A DNA stretch of 64,000 nt from Hyalangium minutum (GTDB lineage: Bacteria > Myxococcota > Myxococcia > Myxococcales > Myxococcaceae). Position 1 is the first letter of the stretch. Every line of letters starts with the position of its first letter. The DNA is taken from the NCBI RefSeq assembly GCF_000737315.1, contig NZ_JMCB01000009.1, positions 124,001-188,000 of the forward strand, in the 5' to 3' direction. The notes under the pieces are model-generated. The model was given only the letters and a program-made list of their open reading frames with translations, did not search any database and was not told where the DNA came from. Positions 1 to 64,000 of the stretch are shown here, in pieces. The position numbers were made by a program, and so were the translations under genes.

Positions 1-241
1 GGTGCTTGTAGCCGCAGAGCGTCGAGAGCTCGAGGAAGGGCGAGCCGCGGTCGAGCAGCAGCGCAAGGCGCTCGCGGGGCAAGAGCTGTCCGCGGCGCTG
101 GAACTTCTCGCGGGCTTGCTGCTCGGTGTCGCGCGACTTCGCCTCGATGGCGCGCAGCTCTGAGACGCGGGCGAGCATCTCCGTCCTGTGCGTGGCGAAG
201 CTGGCGGAGGCCAGATCAATGGAGGAAACAAGCCGGGGCAC
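1..241 (-). CDS. atuC: Acyl-CoA carboxylase carboxyltransferase (beta) subunit, geranyl-CoA carboxylase AtuC-like; N-terminal part only, runs off window edge
   Basis: Not in the ORF track. Manual translation from GTG at 241: MPRLVSSIDLASASFATHRTEMLARVSELRAIEAKSRDTEQQAREKFQRRGQLLPRERLALLLDRGSPFLELSTLCGYKH, with the typical RG.LLPRER..LLLD.GSPFLELS N-terminus. Directly follows atuB. Confidence 0.8.
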   Translation of the reverse strand, partial: MPRLVSSIDLASASFATHRTEMLARVSELRAIEAKSRDTEQQAREKFQRRGQLLPRERLALLLDRGSPFLELSTLCGYKH

Positions 242-242
242 G

Positions 243-1121
243 TCACTCCTCCTTCTTGCCGCCGAGGATCTTCGGCGACGCCGCGAGGTGGAACCCCTCG
301 TACGGCTTCGAGTTCGAGTGCTCCTGCAGCGGGAACGCCTTCGTGTTGCAGGAGGCGGCACCGTCGATGCGGATGACCTCGCCGGAGATGAAGGCCGCCG
401 CGTCGGACAGAAGAAACACGATGGCGGCGCTCACCTCGGCCTCGGTCGCGAGCCGGTGCAGAGGCACCTGCCGGCGCAGCTGCGGGATGAGCTCGCGGAC
501 GCGCGGGTCCTCGTAGGTATCGAGGCCGCTCGAAGCAACCCAGCCGGGCGCGACGGCATTCACGCGAACGCCAGCGAAGGCCCACTCGACGGCCGCCGTC
601 TGTGTCAGGTTGAACATGCCAGCGCGCGCCGCACCCGAGTGCGCCATGCCTGGCATGCCATTCCACGCGTCCGCGAGCATGTTGACCATCGCGCCGCCGT
701 GGTCGCACATCGACTGCGTGAACACCTCGCGCGCGACGAGAAAGCCGCCCGTGAGGTTCGTGGCGACGACCGCCTCGAAGCCCTTCTTCGAGATTAGCGC
801 AAGCGGTGAGGGAAACTGTCCGCCCGCGTTGTTCACGAGCCCGTCGATGCGGCCGCGCGCCGAGACGATGGCAGCGACCATGGCGCGCACTCCTTCCTCG
901 TCTCGAATGTCGACGGCGTGTTGCGTTGACGCGTAGCCCTCGGCGGAGAGCTCTCCGGCGACGCGCGCGAGCTTGTCCGGCTTGCGGCCGACGAGGACGA
1001 CATGCGCACCGAGCGACGCAAGCTCGTGCGCCGTGCACCGCCCGATGCCGCTGCCAGCCCCGGTGACGACGATCGTCCGGCCCGCGAAGGCGCTTGGAGC
1101 GAAGAGTGATCGGTAGCCCAT
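243..1121 (-). CDS. atuB: SDR oxidoreductase, citronellol/citronellal dehydrogenase AtuB-like
   Basis: TGAGSGIG Rossmann motif, NNAGG, HSGAARAG in place of YxxxK as in AtuB/peroxisomal reductases. Lies between atuA and atuC. Confidence 0.85.
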   Translation of the reverse strand: MGYRSLFAPSAFAGRTIVVTGAGSGIGRCTAHELASLGAHVVLVGRKPDKLARVAGELSAEGYASTQHAVDIRDEEGVRAMVAAIVSARGRIDGLVNNAGGQFPSPLALISKKGFEAVVATNLTGGFLVAREVFTQSMCDHGGAMVNMLADAWNGMPGMAHSGAARAGMFNLTQTAAVEWAFAGVRVNAVAPGWVASSGLDTYEDPRVRELIPQLRRQVPLHRLATEAEVSAAIVFLLSDAAAFISGEVIRIDGAASCNTKAFPLQEHSNSKPYEGFHLAASPKILGGKKEE

Positions 1122-1214
1122 CGTGTTCTCCTCAGCCGCGCAACCTGGCGGATGGCGCGATGTTTCGGGTTCTCTGCATGAACGGCCTCGGGCGGATGCG
1201 GAGCATTCGGAGGC

Positions 1215-2909
1215 TCATAGAAGCTGTTCGGGCACGTCGACGTGGCGCGCGCGCAGCCACTCGCCAAGCGCCTTGCCCTGCGGATCAAAGCGGGTGGACG
1301 ACGAGACGCCCTCTCCGAGGAGGCCCTCGACCACGAAATTCAAGGCACGCAGGTTCGGCAGCACGTGCCGGTGGATCTTCAGGCTGCGCGTCTCCGGCAG
1401 CAGCGTGCGCAAGGCCTCCTCCGTGAGTGCATGCGCGAGCCAGCGCCAGGCCTCCTCGGTGCGCACCCACACGCCGATGTTCGCGTCGCCGCCCTTGTCG
1501 CCGCTGCGGGCGAGCGCGACCTGGCCGAGCGGCACACGCCTCGTGGGCCCCGGCGTCAGCGGCGTGGGCAGCACTGGCGCCGACACCGCTTCGAGCCTGC
1601 GCGCCTCGTCCACCGGCGCGATGTCGGTGCGTGCACCGTCCGGAAGTACAGCGACGTGCGGCACCTTCCGCGCGTCGACATAAGCCGGCGTGTAGACGCC
1701 GAAGGGGGCCCCGTCCCCGGGCAGGCCCGTCAGGCAGAAGCCGGGATAGCTGGCGAGCGCGAGTTCCACCGCGGCGCTGCTGAAGGGCTTTCCGACGGCC
1801 TTCGGATCGGCGTCCTTCACCGTGACCCGCAGCGTCGCCGAGGCCTGCTCCTCGGTCGGTGCGTCGGCGTGGTCGGTGCGTGCGAGCGTGTAGATGACCT
1901 CAGCCGGCCGTGGGTTGAGCGCCGCATCGAGCTGCGCCCGCACGAGCGCGGCCTTCCTCTCGATGTCCAGGCCGACGAGCACGAACGTTGCTTCATTGCG
2001 GAACCCACCGAGCCGGTTCAAGCACACCTTCACGTCCGGCGGCGGCGGCTCGCCGCGCACGCCAGAGATGCGCACACGATCGGCGCCTGCGGCCTCGATG
2101 GCGATGGTGTCGAAGCGCGCGGTGGCGTCGGGGCCGGCATAGCGCGCACCTCCAATTTCATAGACGAGCTGGGCCTTCACGGTGTCGACCGTGACGGCGC
2201 CGCCGGTGCCTGGGTGCTTCGTGATGATGCTCGAGCCATCAGCGAAGATCTCCGCCAGCGGGAAGCCGGGGCGGCGCACGTCGATCTCGCCGAAGAACGC
2301 GAAGTTGCCGCCGGTGGCCTGCGCGCCGCACTCGAGGACGTGGCCCGCGACCATGGCGCCCGCGAGGCGGTCCCAGTCGTGGCGCTGCCAACGGAAGTGA
2401 GAGGCTGCGGGGCCGACAACGAGCGAGGCGTCCGTCACCCGCCCCGTGACGACGATGTCTGCGCCCGCATCGAGGCACGCCGCGATGCCCCAGCCACCGA
2501 GGTATGCATTCGCCGTGATCGACTCGCCGAAGCCGAGCTCGTCCGCTCGCGCGACGAGGTCGTCTCCTTCAACGTGCGCAACGCGAACGGACAGCCCGAG
2601 CTTCGCGACGAGCGCGCGCAGATCGTTAGCGAGCCCTGCCGGGTTCAGTCCGCCGGCGTTCGCGACGATGCGGACCTTCTTCTCCACCGCGATGCCGAGC
2701 GTCTCCTCCAGTTGGCGCAGGAACGTCTTCGCGTACCCGCCCGCCGGGTTCTTCATGCGGTCGCGGCCGAGGATGAGCATCGTCAGCTCGGCGAGGTAGT
2801 CGCCCGTGAGGACGTCGAGGGGCCCGCCCTCCAGCATCTCGCGGAACGCCGAGAAGCGGTCCCCGTAGAAGCCGGATGCATTTCCGATGCGCAGTGGTCG
2901 AGCGTCCAT
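1215..2909 (-). CDS. atuA: Acyclic terpene utilization protein AtuA
   Basis: RIGNASGFYGD, DVLTGDYLAELTM and C-terminal ARSGDKGGDANIG / RFDPQGK signatures. Start placed at MDARPL (ATG 2909). Confidence 0.9.
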   Translation of the reverse strand: MDARPLRIGNASGFYGDRFSAFREMLEGGPLDVLTGDYLAELTMLILGRDRMKNPAGGYAKTFLRQLEETLGIAVEKKVRIVANAGGLNPAGLANDLRALVAKLGLSVRVAHVEGDDLVARADELGFGESITANAYLGGWGIAACLDAGADIVVTGRVTDASLVVGPAASHFRWQRHDWDRLAGAMVAGHVLECGAQATGGNFAFFGEIDVRRPGFPLAEIFADGSSIITKHPGTGGAVTVDTVKAQLVYEIGGARYAGPDATARFDTIAIEAAGADRVRISGVRGEPPPPDVKVCLNRLGGFRNEATFVLVGLDIERKAALVRAQLDAALNPRPAEVIYTLARTDHADAPTEEQASATLRVTVKDADPKAVGKPFSSAAVELALASYPGFCLTGLPGDGAPFGVYTPAYVDARKVPHVAVLPDGARTDIAPVDEARRLEAVSAPVLPTPLTPGPTRRVPLGQVALARSGDKGGDANIGVWVRTEEAWRWLAHALTEEALRTLLPETRSLKIHRHVLPNLRALNFVVEGLLGEGVSSSTRFDPQGKALGEWLRARHVDVPEQLL

Positions 2910-2954
2910 CGCCCCTCCGATACCGGTGGAGGACCAGTCTTCATGTGGCCCCTT

Positions 2955-2980
2955 AAAAAAGCAAGCGTGATTGATTTTTT
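2955..2980. promoter_or_regulatory. Imperfect palindrome, probable TetR (AtuR) operator in the divergent promoter
   Basis: AAAAAAGCAAGC-GT-GATTGATTTTTT; arms match at 10 of 12 positions. AT-rich, between atuA and the divergent TetR gene. Confidence 0.6.
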
Positions 2981-3005
2981 CCAGGCACCACAACAAGATC
3001 GCCTC

Positions 3006-3620
3006 ATGAGCAGCACGGCGACCGGAGCGACAAGGCAGGAGCAGGAGCGCAGCCGGGTGACGCGGCAGAAGCTGATGGCCGCCGCCATCGAGGTGCTCGC
3101 GGAGCAGGGTTGGGCAGGCGCTACGACCGGGGCCGTCGCCGAGCGGGCCGGAGTGTCACGGGGTGCCTGCCAACACCACTTCCCGACGCGAGCGGCCCTC
3201 GTCGCGGCCGCGGTCGAGCACGTCTTCCGGCAGCAGTCCGAGGAGATCGTGCGGCGCGCGAAGGAGCTGCCGAAGAGCCAGCGTCGCGTCGAGCCCCTGC
3301 TGAACCTGCTCGCCGACGTCTATACGGGCCCGCTCTTCAGAGCCGCAACGCACCTGTGGGTGGCGGCCGTGACCGACGATGAGTTGAAAGCGAAGCTGCT
3401 GCCGCTCGAGACGCACGTGGGCCGGGAGGTGCACCGGCTCACCATCGAGCTGCTGGGCCTTGACGAGGGCGACCGAGAAGTCCGCGAGACCGTGCGCGCG
3501 TCGCTCGATCTCCTGCGCGGTCTGGCACTGGCGAACCTGCTCCACGATGACAGCGCCCGGCGCCGCAAGGTGCTCGCTCACTGGGCGCGTGTGTTCGAGG
3601 CCCAGCTCACGCCGGCATGA
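3006..3620 (+). CDS. TetR/AcrR family transcriptional regulator (AtuR-like)
   Basis: N-terminal HTH AAIEVLAEQGWAGATTGAVAERAGVSRGACQHHFPTR; divergent from atuA. True start ATG 3006 lies inside the longer listed ORF. Confidence 0.9.
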   Translation: MSSTATGATRQEQERSRVTRQKLMAAAIEVLAEQGWAGATTGAVAERAGVSRGACQHHFPTRAALVAAAVEHVFRQQSEEIVRRAKELPKSQRRVEPLLNLLADVYTGPLFRAATHLWVAAVTDDELKAKLLPLETHVGREVHRLTIELLGLDEGDREVRETVRASLDLLRGLALANLLHDDSARRRKVLAHWARVFEAQLTPA

Positions 3621-3642
3621 GCCTGCCCCGGCTGTCAGGCCC

Positions 3643-4482
3643 TCACTTCTCGGGGTCTGAGCGAGCCGTGGAGGGCCCAACGAACCACTGGCGCAGCACC
3701 TGTGGCGCGAGTGAGCGGTAGATCGTGCCGTGGCGCAGATCCGGCCTGGGATTGAACTGCCACTTCAGCCCGGCCGGCGCGCTCATCCGGAGCGTCTCGG
3801 CCAGACGCGCGGCCGCGGGCGCGATGTTGTCCTCGTCGGCGGAAGCCAGGTACAGCCCGTTGTGCAGCTCCGGCTGCTGCTTGAGGCGCTCCGCCGCCTT
3901 GCGCACCAGCTCCTCGCCGTTCCACCAGAGACTCGGGCTCAGCGCGATATAGGTGCCGAACAGCTTCGGCTGCAGGAAGAACGTCTCGACGATGAACAGC
4001 CCCGCGAGGGACTCGCCGATGATCGCGGTCTCGTCCGTCACGCGGTACTTGCGGCGCACGTGCGGCATCAGCTCGTCGCGGATGAAGTCGCGGAACGCGG
4101 CCGAGCCCCCCACCCGCTTGGCAATCTTCTTGTCCTCGTCGACCTCGGTCGGCCCGGTCATGTCGCGCCGCCGCTCGGTGTTCTCGATGCCCACCACGAT
4201 CAGCGGCCGCAGCTCACCCGCCCGGATCGCTGTGTCGACGGTGGTAGCGATGTGCGGGAAGTCCTCCTCCACGCCGCCGTCGGGCATGTACAGCACCGGA
4301 TAGCGCGTGGACTTCGCCGCCTCGTAGCCCGGCGGCGTATAGACGTTGATGCGCCGGGTCTCCTTGAGCGCTGCGGACTTGAGGGTGAAGGACTGGTGCG
4401 GAGGAACCGGCTCGGCGGCCTCGGCTGGAGTCAACAAACCCATGGCCAGGGCCGCGAAGAGGAACAGGCCAGCCCGCATCAT
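3643..4482 (-). CDS. Secreted alpha/beta hydrolase, IroE-like esterase
   Basis: Signal peptide, YPVLYMPDG, GESLAG nucleophile elbow, HGTIY. Confidence 0.85.
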   Translation of the reverse strand: MMRAGLFLFAALAMGLLTPAEAAEPVPPHQSFTLKSAALKETRRINVYTPPGYEAAKSTRYPVLYMPDGGVEEDFPHIATTVDTAIRAGELRPLIVVGIENTERRRDMTGPTEVDEDKKIAKRVGGSAAFRDFIRDELMPHVRRKYRVTDETAIIGESLAGLFIVETFFLQPKLFGTYIALSPSLWWNGEELVRKAAERLKQQPELHNGLYLASADEDNIAPAAARLAETLRMSAPAGLKWQFNPRPDLRHGTIYRSLAPQVLRQWFVGPSTARSDPEK

Positions 4483-4690
4483 CCCGTGTCGTGTCACTTC
4501 ATCCTCCGTGGCGCGTCTGCGGCGCCTCAGAGTCTACTCCCCTGCCAGCAATCCGGACGCACTGTCGCTCGGGCTGACGAGCTTCCCCTCCCCCTGCTCG
4601 CTCAGCGAGCCTCCAGTGGCCCCCCGGCTCCTTGGGAGGCTCCGCGAGTTGCCCCCCAGCGCCTCGGGAGCCCATAATCTCCGCCCCCGT

Positions 4691-5581
4691 ATGAACCTCC
4701 TGACCCGCTTGAAGAAGAGCGTGCGGCATCGCACCGCGTACAAGATCTCGGATCCCCTCTCCCGTCTGTTGGGTGCCGCGGGCTTCGGACTGTATGGGGC
4801 CGGCCCCCAGCTCAAGGATGCGGGCCCGGTGCGCCGGGCGGGCCTCCCTCTGGAGCAGCTCCCGTTCGATCTCGCGGACGTGCGCCAGTTCTGGAACGAG
4901 CTCTCGGCCCGCAGCGAGGCGCTGAACCAGTGGTGCCAGAAGCAGCCCCTCTGGGAAAAGATCCCCCAGTATTACTTCACCTGGAAGCACCTGGAGCCCC
5001 TGCTCACCCGCGAGGACTCGGTCTACGTCGACATCGCCTCCACCCAGAACAGCCCCTACTTCGAGGTGCTGCGGCTGCTGGCGAAGACGCGCAAGCTCTA
5101 CCGGCAGGATCTCGTCTTCCCAGCGGGCGTTCACGGGGATCGGATCGGGGGCTCGGCTGCCGAGCTCCCGCTGGACGCGAGCTCGGTGGATGCCATGACG
5201 CTGCACTGCTCCTTCGAGCACTTCGAGGGAGACGCCGACACGGGCTTCATCCGCGAGGTGGGCCGCGTCCTGCGGCCCGGTGGCCGGGTGTGTCTCGTCC
5301 CGCTGTACCTGGGCGAGTATGCCTTCATCCACAGCGATCCCGCCTGGGCCTATGGCCTCAAGCCGGATCGCGGCACCCCGCTCCACCTCTTCCCTCGCTG
5401 GGGCGAGCGGCATGGCCGCTTCTACAGCGTCGACACCTTCCGCGAGCGCGTCTTCGCTCCCGCGCTCGCCGCGGGGCTCACGGCCAAGGTGGTGCACTTC
5501 CCCAACATCTTGGACCTGAGCCCCACCTGCTACACCCATTTCGGGCTCATCCTGGATAAGCTGAATACACAGAAAATGTGA
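4691..5581 (+). CDS. Class I SAM-dependent methyltransferase
   Basis: GSAAELPLDASSVDAMTLHCSFEHF and REVGRVLRPGG motifs; start ATG 4691. Confidence 0.75.
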   Translation: MNLLTRLKKSVRHRTAYKISDPLSRLLGAAGFGLYGAGPQLKDAGPVRRAGLPLEQLPFDLADVRQFWNELSARSEALNQWCQKQPLWEKIPQYYFTWKHLEPLLTREDSVYVDIASTQNSPYFEVLRLLAKTRKLYRQDLVFPAGVHGDRIGGSAAELPLDASSVDAMTLHCSFEHFEGDADTGFIREVGRVLRPGGRVCLVPLYLGEYAFIHSDPAWAYGLKPDRGTPLHLFPRWGERHGRFYSVDTFRERVFAPALAAGLTAKVVHFPNILDLSPTCYTHFGLILDKLNTQKM

Positions 5582-5774
5582 CTCCAAAACGGGGTCCGGC
5601 GTTACAGTTCCAGCGGCAAAAATGTTGACCATTTGATGTTTCACCGCTTGCTGTGGTTTTCTGTGCGGGTTGACTGAGCGGACAGCGAATCCCTGATCGC
5701 TCGGCCTTCCGGATCTGCACCGAGCGCGTGTGGACACCGAACACCGCGCGCTCACATGTCGGGGCAAAAACAGA

Positions 5775-8700
5775 ATGAGACAATCAGGAAGGCGGCTGCC
5801 CGGTATCGGGTTGCGTGCCAAGGGTACGCGAGTCCTCGGGCTCGTCGGAATGCTGTCGCTGATGGCTTGCGACGGTGCAGGGAATGTCCCTGAGCTGCAG
5901 CAGTCGGCCGAGGGCACTCGCGCCCCGCTGACGGGGCACAAGGTGCAGCTCAGCGCGCAGCAGGCGCAGGAGCTCCAGCAGCGCGGCGCCAACGTCCAGG
6001 AGATTGCCGACTACGGCGCGTTCAAGCTGGTACAGGTGGATGACAAGGCGTTGGCCTCGCTGCCCGAGGGCGCCGAGCTCCGCGACAACTACAACGAGAT
6101 CCTGCTGAACGCGGGCACCATCGACACCGCCTCCGAGCACGGCCAGTCGCTGCGCGGCATGAAGCGCGAGGCGGTCATCGGCAAGCGCTTCTACCTGGTG
6201 CAGTTCGCCGGTCCCATCCAGCCTGAGTGGTACCAGCAGCTGGAGTCCACCGGCGTCAAGGTGGTGACGTACATCCCGAACAACGCCTACCTCGTGTACG
6301 GCGATGGCGCCGCGATGAACTCGCTGGCGGGCCACCTCCGCGCCAAGACCGGCACCATCCAGTGGGATGGCGAGTACCTGAACGACTACAAGCTCCACCG
6401 CAACGTCCTCACGTCCACCTCGGAGACGTTCGAGGTGCAGCTCATCAAGGATGGGGAGGCCAACGAGGAGACGCTGGCGCTCATCCAGAGCCTTCAGTCC
6501 AAGAACGGGACGATCCAGGAGGCCATGGGCTACGTGAACGTGCACACGTACCTGACGGTGAGCGATCTCTACCAGATCGCCACCCGTCCGGACGTGCTGT
6601 CCATTCAGCCGCGCCCCATGCCGCGCAAGTTCGACGAGCGGCAGAACATGATCGTCTCCGGCAACCTCACGGGCACCCAGCCCAACGGGCCGGGCTGGCT
6701 GGCGTGGCTGACGTCCAAGGGCTTCACCCAGGCGCAGTTCACCGCGTCCGGCTTCGGCGTGGACGTGACGGACAGCGGCGTGGACAACGCCACCCCCGCG
6801 TCGCCGAACCACTTCGGCCTCTACACCACCGGCGACGTCAACAGCCCCAGCCGCTTGGTGTACTCGCGCCTCGAGGGTACGGCCAACTCGGGCAGCACCA
6901 TCCAGGGTTGCGACGGCCACGGCAACCTGAACACGCACATCATCGGCGGCTACTCGAACCTGACGGGTGCGCCGTTCGCGGACTCGGCGGGCTTCAACTA
7001 CGGCATGGGCGTGGCGCCCTTCGTGAAGTTCGGCTCGTCCGTCATCTTCGACCCGGGCTCCTTCACCAGCCCCAACTACGAGAACCTGCAGTCGCGCGCC
7101 TACCGCGACGGCATGCGCATCAGCTCCAACAGCTGGGGCGCCTCCACCCCTGCGTACACCTCGGACGCGCAGCGCTACGACGCGCTGGTGCGTGACGCGC
7201 AGCCGGCCACCGCGGCCGTGCCCGCCACGGGCAACCAGGAGATGGTCATCGTCTTCGCCGCGGGCAACGACGGCTCCGGCGCGAGCACGGTGGGCAGCCC
7301 CGGCACCGCGAAGAACATCATCACCGCGGGTGCCTCCGAGAACGTGCAGGCCTTTGGCGGCGCGGACCAGTGCGGCACGACGGATGCCGAGGCCAACAGC
7401 GCCATGGACATCGTCGCTTTCTCCAGCCGCGGTCCCACCTCGGATGGCCGCAAGAAGCCGGACCTGATGGCCCCTGGCACGCACGTGTCCGGTGGCGTGG
7501 CTCAGGCGGTGCGCGCCACCAACCCCCCGACGGGCAACGGTGGAGCGCTCAGCTGCTTCGACGCCACGGGCGTGTGCGCCGGCCCCGGCACGAGCAACTT
7601 CTTCCCGGTGGGCCAGCAGTGGTACACGGCCTCCTCGGGTACCTCGCACTCCACCCCCGCCATCGCTGGCGGCGCGGCGCTGGTGCGTCAGTACTTCATC
7701 AACCAGGGAATGGCCCCGCCGAGCGCGGCGATGACCAAGGCCTTCCTGATGAACTCGGCCCGCTACATGACGGGCACGGGCGCCAACGACAACCTCTGGT
7801 CCAACAGCCAGGGCATGGGCCTGATGGATCTGGGCATGGCGTTCGACGGCACCCCGCGCACGCTGGATGACCAGACCTCGGCCAACCTCTTCACGGCCAC
7901 GGGACAGACGCGCACCTTCACCGGCTCGGGCGGAGACCCCACCAAGCCGTTCCGCGTCACCCTGGCGTGGACGGACGCGCCGGGCTCCACCACCGGCAGC
8001 GCGTGGAAGAACAACCTGGACCTGAGCGTCACGGTGGGTGGCAACACCTACAAGGGCAACGTCTTCACCGGCGCGCGCTCCACGACGGGTGGCACGGCGG
8101 ACGCCTCCAATAACGTGGAGAGCGTGTTCCTGCCCGCGGGCAACTCCGGTCCCTTCACCATCACGGTGACGGCCACCAACATCACCTCGGACGGCGTTCC
8201 GGGCAACGCCTCCGCGCTGGATCAGGACTTCGCCCTCATCGCCTACAACACCTGCGGCACCGCGCCCGCGCAGACGACCGGTGTGTCGGCCACGCCCAGC
8301 GGAGACAACCGCATCAGCATCTCGTGGACGGAGAACGGCGCCGCCTCCTACAACATCTACCGCGCCACCACCCCGGGCGGGCCGTACACCAAGGTCGGCA
8401 CGGCGGTGACGTCCCCCTTCACGGACACCGGGCTGTCCGGCGGCACCACCTACTACTACGTGGTCAAGGGCACGCTCTGCATCGAGTCTCCGGCGTCCGC
8501 CGAGGCCTCTGCCACCGCCACTGGCGCGTGCACGCTGACGCCGACGTTCGCGGGCGTGAGCAACGCGACCAATGCGGCTGCCAGCACCTGCGGCACCACG
8601 GTCTCCTGGGCCGCGGCCACGCCGGTCTGCGGCGGCGCGGTGAGCTACTCGGTCTACCGTAGCACCACCGCGGGCTTCACCCCGTCCATCGCCAACAAGA

Positions 8701-11700
8701 TCGCCACGGGCCTGACGGGCAGCAGCTTCGCGGACACCCTGAACCTGACCAACGGGACGCGCTACTACTACGTGGTCCGCGCCACGGAGACGAGCAACGC
8801 CGTCAACGAGGAGGCGAACACCGTGGAGAAGTCGGCGGTGCCCACCGGCCTCATCACTCCGGGCCTGAGCTACTTCGACGACCTGGACGGCAACCGGCCG
8901 CCCAACGCGTCCGCCTACTGGCTCCCGCAGGCCACCACCGGCTCGGCGTCGTCGCTGAACATCGTCAACGGCTGCCACTGGCAGTCCTCGGACAAGTCGT
9001 ACCGTTTCGGCCCGATCACGGGCGGCTGCACGGGTACCTACCCCATCACCACCGTGGTCACACTGGGGCTGGGCGGCGACGGCTCCACGGCCGGCATCAA
9101 CGGCTTCAACATCCCGGCGAACACCTTCGATCCGCAGATGTCGTTCAACCTCTGGTACAACCTGGAGACGCGGTACGACGGCGCCTGGCTGGTGTACAGC
9201 ACGACGTCGGCGACCGGGCCCTGGACCAACGTGGGTGACTCGGTGACCTCGGCGGCGCCGTACATCTCGGCCGGCGGCTACGACAACACGCTCAACAGCT
9301 CCACGACGACGCGGATCTGGACGGGCACGAACCTGGGCGCCAACGGCGCGCTGAAGCAGGTGACGGTCAACCTGAGCGCGCTGACGGGCCAGAAGGTGTG
9401 GTTCGGCTTCCGCTTCTCGGCCGACAGCCTCGTCAGCTACGAGGGTGCCTACCTGGACGACGTCCGCATCACCGCGGACAGCTACGGGGCGTGCACCAGC
9501 AACCTGCCTCCTCCGGGACCGGCCGCCAGCTACCGGCTGACCGGACTGCCTGACTCCTCGCGGGTGAACACGCCTGTCACGTTCACCATCACCGCGCTGG
9601 ACGCGGCGGGTGTGCCGGCCACCGGCTACACCGGCAGCGCCACCATCACCAGCTCGGACCCGCAGGCCGTGCTGCCTTCGAGCGTCACCTTCACTGGCGG
9701 CGTGGCGAACAACGTTCCCGTCACCTTCGTGACCACGGGCACGCAGACCGTCACGGCGACCGACACGACGGCCTCGGCCATCACCGGGAGCGCCAGCACC
9801 TCCGTCACCACGGCGGCGGCAGTGGCCTTCACCGTGCAGCCTGCCGCGACCACCGTGGCGGGCGTCTCCATCACCCCGGCGATCAAGGTGAGCCTGGTGG
9901 ACGCGGCGGGCAACCCCGTCACCACGGGCTCGAACCAGATCACCCTCTCGCTGGGCAACAACCCGGGCGGCGCGACGCTGTCGGGCACCACGCGGGTGGC
10001 GGCCGTCAACGGCGTGGCCACGTTCAGCAACGTGTCCATCAACAAGGCGGGCGCCGGCTACACGCTGGTCGCCAGCTCCTCAGGCCTCAATAGTGGCACC
10101 AGTACGGCGTTCCAGATCACCGCTGCCGCTGCGGCGAAGCTGGCCTTCCTGACCCAGCCCTCCGCGACGGTGGCGGGTGAGAACATCACCCCCGCGGTCC
10201 AGGTGGCCATCGTGGACGCGTTCGGCAACACCACCACGTCCACCGCCACCGTCACCGCCGCGCTGGGCGCCAACCCCGCGGGCGGCACGCTGGGCGGCAC
10301 CACCACGGCGACGGCCGTCAACGGCGTGGCGACGTTCAACGCCCTGTCCATCACCAAGGTGGGCACCGGCTACACGCTGGCGGTCAGCGCCCCGAGCCTC
10401 GGGAGCGGCACCAGCAACGCGTTCGACATCACCGCGGCCGCGCCGTACCGGGTGACGATCACCCAGCAGCCGAGCAACACCATCGCCGGCGCCGCCATCA
10501 CCCCGGCGGTCCGGGCCACCGTCTACGACCGGCACGGCAACGTGGCCACGCAGGCCACCACGCCCGTGACGCTGTCGATCGGGAACAACCCGGCCGGTGG
10601 CGCGCTCAGCGGCACCACCACGGTGAACGCGGAGAACGGTGTCTCCACCTTCAACAACGTGTCGGTGGATCGCTCGGGCACCAACTACACCCTGGTGGCG
10701 GGCGCCAGCGGGCTCTACTCGGACACCAGCGTGGGCTTCGACGTCCTCTCGGGTGCCGCGGTGCAGCTGGCCTTCACCACCTCGCCCTCGGGCTTCGTGA
10801 GCTCGGGCTCGCCCTTCACCGTCCGCGTGGCGGTGCGGGACGCGGCTGGCAACCTGCTCACCGGGACGTCCACGTCGGTGACGCTGTCGCTCACCAACGC
10901 GCCGGGCGCCACCCTGAGCGGCACCACCACGGCGACCACCTCCAACGGCGTGGCCACCTTCTCGGGCCTGTCGGTGGACAAGGCGGGCACGGGCTACACG
11001 CTGCAGGCGAACGCCGCGGGCCTCACTGCCGCGACGTCTCTGGCCTTCGGTGTCAGCCCGGGCGCGGGCGCGGCGCTGGCCTTCGTCAACCCGCCCGGCA
11101 ACGGCACGGCGGGTGCTGCCTTCGCCCCGGTGCGCGTGGCGGTGCTGGATGCGGCCGGTAACACGCTCACCACGTCCGGCACGGGCGTCACGCTGGCGCT
11201 CAACGCCCACCCGTCGGGTGGCTCGCTGAGCGGCACGAAGACGGCCCTGGCCCTCAACGGCGTGGCGACGTTCAGCGATCTGTCCATCGCCCGCGCGGCG
11301 ACGGGCTACCAGCTGACGGCCTCGTCGAGCGGCATCACGGGCGCCAGCAGCGCGTCGTTCGACATCGCGAACGGGCCGAAGGCGGCGCTGGCCTTCACGG
11401 TGCAGCCGGGCAGCACTCGGGCGGGCGCGGCGATCAGCCCGGCCGTCCGGGTCTCCATCCAGGACGCCTACGGCAACGTGGACACCAGTGCCACGGACGC
11501 CGTCACGGTGGCGCTGGGCAGCAACCCGCGCAACGGCACGCTCTCAGGCACGAAGACGGTGAGCGCCATCAACGGCGTGGCCACCTTCTCGGACCTGTCC
11601 ATCCACCGCAACGGCAGGGGCTACACGCTCGTGGCGAGCGCTGGCGCCCTCTCCTCCTCGGGGAGCGTGGCGTTCGACGTCACCCCGGGCAACTCGCCGA

Positions 11701-12689
11701 AGCTGGTGTTCCGCACCACGGCGGAGCAGGTGGCGGCGGGCACGGCCCTGTCCACCATCGAGGTGGAGCTGCGTGACGAGTTGGATGCCCTGGACACGGA
11801 CAGCACGGCCACCGTGACGCTGAGCCTGGGCGACAACGCCACGGGCGCCCAGCTGCTGGGCACCCAGACGGCCAAGGCGGTCAACGGTGTGGCGAAGTTC
11901 GACGGCGTGTCCCTGCGCAAGACGGGCACGGGCTACACGCTGGTGGCCACGGCGCAGGAGTTCGCCGGCACCACGAGCTCGCCGTTCAACGTCACCCCGG
12001 GTGCGGCGGCCAGCTTCACGCTGTCGGTTGCCCCGAGCGTGGGCGCGGGCCAGGAGGCCACGCTGTCGGCCCAGGCGCATGACGCCTACGGCAACGAGGC
12101 CTCCAACTACGGCGGCACGGTGAAGGTGACCAGCTCCGACGCGGCGGCCACCTTCGTGACCAACGCGACGTTCGTCGAGGGCGAGCTCAATGGCTTCAAG
12201 GTGACCTTCAAGTCGCCCGGCCTGCGGACGCTCACCCTCACTGATACGGAGCAGGCCAGCCTGAACAGCACGGCGCAGCTCAACATCACGCCGTTCACGC
12301 AGCCGACGGTGGCGGTGACCTCTCCGGAGGGCGGCTCGACCGTCTCTGGCTCGGTCAGCATCTCCGCCACGGGCGCGGTGGCTCCGGGCACCACGCTGAC
12401 CCAGATCTCCCTCCTGGTCGATGGCGTGGTCATCGCCACCGGCACGGAGACGACGCTGACGGGTACGTGGGATGCCTCTGATGCCGAGGGTGAGACGGCC
12501 CACACCATCACCGCCGTCATCACCGACGGCGCGGGCAATGTGGCGCACTCGGCTCCGGTGACCATCACCACCGCGAGCAGCGGCTGCGGCTGCGGTGCCA
12601 CCTCGGGCACCGACGCCAGCATCTACCTGGGCCTGCTCATCCTGGCGCGGTACGTGCTGGGCCGGCGGCGCCAGGCGGACGCGGCCTGA
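5775..12689 (+). CDS. Giant S8 (subtilisin-like) serine peptidase with FN3 and Ig-like repeats and a MYXO-CTERM sorting signal
   Basis: Catalytic motifs VTDSGVD, DGHGN..H, FAAGNDG, SGTSHSTP. Lipobox LSLMAC. C-terminus SSGCGCG..hydrophobic..RRR. Confidence 0.9.
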   Translation: MRQSGRRLPGIGLRAKGTRVLGLVGMLSLMACDGAGNVPELQQSAEGTRAPLTGHKVQLSAQQAQELQQRGANVQEIADYGAFKLVQVDDKALASLPEGAELRDNYNEILLNAGTIDTASEHGQSLRGMKREAVIGKRFYLVQFAGPIQPEWYQQLESTGVKVVTYIPNNAYLVYGDGAAMNSLAGHLRAKTGTIQWDGEYLNDYKLHRNVLTSTSETFEVQLIKDGEANEETLALIQSLQSKNGTIQEAMGYVNVHTYLTVSDLYQIATRPDVLSIQPRPMPRKFDERQNMIVSGNLTGTQPNGPGWLAWLTSKGFTQAQFTASGFGVDVTDSGVDNATPASPNHFGLYTTGDVNSPSRLVYSRLEGTANSGSTIQGCDGHGNLNTHIIGGYSNLTGAPFADSAGFNYGMGVAPFVKFGSSVIFDPGSFTSPNYENLQSRAYRDGMRISSNSWGASTPAYTSDAQRYDALVRDAQPATAAVPATGNQEMVIVFAAGNDGSGASTVGSPGTAKNIITAGASENVQAFGGADQCGTTDAEANSAMDIVAFSSRGPTSDGRKKPDLMAPGTHVSGGVAQAVRATNPPTGNGGALSCFDATGVCAGPGTSNFFPVGQQWYTASSGTSHSTPAIAGGAALVRQYFINQGMAPPSAAMTKAFLMNSARYMTGTGANDNLWSNSQGMGLMDLGMAFDGTPRTLDDQTSANLFTATGQTRTFTGSGGDPTKPFRVTLAWTDAPGSTTGSAWKNNLDLSVTVGGNTYKGNVFTGARSTTGGTADASNNVESVFLPAGNSGPFTITVTATNITSDGVPGNASALDQDFALIAYNTCGTAPAQTTGVSATPSGDNRISISWTENGAASYNIYRATTPGGPYTKVGTAVTSPFTDTGLSGGTTYYYVVKGTLCIESPASAEASATATGACTLTPTFAGVSNATNAAASTCGTTVSWAAATPVCGGAVSYSVYRSTTAGFTPSIANKIATGLTGSSFADTLNLTNGTRYYYVVRATETSNAVNEEANTVEKSAVPTGLITPGLSYFDDLDGNRPPNASAYWLPQATTGSASSLNIVNGCHWQSSDKSYRFGPITGGCTGTYPITTVVTLGLGGDGSTAGINGFNIPANTFDPQMSFNLWYNLETRYDGAWLVYSTTSATGPWTNVGDSVTSAAPYISAGGYDNTLNSSTTTRIWTGTNLGANGALKQVTVNLSALTGQKVWFGFRFSADSLVSYEGAYLDDVRITADSYGACTSNLPPPGPAASYRLTGLPDSSRVNTPVTFTITALDAAGVPATGYTGSATITSSDPQAVLPSSVTFTGGVANNVPVTFVTTGTQTVTATDTTASAITGSASTSVTTAAAVAFTVQPAATTVAGVSITPAIKVSLVDAAGNPVTTGSNQITLSLGNNPGGATLSGTTRVAAVNGVATFSNVSINKAGAGYTLVASSSGLNSGTSTAFQITAAAAAKLAFLTQPSATVAGENITPAVQVAIVDAFGNTTTSTATVTAALGANPAGGTLGGTTTATAVNGVATFNALSITKVGTGYTLAVSAPSLGSGTSNAFDITAAAPYRVTITQQPSNTIAGAAITPAVRATVYDRHGNVATQATTPVTLSIGNNPAGGALSGTTTVNAENGVSTFNNVSVDRSGTNYTLVAGASGLYSDTSVGFDVLSGAAVQLAFTTSPSGFVSSGSPFTVRVAVRDAAGNLLTGTSTSVTLSLTNAPGATLSGTTTATTSNGVATFSGLSVDKAGTGYTLQANAAGLTAATSLAFGVSPGAGAALAFVNPPGNGTAGAAFAPVRVAVLDAAGNTLTTSGTGVTLALNAHPSGGSLSGTKTALALNGVATFSDLSIARAATGYQLTASSSGITGASSASFDIANGPKAALAFTVQPGSTRAGAAISPAVRVSIQDAYGNVDTSATDAVTVALGSNPRNGTLSGTKTVSAINGVATFSDLSIHRNGRGYTLVASAGALSSSGSVAFDVTPGNSPKLVFRTTAEQVAAGTALSTIEVELRDELDALDTDSTATVTLSLGDNATGAQLLGTQTAKAVNGVAKFDGVSLRKTGTGYTLVATAQEFAGTTSSPFNVTPGAAASFTLSVAPSVGAGQEATLSAQAHDAYGNEASNYGGTVKVTSSDAAATFVTNATFVEGELNGFKVTFKSPGLRTLTLTDTEQASLNSTAQLNITPFTQPTVAVTSPEGGSTVSGSVSISATGAVAPGTTLTQISLLVDGVVIATGTETTLTGTWDASDAEGETAHTITAVITDGAGNVAHSAPVTITTASSGCGCGATSGTDASIYLGLLILARYVLGRRRQADAA
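9818..12003 (+). repeat. Seven tandem ~104-aa Ig-like repeats in the S8 protease
   Basis: Seven copies of LAF..QP....AG..I.P.V.V...DA.GN....VTL.LG.NP.GG.LSGT....A.NGVATF..LSI.K.G.GYTL. Confidence 0.85.
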
Positions 12690-12702
12690 GCGATGACGCA
12701 AA

Positions 12703-12731
12703 CCCCGGGCGCCTGAAGCGGGCGTCCGGGG
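12703..12731 (+). terminator. GC-rich hairpin directly after the S8 gene
   Basis: CCCCGGGCGCC-tgaagcg-GGCGTCCGGGG. Confidence 0.5.
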
Positions 12732-12791
12732 GCTGAACGGGTGGAGAAGCGCGTTCCACCCGCTCGCATTGCAGACTGGCTTGTGACATCG

Positions 12792-12833
12792 AATGCGCCG
12801 GCGCGGAGCTTCCCCGCCGGCGCATTTCTTTTT
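12792..12833 (+). terminator. Rho-independent terminator between convergent genes
   Basis: AATGCGCCGGCG-loop-CGCCGGCGCATT followed by TCTTTTT. Confidence 0.75.
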
Positions 12834-13491
12834 ACGAGGCCGGTTCCTTCAACCGGAAGCGGAGCAACGCCGCCAGGACGCCTGCGGTCTCGTCACTCAG
12901 CCGAGGCAGGTGGGCATAGAGGGCCTCCTCCACCTGGGAGATCACCTCGGCGGGCGCGCCGGCCTCTCGCATCCCGACAAGTACGGTGTACGCCGCGAAG
13001 CCGAGGGGCTCGTCGAAGCCCTGGGACTCCTCACAGAACTCCTCGAAGCAGGGCACGGCCTCGCCGGAGGCAATGCGCGCCAGCCGGGCGAAACAGTGCT
13101 CCCAATAAGCCCGGTGCGTCTCCAGCGCCTCGAGGCGCGAGAACGGCCCCTGACGGAGGTGGAGCTGCGTGCCGCCCTCGTAGGCCTTGAAGGTGATGGC
13201 GGCGTGGGTCGCATCGCCATCCAGGCCACCTCCCTCCCAGGACATCTCCAGCTCGAGGCCTTGAAGGGAGAGCGGAGAGAGAATGCGGATCGTCTGGAAG
13301 AAAGGCGTCCCCTGCGCATCGACCAGGGAGATCCGGGACGGCTCTCCCAGCTCCTTGGATGACTCCCCTCCCGTGCGGTAGCACCCGGGCGGAGCGTCGA
13401 CCCAGCGCCGCAAGCGGAACGGGTCCTCGAACGCCGCAAGGATTGTGTCCAGCGGGTGCTCCATCCGGACCTCCAGCATCAGCTCGCTCAT
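12832..13491 (-). CDS. SRPBCC/AHSA1-like domain protein with a C-terminal helical extension
   Basis: AFEDPFRLRRW...ITFKAYEGGTQLHLRQGPF...HRAYWEHCFARL pattern. Confidence 0.7.
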   Translation of the reverse strand: MSELMLEVRMEHPLDTILAAFEDPFRLRRWVDAPPGCYRTGGESSKELGEPSRISLVDAQGTPFFQTIRILSPLSLQGLELEMSWEGGGLDGDATHAAITFKAYEGGTQLHLRQGPFSRLEALETHRAYWEHCFARLARIASGEAVPCFEEFCEESQGFDEPLGFAAYTVLVGMREAGAPAEVISQVEEALYAHLPRLSDETAGVLAALLRFRLKEPAS

Positions 13492-14138
13492 GCGCTCGCC
13501 CCCGCTCGGGATTGCTGAGCCATGAAGGGCATCCTCGCCAGCTGCGCCGGCCTCACCCGGTACTGCTCGAGGACGAGGCTGATGCGCGCCGAGGAGAGCA
13601 CGGGGGCTCCGGCCGCCACGGGGGCGACTTCATGGACCAGGTCGCCTCGGAACGTCACCAGGGTGCGCGGCCGAGGAGACACCGCCGCCACCTCCTTGCC
13701 TCGGTGGAAGAGCCGCAGCTGCCCTCCCGACAGATCCTCCGGCACCTGGACGTAGAGCACGCTCACGGCGGTGGGGCAGCTGTAACTGGAGCCGTAGACA
13801 CCCAGGCTCTGATCGAGGTGAGCGTTCACCCCACGCCCGTTCTGAATCAGGAGCGGGTTGAGCAGGAACGCATTGCAGTCCGGCAGGAGCACGGCCTCGA
13901 AGTACGGCACGAAGGCTGGGAAGCGGGCCGTCACCTGGGAGAGCGCCTCGCGCTGGAAGATGAACGAGAAGCCATAGGTGCCGGAGAACGCGTCGTTCAG
14001 GGTGGTGTCGCCCATCAGCGGCGAGCCGAGGATCGCTGCCCGGATGGCCTCGACCGTCTCCACGGGCAAGGCTTCGGGCTTGCGGTGCACGAACGTCTGG
14101 AGACGGAAGGCCCCGCTCCAGGGAGGATGGAATGGCAT
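13488..14138 (-). CDS. 2OG-Fe(II) oxygenase
   Basis: HLD...HEV facial triad, GGQLRLF, RISLVLE; overlaps the next gene by 4 nt. Confidence 0.85.
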   Translation of the reverse strand: MPFHPPWSGAFRLQTFVHRKPEALPVETVEAIRAAILGSPLMGDTTLNDAFSGTYGFSFIFQREALSQVTARFPAFVPYFEAVLLPDCNAFLLNPLLIQNGRGVNAHLDQSLGVYGSSYSCPTAVSVLYVQVPEDLSGGQLRLFHRGKEVAAVSPRPRTLVTFRGDLVHEVAPVAAGAPVLSSARISLVLEQYRVRPAQLARMPFMAQQSRAGASA

Positions 14139-14167
14139 GAGGAGGACTCTATCCCGCTGCGGGCCTG

Positions 14168-14490
14168 CTACGGCTCAGGTGCCTGCACGTCCTGGCCGGA
14201 GGCGCACTCCTCCTTCACGTCCGCCTCGGTCTTGTACTTCCCGCCCGTGTAGTACCAGTTGGTCTGCTCGGAGCCGTCACCGTTGTGGGTGCGGCAGCCT
14301 GCGAGGACGCCCGTCATGTCGCACCGGGCATCCTCCTGGTAGGAGCCTCCGCCATGTCCGTACATTGATCCTTGGCGGGGCGCAGATCACACCGTGCATC
14401 TCGAGAGGGCAGCGAGTCCACCAGACCGCAGCTGGAGAGCAGGGAGCCGAGAGCGGCCAGAAAGGACAGCTTCAGGGGATTGGAGCGCAT
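14168..14490 (-). pseudogene. Frameshifted or internally deleted small cysteine-rich lipoprotein
   Basis: ATG 14490 gives MRSNPLKLSFLAALGSLLSSC(lipobox)GLVDSLPSRDARCDLRPAKDQCTD and stops at 14314. The protein-like C-terminus GGGSYQEDARCD...ECASGQDVQAPEP continues in another frame (14168-14365). Confidence 0.65.
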
Positions 14491-14560
14491 GCCCCCATTT
14501 TTCTAGGAGTGAAAACGGGCGCAAGATTCCGGCTGGAGGCAGACTTGATAGCCTGAGGCG

Positions 14561-15475
14561 ATGAGCTTCTCCCCTCACCCGTTCACCCTCCGGCAGCTTC
14601 AGTACGTCGTGGCCGTGGCGGATGCGCTGAGCTTTCGCAAGGCCGCGGAGCAGTGCCACGTGTCCCAGCCCTCGTTGAGCGCGCAGCTGGCCCAGCTCGA
14701 AGAGATCCTCGGGGTCCCCCTGTTCGAGCGGGATCGCCGCCGCGTGCTACTCACCGCCGCGGGCAAGGAACTCGTGGAGCGGGCAAGGCGGCTGCTGGTC
14801 GAGGCCGATGAGTTCGTCGAGGCGGCCCGCCGGGCGGGAGATCCCCTGAGCGGCACGCTGCGGCTGGGCGTCATCCCCACGATCTCGCCCTATCTACTGC
14901 CCGTGGTGGCACCCGCGTTGCGCAAGGCCTACCCCCGGCTGAGCGTGCTCTGGCGCGAGGACAAGACCGAGGTCCTGGTGCGCGATCTGGCGCGAGGCAG
15001 CCTGGATGCCGCGATCGTCGCCCTGGTGGATGAGCTGGGTGACGTGGAGTCCTCGGTGATCGCGGATGATCCCTTCATGCTGGTGACGCCGAAGGATCAT
15101 CCGCTCGGGGCCAAGAAGAGCGAGGCCTCGCCCGCGGAGCTGCGAGGCCAGGATGTGTTGCTGCTGGACGAGGGCCACTGCTTCCGCACCCAGGCGCTGG
15201 CGCTGTGCGCCAAGGCACGTGCGCACGAGCTCGAGTTCCGTGCGACGAGCCTGCCCACGCTCGCGCAGATGATCGCCGCGGGCGCGGGTGTCACCTTGCT
15301 GCCTCGGCTCGCTGTCTCCACCGAGGTGAACCGGAGTCAGCTCAAGGTGCGGGCCTTCTCCGATCCAGCGCTCAAGCGCACCATCGCCGTCATCTGGCGA
15401 AAGCGCTCGCCGCTCGCCACCGCGCTCCAGCAGGTCGCGGCAACGGTGAGGGACTCCTACCCCAAGGCCGCCTGA
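14561..15475 (+). CDS. oxyR: LysR family regulator, OxyR-like
   Basis: LysR HTH LRQLQY..SFRKAAEQCHVSQPSLS, LGVIPTISPYLLP, and GHCFRTQALALC with both redox cysteines. Confidence 0.75.
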   Translation: MSFSPHPFTLRQLQYVVAVADALSFRKAAEQCHVSQPSLSAQLAQLEEILGVPLFERDRRRVLLTAAGKELVERARRLLVEADEFVEAARRAGDPLSGTLRLGVIPTISPYLLPVVAPALRKAYPRLSVLWREDKTEVLVRDLARGSLDAAIVALVDELGDVESSVIADDPFMLVTPKDHPLGAKKSEASPAELRGQDVLLLDEGHCFRTQALALCAKARAHELEFRATSLPTLAQMIAAGAGVTLLPRLAVSTEVNRSQLKVRAFSDPALKRTIAVIWRKRSPLATALQQVAATVRDSYPKAA

Positions 15476-15503
15476 TCCGGGCGCCCGAACCGAGCCCGGG
15501 TGC

Positions 15504-16598
15504 TCACTTCGGCCAGAGGGTCACGGCCCGGGCCGTCTCGGAACTCCAGACGAGCTTGCGCCCCTTATACATCCGAGGGTGCGCGCCCGAGTCCGCGAGC
15601 GTGATCAGCAGATAGGGCCCGCGCGTCCGCAGGCTCATCATGTCATTGGGCCGGTACGGGTACGAGGGGAGCGCATTCACCTTCTCTGGCTCCAACTGCC
15701 GGATGAGGCCGGTGGCCAGCACGTCGCTGCCAAAGGGCGTGCCCCAGACAGCGAGCCGGTGGACGCCGCTCTTGAACTCGAACCACTGGCCCTCGGGCTG
15801 CTCGGGAGAGAGTTCGTAGAGTGGATCAAGCACCACGTCGTCCTCGATCTCGTGCGCCTCGAAGCGCGGATCGAGTGCGCGGATGGATCGCTCCCCCAGC
15901 TCCTTGCGGTGCTCCAGGGCCGCAGTGCCCAGCCCATCGGACGAGGACTTCGATTCCATCCGGAGCCACCGGCCACCGAGGAACGCAAAGGCGTGGGCCG
16001 TCATTGATGCCGCCGGTCGCTTTCCTCCGATGGTGGACTGGCGCCCTGCCCCATCGAGCTCCACAGCCCTTGGGCGCTGCTGCTCGATGACGGGGCCGCT
16101 CTCCAGCGAGAGCCCGAGCATCCGGCCTCCCTGATCGAACCCGTACTCGATGAGCTCACCCTCGGAAGGCAGCGGGAGTTCCTCGACCGCGCCCGTGGTG
16201 AGGTCCACAAGGAACAGCCGATCCCGGAACTTGTTGGAGGGGAACGGCTCGGGGAAGGTGGGGCGGCCGAAGATGGGCATGCTGACAGCGCCCCGCCAGA
16301 ACCGGACCAGGCCCTTCTTTCCATCGCGGCTGAGCGCGGTGCTTCCGCCCTGACACCCAGCGTCCAGGCGCGCGAGCACCCGGCGCTTCGCCGACAGGGG
16401 ATCCAGCCGAACCCACTCGCACTGCTCTCCCACGGGCTCGAGCAGGGAGACAGTCGCCTCGGTCGTGGGGAAGTCGGGCGTGGCAGGCGCGGCCGGTTCG
16501 GTGCGGGCAGGGCCAGCATCCTCAGGGCCCGCCGCGAGGCCTGAGGTCAAAGGCACGAACAGGAACGCGGCAAGCAGGGCGGAGCGGAGGATCTTCAC
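15504..16598 (-). CDS. Secreted hypothetical protein, possible beta-propeller
   Basis: Signal peptide from GTG 16598 (MKILRSALLAAFLFVPLTSGLA); PD40-like segments (ALSRDGKKGLV, LFLVDLTTG). Confidence 0.6.
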   Translation of the reverse strand: MKILRSALLAAFLFVPLTSGLAAGPEDAGPARTEPAAPATPDFPTTEATVSLLEPVGEQCEWVRLDPLSAKRRVLARLDAGCQGGSTALSRDGKKGLVRFWRGAVSMPIFGRPTFPEPFPSNKFRDRLFLVDLTTGAVEELPLPSEGELIEYGFDQGGRMLGLSLESGPVIEQQRPRAVELDGAGRQSTIGGKRPAASMTAHAFAFLGGRWLRMESKSSSDGLGTAALEHRKELGERSIRALDPRFEAHEIEDDVVLDPLYELSPEQPEGQWFEFKSGVHRLAVWGTPFGSDVLATGLIRQLEPEKVNALPSYPYRPNDMMSLRTRGPYLLITLADSGAHPRMYKGRKLVWSSETARAVTLWPK

Positions 16599-16686
16599 GG
16601 TGCCTCCATTGTTCCACACACGGGCCGGGAGTGGACGAACACGGAAAGACGGGCCACTCTGAAGGCTCGGAGGCTGTACCCGCAAA

Positions 16687-17019
16687 ATGACGGATTCCCC
16701 CGGTCTAGAGAGCCGCTTCTACATCGAGGTGCTCAAGCTGCTGCTCCAGGTCATCACCAGTGATGACCAGATCGCTCCCGAGGAGCTCACGCACTTCTCG
16801 ACCGTGGCTCGCCGGTGGAATGTGCCTGCCTCCGAGGCAGACGTCCTCATGGAGCGCCTGAAGCAGGGCCAGCCGCTGCCAGCCCCCGACATGGGCCTGC
16901 TGCGCTCCCGTCCTCAGGACGTCATGGAGGCCGCACGCACGCTGGTGGGGGTTGATCAGCGCATCGACGCCGAGGAACTCAACATGCTCGTGCAGATTCG
17001 AGAGCTGCTGGGCATCTGA
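16687..17019 (+). CDS. TerB family protein
   Basis: LLQVITSDDQIAPEE ... LVGVDQRIDAEELNMLVQIRELLG pattern. Confidence 0.7.
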   Translation: MTDSPGLESRFYIEVLKLLLQVITSDDQIAPEELTHFSTVARRWNVPASEADVLMERLKQGQPLPAPDMGLLRSRPQDVMEAARTLVGVDQRIDAEELNMLVQIRELLGI

Positions 17020-17175
17020 GGGCTGCAGCTTCTGCGGAGGACACCGCCCTCCTCTCCCCCGCGCGCAAATCCTGCGGGACCGAGGACGTGGGCGCTCTCT
17101 GTGTCCGGAGGCCTCTCGCGCTGGCGTGAAGCTTGCTGAACCGGACCCTTGAACCGAACCCAAGGGGGTCCCTCC

Positions 17176-18201
17176 ATGCAGCGCACCATGCAGGCCGCAG
17201 TCGTCCGGAGCTTTGACAAGCCTCTGTCCATCGAGGAGGTGCCAGTGCCCACGCCGGGGCCGGGCCAGGTGCTCGTCAAGGTGGTCGCGAGCGGCGTCTG
17301 TCACACGGACCTGCATGCGGCGCAGGGCGACTGGCCGGTCAAGCCAGTGCTGCCCTTCATCCCAGGCCACGAGGGAGCCGGCTACGTCGCGGCGCTGGGG
17401 ACGGGCGTCACCTCGCTCAAGGAGGGCGATCGGGTGGGCGTACCCTGGCTGCACAGTGCGTGCGGCGCGTGCGAGCACTGCATCAGCGGCTGGGAGACGC
17501 TCTGCGGTGCGCAGAAGAACACGGGCTACTCGGTCAACGGGGGCTTCGCGGAGTACGTGCTCGCGCAGGCCTCGCACGTGGGGCGCATCCCCGCGTTCGT
17601 GAACTTCGCGGATGCCGCGCCGATCCTCTGCGCGGGTGTCACCACCTACAAGGGACTCAAGGAGACGGAGGTCCGTCCCGGGCAGTGGGTGGTCATCTCC
17701 GGCATCGGCGGGCTCGGGCACATGGCGGTGCAGTACGCCAAGGCCATGGGCATGCGCGTGGCGGCGGTGGACATCGGCGAGGACAAGCTGGACCTGGCGC
17801 GCTCGCTCGGGGCGGAGATCGCGCTCGACGCACGGATGGATCCGGCCAAGGAGCTGCAGCGGCTCATCGGCGGAGCACATGGCGTGCTGGTGACGGCGGC
17901 GTCCAATGAGGCTTTCCGGCAGTCGATCGGGATGCTCCGGCCGCGCGGCACGTGCGCGCTGGTGGGCTTGCCTCCGGGAGACTTCGCCACGCCGATCTTC
18001 GAGGTCGTCCTCAAGCGCATCACGATCCGCGGCTCCATCGTCGGCACGCGCATGGACCTCCAGGAGGCACTGGAGCTGGCAGCGATCGGCCGGGTGCACT
18101 CGTCTATCGAGCGACAGCCGCTCACGGCCATCAACGACGTGTTCGACCGCATGCGCCAGGGCACGCTCCACGGCCGCGTCGTGCTTGGGATCGGAGACTG
18201 A
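17176..18201 (+). CDS. adhP: Zinc-dependent alcohol dehydrogenase AdhP
   Basis: CHTDLH, GHEG, CGACEHC...C, GIGGLG motifs. Confidence 0.9.
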   Translation: MQRTMQAAVVRSFDKPLSIEEVPVPTPGPGQVLVKVVASGVCHTDLHAAQGDWPVKPVLPFIPGHEGAGYVAALGTGVTSLKEGDRVGVPWLHSACGACEHCISGWETLCGAQKNTGYSVNGGFAEYVLAQASHVGRIPAFVNFADAAPILCAGVTTYKGLKETEVRPGQWVVISGIGGLGHMAVQYAKAMGMRVAAVDIGEDKLDLARSLGAEIALDARMDPAKELQRLIGGAHGVLVTAASNEAFRQSIGMLRPRGTCALVGLPPGDFATPIFEVVLKRITIRGSIVGTRMDLQEALELAAIGRVHSSIERQPLTAINDVFDRMRQGTLHGRVVLGIGD

Positions 18202-18324
18202 AATCTCCCTTGTCGGTGTTTCGATTCCGCTCCTGGGCACATAGACCCGTAAAGAAGAGCTAGCGAGAGCACCTTGCTCCGCACTGGCGCGATCCTTCGA
18301 ACTCGTATGAGCGCTCTTACGGAA

Positions 18325-19074
18325 CTACACAGGGTTCAGGTGAAGATTGTCGATCAAGATTTCCGACAGTTTCAGGAGTTCAGTACGGTTATGTGCGAGA
18401 ACATGTATCAGAGGAGTTTGCCCAGGAGTCTCCGACATGACCACCGTGGCATCTCCGCGCTCGTAACAACCCGTCGTGCTGGACGACTGCGGATGGAGAA
18501 CGAAACGGAGCCTCGTCAGAACTTGGGTCATTCGCTCTCGGAAGTCGGACGACCACTTGAGGCAATCAAGCATTCGATCATTCGAGAACTGGTCGAGGTA
18601 GAACTGGTAATAGGCCCTGATGAAGACGAGTTCATACAAGGATGCCGCCTGCCAGATCTGCTGACGGATGGCTTCTGCGAAGTCTTTTTCGTCTTCGACC
18701 GAGGGGAAGCTGACAACGGGCGAATCTCCTTGGGTTCCAAGGTCCAAGTAATACACATCATAGGGGTCCGCTTGATTGATGCCGATACGGAAGTAACGCT
18801 CAGGGGACCTCGGGATGTTCTTTCTTGAGAAGAACTTGCGGGCTGCCTGGGCACTGAAGTCAGCATGCTCGAACAGCACGAGTTCACCCATGCTGCGCCC
18901 CATAAGGTGCAGGAACTCGCGGTAACTTGGGGGCAGCTCCCTACCCGCGAGCGACCGAAGCTCTTCGAGTTCGGTGGGGGCCAGTCCCTGTATCTCTTGA
19001 GGAAACGAAGGGCGGTATTGAGCAATGGCTGACACCACTTGGTGCATCCTGCTTTTCTGGGCGTTCGTTTGCAT
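18325..19074 (-). CDS. SMI1/KNR4 (SUKH) family immunity protein
   Basis: GLAPTELEELRSLAGRELPPSYREFLHLMG signature; directly downstream of the PAAR-like toxin; AT-richer DNA. Confidence 0.8.
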   Translation of the reverse strand: MQTNAQKSRMHQVVSAIAQYRPSFPQEIQGLAPTELEELRSLAGRELPPSYREFLHLMGRSMGELVLFEHADFSAQAARKFFSRKNIPRSPERYFRIGINQADPYDVYYLDLGTQGDSPVVSFPSVEDEKDFAEAIRQQIWQAASLYELVFIRAYYQFYLDQFSNDRMLDCLKWSSDFRERMTQVLTRLRFVLHPQSSSTTGCYERGDATVVMSETPGQTPLIHVLAHNRTELLKLSEILIDNLHLNPV

Positions 19075-19098
19075 GGAAATACTCAGAGGGCCGAGAAA

Positions 19099-20088
19099 CT
19101 ATTTGGACGAGCGGATGACAAGGGTGAAAGGTTCATCGGGGTGCTCGGGTGGCTTGGGGCAAAGCAGTGCAGGGAGTATCTGCTTGCATGTCGAACAGGA
19201 TTCGTAGTGGCGACCGTCTTTACGCCCCTCGCTGTTGGTAGGTCCTACCCAGAACTCCGTCAGTGATTTGATAGTATAGCCGCGCTGGATCGCCTCTGAT
19301 ATCAGTTTCTGCGCTGCGCAGTTTCCCGGTTCGTTACCCTTGAAGTTGGGGGCTTTCTTGACGATGAGCCTTCTTCCTCCCACGGTTCTCCATTGCATGG
19401 GAGACGGAGGACTTGGTCTAACCGGGAACTCTTTCGGAGGCATGCCGCCGGAGTGCATCTGAAAATAGGCATCTTGAGCACCTCCAGGTGGATGACAGCG
19501 CAACACACCAGCCATGTAGCCCTTTGGCTCGCCATCGATCATTTTGGGGAGAGAACGTTTGTAGAGTTCCTGGGCGCGTGACTCGCTGAGATCATCCGAT
19601 TTTAACTCGTGAAGCTTTCCACAGATTGGACACTTCTCATCTGCCCCGTAGGTGAGATTCTCGCTTGGCATCCCAATGGCGGCGTTGCCAAGGACAGGGT
19701 TACCGCCTGTGTTGCCCGAGTTGCCGTTGTGGATACAAACATCCAGAAAGCGGACTACCCCCTTACCCTCGATTTTGACGTCGATGCTGGAACTGGCCCA
19801 AGTGACCGTCCCCTTGATTTTGGAGGAGATGAGTCCGCCACCGGCCGTGCCCCCCTCGTTGCCTGAACTGGTGCTCAGCTTGGAGGAACTGAGGGCCACT
19901 GGGTTGCCATCTATATGAACTGACTGCGTGCCTTGCGCCAGGTTCGAGTCCTGCGCGACGTTGACGTAGGGCACCGGCAAGGGCCCGCCCGGTGAGGGGG
20001 TCTTGCACACGTCTGGAGCGGGACAGGTCTGCGTCCGCCCATCGCCCTCGTGCAGCACTGAGCGGCCATTGATGTAGACCTTGGTCAT
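19099..20088 (-). CDS. PAAR-like (DUF4150) domain protein with a C-terminal deaminase-fold toxin domain
   Basis: N-terminus PDVCKTPSPGGPLPVPYVN...SSGNEGGTAGG..S...G...SIDVKIEGKGVVRFLD; C-terminus GNCAAQKL...EFWVG...SCSTC. Confidence 0.85.
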   Translation of the reverse strand: MTKVYINGRSVLHEGDGRTQTCPAPDVCKTPSPGGPLPVPYVNVAQDSNLAQGTQSVHIDGNPVALSSSKLSTSSGNEGGTAGGGLISSKIKGTVTWASSSIDVKIEGKGVVRFLDVCIHNGNSGNTGGNPVLGNAAIGMPSENLTYGADEKCPICGKLHELKSDDLSESRAQELYKRSLPKMIDGEPKGYMAGVLRCHPPGGAQDAYFQMHSGGMPPKEFPVRPSPPSPMQWRTVGGRRLIVKKAPNFKGNEPGNCAAQKLISEAIQRGYTIKSLTEFWVGPTNSEGRKDGRHYESCSTCKQILPALLCPKPPEHPDEPFTLVIRSSK

Positions 20089-20207
20089 TTATCTCCCCCG
20101 TGCAGCACTGGATGACCGCCTGAACTGCCCGACGATTTCAGCGCCCGGCAAGCAGGTCAACTGGCCAAGCTGGCTCTTACATAGGGTAGAACAAAGCGCT
20201 CCTCGGT

Positions 20208-20897
20208 CTATCGGTTCTCTAGGCGCGAGACCTTTGCGTGGAGACGGACGAGCCGCTGCTCGCGGTCCTTGGCGAGGTGCAGTGAGCGGTGACAGTTCGG
20301 ACAGAGCGCAACGGAGTTCTCGGCCGTGTCAGCGCCACCCTCCGCGAGCGTCTTGACGTGATGGACTTCGAGGAAGGGGGCGCCGTCCTTGTCCTCGAAC
20401 GGTGCGGGGTGGTCGCAGAGCTCGCACTTGCCACCTGCCTCTTCGAGGACGTATGCGCGAACAAGAGGGTCGCGCTTGAAGACCTTGGAGGTCACCGATG
20501 TCGACTCGGGTGTCTCCCGACCTTTGGGTTTCTCCAGGGGACCGAGTGCCTTCGCCAGCTTGGTACTCTTGTCGAGTTCCACAGGGTCCGACGTCGGGCT
20601 GAGCGGAATCAGCCCCTCCGCCGCACGCAGCACCGCAGGGACCAGCGCTGCTGGATAATTGGGATAGGGCACGTATCCCTTGAGCCACGGAAGATGACGC
20701 TCTTGCAGCACTGCCGAGATGTTGCCGAACCTCATCTCAACCGCGCCCTTCGTGCGGTTCTGGAGGGCGGTAGCGAGCAGGCTGCGAATGAAGTCCGCCT
20801 TCACGAACGGCTCGTCGCGCTCGTGCATGCGGTACATTTCGAAGTATGCGGCGACGGTTGCGTCAATCTCCGCCGGGGTCCAGTCGTTGCGGGCCAT
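20208..20897 (-). CDS. HNH endonuclease, McrA-like (candidate type IV restriction nuclease)
   Basis: CELC...FLEVHHV..LAEGGAD..EN.VALCPNCHR.LH, with an N-terminal WT..E....V.AYF.M domain. Confidence 0.85.
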   Translation of the reverse strand: MARNDWTPAEIDATVAAYFEMYRMHERDEPFVKADFIRSLLATALQNRTKGAVEMRFGNISAVLQERHLPWLKGYVPYPNYPAALVPAVLRAAEGLIPLSPTSDPVELDKSTKLAKALGPLEKPKGRETPESTSVTSKVFKRDPLVRAYVLEEAGGKCELCDHPAPFEDKDGAPFLEVHHVKTLAEGGADTAENSVALCPNCHRSLHLAKDREQRLVRLHAKVSRLENR

Positions 20898-20972
20898 TGC
20901 CCGAAACTCTATGCCAACGCGCTCCCCTCAAAACATGGTCGCCGTCTTGGACAGAGGATACGAGGCACGAAG

Positions 20973-21839
20973 TCAGCGCCGCCGCCCCTGTGACTCCGCG
21001 CTGAAGGTGTCGCACGCTTCGAGTGTGCCCTGCTCCAGCCCCCGGCGGAACCAGTAGACGCGCTGTTCGGAGGAGCCGTGCGTGAAAGACTCGGGGACCA
21101 CGCGGCCCTGCGCCTGCCGCTGCAGCGTGTCGTCACCGATGGCCGACGCCGCCGCCAGCCCCTCCTCCACGTCGCCCTGCTCCAGGATGTTCCGCTGGCG
21201 CTGCGCATGGTGCGCCCAGATGCCGGCGAAGCAGTCCGCCTGAAGTTCCTGCAGCACGGACAGAGCGTTGGAGTCCGCCCCCCGCATGCGGCCGCGCATC
21301 GAGTGCACGCGCTCGGAGATGCCGAGCAGGTTCTGCACGTGGTGGCCCACCTCGTGCGCCACCACGTACGCTTCCGCGAAGTCACCCGGCGCGCCGAAGC
21401 GGCGATCCAGCTCGTTGAAGAAGCTCAGGTCCAGGTACACGCGCTGGTCCATCGGGCAGTAGAACGGCCCCATCGCGCTCTCGCCCATGCCGCAGCCCGA
21501 CTCCACCGCGTCCGAGAAAATGACCAGGCGCGGGTTCGTATACTGCACGCCCTGAGCCTCCAGCAGCGCCGGCCACGTATCTTCCGTGTCCGCGAGGATG
21601 ACGGAGACGAAGTCCTTGAGCTGCTCCTGCGCCGGGTCCACCGGCCGCCCCGAGCCCCCCACGCCGTCCCCACCCGAGGGACTCGTTGTGTCGATACTGG
21701 AAGGATCTCCTCCCAACAGCATCACCAACAGGGCCACCACGATGCCTGCGGCCCCACCTCCCACCGCCAGGGGGCGGCCCACGCCCATGCCCCGGCGATC
21801 CTCGACGTTCGTGCTACGGCGTCCCCCCTGCCAGTTCAT
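20973..21839 (-). CDS. Neutral zinc metallopeptidase, YpfJ-like
   Basis: WQGGRRSTNVEDRRG, GPFYCPMD, AHEVGHHVQ, ELQADCFAG, FTHGSSEQR. Confidence 0.92.
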   Translation of the reverse strand: MNWQGGRRSTNVEDRRGMGVGRPLAVGGGAAGIVVALLVMLLGGDPSSIDTTSPSGGDGVGGSGRPVDPAQEQLKDFVSVILADTEDTWPALLEAQGVQYTNPRLVIFSDAVESGCGMGESAMGPFYCPMDQRVYLDLSFFNELDRRFGAPGDFAEAYVVAHEVGHHVQNLLGISERVHSMRGRMRGADSNALSVLQELQADCFAGIWAHHAQRQRNILEQGDVEEGLAAASAIGDDTLQRQAQGRVVPESFTHGSSEQRVYWFRRGLEQGTLEACDTFSAESQGRRR

Positions 21840-21965
21840 CTCGCCCCTCCCGAGCCCGCTGCTCGCCCCAAGGTATGCAGTCAGGGGTCAGCCTTCGAGG
21901 GAAGCCAAGCTCGTGCGCTGGGAATACAAGCAAGCAGGCCAGGGTTCGGCCGTTCTTCTAGATAC

Positions 21966-23285
21966 ATGAGCTCCTCTCATTCCACTGTGGCCGCGCCTCT
22001 CGCAGAAGCCCGTCCCGTCGATGACACCGAGCGGCTGATCCTCCTCGACGCACTGCGTGGGTTCGCGCTGTGTGGCGTCTTCGTCTCCAACACCTATATG
22101 TGGTTCAGCGGACGGTTCCTGCTGACCCGTGCCCAGATCGAGTCCTTCCTGGCTCAGGCCTCGCTCGCGGATTTGGTGACCACCCGGGGAACGGCGTTCC
22201 TGGTGTTCGGGAAGTTCATCACCCTCTTCTCCTTCCTTTTCGGCCTCGGCTTCGCCGTGCAGATGGGACGCGCCGAGCAGCGGGGCGGCTCGATCGTTCC
22301 GCTCTACGCCCGCCGAGTGGGAGTGCTGGTGCTCATCGGCCTGGCACACGGGTGGCTGCTCTGGTTCGGCGACATCCTCTCCACCTATGCAGTGCTGGGC
22401 TTCACGCTGCTGCTGTTCCGGAAGCGCTCGGACAAGACCCTGCTCATCTGGTCCGCGGTGCTGATCTTCCTCGTGCCGCTCCTCATCGAGAATCTCCCTC
22501 GGCTGAAGGAGATCTTCGGCTCAACGGCGGACGCGGAGGCCGCTGCCAAGGTGATGCGGGAGCAGCGAGAGGCGGTCAAAGCTCAAGTCCTGGTGGGCTT
22601 CCAGAGCAACAGCTACTTCGATCTCGTACGAGCCAACGCCCTCTTCTACAAGGGCTTCCTCCAGGGCGTGTTCATGACGATGCCCTCCATCCTCGGGCGG
22701 TTCCTGCTGGGGCTGGTCGCGGGCCGCCATCGGATCTTCCACGAGCCCTCGAAACACCTGCCGCTGCTGCGCAAGGTGCTCATCTGGGGACTCATCACGG
22801 GCATCATCGGCAATGGCTCCAGCACCGTGATGTCGATCCTCTTCGCCCAGAAGATCCTGAACCCGGACACCCTCCCGTGGCTCCCCTTCGTGATGTGGCC
22901 CGTCCGCCAAATCGGCGAACTGGGGCTCGCCGCGTTCTACGTGACGGGCATCACCCTGCTCTTCCAGCGCGCCACCTGGCAGCGTGTGCTCTCGGTGCTC
23001 GCGCCGGTGGGCCGCATGGCCCTGTCGAACTACCTGTCGCAGACCGTGCTCAGCCTCTTCATCTGGTACGGGATCGGGCTGGGGCTCACCACCACGCTCG
23101 GGCCCAAGGTGACCGTGGTCCTGCCCCTGGGCATCTTCGCAATCCAGGTCATCCTGAGCCACCTGTGGTTGGCGCGCTTCCGCTTCGGCCCCGCTGAGTG
23201 GGTGTGGCGCTCGCTCACCTACGGCAAGGCACAGCCCCTTCGGCGCGCTCCCACTCCGGAGCCCAGCGCAGCAACCGCCGTGTAA
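21966..23285 (+). CDS. DUF418 (YeiB-like) membrane protein
   Basis: R...LDALRGFALCG, GKFITLFSFLFG, GRMALSNYLSQT, FRFGPAEWVWRSLTYG. Confidence 0.9.
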   Translation: MSSSHSTVAAPLAEARPVDDTERLILLDALRGFALCGVFVSNTYMWFSGRFLLTRAQIESFLAQASLADLVTTRGTAFLVFGKFITLFSFLFGLGFAVQMGRAEQRGGSIVPLYARRVGVLVLIGLAHGWLLWFGDILSTYAVLGFTLLLFRKRSDKTLLIWSAVLIFLVPLLIENLPRLKEIFGSTADAEAAAKVMREQREAVKAQVLVGFQSNSYFDLVRANALFYKGFLQGVFMTMPSILGRFLLGLVAGRHRIFHEPSKHLPLLRKVLIWGLITGIIGNGSSTVMSILFAQKILNPDTLPWLPFVMWPVRQIGELGLAAFYVTGITLLFQRATWQRVLSVLAPVGRMALSNYLSQTVLSLFIWYGIGLGLTTTLGPKVTVVLPLGIFAIQVILSHLWLARFRFGPAEWVWRSLTYGKAQPLRRAPTPEPSAATAV

Positions 23286-23381
23286 GCAGGCACGGGTTCC
23301 TGGGGCACGGCGGGCGGCGCGAGGAGGGGCGATCCCCGATCGATTCCTCCTCCTCGTTGGTCTAGCCTGAGGACAGGACCC

Positions 23382-24014
23382 ATGCCTTCCGCACAGATCG
23401 TCCCCACCCTCCTCGCTCGCCTGCGCCAGGCGCATCCGGACGCGCGCTACGAGCTCAACTGGTCCACGCCCTTCGAGTTGCTCGTGGCCACCATCCTCGC
23501 CGCGCAGTGCACGGACGAGCGCGTCAACCGCGTCACGGCCACCCTCTTCCAGAAGTACTCGGGCCCCCAGGCCTTCGCCGAGGCCAACACCCCCGAGCTC
23601 GAGGAGGACCTGAGGCCCACGGGCTTCTACAAGCAGAAAGCCAAGTCGGTTCAGAACATGAGCCGCGAGCTGCTGGCGAAGTTCGGCGGCGAGGTGCCTC
23701 GCACCATCGAGGGGCTCGTGACGCTGCCCGGCGTGGCCCGGAAGACGGCCAACGTGGTGCTCAACACCGCCTTCAACCTGCCCTCCGGCATCATCGTGGA
23801 CACCCACGTGGCGCGCGTCAGCCAGCGACTGGGGCTCACGAAGAAAGAGAAGCCCGAGGACATCGAGCAGGACTTGATGAAGCTCGTCCCCCAGGATCAG
23901 TGGACGTTCTTCGGGCCCGCCACCGTGCTCCACGGGCGCTACACCTGCACAGCCCGCAAGCCGAAGTGCGAGGAGTGCCCCTTCAACGATCTCTGCCCGA
24001 AGATCGGAGTCTAG
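23382..24014 (+). CDS. nth: Endonuclease III
   Basis: LLVATILAAQCTD, HhH LPGVARKTANVV, VDTHV, Fe-S motif C-x6-C-x2-C-x5-C. Confidence 0.95.
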   Translation: MPSAQIVPTLLARLRQAHPDARYELNWSTPFELLVATILAAQCTDERVNRVTATLFQKYSGPQAFAEANTPELEEDLRPTGFYKQKAKSVQNMSRELLAKFGGEVPRTIEGLVTLPGVARKTANVVLNTAFNLPSGIIVDTHVARVSQRLGLTKKEKPEDIEQDLMKLVPQDQWTFFGPATVLHGRYTCTARKPKCEECPFNDLCPKIGV

Positions 24015-24016
24015 GC

Positions 24017-24823
24017 ATGTCCGAGTGGGCCGGACCGAGCGTACCCGCCTGCGCGCTCCACCCGGATCGCACGGCCGTGGCTCCCTGCAGCCGCTGCGGC
24101 ACCTTCTCGTGCGAGGAGTGCCTCCAACAGACGCCCGTGGGGCAGGCCCCCCTCTGCGCAGCCTGCATGGAGCGCCTGTCCATCAGCCAGCTCCCGTGGG
24201 ATCACCGCGAGGATCTGGGCTGGGCGCGGGCCTGGTTCAAGTCCTTGGGGGCCGTCCTCCTGCGCCCGGGCGTGACGTTCGCCACCGCGAAGCCAGAGGG
24301 AGACTTGGGAGGCTCGCTGCTGTTCGCATTCCTGGCGTGGCTCACCGCGCTCGTGCCCACCTTCGTGGTGTTCGCCCTCGCCGGAGCCCTGATCCCGTCC
24401 CTCATCGGGGACACGGGAACCAAGCCGGAGATCCGAGCCATCCTCCTGAGCTCGTTTGGCGTCGCGATCCTGATCGTGCTCCTGCTCGCCCTCTTCGGCA
24501 CGTTCTTCACCTTCATCGGTGCCGCCATCGAGCATGTGACACTGCTGTTGCTCGGAAAGCCTCGGGGGTTCGAGACCACGCTGCGTGCGGCCTCCCTCTC
24601 CCTGGCGCCCTTCGTGCTCGGGCTCATCCCAATCTGCGGCATGTACGTCGCCCCGATCTGGGCCATCATCGCGAAGGTCTTCGCCTTCATGGGCCTGCAC
24701 CGCACGAGCGCAGGGATTGCCGTGGTGGGCGCGCTCGCGGTCCCAGCGTTCTTCCTCCTGATCGGCTGCGCGCTCTCTGGGGTCGCCTGGGTCGTCGCGA
24801 TGACGGCCGGAGCCACCCAGTAG
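24017..24823 (+). CDS. YIP1-like membrane protein with an N-terminal B-box-type zinc finger
   Basis: CALHPDRTAVAPCSRCGTFSCEEC followed by about 5 hydrophobic segments. Confidence 0.7.
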   Translation: MSEWAGPSVPACALHPDRTAVAPCSRCGTFSCEECLQQTPVGQAPLCAACMERLSISQLPWDHREDLGWARAWFKSLGAVLLRPGVTFATAKPEGDLGGSLLFAFLAWLTALVPTFVVFALAGALIPSLIGDTGTKPEIRAILLSSFGVAILIVLLLALFGTFFTFIGAAIEHVTLLLLGKPRGFETTLRAASLSLAPFVLGLIPICGMYVAPIWAIIAKVFAFMGLHRTSAGIAVVGALAVPAFFLLIGCALSGVAWVVAMTAGATQ

Positions 24824-24841
24824 CCCGCCGCGCCTCCCGGC

Positions 24842-25671
<830 letters not shown>

Positions 25672-25675
<4 letters not shown>

Positions 25676-26655
25676 CGACGGGCCTCCACCATCCGGCCGC
25701 GGACGTAGGTGTTCACGAGCACGGCGGTGATCAACATCGCCCCGAGGAAGACCTTGTACCAGTCCGAGTCCACCCCCGCGAACACGATGCCCTGCTGCAC
25801 CATGCCGAACAGGAGCGCTCCGAACGCGGCGCCCACCACCGAGCCATGCCCGCCGGTGAGCAGCGTCCCCCCAAGAACGGCGGCCAGGATGGCCTCCAGC
25901 TCCTTGCCCGTGCCGCGCAGCACGTCCGAGCCGGTGAACTTCACGGCCTGGAACGTGGCGATCAGGCAGGCGCAGAACGAGGTCGTCATGAACAGCGCAA
26001 TCTTCACCTTGGGCACGGGGACGCCCAGGTTCCGGGCAGCGTCCGGGGCCCCACCCGCGCCGAAGATCCAGTTGCCGGAGCGCGTGCGCAGCAGCACCCA
26101 GCTCGCCAGCACGGTGATGGCCACCCACCAGAGGATGGAGACGGAGAAGCCTCCGATGCGGCTGGCGAAGAGGGTCTGGGCCGAGCCGTAGTGCAGCGCC
26201 TCGTGCAGCCCACCGACCTGGGTGCGGCCGGTCACGAGGCGGGTCATTCCAATGGTGCTCCCGCTCAGGATGAACAGCGAGCCGAGCGTGACGATGAACG
26301 AGGGCAGCTTCGTGCGGACGACCACCAGCCCGTTGGCGAAGCCCACCCCGAGCGACAGCACCAGGGCCACGGCGATGGCGGCCCAGATGGACCAGCCCAG
26401 CCGCTCGCACAGCAGGGAGATGGTCATCCCGCTGGCGGCGATCATGGAACCGACGGAGAGATCGAACTCTCCGGCGATCATCAACAGCGAGACAGCGGCG
26501 GCCAGGATCCCCAGCTCCGAGGCAATCTCGAGATACGTCGCGGAGCCGGCCTGGGACAGAAAGCCGGACCCGCCCGCATAGAGGGCGAAGAAGGCCCAGA
26601 CGGCCACGACGCCACAGGCAGCGCCAAGCTCGGGGCGATTGAGGATTCTGCGCAT
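25672..26655 (-). CDS. Sugar ABC transporter permease
   Basis: [39 protein letters not shown]. Confidence 0.92.
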
Positions 26656-26661
26656 GTACTC

Positions 26662-27666
26662 CTACCGGATGCCTTGCTTGCTGAGCTCGATGACGCGAGC
26701 CGCGTTCTCCTTCGTCACGAAGCCCGGGCCCGTCGGGAGGATGCCACCGGCGGGCAGCACCCCATACTGCTTGTACTGGGCCAGGACCACGATCGGCAGG
26801 TAGCCCTGCAGGTACTGCTGCTGGTCGATGGCGAACTCCAGCTCGCCGTCCCGGATGCCCGCGAGCACGTCCGGCGTCAAGTCGAACGTGCCCAGCTTCA
26901 CCTTGCCCACGTTGCCGCCCTGCTTGAGCGCCGCGAGCGCCGCCTTGGAGCCCAGGGGGCCGAGCGTCATGATGCCGTCCACGCCCTGGCCCAGCGCGGC
27001 GGTGACCTTGGACTGGGAGTCCGTGGGGTCCGCCGCGTTCACCGCGAGCACCTTGCCCGTGCCGCCCGCCTTGGTGATGGCGTCCAGGAAGCCCTTGCAG
27101 CGCAGGTCCAGCGAGGCATTGCCCACCTCATGGTTGACGCAGAGCGCGTTCTTCACGCCCGCGGCGGCCATCTTCTCGCCACCGCCGAAGCCGGCGTCGT
27201 ACTCGGTCTGGCCTACGTGGAGCAGCACGCCGAGCGACTTGTACACGTCACTACCGGAGTTGATGGAGATGACGGGGATGCCCGCGGCCACGGCGGCCTT
27301 GATGGAGTTGGAGAGCGCGTTGGCGTCGGGGATGGAGACCACCAGGCCGTCCGGCTTCTTGGCGACCTCGGCGTCGATCAGGCGGCTCATGGCCACCATG
27401 TCGAAGGTCTGCGGCGAGTTGTAGGTGACGGTGGCGCCGGTGTCCTTGGCGGCGTTCTCCACGCCGTTCTTCACCACGGACCAGAAGGTGTCGGACGCCT
27501 GGCCGTGGGTGACGACGGCGATCTTGATGTCCTTCTTCGGGGCGCTCGGGGCCTGGGCAGTGCCCTCCTGGCCGGCGGGCTTGGCGGCCTCGGGCTTGGT
27601 ACAGGCCGAGGCCAGGACGATGGCCAGACATCCGATCAGTGTCCGCACACTCTGGTAACCGCGCAT
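26662..27666 (-). CDS. Sugar ABC transporter substrate-binding lipoprotein
   Basis: Lipobox [34 protein letters not shown]. Confidence 0.9.
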
Positions 27667-27827
27667 AGGGGTCCCCTCTCAGGTAAACGGGGCGGCAATC
27701 TATCCTCTCCTCACCCTCCCAAGGGAACCCCCCAGGTCATCTTTCCCGACACGGTCCACTCCGGGTGCTGGCTGCCTGCCGTGCGAACACACTGCCGCTC
27801 GACGCGGACGGGGGACTTCGCATACCT

Positions 27828-28685
27828 ATGAGGGTGATGACTCCCCTGCCCGAGCTCCTCGTCGTCGGCCATGTCACCCGAGACTTCATCCGAGGCGAGA
27901 CCCGCCTGGGTGGAGCCGCCTCCTTCTCCGCCCGAGTCGCGGCGACGCTGGGCATCGAGACAGCGCTCGTGACGGCGGCGCCCCTGGACTTCGACTTGAT
28001 GGCGCCGCTGCGGTCGCTGCCGCGGCTGTCGATCCACGTGGTGCCGAGCCCGGCAGTGACGACCTTCGAGCTGGACTACAGCGGGCCTCGGCGCCGCGTC
28101 ATCCTGCGCGCGGTGGCCCGGACCATCCGCGCCGAGGACATTCCCGAGGCGTGGCGGGATATCCCCGTGGCGTACGTGGCGCCGGTGGCGGGCGAGTGCG
28201 ACCGGGCGCTCGTGGAGGGACTGCGCTCGAAGCAGATCTGCGCGGGGCTTCAGGGGTGGCTGCGGCGGCCGGGAGCGGATGGGACGGTAGAGCCGACCAT
28301 CGCCGGTGAGGCCTCCAGCCCCCCCAGGGGATTGGGTGCGGCCGTGTTCTCCGAAGAGGACCACCCGGAGGCGGGGTTCATCGCCGAGCAGCTGACCCGT
28401 CAGGGCCTCACGCTGGCGCTGACACGGGGCCGGAGAGGGTCCACGGTGCTGCAGGGCACGAAGCGCTGGGAGATTCCGGCGGCTCCTGCCACCGAAGTGG
28501 ACCCCACGGGTGCGGGGGACGTGTTCGGGATCGCCTTCACGCTGGCGCTGGCGCGAGGGGCCACGGCTCCCGAGGCGGCCACGGCGGCGGCAGCCATCGC
28601 GGCCCGGGTGGTCGAGGGCCCCGAGCTGGGCAACCTCTCGGCGGCGGATACGCGGCACCTGCCTCCGCCGCTCCAGGGGCGCTGA
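27828..28685 (+). CDS. PfkB family carbohydrate kinase
   Basis: GG...F, DPTGAGDVF anion-hole motif; divergent from the ABC operon. Confidence 0.85.
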   Translation: MRVMTPLPELLVVGHVTRDFIRGETRLGGAASFSARVAATLGIETALVTAAPLDFDLMAPLRSLPRLSIHVVPSPAVTTFELDYSGPRRRVILRAVARTIRAEDIPEAWRDIPVAYVAPVAGECDRALVEGLRSKQICAGLQGWLRRPGADGTVEPTIAGEASSPPRGLGAAVFSEEDHPEAGFIAEQLTRQGLTLALTRGRRGSTVLQGTKRWEIPAAPATEVDPTGAGDVFGIAFTLALARGATAPEAATAAAAIAARVVEGPELGNLSAADTRHLPPPLQGR

Positions 28686-28694
28686 CTCAACGCG

Positions 28695-29582
28695 TCAGGG
28701 CTTGCCCAAGCCAGCCTTCTCCGCCGCAAGCGTTCCGAGCGCGGACCAGTCCTGCTCGCCCATGCCTCGGGCGACGGCCTCCACGTATTGGTCGCGGACG
28801 ACGCTGGCGATGGGCATGGGCACATGGGCGCTGCCCGCAGCCTGGAGGACCAGCCCCACGTCCTTGAGCCCCAGCCGGAGGGCGAAGCCCGCGGGCTCGT
28901 ACTGGCCGGAAGCGACCAGGGAGGCGTAGCGACCGAAGATGGGCGAGTTGGCGAAGACGGACTGGTAGAGCTCCAGGAACGTCTTGGCCTCGATGCCGTG
29001 CTTGCGAGTGAGGGCGAACACCTCCGCGCAGGCCTCGATCATGGTGGCGATGAGGAAGTTGCCGGACAGCTTCGCCACGTTTGAAGCGGAGGGCTTCTCT
29101 CCGAGCACGGTGAGCCCCCGGCCGATGGCCTCCAGGAGCGGCCGGACGCGCTCCACGTCCGCCTTGGCGCCCGCGGCCAGGACCCAGAGCTGCTTGGCCT
29201 CGGCGGCATCAGGCCTGCCGAAGACGGGCGAGGACACGTACCCCTGCCCTGCCTGGGCGTGGGCCTGGGTGAGCCGCTCGGAGAGCGCGACGGAGATGGT
29301 GCTCGAGGAGATGTGGATGGCGCCCTTGTCGAGCCCGGCGAGGATGCCGTCGTCTCCCCAGCTCACCTCCTCCAGAGCGTGATCGTCCGCGAGCATGGTG
29401 AAGACTGCCTGGGCGCCTTGAGCCGCCTCGCGGGGCGTCTTGGCGACGCGCGCTCCTTGCGAACGCAGCGCCTCCGCCTTGGACTGCGAGCGGTTGTAGA
29501 CCGTGAGCTCGTGTCCAGCCTTGATGAGGTTGCGGGCCATGGCCTGGCCCATGTTTCCGAGTCCGACGAAGCCAATCTTCAT
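28695..29582 (-). CDS. NAD(P)-dependent oxidoreductase, 3-hydroxyisobutyrate dehydrogenase family
   Basis: IGFVGLGNMG, YNRS, SSPVFG, AKLSGN, LGLKDV. Confidence 0.9.
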   Translation of the reverse strand: MKIGFVGLGNMGQAMARNLIKAGHELTVYNRSQSKAEALRSQGARVAKTPREAAQGAQAVFTMLADDHALEEVSWGDDGILAGLDKGAIHISSSTISVALSERLTQAHAQAGQGYVSSPVFGRPDAAEAKQLWVLAAGAKADVERVRPLLEAIGRGLTVLGEKPSASNVAKLSGNFLIATMIEACAEVFALTRKHGIEAKTFLELYQSVFANSPIFGRYASLVASGQYEPAGFALRLGLKDVGLVLQAAGSAHVPMPIASVVRDQYVEAVARGMGEQDWSALGTLAAEKAGLGKP

Positions 29583-29624
29583 GAGGTCCCTCCCGTTGAG
29601 TTGAGAGCCCCCATGTAACCTGAG

Positions 29625-30680
29625 CTAGCCGCTTGTGCCGTCAGAACGGTGGGGCAGGCGCAGAAGGTTGCGAAAGAAAACCTCTGTCTCCTCCGGGTCC
29701 AAACCCAGCTCGGCGGCCCAGGCGCGGCGCTGAGCGAGAAGCGCCTCTTCTCGGGCCGCCTCTTCGCCCTGCCCTTCCAGAGGGCCGCTACGGTCGGCGC
29801 GTCGAGCGAGCTGGATGCGCCGGGCCAAGAGCGACATCAGCTCGCGGTCCAATTGCTCGAGGTGGGTCCGGTACTCCGTCTGCTCGGGAGGGCGGACCTC
29901 TGAGGTGGGAATCGCCATGCGCCCCGTGTCGGGAGCGGCAGCCTCGAGAGGAAGGCGCTCGAGGTCCTCGTGGACGGCCTGGAGCGCCGTGAGCAGCTCC
30001 CGGCGGGCCTCCGAGGAGAACGGGTTCTCGCGCTGGATGGCGGCAAAGAGGTGGCCAGCGTCCGAACGGACCGTCTCAATGGTGCGAGCCAGGGCCTTGA
30101 AGCTGGCGGGAGCAAACGGGACATCGAGCCCGATACCCGCGTCGATCATCCCTTTGGCCACGAAGAACGTCAGGGCGTGGGTATGGGCCATCACGCGGTC
30201 ATGGTTCTCGGCGGTCTGCTCGACGATCTCGCACCCGAGCCGCTCATAGAAAGCGCGAGCCCGCGCGGCAGCGCTGGGGTGCTGCGGGTTGGGACAGATG
30301 ACGACGCGCAGAGGCCGCTCAGCCATGGCGAGGCTGAGAGGGCCGAAGAGCGGATGGGTGCCCACCCAAGGGATCTCCGAACCCAGCACCTCGGCGAGCG
30401 CCTCCACAGGCTTCACCTTCACACTGCCCACATCCAGCACGAGCTGCGAGGGCGTCAGGTGCGGGCGCAGATCCCGAAGCACGGAGCGCATCCGAGAAAC
30501 AGGGACAGCTACGACAACGAGTTCTGCTCCGGAGACCAACGCAGGCAGCGAAGAGACGCGGTGCGATTCGGGAATCTCGGCAAAGGGGTCGAAGGCCCGG
30601 TAGTCCACGCCGGACTCCACCAGGAGCGATCCGAGCGCCCGGCCAAACCGCCCAAAGCCCACGAGAGCAACCTGCATCAC
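29625..30680 (-). CDS. tyrA: Prephenate/arogenate dehydrogenase fused to a C-terminal AroQ-type chorismate mutase-like domain
   Basis: GFGRFG, DVGSVK, GTHPLFGP, HDRVMA; C-terminal R..LEQLDRELMSLLARR...REE...A.ELGLDP. Confidence 0.8.
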   Translation of the reverse strand: MMQVALVGFGRFGRALGSLLVESGVDYRAFDPFAEIPESHRVSSLPALVSGAELVVVAVPVSRMRSVLRDLRPHLTPSQLVLDVGSVKVKPVEALAEVLGSEIPWVGTHPLFGPLSLAMAERPLRVVICPNPQHPSAAARARAFYERLGCEIVEQTAENHDRVMAHTHALTFFVAKGMIDAGIGLDVPFAPASFKALARTIETVRSDAGHLFAAIQRENPFSSEARRELLTALQAVHEDLERLPLEAAAPDTGRMAIPTSEVRPPEQTEYRTHLEQLDRELMSLLARRIQLARRADRSGPLEGQGEEAAREEALLAQRRAWAAELGLDPEETEVFFRNLLRLPHRSDGTSG

Positions 30681-30754
30681 GCGGACCTTAGTACAACCCT
30701 CACCCCTGATCTCGGCGGAGCGAGGCCCGTGTCTTCCCTGAACCAGGGCACTTG

Positions 30755-30820
30755 GGCACCTGTTCGGAAAGGTCGGGACTTTTCAGCCCTCAAAACCCCC
30801 GACCTTTCCGAACAGGTGCC
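30755..30820. repeat. 23-bp perfect inverted repeat with a 20-bp spacer (REP/MITE-like hairpin)
   Basis: GGCACCTGTTCGGAAAGGTCGGG (30755-30777) and CCCGACCTTTCCGAACAGGTGCC (30798-30820) are exact reverse complements. Confidence 0.9.
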
Positions 30821-30845
30821 TTCGGAGCGGGTCAGTTCGTCGGCC

Positions 30846-32426
30846 TCATTGTCCCGAACCGTCTGGCTTGACCGGATCAGAGGTGGGCTCGCGCTCGGTT
30901 GGGAAGATGGGCGCGTAGCAGGCTTGCTTAAACACAACTCCACTCTTCACGACCCTGCAATTCTCCAGGTCTCCGACTTCGACCTTCAGCCAGCACCCGC
31001 CATTGAGCGCCACCAGCCCTTTGCGGCAGTTGCCATTCCCATCCGGCTTCAACTGACCCTGCAACGGCTTGGGCGGAGCCTCCAACGCAATCCCCCTCCC
31101 TGAAGGGGCCTGCACCGTGGATTGAGAGGAGGTCGTTGCCGTGTCCCCCACATAAGTGACTCCCCCATCCTGACTCTCGGCAGCAGACCGCTCCACCATC
31201 CGGGGCTCGTCATCAGTGATCACCGGCTGCCTGTCCCGTGACCACAACAACACGCCCCCGGTCACGAGGGCTGCCAACCCGAGAAGCCCTGACACCACCC
31301 GTCTTTGCAGCTCACTGCGCGGCACTCTCCAAGTGGGCGCCTTCGGCTGCTGACGACATTGATTCTCCCTCCGAGCAGCGTCCGCCTCGAGTGCCTCGCG
31401 GACTGTGTCCCGGTTCCTCCGCCGTAAGCTGCGGCCTGATTTCTCGGCGCCGGGCAGCCCCTCACGCGACCACTCCGCGCGCGGCAGCGTTTCCCACTCG
31501 AAGAGGTTCTCGTGCGCTGTGGCGCGGGTCTGCTCGGCGCCCTGCTCCAGTTGCTCGGCCAGCTCCTTCGCCGTACCACGCGCCTCCGGCTTCAACGACA
31601 GCATCCGCCGAATGACGGCATCCAGTTCGGGCCCCACCTGAGGGTTCATCTCCTGCGGCGGCCGAGGCCCACTGCTCCCAGGCCGCCAGCACTTGCCTTC
31701 TTCCATGCTCGCATCCGTGAACGGCGGGTACTCGTCCGTCACCAACCGATAGGCCATCACACCCAAAGCGAACACATCGTCCGCTGGCCCCGCAACATAT
31801 CGCTCGTGCAAGTACCTTCCCAAGAGCCGGCCCTGTGCCCACGCCTCGGGACTGCGGTAAGCCGGAGTCCCCGGAGGTAGCACCGAGGACGTCAGCCGCT
31901 CCGCCCCTTCATAGTCACCCGCTCCGAAGTCCATCAGGAAGAGCCATTCATCCACCCGCCTGACCAAGACGTTGTCGCCCTTGACGTCCCGGTGCACTCC
32001 GCCCGCTTCATGGGTGGCCTGCAACGCCCGGGCAGCCTGAGCCAGCAGCCTGAGCACCGTGTGTTGACTCGGATTGCGCCGCGCGGCCCACCTGTACAGC
32101 GGCTCGCCTTCGATGCACTCCATCACCACGTATGGGTAGCAGAAGCCGTTCGGGTGCCTCCACACACCGCTGTCCAGCAAGCGCGGCACGCTGGAGTGGC
32201 GAGTCCGTCTCAGCAGCTCCGCTTCGCGCTGGAAGCGTGGATCCCTCGGGTGGAGCGCCATCTTGAGCGCCGCCTCCCCTGCGGCCTCGGCCCCCTGCCT
32301 CACGGCGCGGTAGACAGCGCCGTACACACCCACTCCTTGGCCCCCCTTCAAGCGCCAGGGCCCCACCTTTGTCCCGTATGGCAGGCTCCTCACATCCACA
32401 GCCTGATCGAGACTCGGCGCATCCAC
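30846..32426 (-). CDS. Ser/Thr protein kinase, membrane-anchored, with a Cys-rich C-terminus
   Basis: GVGVYG, ALK, HRDVKGDN, DFG, GTPAYRSPE; TM segment VVSGLLGLAALVTGGVLLW. Start probably GTG 32426 after AGGAG (ORF is open to 32504). Confidence 0.9.
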   Translation of the reverse strand: MDAPSLDQAVDVRSLPYGTKVGPWRLKGGQGVGVYGAVYRAVRQGAEAAGEAALKMALHPRDPRFQREAELLRRTRHSSVPRLLDSGVWRHPNGFCYPYVVMECIEGEPLYRWAARRNPSQHTVLRLLAQAARALQATHEAGGVHRDVKGDNVLVRRVDEWLFLMDFGAGDYEGAERLTSSVLPPGTPAYRSPEAWAQGRLLGRYLHERYVAGPADDVFALGVMAYRLVTDEYPPFTDASMEEGKCWRPGSSGPRPPQEMNPQVGPELDAVIRRMLSLKPEARGTAKELAEQLEQGAEQTRATAHENLFEWETLPRAEWSREGLPGAEKSGRSLRRRNRDTVREALEADAARRENQCRQQPKAPTWRVPRSELQRRVVSGLLGLAALVTGGVLLWSRDRQPVITDDEPRMVERSAAESQDGGVTYVGDTATTSSQSTVQAPSGRGIALEAPPKPLQGQLKPDGNGNCRKGLVALNGGCWLKVEVGDLENCRVVKSGVVFKQACYAPIFPTEREPTSDPVKPDGSGQ

Positions 32427-32572
32427 GATCCGCTCCTGCGGCCAGTATCTACCGCCGTTCGTCAGGCGCAAGCCTACCTCATGGGTCGTCTGACCGGCAT
32501 ACAACTCGAACCTCCCGAGTGACAGTTCCGCTCACGGGTACCCACTGGGAGGGCGGATCGAAATATGAGCGA

Positions 32573-32880
32573 GCGGCCAAGACTCACCGGTGAGCCCTGA
32601 GAGCCGGAGGTCCCAGGGAAAATCCCAGGTGGCCAAAGCTCACCGGTAAGCCCAGAGGACCGGACACATAGGGAGAGAACCTACAGGCTGCCAAGGCTCA
32701 CCAGTGAGCCATGACGGCCAGACGCCCGGGAGAAACCCCGGCTGCCAAGGCTCACCAGTGAGCCATGACGGCCAGACACCCGGGAGAGGCCCCCGGCTGC
32801 CAAGGCTCACCAGTGAGCCATGACGGCCAGACGCCCGGGAGAAACCCCGGCTGCCAAGGCTCACCAGTGAGCCATGACGA
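32573..32880. repeat. Tandem array of six 54-58-bp palindromic units
   Basis: Core GGCTCACCAGTGAGCC (or CCGG variant) starts at 32581, 32637, 32695, 32749, 32804 and 32858. Units 3-5 are near-identical; units 1-2 are degenerate. Confidence 0.92.
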
Positions 32881-32991
32881 CCGGTAATTCCTCGGCGACG
32901 GGCGCACCGGGCACCGTCCGCTGGGGTTCCTGGCGCCGAAACTGGTCTGACAAGTAGACCACCGGGCGCAGAACGCGCCGCCGGGACACCC

Positions 32992-35601
32992 TTAGCGGGA
33001 CGCAGAAGCCGGTGGGCTAAGCACCTTCATGGTGCCCTTCGTCACACCGAATTGCTCGTGCACGGCCGCGCGGCGCACAGCCTCGGCAGGCGACAGACGT
33101 CCCGCGAGCAGCTCCTGGTACGCGGACAGCACCCGCGTCGCCTCCTCCTGCGTCTCCCGGACGAACTCCACCCGGAAGCGGCGCACCCCGTGTTCCAGCA
33201 GCCGTGGCACGAGCGACGCCGCGCTCTGGGCCTGCGCGTTGAATACCGTGTTACGGCACCCCACGTCCACGATCACCGGGTGATCCAGCCCCAGGCGATC
33301 CTTCAGAGAGATCTGGTGCTTCTCACACGGCCGGCCACAGGTCCGGAAGTCGCGCCCGTTGGACAGCGTGTGCGAGTACACGCAATGCTCCGTGTGGAAC
33401 GTCGCGATGTGGTGGTGCAGCGCCACCGCGAGCCGGTGCGCTGGCACATGCTCCAGCAGCGAGAAGAGCTGGGTCGCGTCCAGATCGTGCGAACACGTCA
33501 GCGTGTCCAGCCCCAGCCCCAGCAGGTACGCCGCCGTCACCGAGTTCGTCACGTTGAGAGAGAAGTCTCCATGCAGCACCGGGCGCGGCTGGCCCGCAGG
33601 CCGCTCCAGGAAGTGCATCATCGCGCCCCAGTGGCGCACCAGCACCGCATCCGGACGCAGCCGGTCGATGCGCTGGTCGTAGCCCTCCTCGCCCGGCTTC
33701 TGCACTCGCACCGTCGCGATCGTGACGCGCAGCCCCGCAGCCCGGGCCCGCTCCACCGCCCGCTGCAGGCCCACCATCTCCATCCAGTCCAGCTCGACCT
33801 CGCGCAGCCCCGCCGCGATCACAGCCTCCAACTGCGCGTCGTTGCGGCACAGGGGCAGCAACCGCGCGGGCTCCTCCATGGGCCCCGAGGCCACACGCCC
33901 TACGTGCGAGGCCCGCACCGCGTCGAGCACCGGCGTCTCCGCCACCGTCCGCTTGTAGCCCTTCTCCACCGCTGCCGTGAGCTCCGTCACCAGTTGCCGC
34001 CGCAGCGCCTTGAGCTCGGAGACAGGCAGGTGCAGCCCCGGCGCCAGCGCCGAGCAGTCCAGTCGCGCCAGCCGGAACGGCGTCCCTCCGAAGGCTCCCA
34101 GCTTGTCTCGCAGCAGCGCCTCGTCCATGCCGCCGCCTCGCGCGGGGGCCAGCGGCGCCGGGCTGGCCGCGGAGGCCTCGTGTCCCCACGCGCTGGCGTC
34201 AATCCGGAGCGGACTCCCCTCTGCCCCCGAGATCTTCAGCTCGAGCGGGACACGGCCCTCGGGCTCACCCTGGGCGATCAGGCTCTCCACCCGGCGCGCC
34301 AGAGCGGGATCACTGTTGAGCCACACCCGCTGGCCTACCGCCACGCGCCCCAGATCCGGCCCCGGGTTGCCGAAGCCCAGCACCCACCCTTCGCCTCGGC
34401 GCTCCACGCGGAAGATGGGGCCACCGGGCTCGTTCTTGTCCTCAGGCCTGCCCGCATCGAACACCACGCCCATGCCTGGACGAGGCTCCACCGCATCAGG
34501 AGTGGGCTCTCCCTTCAACGGAGAAGACACGTGCCCCGCCGGGCTCTCCGGGCGCTCCTCGCCCAAGCCCAGCGCTCCCGTCCACGGGCGCTCGTCGGGG
34601 ACGATCACCACTTCCTTGCCAGAGAGGGAGCGCACGCGCCCGAGGTACACACCGCGGTGCTTCGGGAAGCGGCCCTCGACGAGCGTCTGGTGATCCGAGC
34701 CCGCCAGGAAGCCGTTCGAGAAGCCACGGCTGTACGTGAGCGACATGTCCGCCAGGTCCCGCTTGAGCTGGGCCTCATCCGGCTTCCCCGCGACGCACCC
34801 CTCCACCCACCGCTTGTAGCCCTGCACCGTCGAGGAGACGTAGGCGGGCCCCTTGAGCCGGCCCTCGATCTTCAACCCGTGCACGCCAATGCCCACCAGC
34901 TCGGGCACTGCGTAGACACCCGCCAGATCCTTGGGGCTGAGCAGGTACTTCACCTCGCCCAGCTCTCGCGTCTGGCCATCGACGACGAGATCGTACGGCA
35001 GGCGGCAGGACTGCGCGCACTGGCCTCGGTTGGCGGAACGCCCACCCCAGGCCTCACTCGTCAGGCATTGCCCGCTCCAAGACATGCAGAGCGCGCCGTG
35101 GATGAAGACCTCCAGCTCGACATCCGTCTGCCCCGCCAGCTTGCGGATCTCCGCGACGGACAGCTCCCGAGGCACCACCACCCGGCAGATCCCCAGCCCC
35201 TGCGCGAAGCGCACGCCCTCCGCGCTGGAGATCGTCATCTGCGTGGAGGCGTGCAGTTCCAGTTGAGGGCAGATCGCCCGGGCCAGCAGCGCCACAGCGG
35301 GATCCTGCAGAATCAGCGCGTCCACGCCCGCCGCAGCGGCCCCGCGAAGCAGTTGCTCGAGGATCGGTAGCTCGGGCTCGAAGACGAGCGTGTTGAGCGT
35401 CAGGTAGGCCCGCGCTCCCGCCCGGTGGATGAGGGCCATCGTCTCGGGGAGGCGGGCGAGCGAGAAGTTCTCGGCGCGGGCGCGGGCATTGAAGCCCTCG
35501 TCGAGCCCAAAGTAGACAGCGTCCGCTCCGCTGGCGAGCGCGGCCTGGAGGGACTCCAGATCCCCCGCGGGAGCAAGGATTTCGGGGCGGCGGGCAGGCA
35601 T
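32992..35601 (-). CDS. rlhA: Peptidase U32 family protein with DUF3656, RlhA-like 23S rRNA hydroxylase
   Basis: EILAPAG, GADAVYFG, HASTQ, EVFIHGALCMSWSGQC...SANRGQCAQSCR, LSPKDL, LKIEGR. Confidence 0.8.
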   Translation of the reverse strand: MPARRPEILAPAGDLESLQAALASGADAVYFGLDEGFNARARAENFSLARLPETMALIHRAGARAYLTLNTLVFEPELPILEQLLRGAAAAGVDALILQDPAVALLARAICPQLELHASTQMTISSAEGVRFAQGLGICRVVVPRELSVAEIRKLAGQTDVELEVFIHGALCMSWSGQCLTSEAWGGRSANRGQCAQSCRLPYDLVVDGQTRELGEVKYLLSPKDLAGVYAVPELVGIGVHGLKIEGRLKGPAYVSSTVQGYKRWVEGCVAGKPDEAQLKRDLADMSLTYSRGFSNGFLAGSDHQTLVEGRFPKHRGVYLGRVRSLSGKEVVIVPDERPWTGALGLGEERPESPAGHVSSPLKGEPTPDAVEPRPGMGVVFDAGRPEDKNEPGGPIFRVERRGEGWVLGFGNPGPDLGRVAVGQRVWLNSDPALARRVESLIAQGEPEGRVPLELKISGAEGSPLRIDASAWGHEASAASPAPLAPARGGGMDEALLRDKLGAFGGTPFRLARLDCSALAPGLHLPVSELKALRRQLVTELTAAVEKGYKRTVAETPVLDAVRASHVGRVASGPMEEPARLLPLCRNDAQLEAVIAAGLREVELDWMEMVGLQRAVERARAAGLRVTIATVRVQKPGEEGYDQRIDRLRPDAVLVRHWGAMMHFLERPAGQPRPVLHGDFSLNVTNSVTAAYLLGLGLDTLTCSHDLDATQLFSLLEHVPAHRLAVALHHHIATFHTEHCVYSHTLSNGRDFRTCGRPCEKHQISLKDRLGLDHPVIVDVGCRNTVFNAQAQSAASLVPRLLEHGVRRFRVEFVRETQEEATRVLSAYQELLAGRLSPAEAVRRAAVHEQFGVTKGTMKVLSPPASASR

Positions 35602-35670
35602 GGTCCTTCCTTAACACGCCAAGGCCGCGAAATTTGCCAGACTGCTCCCCCTACTTCCGAGGAGGAGCCC

Positions 35671-36123
35671 ATGCCACCGCGCACCAAGAGCTGGACCTAC
35701 GAGACGAACCTGAACTGGACCCAGGAGCTGGAAGGCTCGCTCGGGTCGAGCGGCCTCCCGGCGCTGGGCTTCGGCGCCCCCCCGGAGTTCGCCGGCAAGC
35801 CCGGCCAGTGGGGCCCCGAGACGCTCCTGCTGGGCGCCGCCGAGGCCTGCACGCTGCTCACCTTCCTCTCCCTGTGCCGCCGCAAGAACGTGCAGCACCT
35901 CTCCTATCGCAGCACCGCCACAGGCACCCTGGCCCTGGACTCGGAGGGGCTCATCCGCTTCACCGAGATCGTCGTCCGCCCCGTGGTCCAGGTGAAGAGC
36001 CAGGCCGACGCCGACACCGCCCGCGCCCTCTTCCTGGACGTGCCCAAGCGCTGCTTCGTTGGCTGCTCCCTCAAGGCCGAGCCGCGCATTGAGCCCACCA
36101 TCGAGGTCGTCAGCACGCCCTGA
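35671..36123 (+). CDS. OsmC family protein
   Basis: APPEFAG...WGPETLLLGAAEAC...KRCFVGCSL. Confidence 0.85.
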   Translation: MPPRTKSWTYETNLNWTQELEGSLGSSGLPALGFGAPPEFAGKPGQWGPETLLLGAAEACTLLTFLSLCRRKNVQHLSYRSTATGTLALDSEGLIRFTEIVVRPVVQVKSQADADTARALFLDVPKRCFVGCSLKAEPRIEPTIEVVSTP

Positions 36124-36132
36124 GCGCCCCGC

Positions 36133-37068
36133 CTACTTCGGGTCCCACCACACCGCGCCCTTGTCCTCGATGGCGAGCGCGGCCTTGCGGCGCACCTCGG
36201 AGAGCTGCCCGGCGGACAAGGGCTGGAAGGCAGCCGCGGCGGCCAGCGCGGCGTCCTGCTCGTTGGTGAAACTCATGCCCAGCAGCGACACGTCTGGATC
36301 CACGGTGAGCGTGTAGCGGACGCACTCCTCCACGGACAGGTGTGGCAGCGAGGGAGCGGGCGCCTCCTGCCCGCCCGAGCTCACCTTCCCCCGGGGTCGA
36401 GCCTGGAGCGGGCGCCCATAGCCTTCAGTGTCCCCCAGCAGCTTGCCCGCCCCGAAGGTCTTGAAACACACCGTCCCCACTCCCTTCGAGCGCGCCCGGG
36501 GCAGGATCTCCTCCACGTAGCGCGGGTGGCAGAAGGGGCCGATCGGGAACATCACCACGTCGCACAGTCCCGTCTCCAACGCCGCCTTCAGCACGTCCGG
36601 GTGATGGCTGGAGATGCCCCGGAAGCGGGCCTTGCCTGCTCGCACGCAGCGCCCGAGTTCCTCCATCCCACCGCCCGGCGCCGCGAGCCGCTCCCACACC
36701 TTCAGCTCCGACACGTTGTGGAAGGCGAAGAGATCCACCGCATCCAGCTTCAGCCGGCCCAGGCTCTCCTCGACTTGTCGCGTCACCGGCTGATCCAGCA
36801 GATCGATCTTGTCGATGACGAAGATGCCCTCGCGCCGGCCGCGCAGGGCCTCACCGACGATCTGCTCGCTGTAGCCGTCCTCGTAGCCTGGCGCGGTGTC
36901 CACCAGGTTCAGCCCCGCGTCCATGGCGCGCTGCAGCGTGGCCACGCACTGCCCCAAGGGCACTGACCGATCGGCCAGATCCCCGATTCCAATTGCCGTC
37001 ACATGGAATCCCGTGCGGCCCAGTTCCCGGCGCGGGGAGAAGTGCGGTAAGGGGCGTTCATCCGCCAT
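36133..37068 (-). CDS. Aldo/keto reductase
   Basis: GLNLVDTAPGY..G.SE, DLFAFH, RFRGISSH. Confidence 0.88.
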   Translation of the reverse strand: MADERPLPHFSPRRELGRTGFHVTAIGIGDLADRSVPLGQCVATLQRAMDAGLNLVDTAPGYEDGYSEQIVGEALRGRREGIFVIDKIDLLDQPVTRQVEESLGRLKLDAVDLFAFHNVSELKVWERLAAPGGGMEELGRCVRAGKARFRGISSHHPDVLKAALETGLCDVVMFPIGPFCHPRYVEEILPRARSKGVGTVCFKTFGAGKLLGDTEGYGRPLQARPRGKVSSGGQEAPAPSLPHLSVEECVRYTLTVDPDVSLLGMSFTNEQDAALAAAAAFQPLSAGQLSEVRRKAALAIEDKGAVWWDPK

Positions 37069-37232
37069 GACCCGCCTCCATAGGTATGGTGTCAGTCACC
37101 ATCCTTCATCATGGCCACCGCCCACCGCCAGCACCAACCCGCTGCTCCGTTGAAAGCGAGGCCAAACGGGTCAACCCAGCATTTCCCGTGTATTTTCTAA
37201 CAATCCTTCGGCATGCTTTGGTGTGTCGCTTC

Positions 37233-39488
37233 ATGGGGGCTGCTGGAGATCCCCGGCGTGAAGGGGAGTTGCGTTTGCCGCCGTCGAGTTCTCCCATCCG
37301 TTTCCTCACCTATCCCTTGTTGGGCGTGGTGAAAGAGCACGTTCGAGCCGAGTTCTTCGGCCGAGCGCTCTCGCAGCGGCTCGGCCGTCCGGTGATCGTC
37401 GAGCAGGCCCGAACGTACGAGGCCGTGGAGCAGGCGCTGCTCGAGGGCCAGGCGGACATGGCCCTGGCCACGGCCGAGCAGTGCGATCTCTTCGAGCCCC
37501 GCTCCCGGGCCGTGCTGCGCGCGGTGCGAGCGGGACGCTGGTACTACCACTCTGCCTTCATCTGCCGGGCCGACGAGCCCCTCACCCTGGAGAAGCTGCG
37601 AGGCCGGCGCGCGGCGTGGGTGGATCCGCTCTCCACTGCGGGCTACCTGCTGCCCAAGCGCCACCTGGAGTCGCTGGGCATGAATCCCTCGGAGCTGTTC
37701 GCCGAGCAGCGCTTCTATGGCACCTACCGGCAGGCCCTGCTGGCGGTGCTGTCGGGCCAGGCGGACGTCACCACGTTCTTCACCACGCACATGGAGGAGT
37801 ACATGGTCCGCGCGCTGCTGGCCGAGCGCGTAGGCCCCGACGAGCGCCGGCTGCGGCCCTTCGCCTTCAGCGGCCCTACCCTCGCCGACGGCATCATCAT
37901 CACCGAACGGCTGACAGAGGCCGAGGCCCACCGGGTGGTGGCCGCCATCACCACCATGAGCCACGACGAGGGGGGCCTGGAGCCGGTGCTCGCCCCCTTC
38001 GACATTCAGGGCTTTGCGCTCGTCCAGGGCAACACCGTCAAGGCCCCCACCCCTCGGGCCGTGCCGAACTCGGAGTACATGACGCTGGATCTGGATGCGA
38101 AGGAGCGTTGCCGGCGCGTCTGGTCCTCCACGGGCAAGGCGTTCGGCCGGGATCTGCGCGAGGGCGAGGGCCTGTCCCTGCACGAGCTGCTGCCTACCGA
38201 GGCCGCCATTCCGCTCGAGTCGCTGGTGCGCTCCACCCGCCTGAACCACACCAGCGGCCGGATGCACTTCCGCATGGAGACGGGGAGCGAGACGCGCCTG
38301 TACACCGCCGAGGCCACGCTGCGCTCACCCCACGCTGGCGAGGAGGTGCCCGATCTGGGGCTGCTGGTGCGCGACATCACCGACCTGGACACACTGGAGC
38401 AGGAGCTCTACCGGCTGGCCTCGTTCCCCCTGCTCCACCCGGACCCCATGCTCGAGATGGGGCGCGACGGCCGGGTGCGCTACGCCAACCCACCCGCGCA
38501 CACCTGCTTCCCGGACCTCCTGGAGCTGGGCGCCAATCACCCCCTGGTGGCCGCCGCCTTGGCGCACGCCCGCCGCAGCCGTCCGGGGGAGACACCCACG
38601 CTGGTGCAGCTGCAGGGCCGGTACTGGGAGGTGGTGGCCATGCAGCTGCAGGACCACGAGAGCCTCCGCGTCTTCGCCAAGGATGTGACGGCGCGCAAGC
38701 AGCTGGAGACCAGCCTGATGCACGCCGATCGCCAGGCCTCCCTGGTCCACCTGGCGGCGGGCGTGGGCCACCAGATGAACAACCCGCTGGCCTTCCTGAT
38801 GGCCAACCTCTCATTTGCCCGCGAGGAGATCGGCCGGCTGCGAGAGTCGCTCCGGACCGGGCGCGAGGAGGTAGACCCGGACGAGATCAGCGAGGTGCTC
38901 GACGCGCTGTCCGAGTCCGTGGAGGGTGCCGAGCGGCTCAAGGGCATCGTCCAGGATCTGCGCCTGCTCACGCGCGAGCCGCCCCGGCACCGCACGCGGG
39001 TGGATCTGCACTCCGTGCTGGAGGACACCTTGAAGCTGGTGCGCGGCCAGCTGCGCCACCGGGCCCGGCTGGAGAAGGACTTCCAGCCCGTGCCCTCGGT
39101 GGAGGGAGACGAGGCCCGGCTGGGGCAGGTGTTCCTCAACCTGATGCTCAACGCCGTGCAGGCCATGTCCGAGCAGGACTTGGCGCGCAACGTGCTGCGC
39201 GTGGCCACCCGCGCAAGCGTGACGGGCGAGGTCATCATCGAGGTGCAGGACACCGGCGCGGGCATGCCTCCCGAGGTGCTGGAGCGCCTCTTCGAGCCCT
39301 TCTTCACCACCCGCCCCAACAGCACGGGCATGGGCTTGTCGGTGAGCCACGCCATCGTCACCAGCCTGGGGGGGGCCCTGCGCGCCGAGAGCAAACAAGG
39401 AGCGGGCACTGTCTTCACCGTCACCCTCCCCGCCGCGGGCACTCCGGCCGCTGGCCCGCCCTATCCCGAGCACGAGCTGGCGAGCTGA
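37233..39488 (+). CDS. Soluble histidine kinase with an N-terminal PhnD-like substrate-binding fold and PAS-like domains
   Basis: WVDPLSTAGYLLP (phosphonate-binding family), HQMNNPL H-box, QVFLNLMLNA, DTGAGM, FEPFFTT, GMGL; no obvious TM segment. Start uncertain. Confidence 0.85.
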   Translation: MGAAGDPRREGELRLPPSSSPIRFLTYPLLGVVKEHVRAEFFGRALSQRLGRPVIVEQARTYEAVEQALLEGQADMALATAEQCDLFEPRSRAVLRAVRAGRWYYHSAFICRADEPLTLEKLRGRRAAWVDPLSTAGYLLPKRHLESLGMNPSELFAEQRFYGTYRQALLAVLSGQADVTTFFTTHMEEYMVRALLAERVGPDERRLRPFAFSGPTLADGIIITERLTEAEAHRVVAAITTMSHDEGGLEPVLAPFDIQGFALVQGNTVKAPTPRAVPNSEYMTLDLDAKERCRRVWSSTGKAFGRDLREGEGLSLHELLPTEAAIPLESLVRSTRLNHTSGRMHFRMETGSETRLYTAEATLRSPHAGEEVPDLGLLVRDITDLDTLEQELYRLASFPLLHPDPMLEMGRDGRVRYANPPAHTCFPDLLELGANHPLVAAALAHARRSRPGETPTLVQLQGRYWEVVAMQLQDHESLRVFAKDVTARKQLETSLMHADRQASLVHLAAGVGHQMNNPLAFLMANLSFAREEIGRLRESLRTGREEVDPDEISEVLDALSESVEGAERLKGIVQDLRLLTREPPRHRTRVDLHSVLEDTLKLVRGQLRHRARLEKDFQPVPSVEGDEARLGQVFLNLMLNAVQAMSEQDLARNVLRVATRASVTGEVIIEVQDTGAGMPPEVLERLFEPFFTTRPNSTGMGLSVSHAIVTSLGGALRAESKQGAGTVFTVTLPAAGTPAAGPPYPEHELAS

Positions 39489-39558
39489 CGGAGCGCCCCC
39501 TCGCAGCTTGTGCGATAGTGAGGCCATGGAGAACCAAGGGGCGGAGGCATAGGCCTGG

Positions 39559-41400
39559 ATGCTGCGCCGGCTCCTGCCCACACTGCTGGCACTTGGATGC
39601 GGCTTCCTGGCGCTGACCTGGGGACTGGTGAGCCTGCAGCGCCTCTTCGCTCAGGAGACCGAGGACGCCCGCCAGCAGCTGCGCTCCCGCCGCGAGGAGG
39701 TCGAGCGCATCGCCACCGAGGCGCTCCGGCTCAAGCTCCGGCAGCAGCTGGAGTGGAGCCTGCCCGCCATCAACCTCGCCGTGGAGGATCCGCTCGTCCA
39801 AGCCGATGGGCTCTACCTGCTCTTCCGCGAGTACCAGTTCCTCCCCCGCCTCCCCCGCCCCCGGCCCGGCACGCAAACCCCGGCCAAGAAGCTCCATGAG
39901 GAACTGCGCCAGGCGCTCGAGGCCCCCCCGGCCCCGGGCCCCTGGCAGGAGCGGCTCGGGCTGCTGCGCGCGGTGGAGGCCGTGCTCCCGAAGGACGTGC
40001 TGGACACGCCGGAGGCAGCCGAGCGGCGCCTGGAGGCGCTGCTTCGCTACCGCGCCGAGCACCCGCTGCCCCCTGCCCAGGAGATCCCCTACACGCTGCT
40101 GGTGGTGGAGCGGCTCGCGCGCGGCGATGCCAGCCCCTGGCCCGTCCGGGGGCTCATCCACGGCGGGCTGGCCGAGGAGTTCGGCGGCATGGCCCAGGGC
40201 CTGGGCCTCCAGCGCGAGTTGCTGCGCGACTGCCAGCGCTTCACCCAGGCCGACTTCGACTACCTCACCGAGCGCATCCTCGCGGTGAGCGCCGAGCTCT
40301 CCGAGCCCTCGGAAGCCTTCCGGTCGCGCGTCCAGGAGCTGGGCACCGGCGCCATCGTGCTGCCTTCTCAGATGCCCGAGCCCACCCTCATCGGCGCGCG
40401 CTGGTACCTGGAGCAGCAGGGCGAGGTGGTGCGCGGCATCGCCGTGGAGCCCGCGGAGCTACTGAAGGGCATCACCCTCGAGATGCGCAAGCGCAAGCTC
40501 CTGGGTGCCGAGGACTCCGTGCGCATGGGCCGCGTGGACGCGCTGCAGCCGGTGTCCTCGCTGAAGCTCGACGCAGTCATCCCCCGCGGAGCCGCTGAGG
40601 AGGCACAGATCTCCAAGCGCTACGGGTTGAAGACGCTGCTGGTGCTCATCTGCGGCGCGCTCGCGGTGGCCATCGTGGCGCTGGCAGGGCTGGCCCAGCA
40701 CCGCAAGTACCGCTTCCTGGAGCTCAAGAGCGACTTCGTGGCCACCGTCTCGCACGAGCTGCGCACGCCCCTGGCCTCCATCCGGCTGCTGGCGGAGACC
40801 CTGGAGATGCGCGCGGGAGGCTCGCCCGAGGTCCGCGACTACCCCACCCGCATCATCCAGGCCGCGGACGGGCTGCACTTCCTGGTGGAGAACATCCTGT
40901 CCTTCAACCGCATCGACAAGGGGCGCTGGGTGGCGCAGTTCACCCGCGTGCGGCTAGAGGAGCTGATGGGCGCCCTGCGGACGGATCTCGCCAGCGCCAC
41001 CCGCGTGCCGGTGGAGCTCACCGAGGACGTGGGGGATGTGGAGCTGTGGGCCGATCCCGGCCTGCTGCGCCTGCTGCTGTCCAACCTGGGCCGCAACGCG
41101 TGCAACTACAACCAGAGCAACCCGGTGAAGCTCTCCGTGCGCGTCCACGCCACGCCGGGCCACGGGTGCACGGTGCTCTTCGGTGACAACGGCATCGGCA
41201 TCCCCGAGAGCGAGTGGGAGAACGTCTTCCAGGACTTCTACCGGGTGACACAACCGGGCCCCGAGGTGCACGGCAGTGGGCTCGGGCTCGCGCTCTGCCG
41301 CAGGATCATGCATCTCCACGGTGGCAATCTGCGTGTCGCCACCTCTGGCCCTCAGGGCACCACGTTCGCGCTGACCTTCCCCGAGCCGCCTCCACCATGA
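39559..41400 (+). CDS. Membrane sensor histidine kinase
   Basis: Two TM segments, SHELRTPL, NLGRNA..Y, DNGIGI, GSGLGL. Confidence 0.92.
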   Translation: MLRRLLPTLLALGCGFLALTWGLVSLQRLFAQETEDARQQLRSRREEVERIATEALRLKLRQQLEWSLPAINLAVEDPLVQADGLYLLFREYQFLPRLPRPRPGTQTPAKKLHEELRQALEAPPAPGPWQERLGLLRAVEAVLPKDVLDTPEAAERRLEALLRYRAEHPLPPAQEIPYTLLVVERLARGDASPWPVRGLIHGGLAEEFGGMAQGLGLQRELLRDCQRFTQADFDYLTERILAVSAELSEPSEAFRSRVQELGTGAIVLPSQMPEPTLIGARWYLEQQGEVVRGIAVEPAELLKGITLEMRKRKLLGAEDSVRMGRVDALQPVSSLKLDAVIPRGAAEEAQISKRYGLKTLLVLICGALAVAIVALAGLAQHRKYRFLELKSDFVATVSHELRTPLASIRLLAETLEMRAGGSPEVRDYPTRIIQAADGLHFLVENILSFNRIDKGRWVAQFTRVRLEELMGALRTDLASATRVPVELTEDVGDVELWADPGLLRLLLSNLGRNACNYNQSNPVKLSVRVHATPGHGCTVLFGDNGIGIPESEWENVFQDFYRVTQPGPEVHGSGLGLALCRRIMHLHGGNLRVATSGPQGTTFALTFPEPPPP

Positions 41401-42122
41401 CGACCCAGTCCCCTCCTGCTCCTCACCGCCCCTCCATCCTCATCGTCGAGGACGACCCGAACCTCCGCGTGGGCCTACGGGACAACCTGCAGGACGAAGG
41501 CTTCGACGTGGCCGCCGCCTCGAACGCCCGCGAGGCCGAGTCCCTCCTGCGTGGCTGCGACTTTGACCTGCTCATCCTCGACGTGATGCTGCCGGGGGAG
41601 GACGGCTATTCCCTGTGCAAGCGGCTGCGCGCCGCAGGACTCCAGAGCATGGTGATGATGCTCACCGCGCGCACGCTGGAGGACGACATCGTCCGCGGCT
41701 TCGAGGCCGGGGCGCAGGACTACCTGACCAAGCCCTACCGGCTGCGGGAGCTGCTGGCGCGGGTGCGGGCGCTGGTGCGCAGGGCCGGCACGCCTCCAGC
41801 CCAGATCATGGGCTTCGCGGGCTTCACCCTGGACCTGGGCAAGCGCGCGCTCAGCCGAGCCGACGGCGGCACCATTGAGCTGACTCGCACGGAGTTCGAC
41901 CTGCTCGTCTACCTGGTCCGCCACAAGGACCGGGCGCTGACGCGGCAGGAGATCCTCGACACCGTGTGGGGCCAGGACGTGGTGGTGGACCCGCGCACGG
42001 TGGACAACTTCGTCTCCAACCTGAAGAAGAAGCTCGGCTGGACGAGCACCTCGGGCTTCACCATCCACACCATCCGCGGGGTGGGCTACCGGATGGAGAT
42101 CGACGCCATGACGAAATCATGA
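41397..42122 (+). CDS. OmpR family response regulator
   Basis: ILIVEDD, LILDVMLPG, LTAR, DYLTKPY, winged-helix LTRTEFDLL...TIRGVGY; ATGA overlap with the kinase. Confidence 0.93.
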   Translation: MTTQSPPAPHRPSILIVEDDPNLRVGLRDNLQDEGFDVAAASNAREAESLLRGCDFDLLILDVMLPGEDGYSLCKRLRAAGLQSMVMMLTARTLEDDIVRGFEAGAQDYLTKPYRLRELLARVRALVRRAGTPPAQIMGFAGFTLDLGKRALSRADGGTIELTRTEFDLLVYLVRHKDRALTRQEILDTVWGQDVVVDPRTVDNFVSNLKKKLGWTSTSGFTIHTIRGVGYRMEIDAMTKS

Positions 42123-42276
42123 CGGAAAGATGGAACGGCCACGGCCAACGGAACGCTCCGCTTCCCTACCTTAACGGGTGCGTGGACAGGGGCGCTCCGG
42201 ACCTCAGACCACGTGGGTGAGGGACCGCATGGTGCGGCCTGCCCCTGTCGGGAGCGCCCGTCTGAGGGAGGCAGCC

Positions 42277-43026
42277 ATGTTCCAGTCGGTCATCGATCAG
42301 CAAAGGTGGAACTCTCGTCGTCTCGGCACCGGAGCGGGGGTGTCCCTGCTGGTGCATGCAGGCATCCTCGGCGCCGTGTTGGTGCTGTCAGCCGGGGTGG
42401 CAGAGCAGGTGGAGAAGGAGCCCGTCGTGGTCGTCTTCAAGCGGCCCCCGCCTCGCGGCACACCCATCCCCCCGGCCCACAAGGCCGTGGAGCCGTCCAA
42501 GCCCAAGACTCCCAAGCCGGCCAAGCGTCCCGAGATGAGGGCGCCCATCGCCGTCCCCACCCAGCCGCCTCCGGAGACCGCGCCGGTGCCGGACCCGCAG
42601 GTCGAGCCTGAGAAGGACCTGCCGTATGATCCCGACGGCCGCCCGGATGGAATCGCGGGCGTGGCTCCCTGCATGACGTGCGTGATCGACCCGGATGCCA
42701 CCCACACGGACGTGGCAGAGCCCACGGGTGAGGAGGTGATGCCCTTCGTCAGCGGCAACATGACGCCGCCGAGCCTGCTGTCCGGTGCCTCGCTCCAGTA
42801 CACGCGCGAGGCGCTCGAGGCCCGCGTCGAGGGCCTGCTCATCGCCCGGTGCACCATCACCCGCGAGGGCAGGGTCGAGAACTGCAAGGTCATCAAGGGC
42901 CTGCCCCACATGAGCGACACCGTGGTCTCCGCGCTGGAGACGCGCCGCTACACCCCGGTGCAGTACCAGGGCCGGCCCATCAGCGTGACCTACAACTTCC
43001 ACGTGAAGCTGGACCTGCCCCGCTGA
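42277..43026 (+). CDS. Energy transducer TonB
   Basis: N-terminal TM helix, Pro/Lys-rich linker, TonB_C domain (YTREALEARVEG..IARCTITREGRVENC.V). Confidence 0.85.
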   Translation: MFQSVIDQQRWNSRRLGTGAGVSLLVHAGILGAVLVLSAGVAEQVEKEPVVVVFKRPPPRGTPIPPAHKAVEPSKPKTPKPAKRPEMRAPIAVPTQPPPETAPVPDPQVEPEKDLPYDPDGRPDGIAGVAPCMTCVIDPDATHTDVAEPTGEEVMPFVSGNMTPPSLLSGASLQYTREALEARVEGLLIARCTITREGRVENCKVIKGLPHMSDTVVSALETRRYTPVQYQGRPISVTYNFHVKLDLPR

Positions 43027-44187
43027 TCAGCGGCCAACCGCCGCGCTGGAGCTGGAGACCGAGCCCAGCGCTTCGAGCAGCCGGTCCACCTCCGCTGCGG
43101 TGTTATAGAGGTGCGGGGAGACGCGAAGGTTGTCTCCCCGGACGCTGACGTAGATCTGACGGGCCGCAAGCCGCGCCGTCACATCGGGCGGATAGCCGCC
43201 TCGGCGGCGCAGGCCCAGGAGGTGCCCGGCCCGGTGGGCCTCGGGAGCAACCTCGAGCCCCAGGGCCTCGGCGCCTCGGGCGGCCCGGCGAGTCAGCTCC
43301 CGCAGCGTCTCCTGGGTGGACTCAGGCCCCCACGCCAGGAGCTGCCGGAGCGCTGCCGCCGCCATGGGGAGCTGAAGGAAGTTGCTGCGCTCGCCCATGT
43401 CGAACCGCCGGGCCCCTGGCTGGAACTCGTCGCGATAGTCGATGAGCCGGGTGAAGTCCTCGCTGCCTCGCCGGGTGATCCAGTTCAGCTCCAGGGGCTG
43501 GCCCTCCCGGTGACGCGGAGCCATATAGAGGTAGCCCTGGCTGTAGGGCCCCATCAGCCACTTGTACCCCGCGGCCACGAGGTAGTCCGGCTGCACCGCC
43601 TCCACGCTCAGCGGCAGCGCGCCGAGGGACTGCGTGGCATCCACCGCGAGCGCCGCCCCCACCTCCCGAGCGCGGGCGCCCACCTTCACGAGATCCACCC
43701 ACGTCCCGTCCATCCAGTGGCAGTGCGGCACGGCGACGAGCGCGCACCGCTCATCCATCTGCCCCAAGAGCGCACGGGTCCAGTCCCCATCCGGCGGCCT
43801 GGGAACGGTGAAGACAGTGGCCCCAGTGCGCCGCGCCAGCTCCCTCCAGCAATAGAGGTTGGACGGGAACTCCTCATCGAGCACCAGCAGCCGCTGCCCC
43901 TCCCGGACGCGAAGGTTGGAGGCGGCCACCGCCATGCCGTAGCTCACCGAGGGCACCAGCGCCACGCCCTCCGCATCTCCGTGAATCAGCTGGGCGAACA
44001 GCCCGCGCACCTCCTCGCTCCCGATGAAGAAGTCATCGGGCCGGATGCGCCAGGGCTGGGACTTGCGCCCCAGCGCCTCCTCCCCTGCCGCCCGGACCGC
44101 GCGGAGCTGGGGAGACATGTACGCGCAGTTCAGCCAGATGACGTCATCTGGGATCTCGAAGAGGGCGCGCTGGGAGGGCAAGAGCAT
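43027..44187 (-). CDS. Class V PLP-dependent aminotransferase
   Basis: WLNCAYMSP, DATQSLG, AAGYKWLMGP, LRVSPHLYN. Confidence 0.9.
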   Translation of the reverse strand: MLLPSQRALFEIPDDVIWLNCAYMSPQLRAVRAAGEEALGRKSQPWRIRPDDFFIGSEEVRGLFAQLIHGDAEGVALVPSVSYGMAVAASNLRVREGQRLLVLDEEFPSNLYCWRELARRTGATVFTVPRPPDGDWTRALLGQMDERCALVAVPHCHWMDGTWVDLVKVGARAREVGAALAVDATQSLGALPLSVEAVQPDYLVAAGYKWLMGPYSQGYLYMAPRHREGQPLELNWITRRGSEDFTRLIDYRDEFQPGARRFDMGERSNFLQLPMAAAALRQLLAWGPESTQETLRELTRRAARGAEALGLEVAPEAHRAGHLLGLRRRGGYPPDVTARLAARQIYVSVRGDNLRVSPHLYNTAAEVDRLLEALGSVSSSSAAVGR

Positions 44188-44199
44188 GCGCCTCCCATA

Positions 44200-47100
44200 T
44201 CAGAAGCCGACGAACTGTCCTCGAATGCGCCGGCTGCCGGTATTGGGCTCCGTGTCGTAGCGGGAGAAGGTGACGAAGGACTGCTGCCCGCCTCCCGAGG
44301 CCAGCGCCAGGTGAGGCTCCGTCTCCCGGGCGTTGTAGACCACGCCGAATCCCCCGGGGGTGACAACGGTGCCCGAGCTGGTCACCTGCGAAGCGAACAC
44401 GTCCCAGTACGAGTCCCACCGGTAGTCTGCCCAGGCAGCCAGGTAGTTCGTCCCGTCCCACACCACCTTGGGGGAGAACTGCTGCACCGTCTCCGTGCAC
44501 AGCGCGAGCCCCGAGGTGTCCTGAACGACGCCCGCGCTCGACACCCGCGCGCCATAGATGTCGTTGTTGCTCCCCGAGCGGTAGTCCGCCCACACCACGA
44601 AGAAGTCCGTGCCGTTCGAGGCCACGTCCGGATCGTATTGCTCGCGGATCGCGGTGGAGATCGGGATGCCGCTGGTGTCCATCACCACGCCCGCGCTCGA
44701 CACCCGCGCGCCAGCGATGTCCCAGGCGGTGGTGCTCTGATACTCGGCCCACACGACGAAGTAGTGGCTCCCATTGGAGACCACTCGCGGCGTGTAATGC
44801 TCCACCGTGCTGGTGGCGATGGCGATGCCGCTGGTGTCCAGGACCACGCCCGCGCTCGATACGCGCGCGCCATAGACATCCCCCCGGCCGCCCACGTCGT
44901 GCCGCCACACCACCAGATAGCCCGTCCCGAGCGCCCCCACGTGGGGGGCGTTCTGGAACGCCGGATCCGTCGAGACGGCGATCCCGCTCGGGTCGAGCAC
45001 AGCACTGGAGCTGGGGCCAGAGCCGAGCACCCGCGCGCCGTAGATGTCCCAGTTGATGTCTCGGTAGTCCATCCACGTCACGAAGTAGTCCGTGCCGTTG
45101 GAGGCCACCGAGGGCGACTGCCGCTCGCGAACCGACGAGGTGATGGCCAGCGGAGGCACATCGATCGTCCCACCCTCGCGAGTGACGCGCGCGCCGTAGA
45201 CCTGGGCGTTGTTCTCCATCCACACGACCAGGTAGTTGCTGCCATTGGAGGCCACTGCGGGCTCGGTTTGGTACAGGGAAGCCACGGGCGGCGTCACCGG
45301 GAAGCCGCTGCCCGCCGTGACCGTGCCCGTCGAGGACACCCAAGCGCTGTAGAGGTTCGTCGCCGACGGCGTCGAGCCGTTGCCCTCCCAGGCCACGAAG
45401 TAGCCCGAGCTGGCCTTGGACACGGACGGATACTTGTACGCCCCCCCACTCGGAGAGAGGACGAGGCTGGGCGAGTCCTGCACCGGGCTGGAGCCCGAGC
45501 TCAGGACGCGGCTGGCCAGGTTCTGGAAGGTCGAGTTGGAGGTGCTCCACGCACTCCACGCGACGAGGTAGTTCGTCCCGTCCGAGGCCAGGGCCGGATA
45601 AGACTCGTTGGCGTTGGGATCCGCTCCAATGGCAAACCCGGAGGCGTCCACCACGGTGCCCGCCGCCGCCACGCGCGTTCCATAGAGATCCCGATGGCTC
45701 CCGCTGCGGTAATCCACCCACACCGCCAGGAAGTCCTGTCCGTTGGAGGCCACCGTGACGCTGGACTGCAGCGTGTCCACGTTCGTCAGCAGGAAGCCTG
45801 TGCCATCCAGCACCACGCCCGCGTTCGACACGCGCGTGGCATACGGGCGGGAGTAGCCCCCTCGCTCGTCACCCCACCCCACGAGGTACACGGTGCCATT
45901 CGAGGCCACCGAGGGAGCGAGCTCGTTGTACGCCGACGCCGTGGCAATGGGGATCTCCACCGTGTCCAGCAGCCCCGTGCTCGAGACCCGCCGGCCAAAG
46001 ACATCCGCGTCAGAGGAGTTCGAGTACCGGTACCAGACCACGAGGTAGTCCGTCCCGTTCGAGGCCACGCGCGGCCAGTACTGGCTGAGCGCAGACGAGC
46101 TGAGGCGTTCGCCGCCCGGGATGGCCACGGCTCCGGAGGCGCTCACCTGGGTGCCCATGACGCGCCAAGTATAAGAGTTCTGCGCCCAAACCACGTAGAA
46201 GTCCGTGCCGTTGGAGGCCACGAACGGGATCGTCGTCAGTCCCGGCCCATTGCTCACCACGATGCCCGACGTGTCGATCACCGTCCCCGAAGTCGACACG
46301 CGTGTCCCATAGATGCTGGACAGGTTCCCACGCACGTTCCGCCAGACGACCAGGTAGTGCGTCCCGTTGAAGGCCACCGCGGCGTTGGTCCGCACCGTCG
46401 TGTCCGCGGTCACCAGCCGCCCGTCGATGAACATCTCCTGGGTGACCACGGGATCGAGCACCGCCGGATACGCGGACGAGGCGAGCACGGACTCGGGGAC
46501 TCGCAGCTGGATCTGGCCCTCCACGAACGAGGCGCGGACGGGCGTGCGCTGCCCTTTGCCATCCACCCACGTGCCGTGCCCGTAGCGGAACCCGAGCCCC
46601 GTCCGGGCGTCCGCGAAGTGCAGCCCCTGCTCCGAGGTCTGCGTGTACACCAGCCCCGTCACCGGGATGTGGACCCGCAGCTCGCCCCGTCCACTGGGAG
46701 GAGCGTCGAAGCTCCAGGACTGCTCCACGCCCTGCTCGCTGTTGCGCAGGTGCTCGATGAACTCGCCGTGGTGGAAGGTCAGGTGCCCATCCGACACCAC
46801 CTCGCCCCGGGGCTCGTCCACGCTCAGCGCCGTGTCGCCGCGAGCCACCCGCACCGTGCCCAGCATGAGCGGAGTGCCCTGCGATACCTCGGTGGGAGAC
46901 TCGGACAGCTGCGAGGGCTCCTCGGGCCGCTCTCGATCCTCCTGCTCCAGGCCCGTCACGAAGAGCGGGGTCAGGGTGATGCCCTGGGACGTCGCCTTCA
47001 CCTCATAGGTGGAGTGCCCTCCGCGCCAGCCGTCCTGCTCAGGCCGATAGGCGAAGTGCACCTGCCGGATGACCGCATCCACATCGAACGGAGCCTTCAC

Positions 47101-47235
47101 GGTCCCGGACTCGGAGCCCACAGGCGAGGCCCACTCGGAAGGGCGCGCCTCGGGACTTTGACACGCCACGCCACATACCCCCACCATCACCAGCACTAAT
47201 ACAACAATATTGCGCTGCTGCTGTACAATGAGCAC
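44200..47235 (-). CDS. Large secreted or lipoprotein with 14 ~53-aa repeats (predicted double beta-propeller)
   Basis: Lipobox-like GVAC, then 14 copies of P.VASNGT.Y.V.W....DIYGARV...G. Confidence 0.75.
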   Translation of the reverse strand: MLIVQQQRNIVVLVLVMVGVCGVACQSPEARPSEWASPVGSESGTVKAPFDVDAVIRQVHFAYRPEQDGWRGGHSTYEVKATSQGITLTPLFVTGLEQEDRERPEEPSQLSESPTEVSQGTPLMLGTVRVARGDTALSVDEPRGEVVSDGHLTFHHGEFIEHLRNSEQGVEQSWSFDAPPSGRGELRVHIPVTGLVYTQTSEQGLHFADARTGLGFRYGHGTWVDGKGQRTPVRASFVEGQIQLRVPESVLASSAYPAVLDPVVTQEMFIDGRLVTADTTVRTNAAVAFNGTHYLVVWRNVRGNLSSIYGTRVSTSGTVIDTSGIVVSNGPGLTTIPFVASNGTDFYVVWAQNSYTWRVMGTQVSASGAVAIPGGERLSSSALSQYWPRVASNGTDYLVVWYRYSNSSDADVFGRRVSSTGLLDTVEIPIATASAYNELAPSVASNGTVYLVGWGDERGGYSRPYATRVSNAGVVLDGTGFLLTNVDTLQSSVTVASNGQDFLAVWVDYRSGSHRDLYGTRVAAAGTVVDASGFAIGADPNANESYPALASDGTNYLVAWSAWSTSNSTFQNLASRVLSSGSSPVQDSPSLVLSPSGGAYKYPSVSKASSGYFVAWEGNGSTPSATNLYSAWVSSTGTVTAGSGFPVTPPVASLYQTEPAVASNGSNYLVVWMENNAQVYGARVTREGGTIDVPPLAITSSVRERQSPSVASNGTDYFVTWMDYRDINWDIYGARVLGSGPSSSAVLDPSGIAVSTDPAFQNAPHVGALGTGYLVVWRHDVGGRGDVYGARVSSAGVVLDTSGIAIATSTVEHYTPRVVSNGSHYFVVWAEYQSTTAWDIAGARVSSAGVVMDTSGIPISTAIREQYDPDVASNGTDFFVVWADYRSGSNNDIYGARVSSAGVVQDTSGLALCTETVQQFSPKVVWDGTNYLAAWADYRWDSYWDVFASQVTSSGTVVTPGGFGVVYNARETEPHLALASGGGQQSFVTFSRYDTEPNTGSRRIRGQFVGF

Positions 47236-47418
47236 GTTCGACTCCCCTCCCGGATACCCGGAGTGCCAAAAAAGTCACACAAAGTGTGAGTCACTTAGGA
47301 AACGAAGACCCTCCTCACGGGCCGGACTCGACCTGCGGAGGAGGTGCACTGCCCAAGCGCGGATGATCCAACACGTAGGGCTGACATCGCTTCGCCTGTT
47401 TACACTGCTTTTAAGATT

Positions 47419-48840
47419 TTACAGCGTCTTCAGATACTCGATCAGGGCCCGTCGTTGTCCATCCGACAGTTCATCACCAAAGATGTGGCCTTTGTTTGAG
47501 TACCCAGGAAGCGACGTGTCGTAGAGGCGCTTGCGGAGGGTGGCGTCGGGCTCGTCAGCCTTGCCGTGCGAGAGGACCTGGTGCTTCCACCCGAGCGACA
47601 CGGGATCCAGCGGCCCCTGGCTGACCGGGCGTAGCCAGTAGGTCGGGCGCTTGCGGCTGTCCAGCAGGGCCTCCACGGTAGGCACCGAGCCATTGTGCAG
47701 ATACGGCGCGGTGGCCCAGATGCCGTCCAGCGGCGGCGCCACGTAGCCGGGCCCCGGCACCAGTCGCGAGGTGCGTCCGTAGAACGAGCGGTTGAACCAC
47801 TCCACCAGGGGCAGTCCCTCGCGCGCGGTGGCCTGCCACAGGAGCGGATCCGTTCCCACCTCCTCGAGCGGGATGATGAGGTTGGGATAGGACTCCTGGG
47901 CGCCGTAGGTGCCGTGACACTCGGAGCAGAAGGCTTCGAAGACATCGTGGCCCTCGGCGGCCAGCTTGCGGTCGATGGGGAGCGGGTATGGGGGAGGCCG
48001 CAACGTGGACAAGTAGGCCCGCACGTCATCGAACTCCTGATCGATGCGCTCGGCCTCCTCCACGCTGTCGGTGCACAGCATCGAGGCGGACATCATCAGC
48101 CGAGCGTGATCGCCTCGGCCGATGCCTGTGTAGAACAGGCCGTGCTTCTTGCGCAGCAGCCACCATGGGGGCACGTCCGCGGGGACGGGCTCGCGTGGAG
48201 GCAGCGGTTGGAGCGGCGTCTCGGACCAGGCGAGCGTCTCCGGATCCCGGTGGGCCGCGAGCACCGCCGCGAGGTTGTCCGCGGAGTTCACGCCGAGGGT
48301 GTCCGGCTGCGTGTAAGGGCCCACGGCGCGGACCCGCGAGGACCAGCGCCACCACTCGGCCAGCTCGGCCCCATTCTTCGCCAGCAGGCCCGCGGCCGTC
48401 GCGAAGGTGGAAAAGTCCTCGGTGAGATCCAGCGACGCGTTGCCGAGCCCGATAAGGACACCGTCCCGCGTGGGGGTGGCGTGACAGCCGAGGCAATTGG
48501 CCGTCACCACCTCCACGCCTCGCGGCGTCTTCAGGGACGTGACGTCATAGGAGAGCTTCGCGTTGTGGCCTCGCCGCCCCTTCAGGCGCCGGCTCGGCGG
48601 TGCGTCGCCGAAGGCCATCCGGTAGATGGACCCCGGGACGCCACAGCTCACGTAACTCCCATTGACGAGGGTGTCATAGCCCGCCTTCGGATCGCCGGAG
48701 CGCTGGGGCTCGGCGGGGATGGAGAAGCGCTCCGAGCGTGCGGACGTTCCCATGGGCAGCGGGCCCCAAAAAGGCTCGGGAGGAGAGGCTTCGAGCACCA
48801 GGGCAAACAGGCCCGTCCAGAGCAGCGGAGGAAAACGCAT
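47419..48840 (-). CDS. Secreted di-heme c-type cytochrome, RoxA/MauG-like
   Basis: Two CxxCH motifs (CLGCH, CSECH) plus PPLDGIWATAPYLHNGSVPT; signal peptide from ATG 48840. Confidence 0.85.
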   Translation of the reverse strand: MRFPPLLWTGLFALVLEASPPEPFWGPLPMGTSARSERFSIPAEPQRSGDPKAGYDTLVNGSYVSCGVPGSIYRMAFGDAPPSRRLKGRRGHNAKLSYDVTSLKTPRGVEVVTANCLGCHATPTRDGVLIGLGNASLDLTEDFSTFATAAGLLAKNGAELAEWWRWSSRVRAVGPYTQPDTLGVNSADNLAAVLAAHRDPETLAWSETPLQPLPPREPVPADVPPWWLLRKKHGLFYTGIGRGDHARLMMSASMLCTDSVEEAERIDQEFDDVRAYLSTLRPPPYPLPIDRKLAAEGHDVFEAFCSECHGTYGAQESYPNLIIPLEEVGTDPLLWQATAREGLPLVEWFNRSFYGRTSRLVPGPGYVAPPLDGIWATAPYLHNGSVPTVEALLDSRKRPTYWLRPVSQGPLDPVSLGWKHQVLSHGKADEPDATLRKRLYDTSLPGYSNKGHIFGDELSDGQRRALIEYLKTL

Positions 48841-49076
48841 GCACAGCTCCACGATGCGCCGCTCCGTACCGCGAGCGGCCAGTCCAAGGAGCAAGGCTGC
48901 CGAAGGTGCCAGAGGCTCAGGCGCTCATGGCTCTGAGCGGTCGCGAACGGCCGCTGGACGGTCGTCCGAGTGGCCACCGAGTGAGGACCTGGACTTTCGG
49001 GAAGACCGGGGGAACTTGCTGGTTAGGGATGCCCAGACAACACTTTCAGCCCTCACCCTTGATTTTCAGGGATGAC

Positions 49077-50081
49077 ATGTTTTTAAGTATAGACCGTGAA
49101 TCTCAGGATCAACGCTTTCCTATGAGTCGCTCGGCCCTCCATCAATGGGCGGAGTCTTTCGCCGAGGCGCTGGTGCGCCGCGCCGCACAGCTGGGCGCGG
49201 GGCAGCCGCACGAGGATTCGGGGAGGCGCTCGAGAGAGATCCTCGCGCGGCTGCAGACGGCGGTGCTGCACTTCGAGTCCCTGTACTTCGGAGGCTCGGA
49301 TCTGAGCTGGGGCCGCGCCCGTGAGGAGGACGTAGTCGCCCTCCCCCGGCCTCCTGTGTCGTCCGGGCGCCTGGTCTGCGTTCCCTTCTCCCTCAACCAC
49401 CATCCGGATCTGCCCGATGCCTGGGATCATGGCGCGGGAGTGGCGCTGATCCACGACGAGGACGAGGCCGCGGCGATCAGCTTTGGCCGCGGGCGGCGGA
49501 CACTGTCTGTCTCCCGGAGCGAGGGCCAGGCCTACATCGGCTTTGGTGGGGACATGCGGCCCGTGGACGATGTGCCGGGGCTGGACACGCTGGCACCGCC
49601 TTCGCAGCGGGTGATGCACCCGTTCTGGGCGCTGTCGCGCTGCCTGCTGTCGTCCGATGGCTACGGCACCTGCTACCTAGAGGGTCACCGGGTCTCGGCG
49701 CGGGGCATGAGCCCCGAGTCGAACATCCTCTCGGTGTTCCGGCGCGAGTTGGGGCTGCACGTCGAGAACGAGTACGGCGAGTCCTCGTGGCATGACCACG
49801 TGCACTGCGCGCTGGCGGTGACGCCCGAGGCCCTGGATCGGTGGCGGAGGCTGCGAGATCCGGCGGTCCGCGCGGGGGTGGGCGATCCGTGCCCACTGTG
49901 CCGAGGCCGCTTGGAGGATCTGGACTCGCGCGAGCCAGGGATGGGGCTGGGCAAGGGGCTGGTCGCGGGAGGCTTCCTGCGGCTGCGCTGCGCCAGCTGC
50001 ACCACGATCTTCCGCACCTCGCGGCGGCGCTCGGTGGAACTCGAGATGCCGCGGATGCAGAGCCCGGACAAGGAGTTCTGA
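49077..50081 (+). CDS. Hypothetical protein with a C-terminal zinc ribbon
   Basis: Fills the gap between neighbouring genes; CPLC...CASC motifs; no family recognised. Confidence 0.55.
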   Translation: MFLSIDRESQDQRFPMSRSALHQWAESFAEALVRRAAQLGAGQPHEDSGRRSREILARLQTAVLHFESLYFGGSDLSWGRAREEDVVALPRPPVSSGRLVCVPFSLNHHPDLPDAWDHGAGVALIHDEDEAAAISFGRGRRTLSVSRSEGQAYIGFGGDMRPVDDVPGLDTLAPPSQRVMHPFWALSRCLLSSDGYGTCYLEGHRVSARGMSPESNILSVFRRELGLHVENEYGESSWHDHVHCALAVTPEALDRWRRLRDPAVRAGVGDPCPLCRGRLEDLDSREPGMGLGKGLVAGGFLRLRCASCTTIFRTSRRRSVELEMPRMQSPDKEF

Positions 50082-50102
50082 GCGGCCGCTGCGCGCGCGG
50101 AA

Positions 50103-52796
<2,694 letters not shown>

Positions 52797-52836
52797 GGTG
52801 TAAAACATAGTTGAAGTGCGACGATGTGTATGCCGC

Positions 52837-54135
52837 ATGGGCCCACCTCACACGCCGCCCGATCCAGCTGACCTCGAAGCGGATCCGCTCCTGGCGGAGA
52901 AGCGGGCCCTGGAGAAGCGTGTCCGCGAGCTGGAGGCCAAGGCGCGAAGCCTGGACGCCATCAACCGTTTGGCCGCATCGCTGCTGCAGCCGCAGACGGA
53001 CGTGGACGACATCCTGTGGGACGTGGCGCAGGGAGTGGTGGCGCACCTGGGGCTGGAGGACTGCGTCATCTATCTGTTCGACGAGCAGCGCGAGTACCTC
53101 GTCCAGCGAGCGGCCTACGGCCCGAAGAACCCACAGCAGCGGGAGATCCTGGCGCCCATCCGCATCAAGGTGGGGGCGGGCATCGTGGGGACGGTGTCGC
53201 TGACGGGGCGTCCAGAGCTGATCCCGGATACGCGGAAGGACTCGCGCTACATCCAGGATGATCAAGCGCGGCTGTCGGAGCTGGCGGTGCCGATCTACTC
53301 CCAGGAGCAGGTGATCGGGGTGATGGACTCGGAGCACTCGCAGGAGGGCTTCTTCACTCAAGAGCACCTGCACATCTTCACGACGGTGGCGACGATGATG
53401 GCGGCGCGGGTGGTGCGTGCGGAGCTGGACGCGCAGCTACGGGATGCGAACCGGCTGCTGGAGGCGCGCATCACGGAGCGAACCCGCGAGCTGTCCGAGG
53501 CCACCCAGCGCTCCGAGCTGCTGCTGCGCAACATCCTCCCCCACCCCATCGTCGAGCGCCTCAAGCGGGGCGAGCATGCGATTGCGGAGCGCTTCGACGA
53601 GGTGACGGTGATGTTCGCGGACCTGGTGGACTTCACGCGCTGGTCCACGCTGTTGTCACCGGAGCACGTGGTGGAGGTGCTGGGGCAGGTGTTCACGGAG
53701 TTCGACGCCGTGACGGAGCGCTACGGGCTGGAGAAGATCAAGACGATCGGGGACTCGTACATGGTGGTGGCGGGTTTGCCGTCGCCGCGGCCGGATCACC
53801 GGGAGGTGATGGCGATCATGGCGTTGGCGTTCGTGGACGCCATCCAGCGGCTGAACGTGACGCTGAAGACGTCGCTGGACGTGCGGATCGGCATGCACTG
53901 TGGACCGGTGGTGGCGGGCATCATCGGCACACGGAAGTTCGCCTACGACTTGTGGGGGGACACGGTGAACATGGCCAGCCGGTTGGAGTCCCACGGCGTG
54001 CCTGGACGTATCCACGTGAGCGAAGCCATCTGGCAGGCGCTCAACGACCGATTCGCCTTCGAGCCCCGCGGGGAGATCGAAGTGAAGAGCATCGGCAAGG
54101 TGAAGACCTGGCTGCTCACGGGCCTTCGCGAGTGA
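52837..54135 (+). CDS. GAF-domain adenylate cyclase (class III)
   Basis: GAF domain (GIVGTV..TG...I.D...D.RY, SELAVP); FADLVDFT, KTIGD and YDLWGDTVNMASR carry the ATP-specifying K/D residues. Confidence 0.92.
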   Translation: MGPPHTPPDPADLEADPLLAEKRALEKRVRELEAKARSLDAINRLAASLLQPQTDVDDILWDVAQGVVAHLGLEDCVIYLFDEQREYLVQRAAYGPKNPQQREILAPIRIKVGAGIVGTVSLTGRPELIPDTRKDSRYIQDDQARLSELAVPIYSQEQVIGVMDSEHSQEGFFTQEHLHIFTTVATMMAARVVRAELDAQLRDANRLLEARITERTRELSEATQRSELLLRNILPHPIVERLKRGEHAIAERFDEVTVMFADLVDFTRWSTLLSPEHVVEVLGQVFTEFDAVTERYGLEKIKTIGDSYMVVAGLPSPRPDHREVMAIMALAFVDAIQRLNVTLKTSLDVRIGMHCGPVVAGIIGTRKFAYDLWGDTVNMASRLESHGVPGRIHVSEAIWQALNDRFAFEPRGEIEVKSIGKVKTWLLTGLRE

Positions 54136-54143
54136 CGCGTATA

Positions 54144-55250
54144 ATGATTCCCTCGTCTCAGTCCATTCAGGCGCACAAGAGCGCTATCTGGTCCATCTGC
54201 GCATCCCCCTCGGGCCTTATCGTGACCGCGGGCGGCGATGGGTTGCTCAAGTCATGGAACGTCGAGGCAAGTACCGGCAGGTTCCTTCCGCTCGCGGAGG
54301 TCATCACTCCGCACGCAGAGACATTGCTGGTCCATCAAAGCCCCCGCGGCGTCCTGCTCTCCGCAGGCCACGAGGGAGGAGTCGCTGTCTGGGAGATGGA
54401 TCCAGCCTCGGGTAAACTGGAGCAGCGACAGCAACTCAAGCTCCCCGATGATCGCGACCACTACAATGATCGCATGCTCGAAACCCATTCGGGCTATCTC
54501 CTTGCATGGGCGAGCGGAACGGCGGGACTCCCTGCTCTGTGCCGATGGTCCGAAACGGAGCGAGCCTTCTTTTTCCACCAGCAATTGCCCATCGAGCGGG
54601 CATCTACTTTCTTGGAGCTGCCGGACGGGTCGTTGTTGTCGGGTGATTCCACGGGCCAGATTTGCAGCTGGCGCCCAGACCAGTCTTCTGGAGGCTGGCA
54701 AAAGGCGGGAGCCCTGCAGGCTCATGAGGGCCCGATTCATGCGCTTGCCAACCTCCGGAACGGGGGCCTGATCTCAGCGGGTGGACATGAGCCACAGCTC
54801 AAGGTCTGGAGAGGTCATCTCGGCTCGGAGAAGTGGGAGCTCGTTCAAGTTCTCAGCGAGCATCACAGCCAGATCGTTGAGGTCATGAGCTGTGGCCCCG
54901 CGGAGTTCCTGTCGTCCGACCGGGGAGAGCGGTCTCTGCTCGGATGGCGACGCCAGCCAGAAGTGCTCGTGTGGAGCATGGCGACAGACAAGCCAAGCCT
55001 TATTCAACGGCAGAATGGCCGGCTCCGCGGTTGCATCGAGGGCGCTTTGCTCTTGGAAGACGATGGAGCATCCGCACTCAGCCTATGGCGCAAGTCCGAG
55101 GGCGCCTACAAGCGGACCACGGTGCTCGATGAGAGCAAGCGCGGCAACATGAGCGCCTTTGTCCTGTTACCTGAAGGAACACTCATCGCTGGTGGATGGG
55201 ATGGACGCCTCATTTCCTGGAAGCTTGAGGCTGGAGAATCGACGTCATGA
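54144..55250 (+). CDS. WD40-repeat protein
   Basis: AHKSAIWSI..TAGGDGLLKSW, AHEGPIHAL..SAGGHEPQLKVW, AGGWDGRLISW; AT-richer DNA. Confidence 0.8.
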   Translation: MIPSSQSIQAHKSAIWSICASPSGLIVTAGGDGLLKSWNVEASTGRFLPLAEVITPHAETLLVHQSPRGVLLSAGHEGGVAVWEMDPASGKLEQRQQLKLPDDRDHYNDRMLETHSGYLLAWASGTAGLPALCRWSETERAFFFHQQLPIERASTFLELPDGSLLSGDSTGQICSWRPDQSSGGWQKAGALQAHEGPIHALANLRNGGLISAGGHEPQLKVWRGHLGSEKWELVQVLSEHHSQIVEVMSCGPAEFLSSDRGERSLLGWRRQPEVLVWSMATDKPSLIQRQNGRLRGCIEGALLLEDDGASALSLWRKSEGAYKRTTVLDESKRGNMSAFVLLPEGTLIAGGWDGRLISWKLEAGESTS

Positions 55251-56086
55251 TCTCACGTCGAGACCTCTTGATGTGGGCCGGACTGGGCACCACAAACCTA
55301 CTGGGCACGGGGTGTTCTCCAGCCAGAGTCACGAGCGAAGCACCTGCTCGATTCATGCAAGGCCACGATGAACTGGATGCGCCAGTTCCAGCTGCATTCC
55401 TTCTTTCCGTGGATCCCTCGGGCTTGATCCACGTAGCGACACGCCGAGGGCAGAGCATGGGTGAGTTCAAGTCCACTCTCCCCAACGCAACGTTGCGGCA
55501 TAGACAGAGTGCGCTCCAGCCCGACTCTGGCCGTCAGTCCTTCAATCCAGCAGTCCTCCTCTCCGATGTTCCTCCTCCGTTACAACCCATTGCCCGCCAC
55601 CCGCTGCGTCACGCTCAATCCCTGAACGATCCTTATATTTTGGATTTGATTGCCACGCTCGACTCCTATCCACGTTTCGGACTGCGCTCCGCGCCACAGG
55701 AGCAGCGAATCGAGTTGGCTTCAGATGTCAAAGTCAAGATCCCCGGTTATTTCATCCGCATCAGCTTTGAAAAGCACTACGTTGGGGGATGCGTCAAACG
55801 TGACTCGTGGCACGCAGGCGTGCTGCTCCGCGACCTGGCGAGCAACACCTTGCTTTTCGATCTTCATGTCGCATTCTGGTGGGAGCAGTGGCGTCCGTGC
55901 TTCGCCATCTACGAAAGCGCGAACGGTTTCTGCAGGAATGTCTGCGACCAGCTGAGTTGGAAAGCCTTGATTGTTGTCATCTACGCTGCACTCGCCGTGA
56001 CACTGGCGGCTTGGGTGGCGGAGGCCTTCGCAGCTGCGATTGCGGCCGCGCTCCTCGGTATGGCGCTCGTCCTGAGCCCGGTCTGA
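55247..56086 (+). CDS. Tat-exported (lipo)protein with a 4-Cys domain and hydrophobic C-terminal tail
   Basis: SRRDLL twin-arginine motif, LLGTGC lipobox-like, ~42-aa apolar C-terminus; ATGA overlap with the WD40 gene. Confidence 0.7.
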   Translation: MISRRDLLMWAGLGTTNLLGTGCSPARVTSEAPARFMQGHDELDAPVPAAFLLSVDPSGLIHVATRRGQSMGEFKSTLPNATLRHRQSALQPDSGRQSFNPAVLLSDVPPPLQPIARHPLRHAQSLNDPYILDLIATLDSYPRFGLRSAPQEQRIELASDVKVKIPGYFIRISFEKHYVGGCVKRDSWHAGVLLRDLASNTLLFDLHVAFWWEQWRPCFAIYESANGFCRNVCDQLSWKALIVVIYAALAVTLAAWVAEAFAAAIAAALLGMALVLSPV

Positions 56087-56143
56087 TGATCGCTCCCGTG
56101 AGCATCGACACCCGATCCGTCGGGCGGTAACCTGCCCGCGCCC

Positions 56144-57652
56144 ATGCGACGCCTCTCGCTTGCTTCGCTGCTGCTCGCGGCCCTCGCGCTTTCGGGGTGC
56201 CCACGCGCCACGCGCCCGAACGATGCCTCTGCCTCGTCCTCCCGCTCCTTCGCCCAGACCGCCGAGGATCTCTTCTCCTCCCTTGAAGAGGAGGGCGCCC
56301 TGACGAGCGTCATCGTCCTCGACGCCAAGACGGGCGAGCCCCTCTATGCGCACCGCGAGCACTCCCGCTCGCTGCCTGCCTCGACGATGAAGATCGTCGC
56401 CACCTCCGCGGTGCTCTCGGCCCTCGGCGCGGACTTCCGCTTCCGCACCCCCGTAGCCCTGGAAGGCAAGCACCAAGGGGACACCTTCGAGGGCAACCTC
56501 GTGGTGGAGGCCTCCGGAGATCCTTCACTGGGTTCGTGGCGCTTCCCCGAGACTGAGATGGCCTGCGACCAGATCGCCGAGGCGATGTGGGGCCGGGGCA
56601 TCCGCAAGTGGCGGGGTGCGCTCCAAGTGAAGGCTCCAGACACAGGCCTGGATGGGCCGCTGGGCCCTGGATGGGCCTGGGATGACGTCGCTTACTCCAT
56701 GAGCGCCGCGCCCATGCCCTTCGTCTTCCGCGAGAACGTGGTCGATGTCTCCCTCCTGCGCGCTGATGGAGCCCCCTGCTCGGCTCAGCCCTCCCTCCAG
56801 CTGTCGCCCCGCTTTGCTCCCTTCCCTACTCTCGTCCAGATCGATACCAGCGGCCGGTCCGGCTTCGCGTGTCTCCGCGATCACAACCCCTCGCGCGTGC
56901 GCTGCGTGTGGCGCTCCTCCGCCAACCAGTGCCCACGCGCCTACTCGACCCGCCTCTCCATCGACGATCCCCAAGCCCTCTTCACCGCCTGTGTCGAGGA
57001 TGCCCTCACCCGGCGTGGCCTCGAACATGTCCCAGCAGCCGCTCCTGCTCGCGAGCCCGCCCCCGCAGCCGCCAAGCCCACAAGCCAGAGCCTCCTCGAG
57101 CTCATCAGCCCTCCGCTCTCGGAGCTCGTGAAGGCGACAAACAAGGAGTCCCTCAACCTCTACGCCGAGCGTCTGGCCCTGCGCTTCACACGCGAGCGCG
57201 GTGGTGGCGAGCGCTATGCCGATCTGCGCAAGCTCTTGGGCGAAGAGCTGACACGGCGCGGCATCTCGGGGCGCGATCTGCGGCCCATCGATGGCAGCGG
57301 CCTCTCCCGGTACAACCTCGCCACGGCCTTCGGCCTCGCGCGAGTGCTCTACACCAGCCTCCAGGAGCCCTACGCGGACACCCTCCTGGAGAGCCTACCC
57401 ATCGCGGGAGTGGATGGAACCCTCGCGGCCAGTGGAACCTCCGCCCAGACCGTGGGCCGCATCCGCGCCAAGACGGGCACCCTGTCCAGCCAGAAGGCCT
57501 ACGTCGGCGTCGTCGAGCGCCCGGATGACGCGGAGCATCCTCGCGTCGTCTTCTCCCTGATGCTCGGCAACATGGACGAACAGCCCGCGCTCTCGGCGGG
57601 CGCCGTCTTCGATCGCTTCGCTGAAGCCCTCGTGACGCAGCCGCTGCGCTGA
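56144..57652 (+). CDS. dacB: D-alanyl-D-alanine carboxypeptidase/endopeptidase (peptidase S13, PBP4)
   Basis: PASTMK (SxxK), ESLNLYAE (SxN), DGSGLSR.N, AKTGTL; lipobox LSGC. Confidence 0.9.
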   Translation: MRRLSLASLLLAALALSGCPRATRPNDASASSSRSFAQTAEDLFSSLEEEGALTSVIVLDAKTGEPLYAHREHSRSLPASTMKIVATSAVLSALGADFRFRTPVALEGKHQGDTFEGNLVVEASGDPSLGSWRFPETEMACDQIAEAMWGRGIRKWRGALQVKAPDTGLDGPLGPGWAWDDVAYSMSAAPMPFVFRENVVDVSLLRADGAPCSAQPSLQLSPRFAPFPTLVQIDTSGRSGFACLRDHNPSRVRCVWRSSANQCPRAYSTRLSIDDPQALFTACVEDALTRRGLEHVPAAAPAREPAPAAAKPTSQSLLELISPPLSELVKATNKESLNLYAERLALRFTRERGGGERYADLRKLLGEELTRRGISGRDLRPIDGSGLSRYNLATAFGLARVLYTSLQEPYADTLLESLPIAGVDGTLAASGTSAQTVGRIRAKTGTLSSQKAYVGVVERPDDAEHPRVVFSLMLGNMDEQPALSAGAVFDRFAEALVTQPLR

Positions 57653-57747
57653 GCGGCAGTGAACACTCGCCTGCTCGGGAAGAGATGAGGCGTGAGAGTG
57701 TTGTGGCCCCCCGGAGCCACCGCCCCACCCCTTTCTCGAGGTGCTGA

Positions 57748-59916
57748 TTGAAGCTCAAGCCCGCGCTGACCGCGCTCTCGCTGCTGCTGCCCCTGTCTTC
57801 CCTGGCTGGCAAGGCCACCGTGATCCCACCCGTGGCGGAGAAGAAGGCCGTCGAGGACGCCTACCACGACACCCAGGTGCAGGACCCCTACCGGTGGATG
57901 GAGTCCTCCTCCGATCCCAAGGTGCAGGAGTGGACCCAAGGCCAGAACCAATACACGCGGTCCATGCTGGACAAGCTGCCCGGCCGTGACGCCATCCGCC
58001 AGCGCGTCACCGAGCTGCTCACCTGGCAGTCCCCCGCCCACTTCGCGCTGACGAAGGTGGGCTCGACCCTCTTCGCCATGAAGTCCCAGCCGCCCAAGCA
58101 GCAGCCCATGCTGGTGACGCTCGGCTCGCTGAATGACACCACGAGCGAGCGCGTCCTCGTAGACCCGATGGCGGTGGACCCCTCCGGGAAGACGGCCATC
58201 GACTTCTTCGTCCCGTCCCCCGACGGAAAGCGGGTGGCGGTATCCCTGTCGAAGGATGGAACCGAGAGCGGCGACGTCTCCATCTACGACGTGACCACCG
58301 GCCAGGCGCTGCCCAACGAGGTGGTGCCCCGGGTGAACGGTGGTACCGCGGGCGGCAGCCTCGCCTGGACGGGAGACGGCAAGGGCTACTTCTACACCCG
58401 CTACCCCCGCGGCACGGAGCGCGCGGCGGAGGACATGAACTTCTACCAGCAGGTGTACTACCACGCGGTGGGCACGCCGACGGAGAAGGACACCTACGCC
58501 CTGGGCAAGGACTTCCCGCGCATCGCGATGTCCTCCCTCGATACCTCCCATGACGGCAAGTACATCATCAACCGCGTGGCCAACGGGGACGGCGGCGAGT
58601 TCATGCTGTACCTGTACGGGCCCTCGGGGCAGTGGCAGCAGGTGTCGCGCTTCGAGGACAAGGTGGTGGCGGCCCGTTTTGGCCACGACGGCGCGCTGTA
58701 CCTGAAGTCGCTGAAGGACGCGCCTCGAGGCAAGCTGCTGCGGCTGCCTCTGAGCACGCCGTCACTGGGTAAGGCCACGGTGGTGGTCCCCGAGGGCAAG
58801 GCCACGCTCATGGGCTTCCTGCCCACCCAGGGACGCATCTACATCACCGAGCAGCTCGGCGGCCCGTCGCAATTGCGCAGCGTGGACCTGAAGGGCCAGG
58901 ACCTGGGCTTGGTGCCCACGCTGCCGGTGTCCACCGTGGGAGGGCTGGAGAGCGAGAGCGGGGATGACATCCTCTTCGCCAACTCCAGCTACGTGGAGCC
59001 GATGGCGTGGTACCGCTACTCGGCGAAGGACGGCAAGGTGACGAAGACAGCGCTGGCGCAGACCTCGCCAGCGGACTTCAGCGACATCGAGGTGATCCGC
59101 GCCGAGGCCACCTCGAAGGACGGCACGAAGGTGCCGCTGACGATCCTCAAGCCCAAGGGCGTGAAGCTCAACGGCACCAACCCCACCCTGCTGACGGGCT
59201 ACGGCGGCTTCAACATCTCCATCACCCCGGGCTTCAACAAGCTGAGCCGCGCATGGCTCGAGCAGGGCGGCGTCATCGCGATCGCCAACCTGCGCGGCGG
59301 CTCGGAGTTCGGCGAGGAGTGGCACGCCAACGGCTCGCTGACGAAGAAGCAGAACGTGTTCGATGACTTCTACGCCTGCGCGAAGCTGCTGGTGGATCAG
59401 AAGTACACGCAGCCGAAGAAGCTGGCCATCCAGGGCGGCAGCAATGGCGGCCTGCTCATGGGCGCGGCGCTGACGCAGCACCCGGAGGCGTACGGGGCCG
59501 TCGTGGCGCGCGTGGGCATCTACGACATGCTCCGGGTGGAGCAGACGCCCAACGGCCAGTTCAACACCACCGAGTACGGCACGGTGAAGAACCCGGAGCA
59601 GTTCCAGGCGCTCTACGCGTACTCGCCCTACCACCACGTGAAGGACGGCACGAAGTACCCGCCGGTGATGTTCACCTCGGGGGCGAACGATCCGCGCGTG
59701 GATCCGTTCCACTCGCGCAAGATGGTGGCGCGGATGCAAGCGGCCACGGGCGGCAAGGGCCGCATCTTCCTGCGCGCGGCCGGAGGCGGCCACGGCATGG
59801 GCACGCCCCTGTCGGACCGCATCGAGGAGGAGGTGGACGTCTACGCCTTCGTCTTCAACGAGCTGGGCATCAAGTACCAGCCGGTGAAGCAGGTCTCCTC
59901 GCCGAAGGCCAAGTGA
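57748..59916 (+). CDS. Prolyl oligopeptidase (S9A), secreted
   Basis: DPYRWME, GYGGF, ANLRGGSEFGEEWH, GGSNGG, DPRV, GHG. Confidence 0.93.
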   Translation: MKLKPALTALSLLLPLSSLAGKATVIPPVAEKKAVEDAYHDTQVQDPYRWMESSSDPKVQEWTQGQNQYTRSMLDKLPGRDAIRQRVTELLTWQSPAHFALTKVGSTLFAMKSQPPKQQPMLVTLGSLNDTTSERVLVDPMAVDPSGKTAIDFFVPSPDGKRVAVSLSKDGTESGDVSIYDVTTGQALPNEVVPRVNGGTAGGSLAWTGDGKGYFYTRYPRGTERAAEDMNFYQQVYYHAVGTPTEKDTYALGKDFPRIAMSSLDTSHDGKYIINRVANGDGGEFMLYLYGPSGQWQQVSRFEDKVVAARFGHDGALYLKSLKDAPRGKLLRLPLSTPSLGKATVVVPEGKATLMGFLPTQGRIYITEQLGGPSQLRSVDLKGQDLGLVPTLPVSTVGGLESESGDDILFANSSYVEPMAWYRYSAKDGKVTKTALAQTSPADFSDIEVIRAEATSKDGTKVPLTILKPKGVKLNGTNPTLLTGYGGFNISITPGFNKLSRAWLEQGGVIAIANLRGGSEFGEEWHANGSLTKKQNVFDDFYACAKLLVDQKYTQPKKLAIQGGSNGGLLMGAALTQHPEAYGAVVARVGIYDMLRVEQTPNGQFNTTEYGTVKNPEQFQALYAYSPYHHVKDGTKYPPVMFTSGANDPRVDPFHSRKMVARMQAATGGKGRIFLRAAGGGHGMGTPLSDRIEEEVDVYAFVFNELGIKYQPVKQVSSPKAK

Positions 59917-59930
59917 GGAAGGAACGAACG

Positions 59931-59960
59931 GAGGCCGCCGGGTGGAAGCTCGGCGGCCTC
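59931..59960 (+). terminator. Hairpin after the prolyl oligopeptidase gene
   Basis: GAGGCCGCCGGG-tggaag-CTCGGCGGCCTC, followed by a weak T tract. Confidence 0.55.
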
Positions 59961-60262
59961 TGTCGCTTTCTCGGAGTCAGCGAGCCGTGCGGGTGGCCTG
60001 GATTTCCTGGGCCCAGCGGCGCCAGGCCGCACAGGCCGGCAGTCAGGCGATGCAGCTTCACGTATCCTCCAAGGCTGAATTCAGGCAGCGCATGATGCGC
60101 CCGCGGCGCTAGAGCAAGCCCAGTGCCACGGGTCCAAGCCCGTCCTCCCCCGCGGATATCCCGCCCTGGGCGTCCATCGGCACCGCCCGCCTTTCCCGGA
60201 GTTGGGACAGCGCGTCACGTCCGTGGGACGCCCAGCCGGTCCTCGACTAGGATGCGCGCCGA

Positions 60263-62611
60263 ATGGGTCTCCAAACGGGCGAACAGTTCGGCCGCTACGA
60301 GCTGGTCTCGCACCTCGGCCGAGGAGGCATGGCCGAGGTGTGGCGCGCCCGGCTGCTCGGCGAGGCGGGCGTCACCAAGCCCGTGCTCATCAAGAAGGTC
60401 CTCCCCGAGTACGCCAACGACGAGGCCTTCATCCGCATGTTCATCAGCGAGGCGCGCATCTCCGCCACGCTGTCCCACGGCAACATCGCCCAGGTCTATG
60501 ACTTCGGCCGCGTGGACGGGGACTACTTCCTGGCCATGGAGTACGTGGACGGCCAGCCGCTCCACCGCTTCTTCAAGCGCGCGATCCGCACGGGGCTGCC
60601 CAGCTTCCCCATCCCCATCGCCGTCTTCATCGCCACGGAGCTGTGCCGGGGGTTGCACTACGCCCACACGCGCCGGGACTCCAACGGCAAGCCCCTGGGG
60701 ATCGTCCACCGGGACATCTCGCCGGACAACGTCATCGTCAGCTACGAGGGCCAGGTCAAGATCGTCGACTTCGGCATCGCCAAGGCCCGGGAGCTGCGCG
60801 GCTTCAACACCGAGCCCGGCGTGGTGAAGGGCAAGTACCTGTTCTTCTCCCCTGAGCAGGCCCAGGGCCAGGAGGTCGATGCACGCTCGGACGTGTGGTC
60901 CACGGGCATCGTCCTCTATCAGTTGCTGTGCGGCCGGATGCCCGTGTCCGAGGAGACGCCGCACACGGCCATGATCAAGCTCGCCCAGGGAGAGTTCCCA
61001 CGGCCCTCGGCGCTCCGCCCCGATCTTCCCCCCGCGCTGGACGCCATCCTGATGAAGGCGCTCGCGGTGGACCGCGACCAGCGCTACGAGTCCAGCCATG
61101 CCTTCGGAGATGCGCTGACGGAGTTCCTCTACTCCACCACGCCTCGCTTCTCGGCCCTGTCCCTCTCGCACTTCATCCAGGAGGTGTTCCGCCAGGATCT
61201 GGTGGGCCTGGGGCACACGGTGCAGGTGCCGCGCTCGTTCCAGGATCAGCTCGCCCAGTGGAAGGGGGAGCTCACCACCGCGCCCATGACGGCCGTGGCG
61301 CTGCCAACGCCAGCCGCGCCTCCCTCGGCCATCCCCCCGGGGGCCAGCACCTCACCAGCTCGCACGGGGTTGTACGTGGGCGTGGGAATCGGCGCGGCGC
61401 TGCTGGGGGCTGCCGTCACCGCCCTGCTCTTCCTCCAGGGCTGGGAGCCAGCGCCTTCTTCGGATGCGCCTTCCGAGCCTCCCATCGCGAGCACCACGTC
61501 CGCTCCCGAGCCCAGCCCACAGCCTCCCGCTCCGGCGCCAGTCGAGACTGCGCCTCCGGCAGAGGCCCCAGAGGCTCCCACCGAGCGTGCGGAGCCCATT
61601 GAGCAGCCAGAGCCCGAGCCTTCCCACGCCCACGCCTCCGCCTCCTATCCCGTGGCGGCCATCCGGCTCGACGCCCGCCAGGACATCATCCCGCCTTCGA
61701 GCGAGGCGGTGGAGCTCACGCTGGACCCGAGCGGCACCTACCGTCTCTCCGAGCCCGAGCCGCCCCCGGACAGCCCGCCGCTGTTCCTCTGGCTCTCGGG
61801 CCCAGGGCTGCCCGCGAGGGACGGCGTGGGCGTGCTCTCGCAGCGGCCCCTGCAGCTCAAGGGCGTGTCCTCCTTCAAGGCCTTCGGGCTGAAGCCCCTG
61901 CCTCCTGGAGCGCAGGAGCGAGAGGTGCTGGTGGAGGACGTCCGGGCCAAGACGCGCAAGCGGGTCGTCATCTCTCCGAGCGCCACGGCCAGCACGGATC
62001 AGGCCTTCGAGCTCAAAAACCTGGATCCCAGCTCGTCGTACCTGCTGACGCTCGTGCCGCTCGATCCCGGCGCCTACACCCGTGGAGAACAGGGCGGCCT
62101 GCTGGACAAGCTCGCCTGCGTGAGGCTCTCGGACACGGAGGGCCCCACCCCGTCCTTCCGCGACCAGCAGTTCCTGCTCCGCGCTGGAACGAGCCTCCCG
62201 CTCTCGGGTGCCACCCGTCTGCTCTGCGGCGTCATCGATGACGATCCCTCCGACAACGCCGGCGAGCTTCAGATCGCAATCACCCGCACGAGCGGAGGCC
62301 CCGAGTGGACCAGCCCCTCGCCCTACACCCTGGTGATTCCCAGCAAGAGCGGTGAGATCAAGTCCTCCTTCGAGCAGGCCATGCGCTTCTTCCGGAACAA
62401 GCAGTACGACCGGGCCGCGATCTTCGCCGAGCGCTGCCTCTCGCTCGCTCCACGCGATGCGGATTGCCGTCTGCTCGCCGGCGCCATCTACGCCTCGCTC
62501 CCAGGCCAGCAGGACAAGGCGGCGCAGAACTACCGCCTCTTCATGGATCTGGCGCCGAACCATCCGCGCGTCTCACACGTCCAGCGGCACCTCGCGGACC
62601 TCGCGCCATAG
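60263..62611 (+). CDS. Ser/Thr protein kinase with TM segment and C-terminal TPR-like repeat
   Basis: LGRGGMAEV, HRDISPDN, DFGIAK, GK..F.SPEQ; TM GVGIGAALLGAAVTALLFL. Confidence 0.92.
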   Translation: MGLQTGEQFGRYELVSHLGRGGMAEVWRARLLGEAGVTKPVLIKKVLPEYANDEAFIRMFISEARISATLSHGNIAQVYDFGRVDGDYFLAMEYVDGQPLHRFFKRAIRTGLPSFPIPIAVFIATELCRGLHYAHTRRDSNGKPLGIVHRDISPDNVIVSYEGQVKIVDFGIAKARELRGFNTEPGVVKGKYLFFSPEQAQGQEVDARSDVWSTGIVLYQLLCGRMPVSEETPHTAMIKLAQGEFPRPSALRPDLPPALDAILMKALAVDRDQRYESSHAFGDALTEFLYSTTPRFSALSLSHFIQEVFRQDLVGLGHTVQVPRSFQDQLAQWKGELTTAPMTAVALPTPAAPPSAIPPGASTSPARTGLYVGVGIGAALLGAAVTALLFLQGWEPAPSSDAPSEPPIASTTSAPEPSPQPPAPAPVETAPPAEAPEAPTERAEPIEQPEPEPSHAHASASYPVAAIRLDARQDIIPPSSEAVELTLDPSGTYRLSEPEPPPDSPPLFLWLSGPGLPARDGVGVLSQRPLQLKGVSSFKAFGLKPLPPGAQEREVLVEDVRAKTRKRVVISPSATASTDQAFELKNLDPSSSYLLTLVPLDPGAYTRGEQGGLLDKLACVRLSDTEGPTPSFRDQQFLLRAGTSLPLSGATRLLCGVIDDDPSDNAGELQIAITRTSGGPEWTSPSPYTLVIPSKSGEIKSSFEQAMRFFRNKQYDRAAIFAERCLSLAPRDADCRLLAGAIYASLPGQQDKAAQNYRLFMDLAPNHPRVSHVQRHLADLAP

Positions 62612-62747
62612 TCCCGCGAGGCAGGCCAGGTCCAACTGTTCAGTGAATGACAGATGCGCGCATCGCGTCACGCGGGCCTGCGCCTGAGGGAGGCGGACAA
62701 GCGCCACGCCGTGTGCATAAGATTGAGACTCGCAGTGGGGGGAGAAC

Positions 62748-63230
62748 ATGACGCACGCGTTGGACATGACATGGGCTCGCCCACCAGTGGACCCCATGCC
62801 GCAGCATGCAGACTCAGAGGGTGGGTGCGCTTCTCGGAAGACGGTCTCGAGCCCGGTCCGACGCGGACGGATCCTCATCGTGGATGACGAGCCCCACTTC
62901 GGCCAAACGCTGCGCATGCTCCTGGGCCTCTCCCACGACGCCACCTATACGCCCAGTGCCCGCGAGGCCCTGCGCTGGCTCCAAGAGGGCCACCGCTACG
63001 ACGCCATCCTGAGCGATCTCATGATGGCCGAGATGCAGGGCGAGCAGTTCTCCAACGAGCTCACCTCGCGCGCGCCGGAGTTGGCCCGCCGCGTCATCTT
63101 CATGAGCGGGGGCGCCTATACCCCGGCCTCGCTGGAGTTCGTCTCGCGGATGGCCCACCCGCTGCTCATCAAGCCGTTCAAGCACACGGAGCTCGAGCAG
63201 CTGCTCCGGCCGCTCTTGCCGCCGGTTTAG
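62748..63230 (+). CDS. Single-domain response regulator
   Basis: ILIVDDE, AILSDLMM, FMSG, LIKPF. Confidence 0.88.
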   Translation: MTHALDMTWARPPVDPMPQHADSEGGCASRKTVSSPVRRGRILIVDDEPHFGQTLRMLLGLSHDATYTPSAREALRWLQEGHRYDAILSDLMMAEMQGEQFSNELTSRAPELARRVIFMSGGAYTPASLEFVSRMAHPLLIKPFKHTELEQLLRPLLPPV

Positions 63231-63357
63231 GACGGGAGAGCCTCACTCCACGACCCATGGGGCCATCACCCTGGTATAGGCAGGCCTGAAGTCCTCCGGC
63301 CAACCCCCGGCAAAGACCCCCATGATGGGCGCCTCTCAGCGCCAAGAAGGAAGACGG

Positions 63358-64000
63358 GTGAAGAAACGATCGGCTCCCCGGCCATCGGCGGCATCGGCCC
63401 AGCGAAGCAGGACGGAAGCCATGCTTTACCCGGAGCGTTTTCCGCTGGTGGGCATCGGCGCCTCGGCGGGCGGATTGCCCGCCTTCCTCTCCCTGCTCAA
63501 GCACCTGCCCACGCAGACGGGCATGGCCTTCGTGATCGTGCAGCACCTGGCCCCGGCCCGCGAGAGCATCCTCGCTGGATTGCTGGCCAAGGCCACGGCC
63601 ATGCCTGTCCTGGAGGCCACCGATGGCCTCGATCTCGAACCCAACCACGTCTACGTCAGTCCTCCGGGCGTGGGCATCACCTTCGCCCAGGGGGCCTTGC
63701 GCCTGAAGGCGCGCCGGGCTCCTGGGCAGCGCAGGCATCTCATCGATAACTTCCTGACCTCCCTGGCACAGGCCTCTCCGGGCCGGGCCATCGGCGTCAT
63801 CCTCTCTGGAACGGGCACGGATGGTACCCAGGGGCTCCAAGCCATCCACGCGGCGGGCGGCACCACCCTGGTCCAGGAGCCAGCCTCCGCCGACTTCGAT
63901 GGCATGCCCTGGAGCGCCATCGCCGCGGGCTGTGTGGATCACGTCCTGCCACCCGAGGGCATCGCGGAGGTCCTCGCCCAGCTCGCGAACGTCACGGCCC
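63358..64000 (+). CDS. cheB: CheB methylesterase domain protein, probably the start of a CheB/CheR fusion; truncated by window edge
   Basis: Not in the ORF track. Manual translation gives FPLVGIGASAGG, FVIVQHL, GVILSGTGTDG..G...I.AAGG.TLVQEP.SA.FDGMP.SA. Confidence 0.88.
   Translation, partial: MKKRSAPRPSAASAQRSRTEAMLYPERFPLVGIGASAGGLPAFLSLLKHLPTQTGMAFVIVQHLAPARESILAGLLAKATAMPVLEATDGLDLEPNHVYVSPPGVGITFAQGALRLKARRAPGQRRHLIDNFLTSLAQASPGRAIGVILSGTGTDGTQGLQAIHAAGGTTLVQEPASADFDGMPWSAIAAGCVDHVLPPEGIAEVLAQLANVTA

Follow-up and report, generated by a model that had tools for sequence, protein, structure and literature searches.

An orphan PAAR-like protein of Hyalangium minutum with a probable TrcP-type cytidine deaminase tip and a SUKH-type putative immunity partner

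Introduction

TrcP (VCA0104) is a tRNA C-to-pseudouridine editor of Vibrio cholerae that comprises a cytidine deaminase (CDA) domain (Kimura et al. 2022, PMC9553926). Its N-terminal domain contains zinc and deaminates by itself C32 of tRNA-Tyr to U in vitro; the reaction is a hydrolytic C-to-U deamination, the 18O coming from water, and editing is abolished by mutation of C282, C324 or C328 (zinc) or of E303, which sits 21 residues past the first zinc cysteine (PMC9553926). According to Kimura et al., all TrcP homologues carry a pseudouridine synthase domain; the structural matches reported for TrcP are 3oj6 and 4eg2, and these authors suggest that its deaminase domain arose independently of other deaminases (PMC9553926).

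Several deaminases are described as toxins. DddA, the T6SS dsDNA deaminase of Burkholderia cenocepacia (SCP1.201 clade), and SsdA, a DYW-like ssDNA deaminase toxin, act between bacteria as cytosine deaminase tips delivered by the T6SS, each with an immunity gene downstream; their catalytic glutamate lies in helix 2 (HxE) and their immunity proteins are DddI and SsdI. YwqJ-like deaminases (PF14431), whose glutamate is also in helix 2, display a Gx[CH]x motif at the start of this helix, inserts before helix 2 and before the CxxC, and a truncated C-terminus, and are paired with immunity proteins of the SUKH type (Iyer 2011). The members of the CDA/blasticidin-S deaminase family are tetrameric enzymes acting on free nucleosides, with a CAE motif in helix 2. 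As for carriers, DUF4150 T6SS effectors with DUF2169 adaptors, such as the Agrobacterium Tde2-type modules, have an N-terminal spike domain. Here we describe a gene pair from a 64-kb stretch of Hyalangium minutum DNA, hereafter the window, which connects the TrcP deaminase domain to such effectors.

Results

A putative toxin–immunity gene pair in a low-GC island

An initial annotation of the window, made from the sequence alone, had read the pair as a PAAR-like effector whose tip has a deaminase fold, followed by its cognate SUKH immunity gene, a description that our analysis supports. Both open reading frames lie where it had placed them (Table 1), and the peptides that it had quoted (CPICGKLH, YMAGVL, HSG, GNCAAQKLISEAIQRGYTIKSLTEFWVG and RKDGRHYESCSTCKQIL) were all found. 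The match of the putative toxin to PF13665 exceeds the curated cut-off and is accompanied by a match to PAAR_motif (E=1.5e-4); all 17 toxin homologues (17/17) are likewise fused to DUF4150, and a second copy of the toxin, 97% identical, is present elsewhere.

Table 1. Features of the locus (positions in the window; residues numbered in the 329-aa toxin)
Feature	Positions	Strand	Basis or remark
Low-GC island	18202..20972	.	flanked by zinc alcohol dehydrogenase and zinc metallopeptidase core genes
Putative immunity gene, 249 aa, SUKH (SMI1/KNR4) superfamily	18325..19074	-	24 nt downstream of toxin stop; Pfam SUKH-clan matches
Putative toxin gene, 329 aa: DUF4150, linker, TrcP-type cytidine deaminase domain	19099..20088	-	ORF
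Predicted toxin domain, a TrcP-type zinc cytidine deaminase (CDA); approximately residues 147-312	19153..19650	-	profile, BLASTP, models, Foldseek
C298-x-x-C301, start of helix 3; predicted zinc ligands 2 and 3	19186..19197	-	= TrcP C324, C328
E278 (GAG), TEFW motif, strand 3; predicted catalytic Glu	19255..19257	-	= TrcP E303, alignment
C257-A258-A259, start of helix 2; C257 = predicted zinc ligand 1	19312..19320	-	= TrcP C282, alignment
YGADEKCPICGKLH, zinc knuckle C153, C156, H160; predicted structural zinc site with C310 (19159-19161)	19609..19650	-	conservation, co-occurrence
DUF4150/Tox-PAAR-like spike-tip domain, residues 21-123	19720..20028	-	Pfam PF13665 E=6.1e-31
Shine-Dalgarno-like GGGGGAGA	20092..20099	-	4 nt upstream of toxin ATG (20088), read from sequence
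HNH endonuclease gene, type IV methyl-directed restriction enzyme-like	20208..20897	-	Pfam HNH E=2e-10

The pair sits, as initially noted, in AT-richer DNA: the 18-20 kb region has a GC content of 55-58%, compared with about 69% on either side (0.55-0.63 within the whole island, about 0.69 outside), and GC3 is 0.65-0.66 in the toxin and immunity region, within an island range of 0.65-0.77, against about 0.88 in the neighbouring genes. The borders of the island display neither tRNA genes nor direct or inverted repeats beyond chance, and a scan for promoters and terminators did not exceed what shuffled sequence yields. Note that the island also houses an HNH endonuclease gene (PADLOC mREase_IV E=6e-30, PDC-S36 E=1e-25; GC3 0.77), a neighbour that shares this location with the toxin.

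The absence of other T6SS genes nearby, also noted initially, was confirmed by scanning more than 25 window proteins: the 64-kb window contains no T6SS structural gene and, more specifically, no VgrG, Hcp or DUF2169 adaptor. Association with vgrG, DUF2169 and T6SS genes is seen at four homologous loci (L001, L002, L003 and L087), the gene order at homologous loci being DUF2169, a gene of unknown function, the DUF4150 toxin and the immunity gene. The window pair thus has the spike domain of DUF4150 effectors, but it is an orphan, without DUF2169 or VgrG nearby, and its toxin tip belongs to another family than that of the Tde2-type modules.

The initial annotation rightly placed an SMI1/KNR4 gene downstream of the toxin gene, with a gap of 24 nt rather than the 25 bp it gave. 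One region of the 249-aa product matches SMI1_KNR4 (E=1.2e-4; 23.1 bits, just below the cut-off of 25.4), SUKH_5 (0.003) and SUKH_6 (0.009), and SMI1_KNR4 is matched by five of the seven homologues of the immunity protein (best E=8e-7); the SUKH assignment is thus weak for the single window protein and sound for the family. A homologous SUKH-type gene of about 250 codons lies 3' of the toxin gene in every DUF4150 locus examined (the four loci named above), and SUKH-type homologues scoring 93-119 bits against the family HMM also lie 3' of CDA toxins with a long insert at two loci (L089 and L090). The toxin–immunity pairing is conserved in five further loci, a different toxin architecture included: this SUKH-type immunity family tracks the deaminase domain across unrelated carriers.

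The C-terminal domain of the putative toxin is homologous to the deaminase domain of TrcP

We searched a library of 1.84 billion proteins with a profile for which 16 myxobacterial toxin tips were the sole input, and recovered 853 proteins, 96 of them with E<=1e-10. The domain forms the extreme C-terminus of varied carriers, namely 17 DUF4150 proteins, one eCIS_core protein and giant proteins with Ig repeats and CarboxypepD_reg domains. Two retrieved proteins, P0077 (E=2.7e-12) and P0089 (9.6e-12), have a PseudoU_synth_2 C-terminus, and pseudouridine synthase-fused proteins match the toxin-only HMM with E-values of 2.7e-12 to 2.2e-9. Of the clusters of ten superfamily representatives, which consist almost entirely of unnamed metagenomic proteins, only that of P0077 is named, as 'RluA family pseudouridine synthase [Myxococcales bacterium]'. 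This profile search bears out the initial remark that RluA-type pseudouridine synthases carry this motif in an N-terminal extension; the extension is, however, not uncharacterised, as had been stated, since in TrcP it constitutes the cytidine deaminase domain (PMC9553926).

The relationship is confirmed at several levels. Vibrio TrcP orthologues score 41-46 bits against the toxin profile, and the motif residues of the V. diabolicus and V. galatheae orthologues are exactly C282, E303, C324 and C328. Direct BLASTP of the toxin domain against a TrcP orthologue gives 49% identity over a 53-aa catalytic core in which all four residues are aligned. All synthase-fused representatives (7/7) display the arrangement C-21-E-21-C-x3-C, and the 598 genomic loci of the synthase-fused forms are distributed among Vibrionaceae, Bacteroidota, Nostoc and Myxococcales, which is the taxonomic spread given for TrcP (PMC9553926).

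In addition to the homologous domain itself and its deaminase-like fold, TrcP and the toxin have in common the Cys3 zinc cluster, the strand-3 glutamate with a 21-residue C-to-E spacing (C257 to E278 in the toxin), the CAAPK and (A/T)EFW.G motifs and an alanine at the canonical glutamate position. They differ in that (i) the SG motif and C257 are separated by 42 residues in the toxin, against about 195 residues in the V. diabolicus TrcP orthologue, and these 42 residues contain no long helix, so that the LHL tRNA-tethering insert is absent; (ii) the toxin has no C-terminal RluA-type pseudouridine synthase, as it ends 19 residues past C310 and does not match PseudoU_synth_2; (iii) its last cysteine pair is CxxC, against CxxxC in TrcP; (iv) only the toxin has the extra CxxC..H plus Cys zinc knuckle; and (v) the toxin has a PAAR-like secretion domain and an immunity gene, which makes it a putative weapon whereas TrcP is a housekeeping editor. 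Lacking the LHL insert, the toxin is therefore not a TrcP orthologue and, lacking a long helical tRNA-binding domain, it must recognise its substrate differently from TrcP.

Family libraries do not reveal this relationship. Scans of the domain with Pfam, NCBIfam and PADLOC returned no deaminase family, only zinc-ribbon noise; more specifically, no Pfam deaminase family matched the window toxin or its 16 close relatives, and the YwqJ-like family PF14431 gave one marginal match among 30 diverse members (E=0.075). Sequence searches of all PDB chains with the domain and with a 30-member profile gave nothing relevant. No sequence relationship with DddA or SsdA is detectable: hhalign of the family profile against a DddA sequence aligned the CxxC helix alone, with a probability of 0.3%.

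The predicted catalytic glutamate lies in strand 3

Conservation was assessed in 148 diverse representatives of the 853-member superfamily, residues being counted where aligned. The catalytic tetrad is intact in more than 98% of them: C257 is kept in 146/146, C298 in 138/140 and C301 in 140/140 representatives, and position 278 is a glutamate in 146/147. The (P)CxxC motif at the start of helix 3 is present as S-C298-x-x-C301, at the N-terminus of the third helix, and the [H/C]xE motif of helix 2 is absent from the toxin, which reads C-A-A. At position 259, the canonical glutamate site, alanine is found in 141 of 146 representatives, glycine in four and glutamate in one; two residues further on, 139 of 146 have K, R or H.

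The A259 codon is GCG (19314-19312) and would become GAG by one C>A substitution at 19313, so the toxin is indeed one base away from a glutamate, as initially noted. Since CAA is invariant among the 18 close homologues and alanine nearly so in the superfamily, the motif is not a mutated CAE: CAAxK is family-wide, and the initial annotation was right that the tip is not a dead deaminase, a reading that we deem very unlikely. The non-canonical chemistry that it deduced from the missing glutamate is, by contrast, not supported, as the invariant E278 aligns with the essential E303 of TrcP. Note that this residue lies inside the TEFW string that the annotation itself quoted, where it was overlooked. 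Most likely, judging from the alignment, the catalytic glutamate has been relocated rather than lost, being supplied by strand 3 where canonical deaminases use helix 2. The chemistry is then most likely ordinary zinc/Glu hydrolytic deamination, because the residue with which E278 aligns is the essential glutamate of that reaction in TrcP. TrcP likewise keeps the lysine of K261 (CAAPK), and there is no sign of it replacing the glutamate. P0148 is the sole member with a helix-2 glutamate (C-S-E) and without that of strand 3; a search for its relatives found none, and the apparent glutamate swap is therefore confined to one metagenomic sequence.

The toxin domain probably binds a second, structural zinc ion through C153, C156, H160 and C310. 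Where aligned, C153 and C156 are each kept in 58/59 sequences and H160 in 53/58. Position 310 is a Cys or His in all 89 knuckle-bearing sequences (Cys in 87, His in two), and the six sequences with neither residue at this position all lack the knuckle (6/6; Fisher p=0.001).

The domain model has a deaminase-like fold

Models of the domain have a pLDDT of 89-90 and predict the order a1-b1-b2-insert-a2-b3-a3, with the cysteine residues at helix N-termini. A Foldseek search with an untrimmed 196-residue model gave only noise, the best match being to an unrelated protein (E=0.25) and APOBEC matches having TM-scores of 0.15-0.23. The domain was therefore trimmed, the alignment deepened and the search repeated. 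The top five PDB matches of the trimmed model were all cytidine deaminases, mouse CDA and yeast CDD1 (2fr5, 1r5t; TM 0.43/0.47), with probabilities of 0.82-0.30 and TM-scores of 0.39-0.48, followed by DddA (TM 0.37-0.43) and APOBEC3H, E-values being above 0.1 throughout. The trimmed model thus bears out the deaminase-like fold initially proposed, with weak E-values.

The best structural matches therefore come from the CDA/blasticidin-S deaminase family, with which the domain has the Cys3 zinc site in common; sequence similarity to this family is not detectable. The toxin has in common with the YwqJ-like deaminases the Gx[CH]x motif, both inserts, the C-terminal truncation and the SUKH-type immunity protein, and differs from them, as from DddA, SsdA and the CDA family, in the position of the glutamate. 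It would resemble DddA and SsdA in its delivery, activity and gene pairing, although its immunity protein is not of the DddI or SsdI type.

Discussion

We consider it likely that the locus encodes an orphan T6SS effector–immunity pair whose toxin ends in a TrcP-type zinc/Glu cytosine deaminase tip. As VgrG, Hcp and DUF2169 are absent from the window, delivery is assumed: the DUF4150 domain would form a PAAR-like cone on a VgrG spike encoded elsewhere, and the whole protein would be fired into neighbouring cells. There, the C-terminal 165 or so residues would act as a TrcP-type zinc-dependent cytosine deaminase, C257 and C298/C301 holding the catalytic zinc at the starts of helices 2 and 3 and E278 serving as the proton shuttle from a backbone position other than that of the helix-2 glutamate replaced by Ala259. 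The domain would hydrolytically turn cytosine into uracil in the nucleic acid of the target cell, the SUKH protein presumably binding and blocking it in the producer and its kin.

Other readings of the same domain have to be weighed. If the family lacked a catalytic glutamate, it might carry out a non-deaminase reaction on nucleic acid by means of the zinc/cysteine site and Lys261, as the alanine at the canonical site, the basic residue two positions on and the silence of the Pfam deaminase models could suggest. This is highly improbable given the near-invariance of E278 and its alignment with a residue essential for C-to-U deamination; besides, the CAAPK lysine is found in TrcP itself, and therefore belongs to an ordinary deaminase, and it fits the pattern [HD]xEx[KQ] that known toxin deaminases show in helix 2. 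Hardly more credible, and in our view slightly less so, is an inert module, either a binding tip toxic by sequestration or a decaying, non-toxic orphan: the pair is isolated in foreign-looking DNA far from T6SS genes, yet the four catalytic residues and the zinc knuckle are intact, the tetrad being kept throughout the superfamily, the frame is full-length with a good ribosome-binding site, a near-identical copy exists elsewhere and an intact immunity gene has been retained. The least probable reading is that of another fold in which the cysteine pairs form zinc ribbons; it would account for the sole Pfam matches, which are weak ones to zinc ribbons (E 0.01-1), and for the noise of the first Foldseek search. 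A dead deaminase, lysine-based chemistry and a pure zinc-ribbon protein were all considered and rejected.

A cytosine deaminase of this kind could also act on DNA, like DddA or SsdA, with chromosomal uracil killing or mutagenising the target cell and no RNA being edited. To our knowledge, the characterised interbacterial deaminase toxins, DddA and SsdA, all act on DNA; DddA is among the structural matches, the toxin lacks the tRNA-tethering helical domain, and two of the homologous loci have MGMT/Ada-type DNA-repair genes in their vicinity, a weak and perhaps coincidental hint. Against this, the sole characterised member of the family acts on tRNA, and a long helical insert is retained, in the position it has in TrcP, by sister toxins that share this immunity family; the sequence by itself does not discriminate between RNA and DNA. 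We thus regard this reading as rather unlikely, DNA as a substrate being nonetheless a serious alternative. For the TrcP-type deaminase tip that we favour, RNA and especially tRNA would be the somewhat favoured substrate, because tRNA is what the one characterised relative edits and because the sister toxins keep the long helical insert by which TrcP tethers tRNA.

Deaminase toxins are known and so is the TrcP family, but in the searchable literature we found neither a connection between them nor any paper that describes deaminases of the TrcP type as toxins. The present analysis indicates that the TrcP deaminase domain is widely used as the tip of polymorphic toxins, its 853 relatives being borne by T6SS PAAR-like, eCIS and giant repeat carriers, and that its toxin-type forms come with a dedicated SUKH immunity family. 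The layout that combines a Cys3 zinc site with a strand-3 glutamate is backed by hundreds of natural sequences; since the glutamate of this family lies outside helix 2, searches based on the (H/C)xE motif miss real deaminases. Compact, at about 150 residues, and each accompanied by its presumed natural inhibitor, these domains are candidate tools for cytosine editing of RNA or DNA.

If the substrate is RNA, they would represent a class of interbacterial toxin with a new function. Going further, and only tentatively, they may be the first interbacterial RNA-editing toxins, killing by C-to-U conversion of tRNA or other RNA, with the housekeeping TrcP having emerged from this toxin radiation by domestication and the gain of its synthase. 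The forms with a long insert, no synthase and the same immunity family would then be intermediates, and such a birth of TrcP would fit the idea of Iyer and Aravind that editing deaminases derive from toxin systems. This gives TrcP a testable origin, which bears on the independent one suggested by Kimura et al.

A predicted toxin–immunity gene pair in a low-GC island

The toxin gene and its SUKH-type neighbor are separated by 24 nt, rather than the 25 bp of the initial annotation, and lie within a 2.8-kb island flanked by genes encoding a zinc alcohol dehydrogenase and a zinc metallopeptidase. The island has a GC content of 55–63%, versus ~69% in its surroundings, and a GC3 of 0.65–0.77, versus ~0.88, in keeping with the AT-richer DNA noted previously. 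The rest of that description also holds: both ORFs and all the quoted peptide strings are present, the A259 codon (GCG) is one base away from GAG, and no T6SS gene was found among more than 25 proteins scanned across the 64-kb window. The Tox-PAAR-like (DUF4150) domain covers residues 21–123 of the toxin (Pfam, E = 6e-31); for residues ~140–329, searches of Pfam, NCBIfam, PADLOC and the sequences of the PDB gave no match. A single region of the downstream protein matches three families of the SUKH clan, best among them SMI1_KNR4 (E = 1.2e-4, slightly under the curated Pfam cut-off).

The island also contains, immediately upstream of the toxin gene, an HNH endonuclease gene whose product matches the PADLOC model for type IV methyl-directed restriction enzymes (mREase_IV, E = 6e-30); the N-terminal half of this product resembles the candidate defence family PDC-S36 (E = 1e-25), so that the island carries two conflict modules side by side. 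In addition, the 5' leader carries a second copy of toxin codons 10–16 (SVLHEGD), which overlaps the ribosome-binding site; the two copies lie 50 nt apart and form a direct repeat of 20 nt, with 18 of 20 positions identical. Roughly 0.06 such pairs are expected by chance in the region, and the repeat may be a recombination scar at the conserved DUF4150 5' end. A second low-GC patch of the window (GC 0.58–0.62) holds a WD40 β-propeller ORF overlapped by an ORF whose product has a hydrophobic C-terminus and no Pfam match; these may form another acquired gene pair.

Coordinates of the gene pair and of the other features discussed (window positions unless a locus is named)
Feature	Position	Strand	Remark
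Toxin ORF	19099-20088	-	329 aa, first of two closely spaced ORFs
Downstream SUKH-type ORF	18325-19074	-	249 aa
Ribosome-binding site GGGGGAGA	4 nt upstream of toxin ATG	-	read from sequence
Toxin codon A259	19314-19312	-	GCG
Direct repeat	20041-20060 and 20091-20110		20 nt
HNH endonuclease gene	20208-20897	-
Second low-GC patch	~54100-56090	+	WD40 ORF ends at 55250
ORF overlapping WD40 ORF	55247-56086	+	279 aa
Long-insert deaminase locus	L089 1459-3884
Long-insert deaminase locus	L090 935-3290
Long-insert deaminase locus	L091
Gene between DUF2169 and toxin	L001 4937-6004
Gene between DUF2169 and toxin	L003 4940-5890
Gene between DUF2169 and toxin	L087 2278-3306
MGMT-type DNA_binding_1 gene	L001 8614-9033		139 aa
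MGMT-type DNA_binding_1 gene	L085 5365-6495		Ada-like, 376 aa

Conservation of the CAA motif and of a strand-3 glutamate

Searches with the C-terminal domain detected 17 close relatives; every one is fused to DUF4150, and those with names are all myxobacterial (Archangium, Myxococcus xanthus, Pseudenhygromyxa); C257-A258-A259 is unchanged in these sequences and the toxin (18/18). A domain-only profile run against 1.84 billion representative proteins yielded 853 relatives, of which 96 reach E ≤ 1e-10. Inspection covered the best 150 of the 853, and the best 148, aligned to the profile, were used for counting. C257 is kept in 146 of 146; position 258 is Ala (125), Cys (12) or Ser (8), position 259 is Ala (141), Gly (4) or Glu (1), and the K261 position is Lys (117), Arg (16) or His (6). 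The invariance of CAA in the 18 sequences and the presence of Ala259 in 141 of the aligned relatives thus run against the possibility that the close homologs all have CAE; the alignments indicate that CAA is a family trait and not a lesion, CAAxK being family-wide as the initial annotation had suspected.

In the same set, E278 is Glu in 146 of 147 sequences, W280 is kept in 121, C298 in 138/140, C301 in 140/140 and C310 in 130/139. This Glu was overlooked in the initial annotation, although it belongs to the TEFW string quoted there. With the Glu relocated to strand 3, its absence from helix 2 gives no support to the non-canonical chemistry deduced from it; a dead deaminase, also discounted in the initial annotation, is very unlikely. 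One of the 148 representatives, a metagenomic DUF4150 protein of 309 aa (P0148), is alone in having a canonical C-S-E-Q-K in helix 2 and alone in lacking the strand-3 Glu (TANMS in place of TEFW). No relatives of this singleton were detected; its sequence suggests that the catalytic Glu has naturally exchanged one of the two positions for the other.

Predicted fold

A 196-residue model (pLDDT 89.7) displays the order α1-β1-β2-insert-α2-β3-α3, with Cys residues at helix N-termini, and returned only noise in Foldseek against the PDB. The top Foldseek matches of a trimmed 153-residue core, modeled from a diverse 32-sequence alignment (pLDDT 88.8), are mouse cytidine deaminase (2fr5, 2fr6, 1zab; probability 0.82–0.60, TM 0.42–0.48), with yeast CDD1 (1r5t) and APOBEC3H also among them, which agrees with the deaminase fold first proposed; the T6SS toxin DddA (6u08, 8e5d) was matched with a TM of 0.37–0.43 and an rmsd of 4.3–5.2 Å. 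Several features listed by Iyer et al. (2011) for the YwqJ/BURPS668_1122/SCP1.201 group of toxin deaminases are common to our family: a G-x-[C/H] opening helix 2, a Lys/Gln two residues past the Glu position, an insert preceding CxxC and truncation after helix 3. Profile comparisons did not confirm this resemblance, which we treat as a lead only.

Relationship to TrcP

Seven of the 148 representatives (best of 853) have a C-terminal PseudoU_synth_2 domain, bearing out the suspected RluA link. Their deaminase-like domain is N-terminal and interrupted by a long helical insert, with the spacing C-21-E-21-C-x3-C in all seven, and this architecture is that of TrcP (VCA0104) from Vibrio cholerae. 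In vitro, the N-terminal domain of TrcP is sufficient for C32-to-U conversion in tRNA-Tyr; zinc is present in the protein, the incoming oxygen derives from water, and C282, E303, C324 and C328 are each essential (Kimura et al. 2022, PMC9553926). A first link to this enzyme is taxonomic: the 598 loci retrieved when genomes were scanned with the synthase-fused forms fall in Vibrionaceae, Bacteroidota, Nostoc and Myxococcales, the same spread as reported for TrcP (PMC9553926).

The motifs of the orthologs from V. diabolicus and V. galatheae fall exactly at C282 (CAAPK), E303 (AEFWWG) and C324/C328 (SCNSKC). An HMM built solely from myxobacterial toxin tips gives these Vibrio proteins 41–46 bits, and pairwise BLASTP aligns toxin residues 255–305 with residues 291–343 of V. 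splendidus TrcP (49% identity), pairing Cys with Cys, Glu with Glu and CxxC with CxxxC. Altogether, motif positions, HMM scores and BLASTP equate toxin C257, E278, C298 and C301 with TrcP C282, E303, C324 and C328. The toxin domain displays every testable defining feature of a TrcP-type deaminase; the toxin is not a TrcP ortholog, since it has neither the helical domain nor the synthase. Note that a TrcP ortholog from a Photobacterium MAG (L068), otherwise intact and TrcP-like, has Lys in place of the catalytic Glu (AMAKFWWG), which could reflect either an inactive editor or a faulty assembly.

Proposed mechanism and substrate

Homology and gene context, on which our functional statements rest, suggest that the toxin would be delivered by a T6SS through its PAAR-like cone, with partner genes outside the window. 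C257, C298 and C301 would hold the catalytic zinc and E278 would serve as proton shuttle; the reaction expected from the homology to TrcP, for which it has been demonstrated, is the hydrolytic deamination of cytosine to uracil. C153, C156, H160 and C310 probably bind a second, structural zinc: all 89 sequences bearing the knuckle (C153, C156, H160) have Cys/His at 310, and the knuckle is missing from the six without Cys/His at 310 (Fisher p = 0.001, phylogeny ignored). Vibrio TrcP, in contrast, lacks this second site. As a system, the pair would resemble the DddA/DddI and SsdA/SsdI effector–immunity pairs, but the toxin lacks the helix-2 HxE that defines the DddA and SsdA families.

RNA is slightly more likely than DNA as the substrate, because the characterized relative edits tRNA and sister toxins retain the tRNA-tethering insert of TrcP. 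On the other hand, the toxin itself lacks this insert, and DNA is, to our knowledge, the target of the interbacterial deaminase toxins described so far.

The predicted deaminase domain and its putative immunity family

The deaminase domain is nearly always at the extreme C-terminus, with 10–45 residues past CxxC, and its carriers comprise 17 DUF4150 fusions, one eCIS_core (DUF4157) fusion, many short forms, and very large CarboxypepD_reg and Ig-repeat proteins that reach 1213 aa; a C-terminal domain on such varied carriers is the polymorphic-toxin pattern. Homologous DUF4150 toxins are located within VgrG or DUF2169 modules, and downstream of each come one or two genes of ~250 aa that are homologs of the SUKH-type gene of the window (42%, 40% and 22% identity). 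SMI1_KNR4 is matched by five of seven immunity homologs (best E = 8e-7).

At three loci, a conserved unannotated gene (~316–355 aa), absent from the window, lies between DUF2169 and the toxin and may encode a second adaptor or chaperone. The MGMT-type genes near two deaminase-domain genes hint weakly at a tie to DNA damage, though their proximity may be coincidental.

About 45 of the 148 representatives (best of 853) have the TrcP-like long helical insert and no pseudouridine synthase. These forms contradict the published statement that all homologs of the TrcP N-terminal domain carry both domains (PMC9553926), and our literature search found no paper linking a TrcP-type domain to toxins. Two of them, P0022 and P0040, are each encoded in the middle of a three-gene cassette conserved at both loci, preceded by an unknown gene of ~131 aa and followed by an immunity-family gene of ~240 aa, which the HMM for the immunity family of the window scores at 93–119 bits. 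This different architecture supplies the most telling evidence for a toxin with a cognate SUKH immunity protein, as first proposed: the immunity family, present in long-insert cassettes as well, tracks the deaminase rather than the delivery domain, which argues that the deaminase domain is the toxic part.

What the first reader, a model, noticed from the sequence alone, without database searches (positions are those of the whole stretch)
32573..32880. Six-unit tandem array of two-hairpin modules in the leader of a Ser/Thr kinase
Seen: units of 56, 58, 54, 55 and 54 bp plus a partial sixth. Each has a long imperfect hairpin GGCTG-C-CA-A-GGCTCAC-(CA/CG)-GTGAGCC-A-TG-A-CGGCC and a second short stem with a purine-rich loop. 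The second stem changes sequence but keeps pairing (GGGA/TCCC, TAGG/CCTA, CCGGG/CCCGG). Degeneration is polar, with the kinase-proximal units most diverged. Inter-core segments resemble each other, so this is not CRISPR, and no cas gene is present. Known: type III toxin-antitoxin RNAs, BIME/REP clusters and other guide arrays are tandem structured repeats next to an effector gene. Inference: a structured ncRNA array or multi-operator controlling the kinase, possibly an undescribed repeat-kinase system.
Basis: partly seen in the sequence, partly recalled or inferred. Interest (0 to 1): 0.75.

Follow-up and report, generated by a model that had tools for sequence, protein, structure and literature searches.

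The report
Tandem hairpin repeat upstream of kinase
The six-unit hairpin array is real, but it is a recently acquired copy of a Hyalangium-specific modular repeat whose older home is in front of a sigma-54 activator gene, so it is not a kinase-specific system and its function is still unproven.

Summary
The array at window 32563-32883 is confirmed: six direct units spaced 54-58 bp, each built on a 34-nt imperfect hairpin. The window is Hyalangium minutum DSM 14724. The array lies between a U32 peptidase gene and a Ser/Thr kinase gene, both on the minus strand.

- Four orthologous U32-kinase loci have a 190-bp spacer with no array.
- Two kinase paralogues lack it.
- H. minutum carries a second, paralogous array upstream of a double-FHA sigma-54 activator gene. 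Its terminal unit plus tail is 85% identical to the window's.
- That activator locus also carries arrays in H. versicolor (two loci) and in at least two metagenomic relatives.

Across eight arrays the main hairpin is kept by compensatory changes: 83.5% of cells are paired against 71.5% in shuffles, 0/500 reaching the observed value. G·U pairs favour the strand of the downstream gene. The second short hairpin is no better than chance.

Best reading: a lineage-restricted modular element (head, tandem hairpin units, tail), copied into the kinase leader and then expanded. It is probably transcribed as a structured 5' leader. A neutral minisatellite remains a serious rival. No Rfam, CRISPR or type III TA match.

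The parts
32992..35601 (-). Upstream gene: 869-aa U32 peptidase (Peptidase_U32 + DUF3656). Its stop codon lies 107 nt before the array in the direction of transcription.
   Evidence: ORF. Gene call and Pfam. The last 100 residues are identical in the empty-site loci L045/L046 and nearly so in L047.
32944..32960 (-). Conserved small hairpin or inverted repeat, GGTCTACTTGTCAGACC, just after the U32 stop. It is native to the spacer and not part of the inserted element.
   Evidence: Present in all array-less orthologous spacers L045-L048. Also present in inverted orientation upstream of the paralogous kinase in L008 (D3, 21).
32520..32912 (-). Approximate extent of the DNA that H. minutum has and the array-less orthologous spacers lack: the insert, made of head, array, tail and about 45 nt of unknown origin.
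   Evidence: Alignments of the window spacer with empty sites L045, L047 and L048. The boundaries are approximate because the flanks have diverged.
32884..32921 (-). 'Head' of the element: GCGGACGGTGCCCGGTGCGCCCGTCGCCGAGGAATTAC. It is homologous to the sequence preceding the arrays at the sigma-54 activator loci and begins at the right half of their GTCCGCG..CGCGGAC palindrome.
   Evidence: A 12/12 exact match GCGGACGGTGCC plus about 55 nt of alignable flank with L032; similar in L022 and L053.
32663..32883 (-). Four gene-distal units: U6 32830-32883, U5 32775-32829, U4 32721-32774, U3 32663-32720. They are near-identical (83-96%). Hairpin GGCCGTCATGGCTCAC-TG-GTGAGCCTTGGCAGCC plus a 20-24-nt linker. 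This is a recently amplified variant.
32607..32662 (-). Unit U2, diverged, with a degenerate hairpin (GGTCCTCTGGGCTTAC-CG-GTGAGCTTTGGCCACC).
   Evidence: In the close relative L005 it carries both pair-breaking and pair-restoring changes.
32563..32606 (-). Terminal half-unit U1 (hairpin only) plus 'tail' CTCGCTCATAT.
   Evidence: 85% identical to the terminal unit plus tail of the H. minutum activator-locus array L049, and 74% to that of L022.
32471..32487 (-). Conserved kinase-family leader motif GACCCATGAGGTAGGCT. It is native to the spacer, not part of the repeat element, and lies downstream of the insert.
   Evidence: Present in orthologues L005 and L045-L048 and in paralogues L006 and L008. 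It is non-coding in L008, where an in-frame TGA occurs.
30846..32471 (-). Downstream gene: Ser/Thr protein kinase, 541 aa as called. The start is more probably the GTG at 32426 (526 aa), as in its homologues.
   Evidence: Homologue starts align with GTGGATGCGCC.

Best explanation
**What it is (shown).** The array is one copy of a small family of modular tandem-hairpin repeats, found so far only in Hyalangium-like myxobacteria. Each element has a 40-55-nt head, n direct units of 54-64 nt built around a 12-16-bp imperfect hairpin, a terminal half-unit, and a short tail (..CTCGC..CATAT).

**Where it came from (shown).**
- The family's older home is the 5' region of a double-FHA sigma-54 enhancer-binding-protein gene. 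It is present there in H. minutum itself, at two H. versicolor loci and in at least two metagenomic relatives (L022, L032). A further contig, L051, breaks 57 nt upstream of the same gene with a matching hairpin arm at its end.
- The window's copy was added, head to tail, into the U32-peptidase/kinase spacer in the H. minutum lineage.
- It then grew at its gene-distal end by duplication of a variant unit.

**How it works (inferred).**
- The hairpin is maintained by compensatory substitutions and pairs better on the strand of the downstream gene.
- At the activator loci the last hairpin ends only 25-48 nt before the start codon. That leaves too little room for a promoter, so at least part of the array must be transcribed or must overlap the promoter.
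- I therefore think the array is transcribed in the sense direction as a structured 5' leader. Here it would also receive any read-through from the U32 gene.
- Such a leader would tune expression after transcription starts, through mRNA stability, processing or translation initiation, with unit number as an evolvable dial.

It is not a kinase-specific system, a toxin-antitoxin pair or a CRISPR array.
For: - **Array and hairpins are real:**
- **Source:** H. minutum GCA_000737315.1, contig JMCB01000009.
- **Lineage-specific gain:**
  - Orthologous loci L045-L048 have a near-identical U32 C-terminus (last 100 residues identical in L045/L046; L048 holds only the last bases of the gene).
  - Their kinases are 74-76% identical to the window's.
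  - Where the contig reaches (L045-L047) they have the same downstream PDH/CM_2 gene.
  - They have a 190-bp spacer and no array.
  - The closest relative, L005 (kinase 92% identical), has the array.
- **Second array in the same genome:**
  - L049 4776-4975 has four units of about 56 nt.
  - It ends 25 nt before the ATG of the FHA-FHA-sigma54 activator P0191.
- **Whole-array paralogy:**
  - Terminal unit plus tail is 85% identical between the two arrays.
  - Internal units are 74-84% identical (80-84% for U4-U6).
  - The window's own terminal and internal units are only 59-65% identical.
  - The head flank is shared with L032, L022 and L053.
- **Arrays at the same activator locus in other lineages:** L022 and L032. 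H. versicolor L053 is a syntenic orthologue with 4.4 units of 63 nt, and H. versicolor L050 has three units. Their hairpin stems have different sequences.
- **Compensatory evolution, 26 distinct units from 8 arrays:**
  - 83.5% of cells are paired, against 71.5 +/- 1.5% in shuffles (0/500).
  - The covariation score is 0.354 against 0.159 (0/500).
  - 8 of 14 pairs show double changes, and slid controls pair in 29-48% of cells.
  - RNAalifold independently calls a 9-bp helix with 5 compensated pairs.
- **Strand signal:** 46 G·U cells on the sense strand against 13 A·C cells. The sense strand folds more stably in 9 of 10 arrays.
Against: - There are no transcription data, and no promoter or terminator was detectable.
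- The array is dispensable for the kinase in four related organisms. A paralogous activator in H. minutum (L052) has none.
- In L053 the antisense strand folds better, by 30 kcal/mol.
- Units within an array are not independent, so the covariation and G·U counts overstate the number of independent events.
- Within the CTCAC-type units alone, covariation is no better than shuffles.
- The second hairpin is not significant.
- REP-like selfish palindromes also keep their symmetry without serving the neighbouring gene.
- In L032 the array abuts a 5'-truncated activator gene, so the array can persist beside a broken gene.
Confidence: 0.45

Rival explanations
1. It is a selfish or neutral minisatellite, a BOX/BrickBuilt/MIRU-like modular repeat. 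It spreads by occasional ectopic copying and expands or contracts by slippage or unequal recombination. Its palindromic units persist because of how the element is copied or recognised, not because they serve the neighbouring gene, and any effect on the kinase is incidental.
For: - Lineage-specific presence at the kinase locus, with empty orthologous sites.
- Absent from paralogous kinases and from one paralogous activator.
- Found next to four unrelated gene families.
- Near-identical distal units indicate recent amplification, while edge units drift with both pair-breaking and pair-restoring changes in L005.
- The array persists beside a truncated activator gene in L032.
- The head-units-tail layout matches the described BrickBuilt MITE-minisatellite (PMC4596501).
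- Contigs of relatives break at or next to the arrays, as expected for repeats (L005, L051 and possibly L050).
Against: - Arrays are retained at the same position and orientation in front of the same activator gene in at least five lineages, although the unit sequence has turned over.
- The hairpin is kept by compensatory changes.
- Every array whose neighbour is known has the same orientation relative to the downstream gene, with G·U bias on that strand.
- No terminal inverted repeats or target-site duplications could be defined.
- No other copies occur in the 64-kb window or in about 27 kb of other held H. minutum DNA.
Confidence: 0.33
2. It is a DNA-level multi-operator. Each 16-bp palindrome (GGCTCAC-NN-GTGAGCC) binds a dimeric transcription factor. 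One candidate is the adjacent FHA-sigma54 activator acting on its own gene and, through the copied array, on the kinase, which would link a kinase with a phospho-threonine-reading activator.
For: - The core is a near-perfect palindrome repeated in tandem.
- The same palindrome type precedes both an FHA-domain activator and a Ser/Thr kinase in one genome.
- A 27-nt array with the same CTCAC-NN-GTGAG core lies next to a perfect sigma-54 promoter, TGGCACctcacTTGCT, in L011.
- Symmetric binding sites would also show paired changes in both arms.
Against: - The activators beside arrays with different palindromes (CTCAC, CTGAC, CGGAC) have the same recognition helix, ARSSLFKRLK, so site and protein do not co-vary.
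- The conserved palindromes GTCCGCG-NN-CGCGGAC upstream of the arrays are better candidates for the activator's sites.
- No sigma-54 promoter follows the arrays at the kinase or activator loci.
- Unit periods of 54, 56, 58, 63 and 64 bp do not keep a helical phase.
- G·U against A·C asymmetry (46:13) is not expected for a double-stranded site.
- A conserved mismatch inside the stem (pair 5/32) is also unexpected for such a site.
Confidence: 0.12
3. It is a repeat-effector system. The array is processed into small RNAs of about 55 nt that neutralise or guide the kinase, in the manner of a type III toxin-antitoxin pair or a guide array.
For: There is only the formal resemblance: structured tandem repeats immediately upstream of a protein gene.
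Against: - The downstream protein is an ordinary membrane Ser/Thr kinase from a very large paralogue family (1910 hits at E<=1e-30), not an endoribonuclease.
- Orthologues and paralogues of the kinase lack the array.
- Homologous arrays precede unrelated genes.
- There is no Rfam match.
Confidence: 0.03

Closest known systems
BrickBuilt MITE-minisatellite of Porphyromonas gingivalis (PMC4596501), and the modular BOX elements of Streptococcus pneumoniae (boxA-boxB(n)-boxC; from my own knowledge)
   Same: - Strictly intergenic.
- Modular layout: a non-repeated leader, a variable number of direct tandem units, and a non-repeated tail.
- Several copies per genome and a narrow host range.
- Located close to gene starts, with potential to affect transcription.
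   Different: - The units here are 54-64 nt, against 23 nt in BrickBuilt.
- Each unit is built on a long imperfect hairpin.
- Only two copies are known so far in H. minutum, against 19 for BrickBuilt.
- No terminal inverted repeats or target duplications could be defined.
- Orientation relative to the downstream gene is constant.
- One locus (the activator) keeps an array across species.
MIRU / VNTR minisatellites of mycobacteria (from my own knowledge)
   Same: - Direct tandem repeats of 40-100 bp.
- Located in spacers between co-oriented genes.
- Present at several loci.
- Unit number is expected to vary, and the arrays are homogenised within a locus.
   Different: - MIRUs often carry short ORFs that couple translation of the flanking genes. 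Here the 54/55/58-nt periods break any frame, and the spurious ORF has no homologues.
- MIRUs are not hairpin-based.
REP / BIME clusters of enterobacteria and pseudomonads (from my own knowledge)
   Same: - Imperfect GC-rich palindromes of about 35 nt with a conserved internal mismatch.
- Clustered and extragenic.
- The family sequence turns over between species while the palindrome is kept.
   Different: - All units are direct, not alternating in orientation.
- The arrays lie 5' of genes rather than 3'.
- Copy number appears low.
- No RAYT association was examined.
- Units carry a 20-30-nt linker as part of the repeat.
Type III toxin-antitoxin RNA arrays (ToxI/ToxN; from my own knowledge)
   Same: Tandem direct repeats of a structured unit immediately upstream of a protein-coding gene on the same strand.
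   Different: - The downstream gene is a Pkinase-domain protein, not a ToxN/AbiQ-type endoribonuclease.
- The array and the gene are not inherited together.
- Units are 54-58 nt, not about 36 nt.

Membership tests
CRISPR array | Conserved repeats separated by unique, unrelated spacers | tested here: not met
   The 20-24-nt segments between hairpins are homologous to each other. Whole units U3-U6 are 83-96% identical.
CRISPR array | cas genes nearby | not tested
   No systematic cas scan of the 64-kb window was run. The genes called within 10 kb either side are ordinary metabolic and regulatory genes.
Type III toxin-antitoxin (ToxIN-like) | The gene downstream of the repeats encodes a ToxN/AbiQ/CptN-type endoribonuclease toxin | tested here: not met
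   The downstream protein matches Pkinase (E = 3e-25) and PK_Tyr_Ser-Thr. It has no toxin family match.
Type III toxin-antitoxin (ToxIN-like) | Repeat array and effector gene are inherited as a unit | tested here: not met
   Four orthologous kinase loci and two paralogues lack the array.
REP / BIME | Imperfect palindrome of 20-40 nt that can form a hairpin | tested here: met
   A 34-nt hairpin with 14/16 pairs and a conserved mismatch at pair 5/32.
REP / BIME | Tens to hundreds of dispersed copies per genome | tested here: inconclusive
   - Two loci are known in H. minutum (window, L049).
- No others occur in the 64-kb window plus about 27 kb of other held H. minutum DNA.
- The whole-genome scan did not cover H. 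minutum: one search missed L049 although L049 matches the pattern.
REP / BIME | Neighbouring REPs alternate in orientation within a cluster | tested here: not met
   All six units are direct. nhmmer scores are 30-39 bits on one strand and 11-26 bits on the other for every unit.
REP / BIME | Association with a RAYT (REP-associated tyrosine transposase) in the genome | not tested
   The genome outside the fetched loci could not be searched.
Modular MITE-minisatellite (BrickBuilt / BOX type) | Conserved non-repeated leader and tail flanking a variable number of tandem units | tested here: met
   The head is shared with L032, L022 and L053, including a 12/12 exact match GCGGACGGTGCC. The tail GGCCNCTCGC..CATAT is shared with L049 and L022. 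Unit numbers range from 3 to 6.
Modular MITE-minisatellite (BrickBuilt / BOX type) | Terminal inverted repeats and target-site duplication | tested here: inconclusive
   In L049, GCGGAC and GTCCGC bracket the array, but this is not consistent in the window, L022, L032 or L053. The empty sites are too diverged to read a target duplication.
Modular MITE-minisatellite (BrickBuilt / BOX type) | Multiple copies at unrelated intergenic sites in one genome | tested here: met
   Two loci in H. minutum (window, L049). At least four arrays occur in metagenome 3300031825 (L011, L024, L028, L032), though these may not all be from one organism.
MIRU-type VNTR | Tandem 40-100-bp direct repeats in spacers between co-oriented genes | tested here: met
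   54-58-bp units between two minus-strand genes.
MIRU-type VNTR | Unit-number polymorphism between strains | not testable with these tools
   The only close relative (L005) is a short-read contig that breaks inside the array.
Sigma-54 enhancer (UAS) array | Palindromic activator sites upstream of a -24/-12 (GG-N10-GC) promoter | tested here: not met
   No sigma-54 promoter match lies between any array and the kinase or activator start. The only match is at L011, beside a 27-nt array.
Sigma-54 enhancer (UAS) array | The site sequence tracks the DNA-binding helix of the cognate activator | tested here: not met
   The recognition helix ARSSLFKRLK is identical in activators beside CTCAC-, CTGAC- and CGGAC-type arrays.
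Any curated RNA family (Rfam 15) | Covariance-model match at the gathering score | tested here: not met
   No match in the window or in six related loci. Only sub-threshold miRNA-like hits appeared, and these reflect generic long hairpins.

The most novel reading that the evidence does not exclude
The arrays are a new class of fast-evolving cis-regulatory leader made of tandem hairpin modules. Unit number and stem sequence would tune expression of signalling genes. The copy in front of the kinase would have placed a Ser/Thr kinase and a phospho-threonine-reading FHA sigma-54 activator under the same leader logic in H. minutum, through a shared RNA-binding or processing factor. That would be a regulatory link created by copying a repeat module.
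Probability: 0.2. Interest if true: 0.7.

Novelty: new variant of a known kind. Interest (0 to 1): 0.42.

Why it matters
If the arrays are only a minisatellite, the value is practical:
- They break short-read assemblies of Hyalangium genomes.
- They would make good strain-typing markers.
- The finding removes a false "repeat-kinase system" lead.

If they are functional leaders, they would show how a structured tandem module is kept in front of one regulatory gene for a long time while its sequence turns over. They would also show how copying that module to a second gene can rewire a signalling network. Either way, the family is undescribed in Rfam and in the searchable literature. It is small enough to test directly in a cultivable type strain, DSM 14724.

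Tried and rejected
1. **Genome-collection scan** for GCCAARRCTCACCRGTRAGCC. It returned three single chance hits. I first read this as "not dispersed", then withdrew that. The H. minutum array L049 matches the pattern but was not reported, so the H. minutum genome is absent or masked in that collection. The pattern would also miss the CTGTGG, CTGAC and CGGAC variants.
2. **Spurious-ORF search.** I searched the protein database with the 74-aa ORF across the array, hoping to find other arrays through miscalled ORFs. No hits.
3. **Rfam** at gathering and at E<=10. Only sub-threshold miRNA-like matches.
4. **Plasmid and phage collections.** No match. The viral contig scan gave only unrelated repeats.
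5. **Sigma-70 promoter and intrinsic terminator scan** of 32300-33200. Nothing found.
6. **Sigma-54 promoter scan** next to all arrays. Only L011 matched.
7. **CsrA-sponge idea** (GGA in loops). GGA motifs appear only on the antisense strand of some arrays and are inconsistent across arrays. Rejected by inspection.
8. **A consistent "wobble strand" from the CACAGC/CATGGC arm variants.** Rejected after flank homology showed that L032 carries the mismatched combination on the sense strand. The overall G·U bias remains.
9. **The second hairpin as a conserved structure.** Not better than shuffles.
10. **Literature searches** for myxobacterial REP, MITE or tandem hairpin repeats. Nothing specific was found.
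Full report
**1. The observation**

The array is real. Both repeat finders report it.
- The repeat finder gives six direct copies with start-to-start spacing of 56, 58, 54, 55 and 54 bp.
- TRF gives period 54, 3.6 copies, 94% matches, and period 109, score 400. No other repeat in the 64-kb window scores above 57.

Each unit carries a 16+2+16-nt imperfect hairpin with 14 of 16 positions paired. The 16-nt core GGCTCACCRGTGAGCC gives 13 hits with up to 2 mismatches, against 0.49 expected by chance; 12 are the six array units read on both strands and one lies at 34307 in the U32 gene. The region folds much better than dinucleotide shuffles, with z = -8.4 on the minus strand and -5.6 on the plus strand.

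The array lies between two minus-strand genes:
- It is 107 nt downstream of the stop codon of an 869-aa U32 peptidase gene (32992-35601).
- It is 100 nt upstream of the called TTG start of a Ser/Thr kinase (32471), or about 145 nt upstream of the GTG at 32426 that matches the start of homologues.

Read in the direction of those genes, the order is: head, U6, U5, U4, U3, U2, U1, tail, kinase.

**2. Source and orthologous loci**

The window is Hyalangium minutum DSM 14724, assembly GCA_000737315.1, contig JMCB01000009. The kinase belongs to a very large paralogue family, with 1910 proteins at E<=1e-30.

| Locus | Relation to the window's kinase | Array upstream? |
|---|---|---|
| L005 | 92% identical, same downstream genes | Yes; the contig starts inside the array and keeps the three kinase-proximal units |
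| L045, L046, L047, L048 | 74-76% identical; U32 C-terminus near-identical (last 100 residues identical in L045/L046); same downstream PDH/CM_2 gene where the contig reaches (L045-L047) | No; spacer of only about 190 bp |
| L006/L007, L008 (H. minutum) | Paralogues | No |

All of the orthologous spacers keep two native elements:
- a small hairpin, GGTCTnCTTGTCAGACC, just after the U32 stop;
- a leader motif, GACC(C/T)(A/G)TGAGGTAGG, about 50 nt before the kinase start.

In H. minutum about 390 bp (roughly window 32520-32912) lie between these two elements and replace about 45 nt. The array is therefore a gain in the H. minutum lineage, not a conserved feature of the kinase.

**3. Related arrays elsewhere**

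A metagenome scan for two CTCACYGGTGAG cores 36-52 nt apart returned 33 loci. Most are unrelated repeats that only share the 12-mer. Three are clearly homologous over the whole unit:
- L022: period 63-64.
- L032: period 63.
- L024: period 54.

Two further loci, L011 and L028, carry a 27-nt array with the same core.

Gene context of these arrays:
- L022 and L032 lie directly upstream of a double-FHA sigma-54 activator gene.
- L024 lies upstream of a 296-aa protein with no Pfam family.
- L011 and L028 lie upstream of a homologue of the 247-aa gene that sits divergently next to the activator.

I then searched for the activator's relatives and fetched their loci:
- **H. minutum, L049 (contig JMCB01000040).** It has a second array of four units of about 56 nt at 4776-4975, ending 25 nt before the activator's ATG.
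- **H. versicolor, L053.** This is the syntenic orthologue. It has 4.4 units of 63 nt.
- **H. versicolor, L050.** This is a paralogue of the activator gene. It has three units of about 61-63 nt.
- **L051.** This contig breaks 57 nt before the ATG. It begins with CGTCAGAAGT, which matches the 3' arm of the L053-type hairpin.
- **H. minutum, L052.** A more distant activator paralogue with no array.

This result also corrected an earlier inference. L049 matches the pattern of my genome-collection scan but was not reported. That scan therefore says nothing about copy number in H. minutum.

**4. The kinase array is a head-to-tail paralogue of the activator array**

- The window's terminal unit plus tail is 85% identical to the terminal unit plus tail of L049, and 74% to that of L022.
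- It is only 59-65% identical to the window's own internal units.
- The window's internal units are 74-84% identical to L049's internal units, 80-84% for U4-U6.
- The 38-55 nt before the first hairpin align with the same region in L032, L022 and L053. They include a 12/12 exact match, GCGGACGGTGCC.
- That head starts at the right half of a perfect palindrome, GTCCGCG-NN-CGCGGAC. The palindrome is conserved at all the activator loci but is absent as a whole from the window.

So a segment from the palindrome centre through the array to the tail was copied into the kinase spacer. The four distal units (83-96% identical to each other) share derived changes, CATGG and a TG loop. They look like a later local amplification.

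**5. Is the structure selected?**

*Main hairpin.*
- Within the CTCAC-type units alone, pairing is high (84.6%) but no better than column shuffles.
- Adding the H. versicolor arrays, which were found through protein homology and not through the hairpin, changes the result:

| Measure (26 distinct units, 8 arrays) | Observed | Shuffled controls |
|---|---|---|
| Cells paired | 83.5% | 71.5 +/- 1.5% (0/500 reach observed) |
| Covariation score | 0.354 | 0.159 (0/500) |
| Cells with double changes | 42 | 18.4 (0/500) |
| Pairs with double changes | 8 of 14 | 6.9 +/- 1.0 (127/500) |
| Cells paired with 3' partners slid by 1-3 columns | – | 29-48% |

- The stems run GCTCAC/GTGAGC, TCTCAC/GTGAGA (L024_2), TCTGAC/GTCAGA (L053) and TCGGAC/GTCCGA (L050). 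This is a stepwise compensated series.
- RNAalifold independently predicts a 9-bp helix with five compensated pairs.
- Caveat: units in one array are not independent, so the number of independent events is much smaller than the number of cells.

*Strand.*
- G·U cells on the gene-sense strand outnumber A·C cells 46 to 13. A·C cells would be G·U on the other strand.
- The sense strand folds more stably in 9 of 10 arrays. L053 is a clear exception.

*Second hairpin.* Short stems can be drawn in nearly every linker. Linker folding is not better than shuffles, so I do not count it as evidence.

**6. How it most likely works**

*Shown:*
- The element's anatomy.
- Its paralogy with the activator-locus array.
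- Its gain at the kinase locus.
- Its retention, in one orientation, in front of the activator gene across lineages while the sequence turns over.
- The compensated hairpin.

*Inferred:*
- At the activator loci the last hairpin ends only 25-48 nt before the start codon. A promoter plus a ribosome-binding site cannot fit downstream of the array. At least part of the array must therefore be transcribed or must overlap the promoter.
- Combined with the sense-strand G·U bias, the best-supported model is a structured 5' leader. It would act on mRNA stability, processing or translation initiation, and unit number would vary its strength.
- At the kinase locus it would also face any read-through from the U32 gene.

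I put this model at about 0.45. The identity and history of the element I consider well supported. The mechanism is the weak part.

**7. Rivals**

*Neutral or selfish minisatellite (0.33).* It fits:
- the lineage-specific gain;
- the absence from paralogues;
- the spread to unrelated genes;
- the drift in the edge units;
- the array beside a truncated activator gene in L032.

It fits less well with the long retention and constant orientation at the activator locus.

*DNA multi-operator (0.12).* This is attractive because an FHA activator and a Ser/Thr kinase share the module. The evidence against it is:
- The activators beside CTCAC-, CTGAC- and CGGAC-type arrays have the same recognition helix, ARSSLFKRLK.
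- No sigma-54 promoter follows the arrays at these loci.
- The unit periods do not keep helical phase.
- The G·U asymmetry is unexpected for duplex sites.
- The conserved GTCCGCGATCGCGGAC palindromes are better candidates for the activator's own sites.

*Type III TA-like or guide-array system (0.03).* This is contradicted by the Pkinase effector and by the empty orthologous loci.

**8. Comparison with known systems**

There is no Rfam match and no plasmid or phage match. Nothing specific turned up in the searchable literature.

The closest described things are modular intergenic repeats with a leader, tandem units and a tail:
- BrickBuilt of Porphyromonas gingivalis (PMC4596501).
- Pneumococcal BOX elements, MIRU-type minisatellites and REP/BIME palindromes (these three from my own knowledge).

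This family differs in four ways:
- its long hairpin-based 54-64-nt units;
- its constant sense orientation 5' of genes;
- its apparently low copy number;
- its persistence at one regulatory gene across species.

I class it as a new variant of a known kind.

**9. Verdict**

It is a structured tandem array in a kinase leader, but not a repeat-kinase system. Interest is moderate (0.42). The family is undescribed and has covariation support. Its function is unknown, and a mundane minisatellite reading remains open.

Noticed in passing
window 32944-32960 (minus strand); L008 5835-5853; L045-L048 spacers: A conserved small hairpin or inverted repeat, GGTCTnCTTGTCAGACC, follows the U32 peptidase stop in all orthologous loci. 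It also occurs, in inverted orientation, about 100 nt upstream of the leader motif of a paralogous kinase in H. minutum. It could be a terminator or a shared protein-binding site.
   Followed up: partly
window 32471-32487 (minus strand); L005, L006, L008, L045-L048: The motif GACC(C/T)(A/G)TGAGGTAGG(C/A)T is conserved 45-55 nt upstream of the start in orthologues and paralogues of this kinase family. It is non-coding in L008, where an in-frame TGA occurs. The called TTG start at 32471 overlaps it. The real start is probably the GTG at 32426.
   Followed up: partly
L049 4581-4596 and 4730-4745; also L022, L032, L050, L053: Two copies of a perfect 16-bp palindrome, GTCCGCGATCGCGGAC (centre variable), are conserved upstream of the FHA-sigma54 activator gene across species, unlike the array hairpins. 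They are good candidates for the activator's own binding sites. The window's repeat element begins at the right half of this palindrome.
   Followed up: partly
L011 1425-1537 and 1548-1563: A 4 x 27-nt array with the same CTCAC-CA-GTGAG core lies about 10 nt upstream of a perfect sigma-54 promoter, TGGCACctcacTTGCT. That promoter precedes a lipoprotein/RCC1-repeat gene. The array's better-pairing strand points towards the divergent 247-aa-like gene.
   Followed up: partly
L032 589-790: The array is followed directly by the middle of the activator gene (..ACSPRAELPFIPLN..). About 270 N-terminal codons present in L022 are missing. This is either a deletion next to the array or an assembly artefact.
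   Followed up: no
L005 1, L051 1, L050 1: Contigs of related organisms end inside an array (L005) or just beside one (L051). The L050 contig ends about 300 nt from its array. These repeats probably break short-read assemblies of Hyalangium genomes.
   Followed up: no
L012-L014, L033, L038, L040, L041; L015/L030; L020/L036: Many unrelated metagenomic loci carry clustered or tandem palindromes with a CTCACCGGTGAG core in AT-richer contexts, such as TGCTCACCGGTGAGCA clusters and 24-nt and 32-nt arrays. This is probably a product of the search pattern. It could also be a recurrent operator-like palindrome.
   Followed up: no
L050 2957-7137: Downstream of the H. versicolor activator paralogue lie SIR2_2/VMAP-C, AAA and Peptidase_S8 genes. 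This gene set resembles a defence-type cluster.
   Followed up: no
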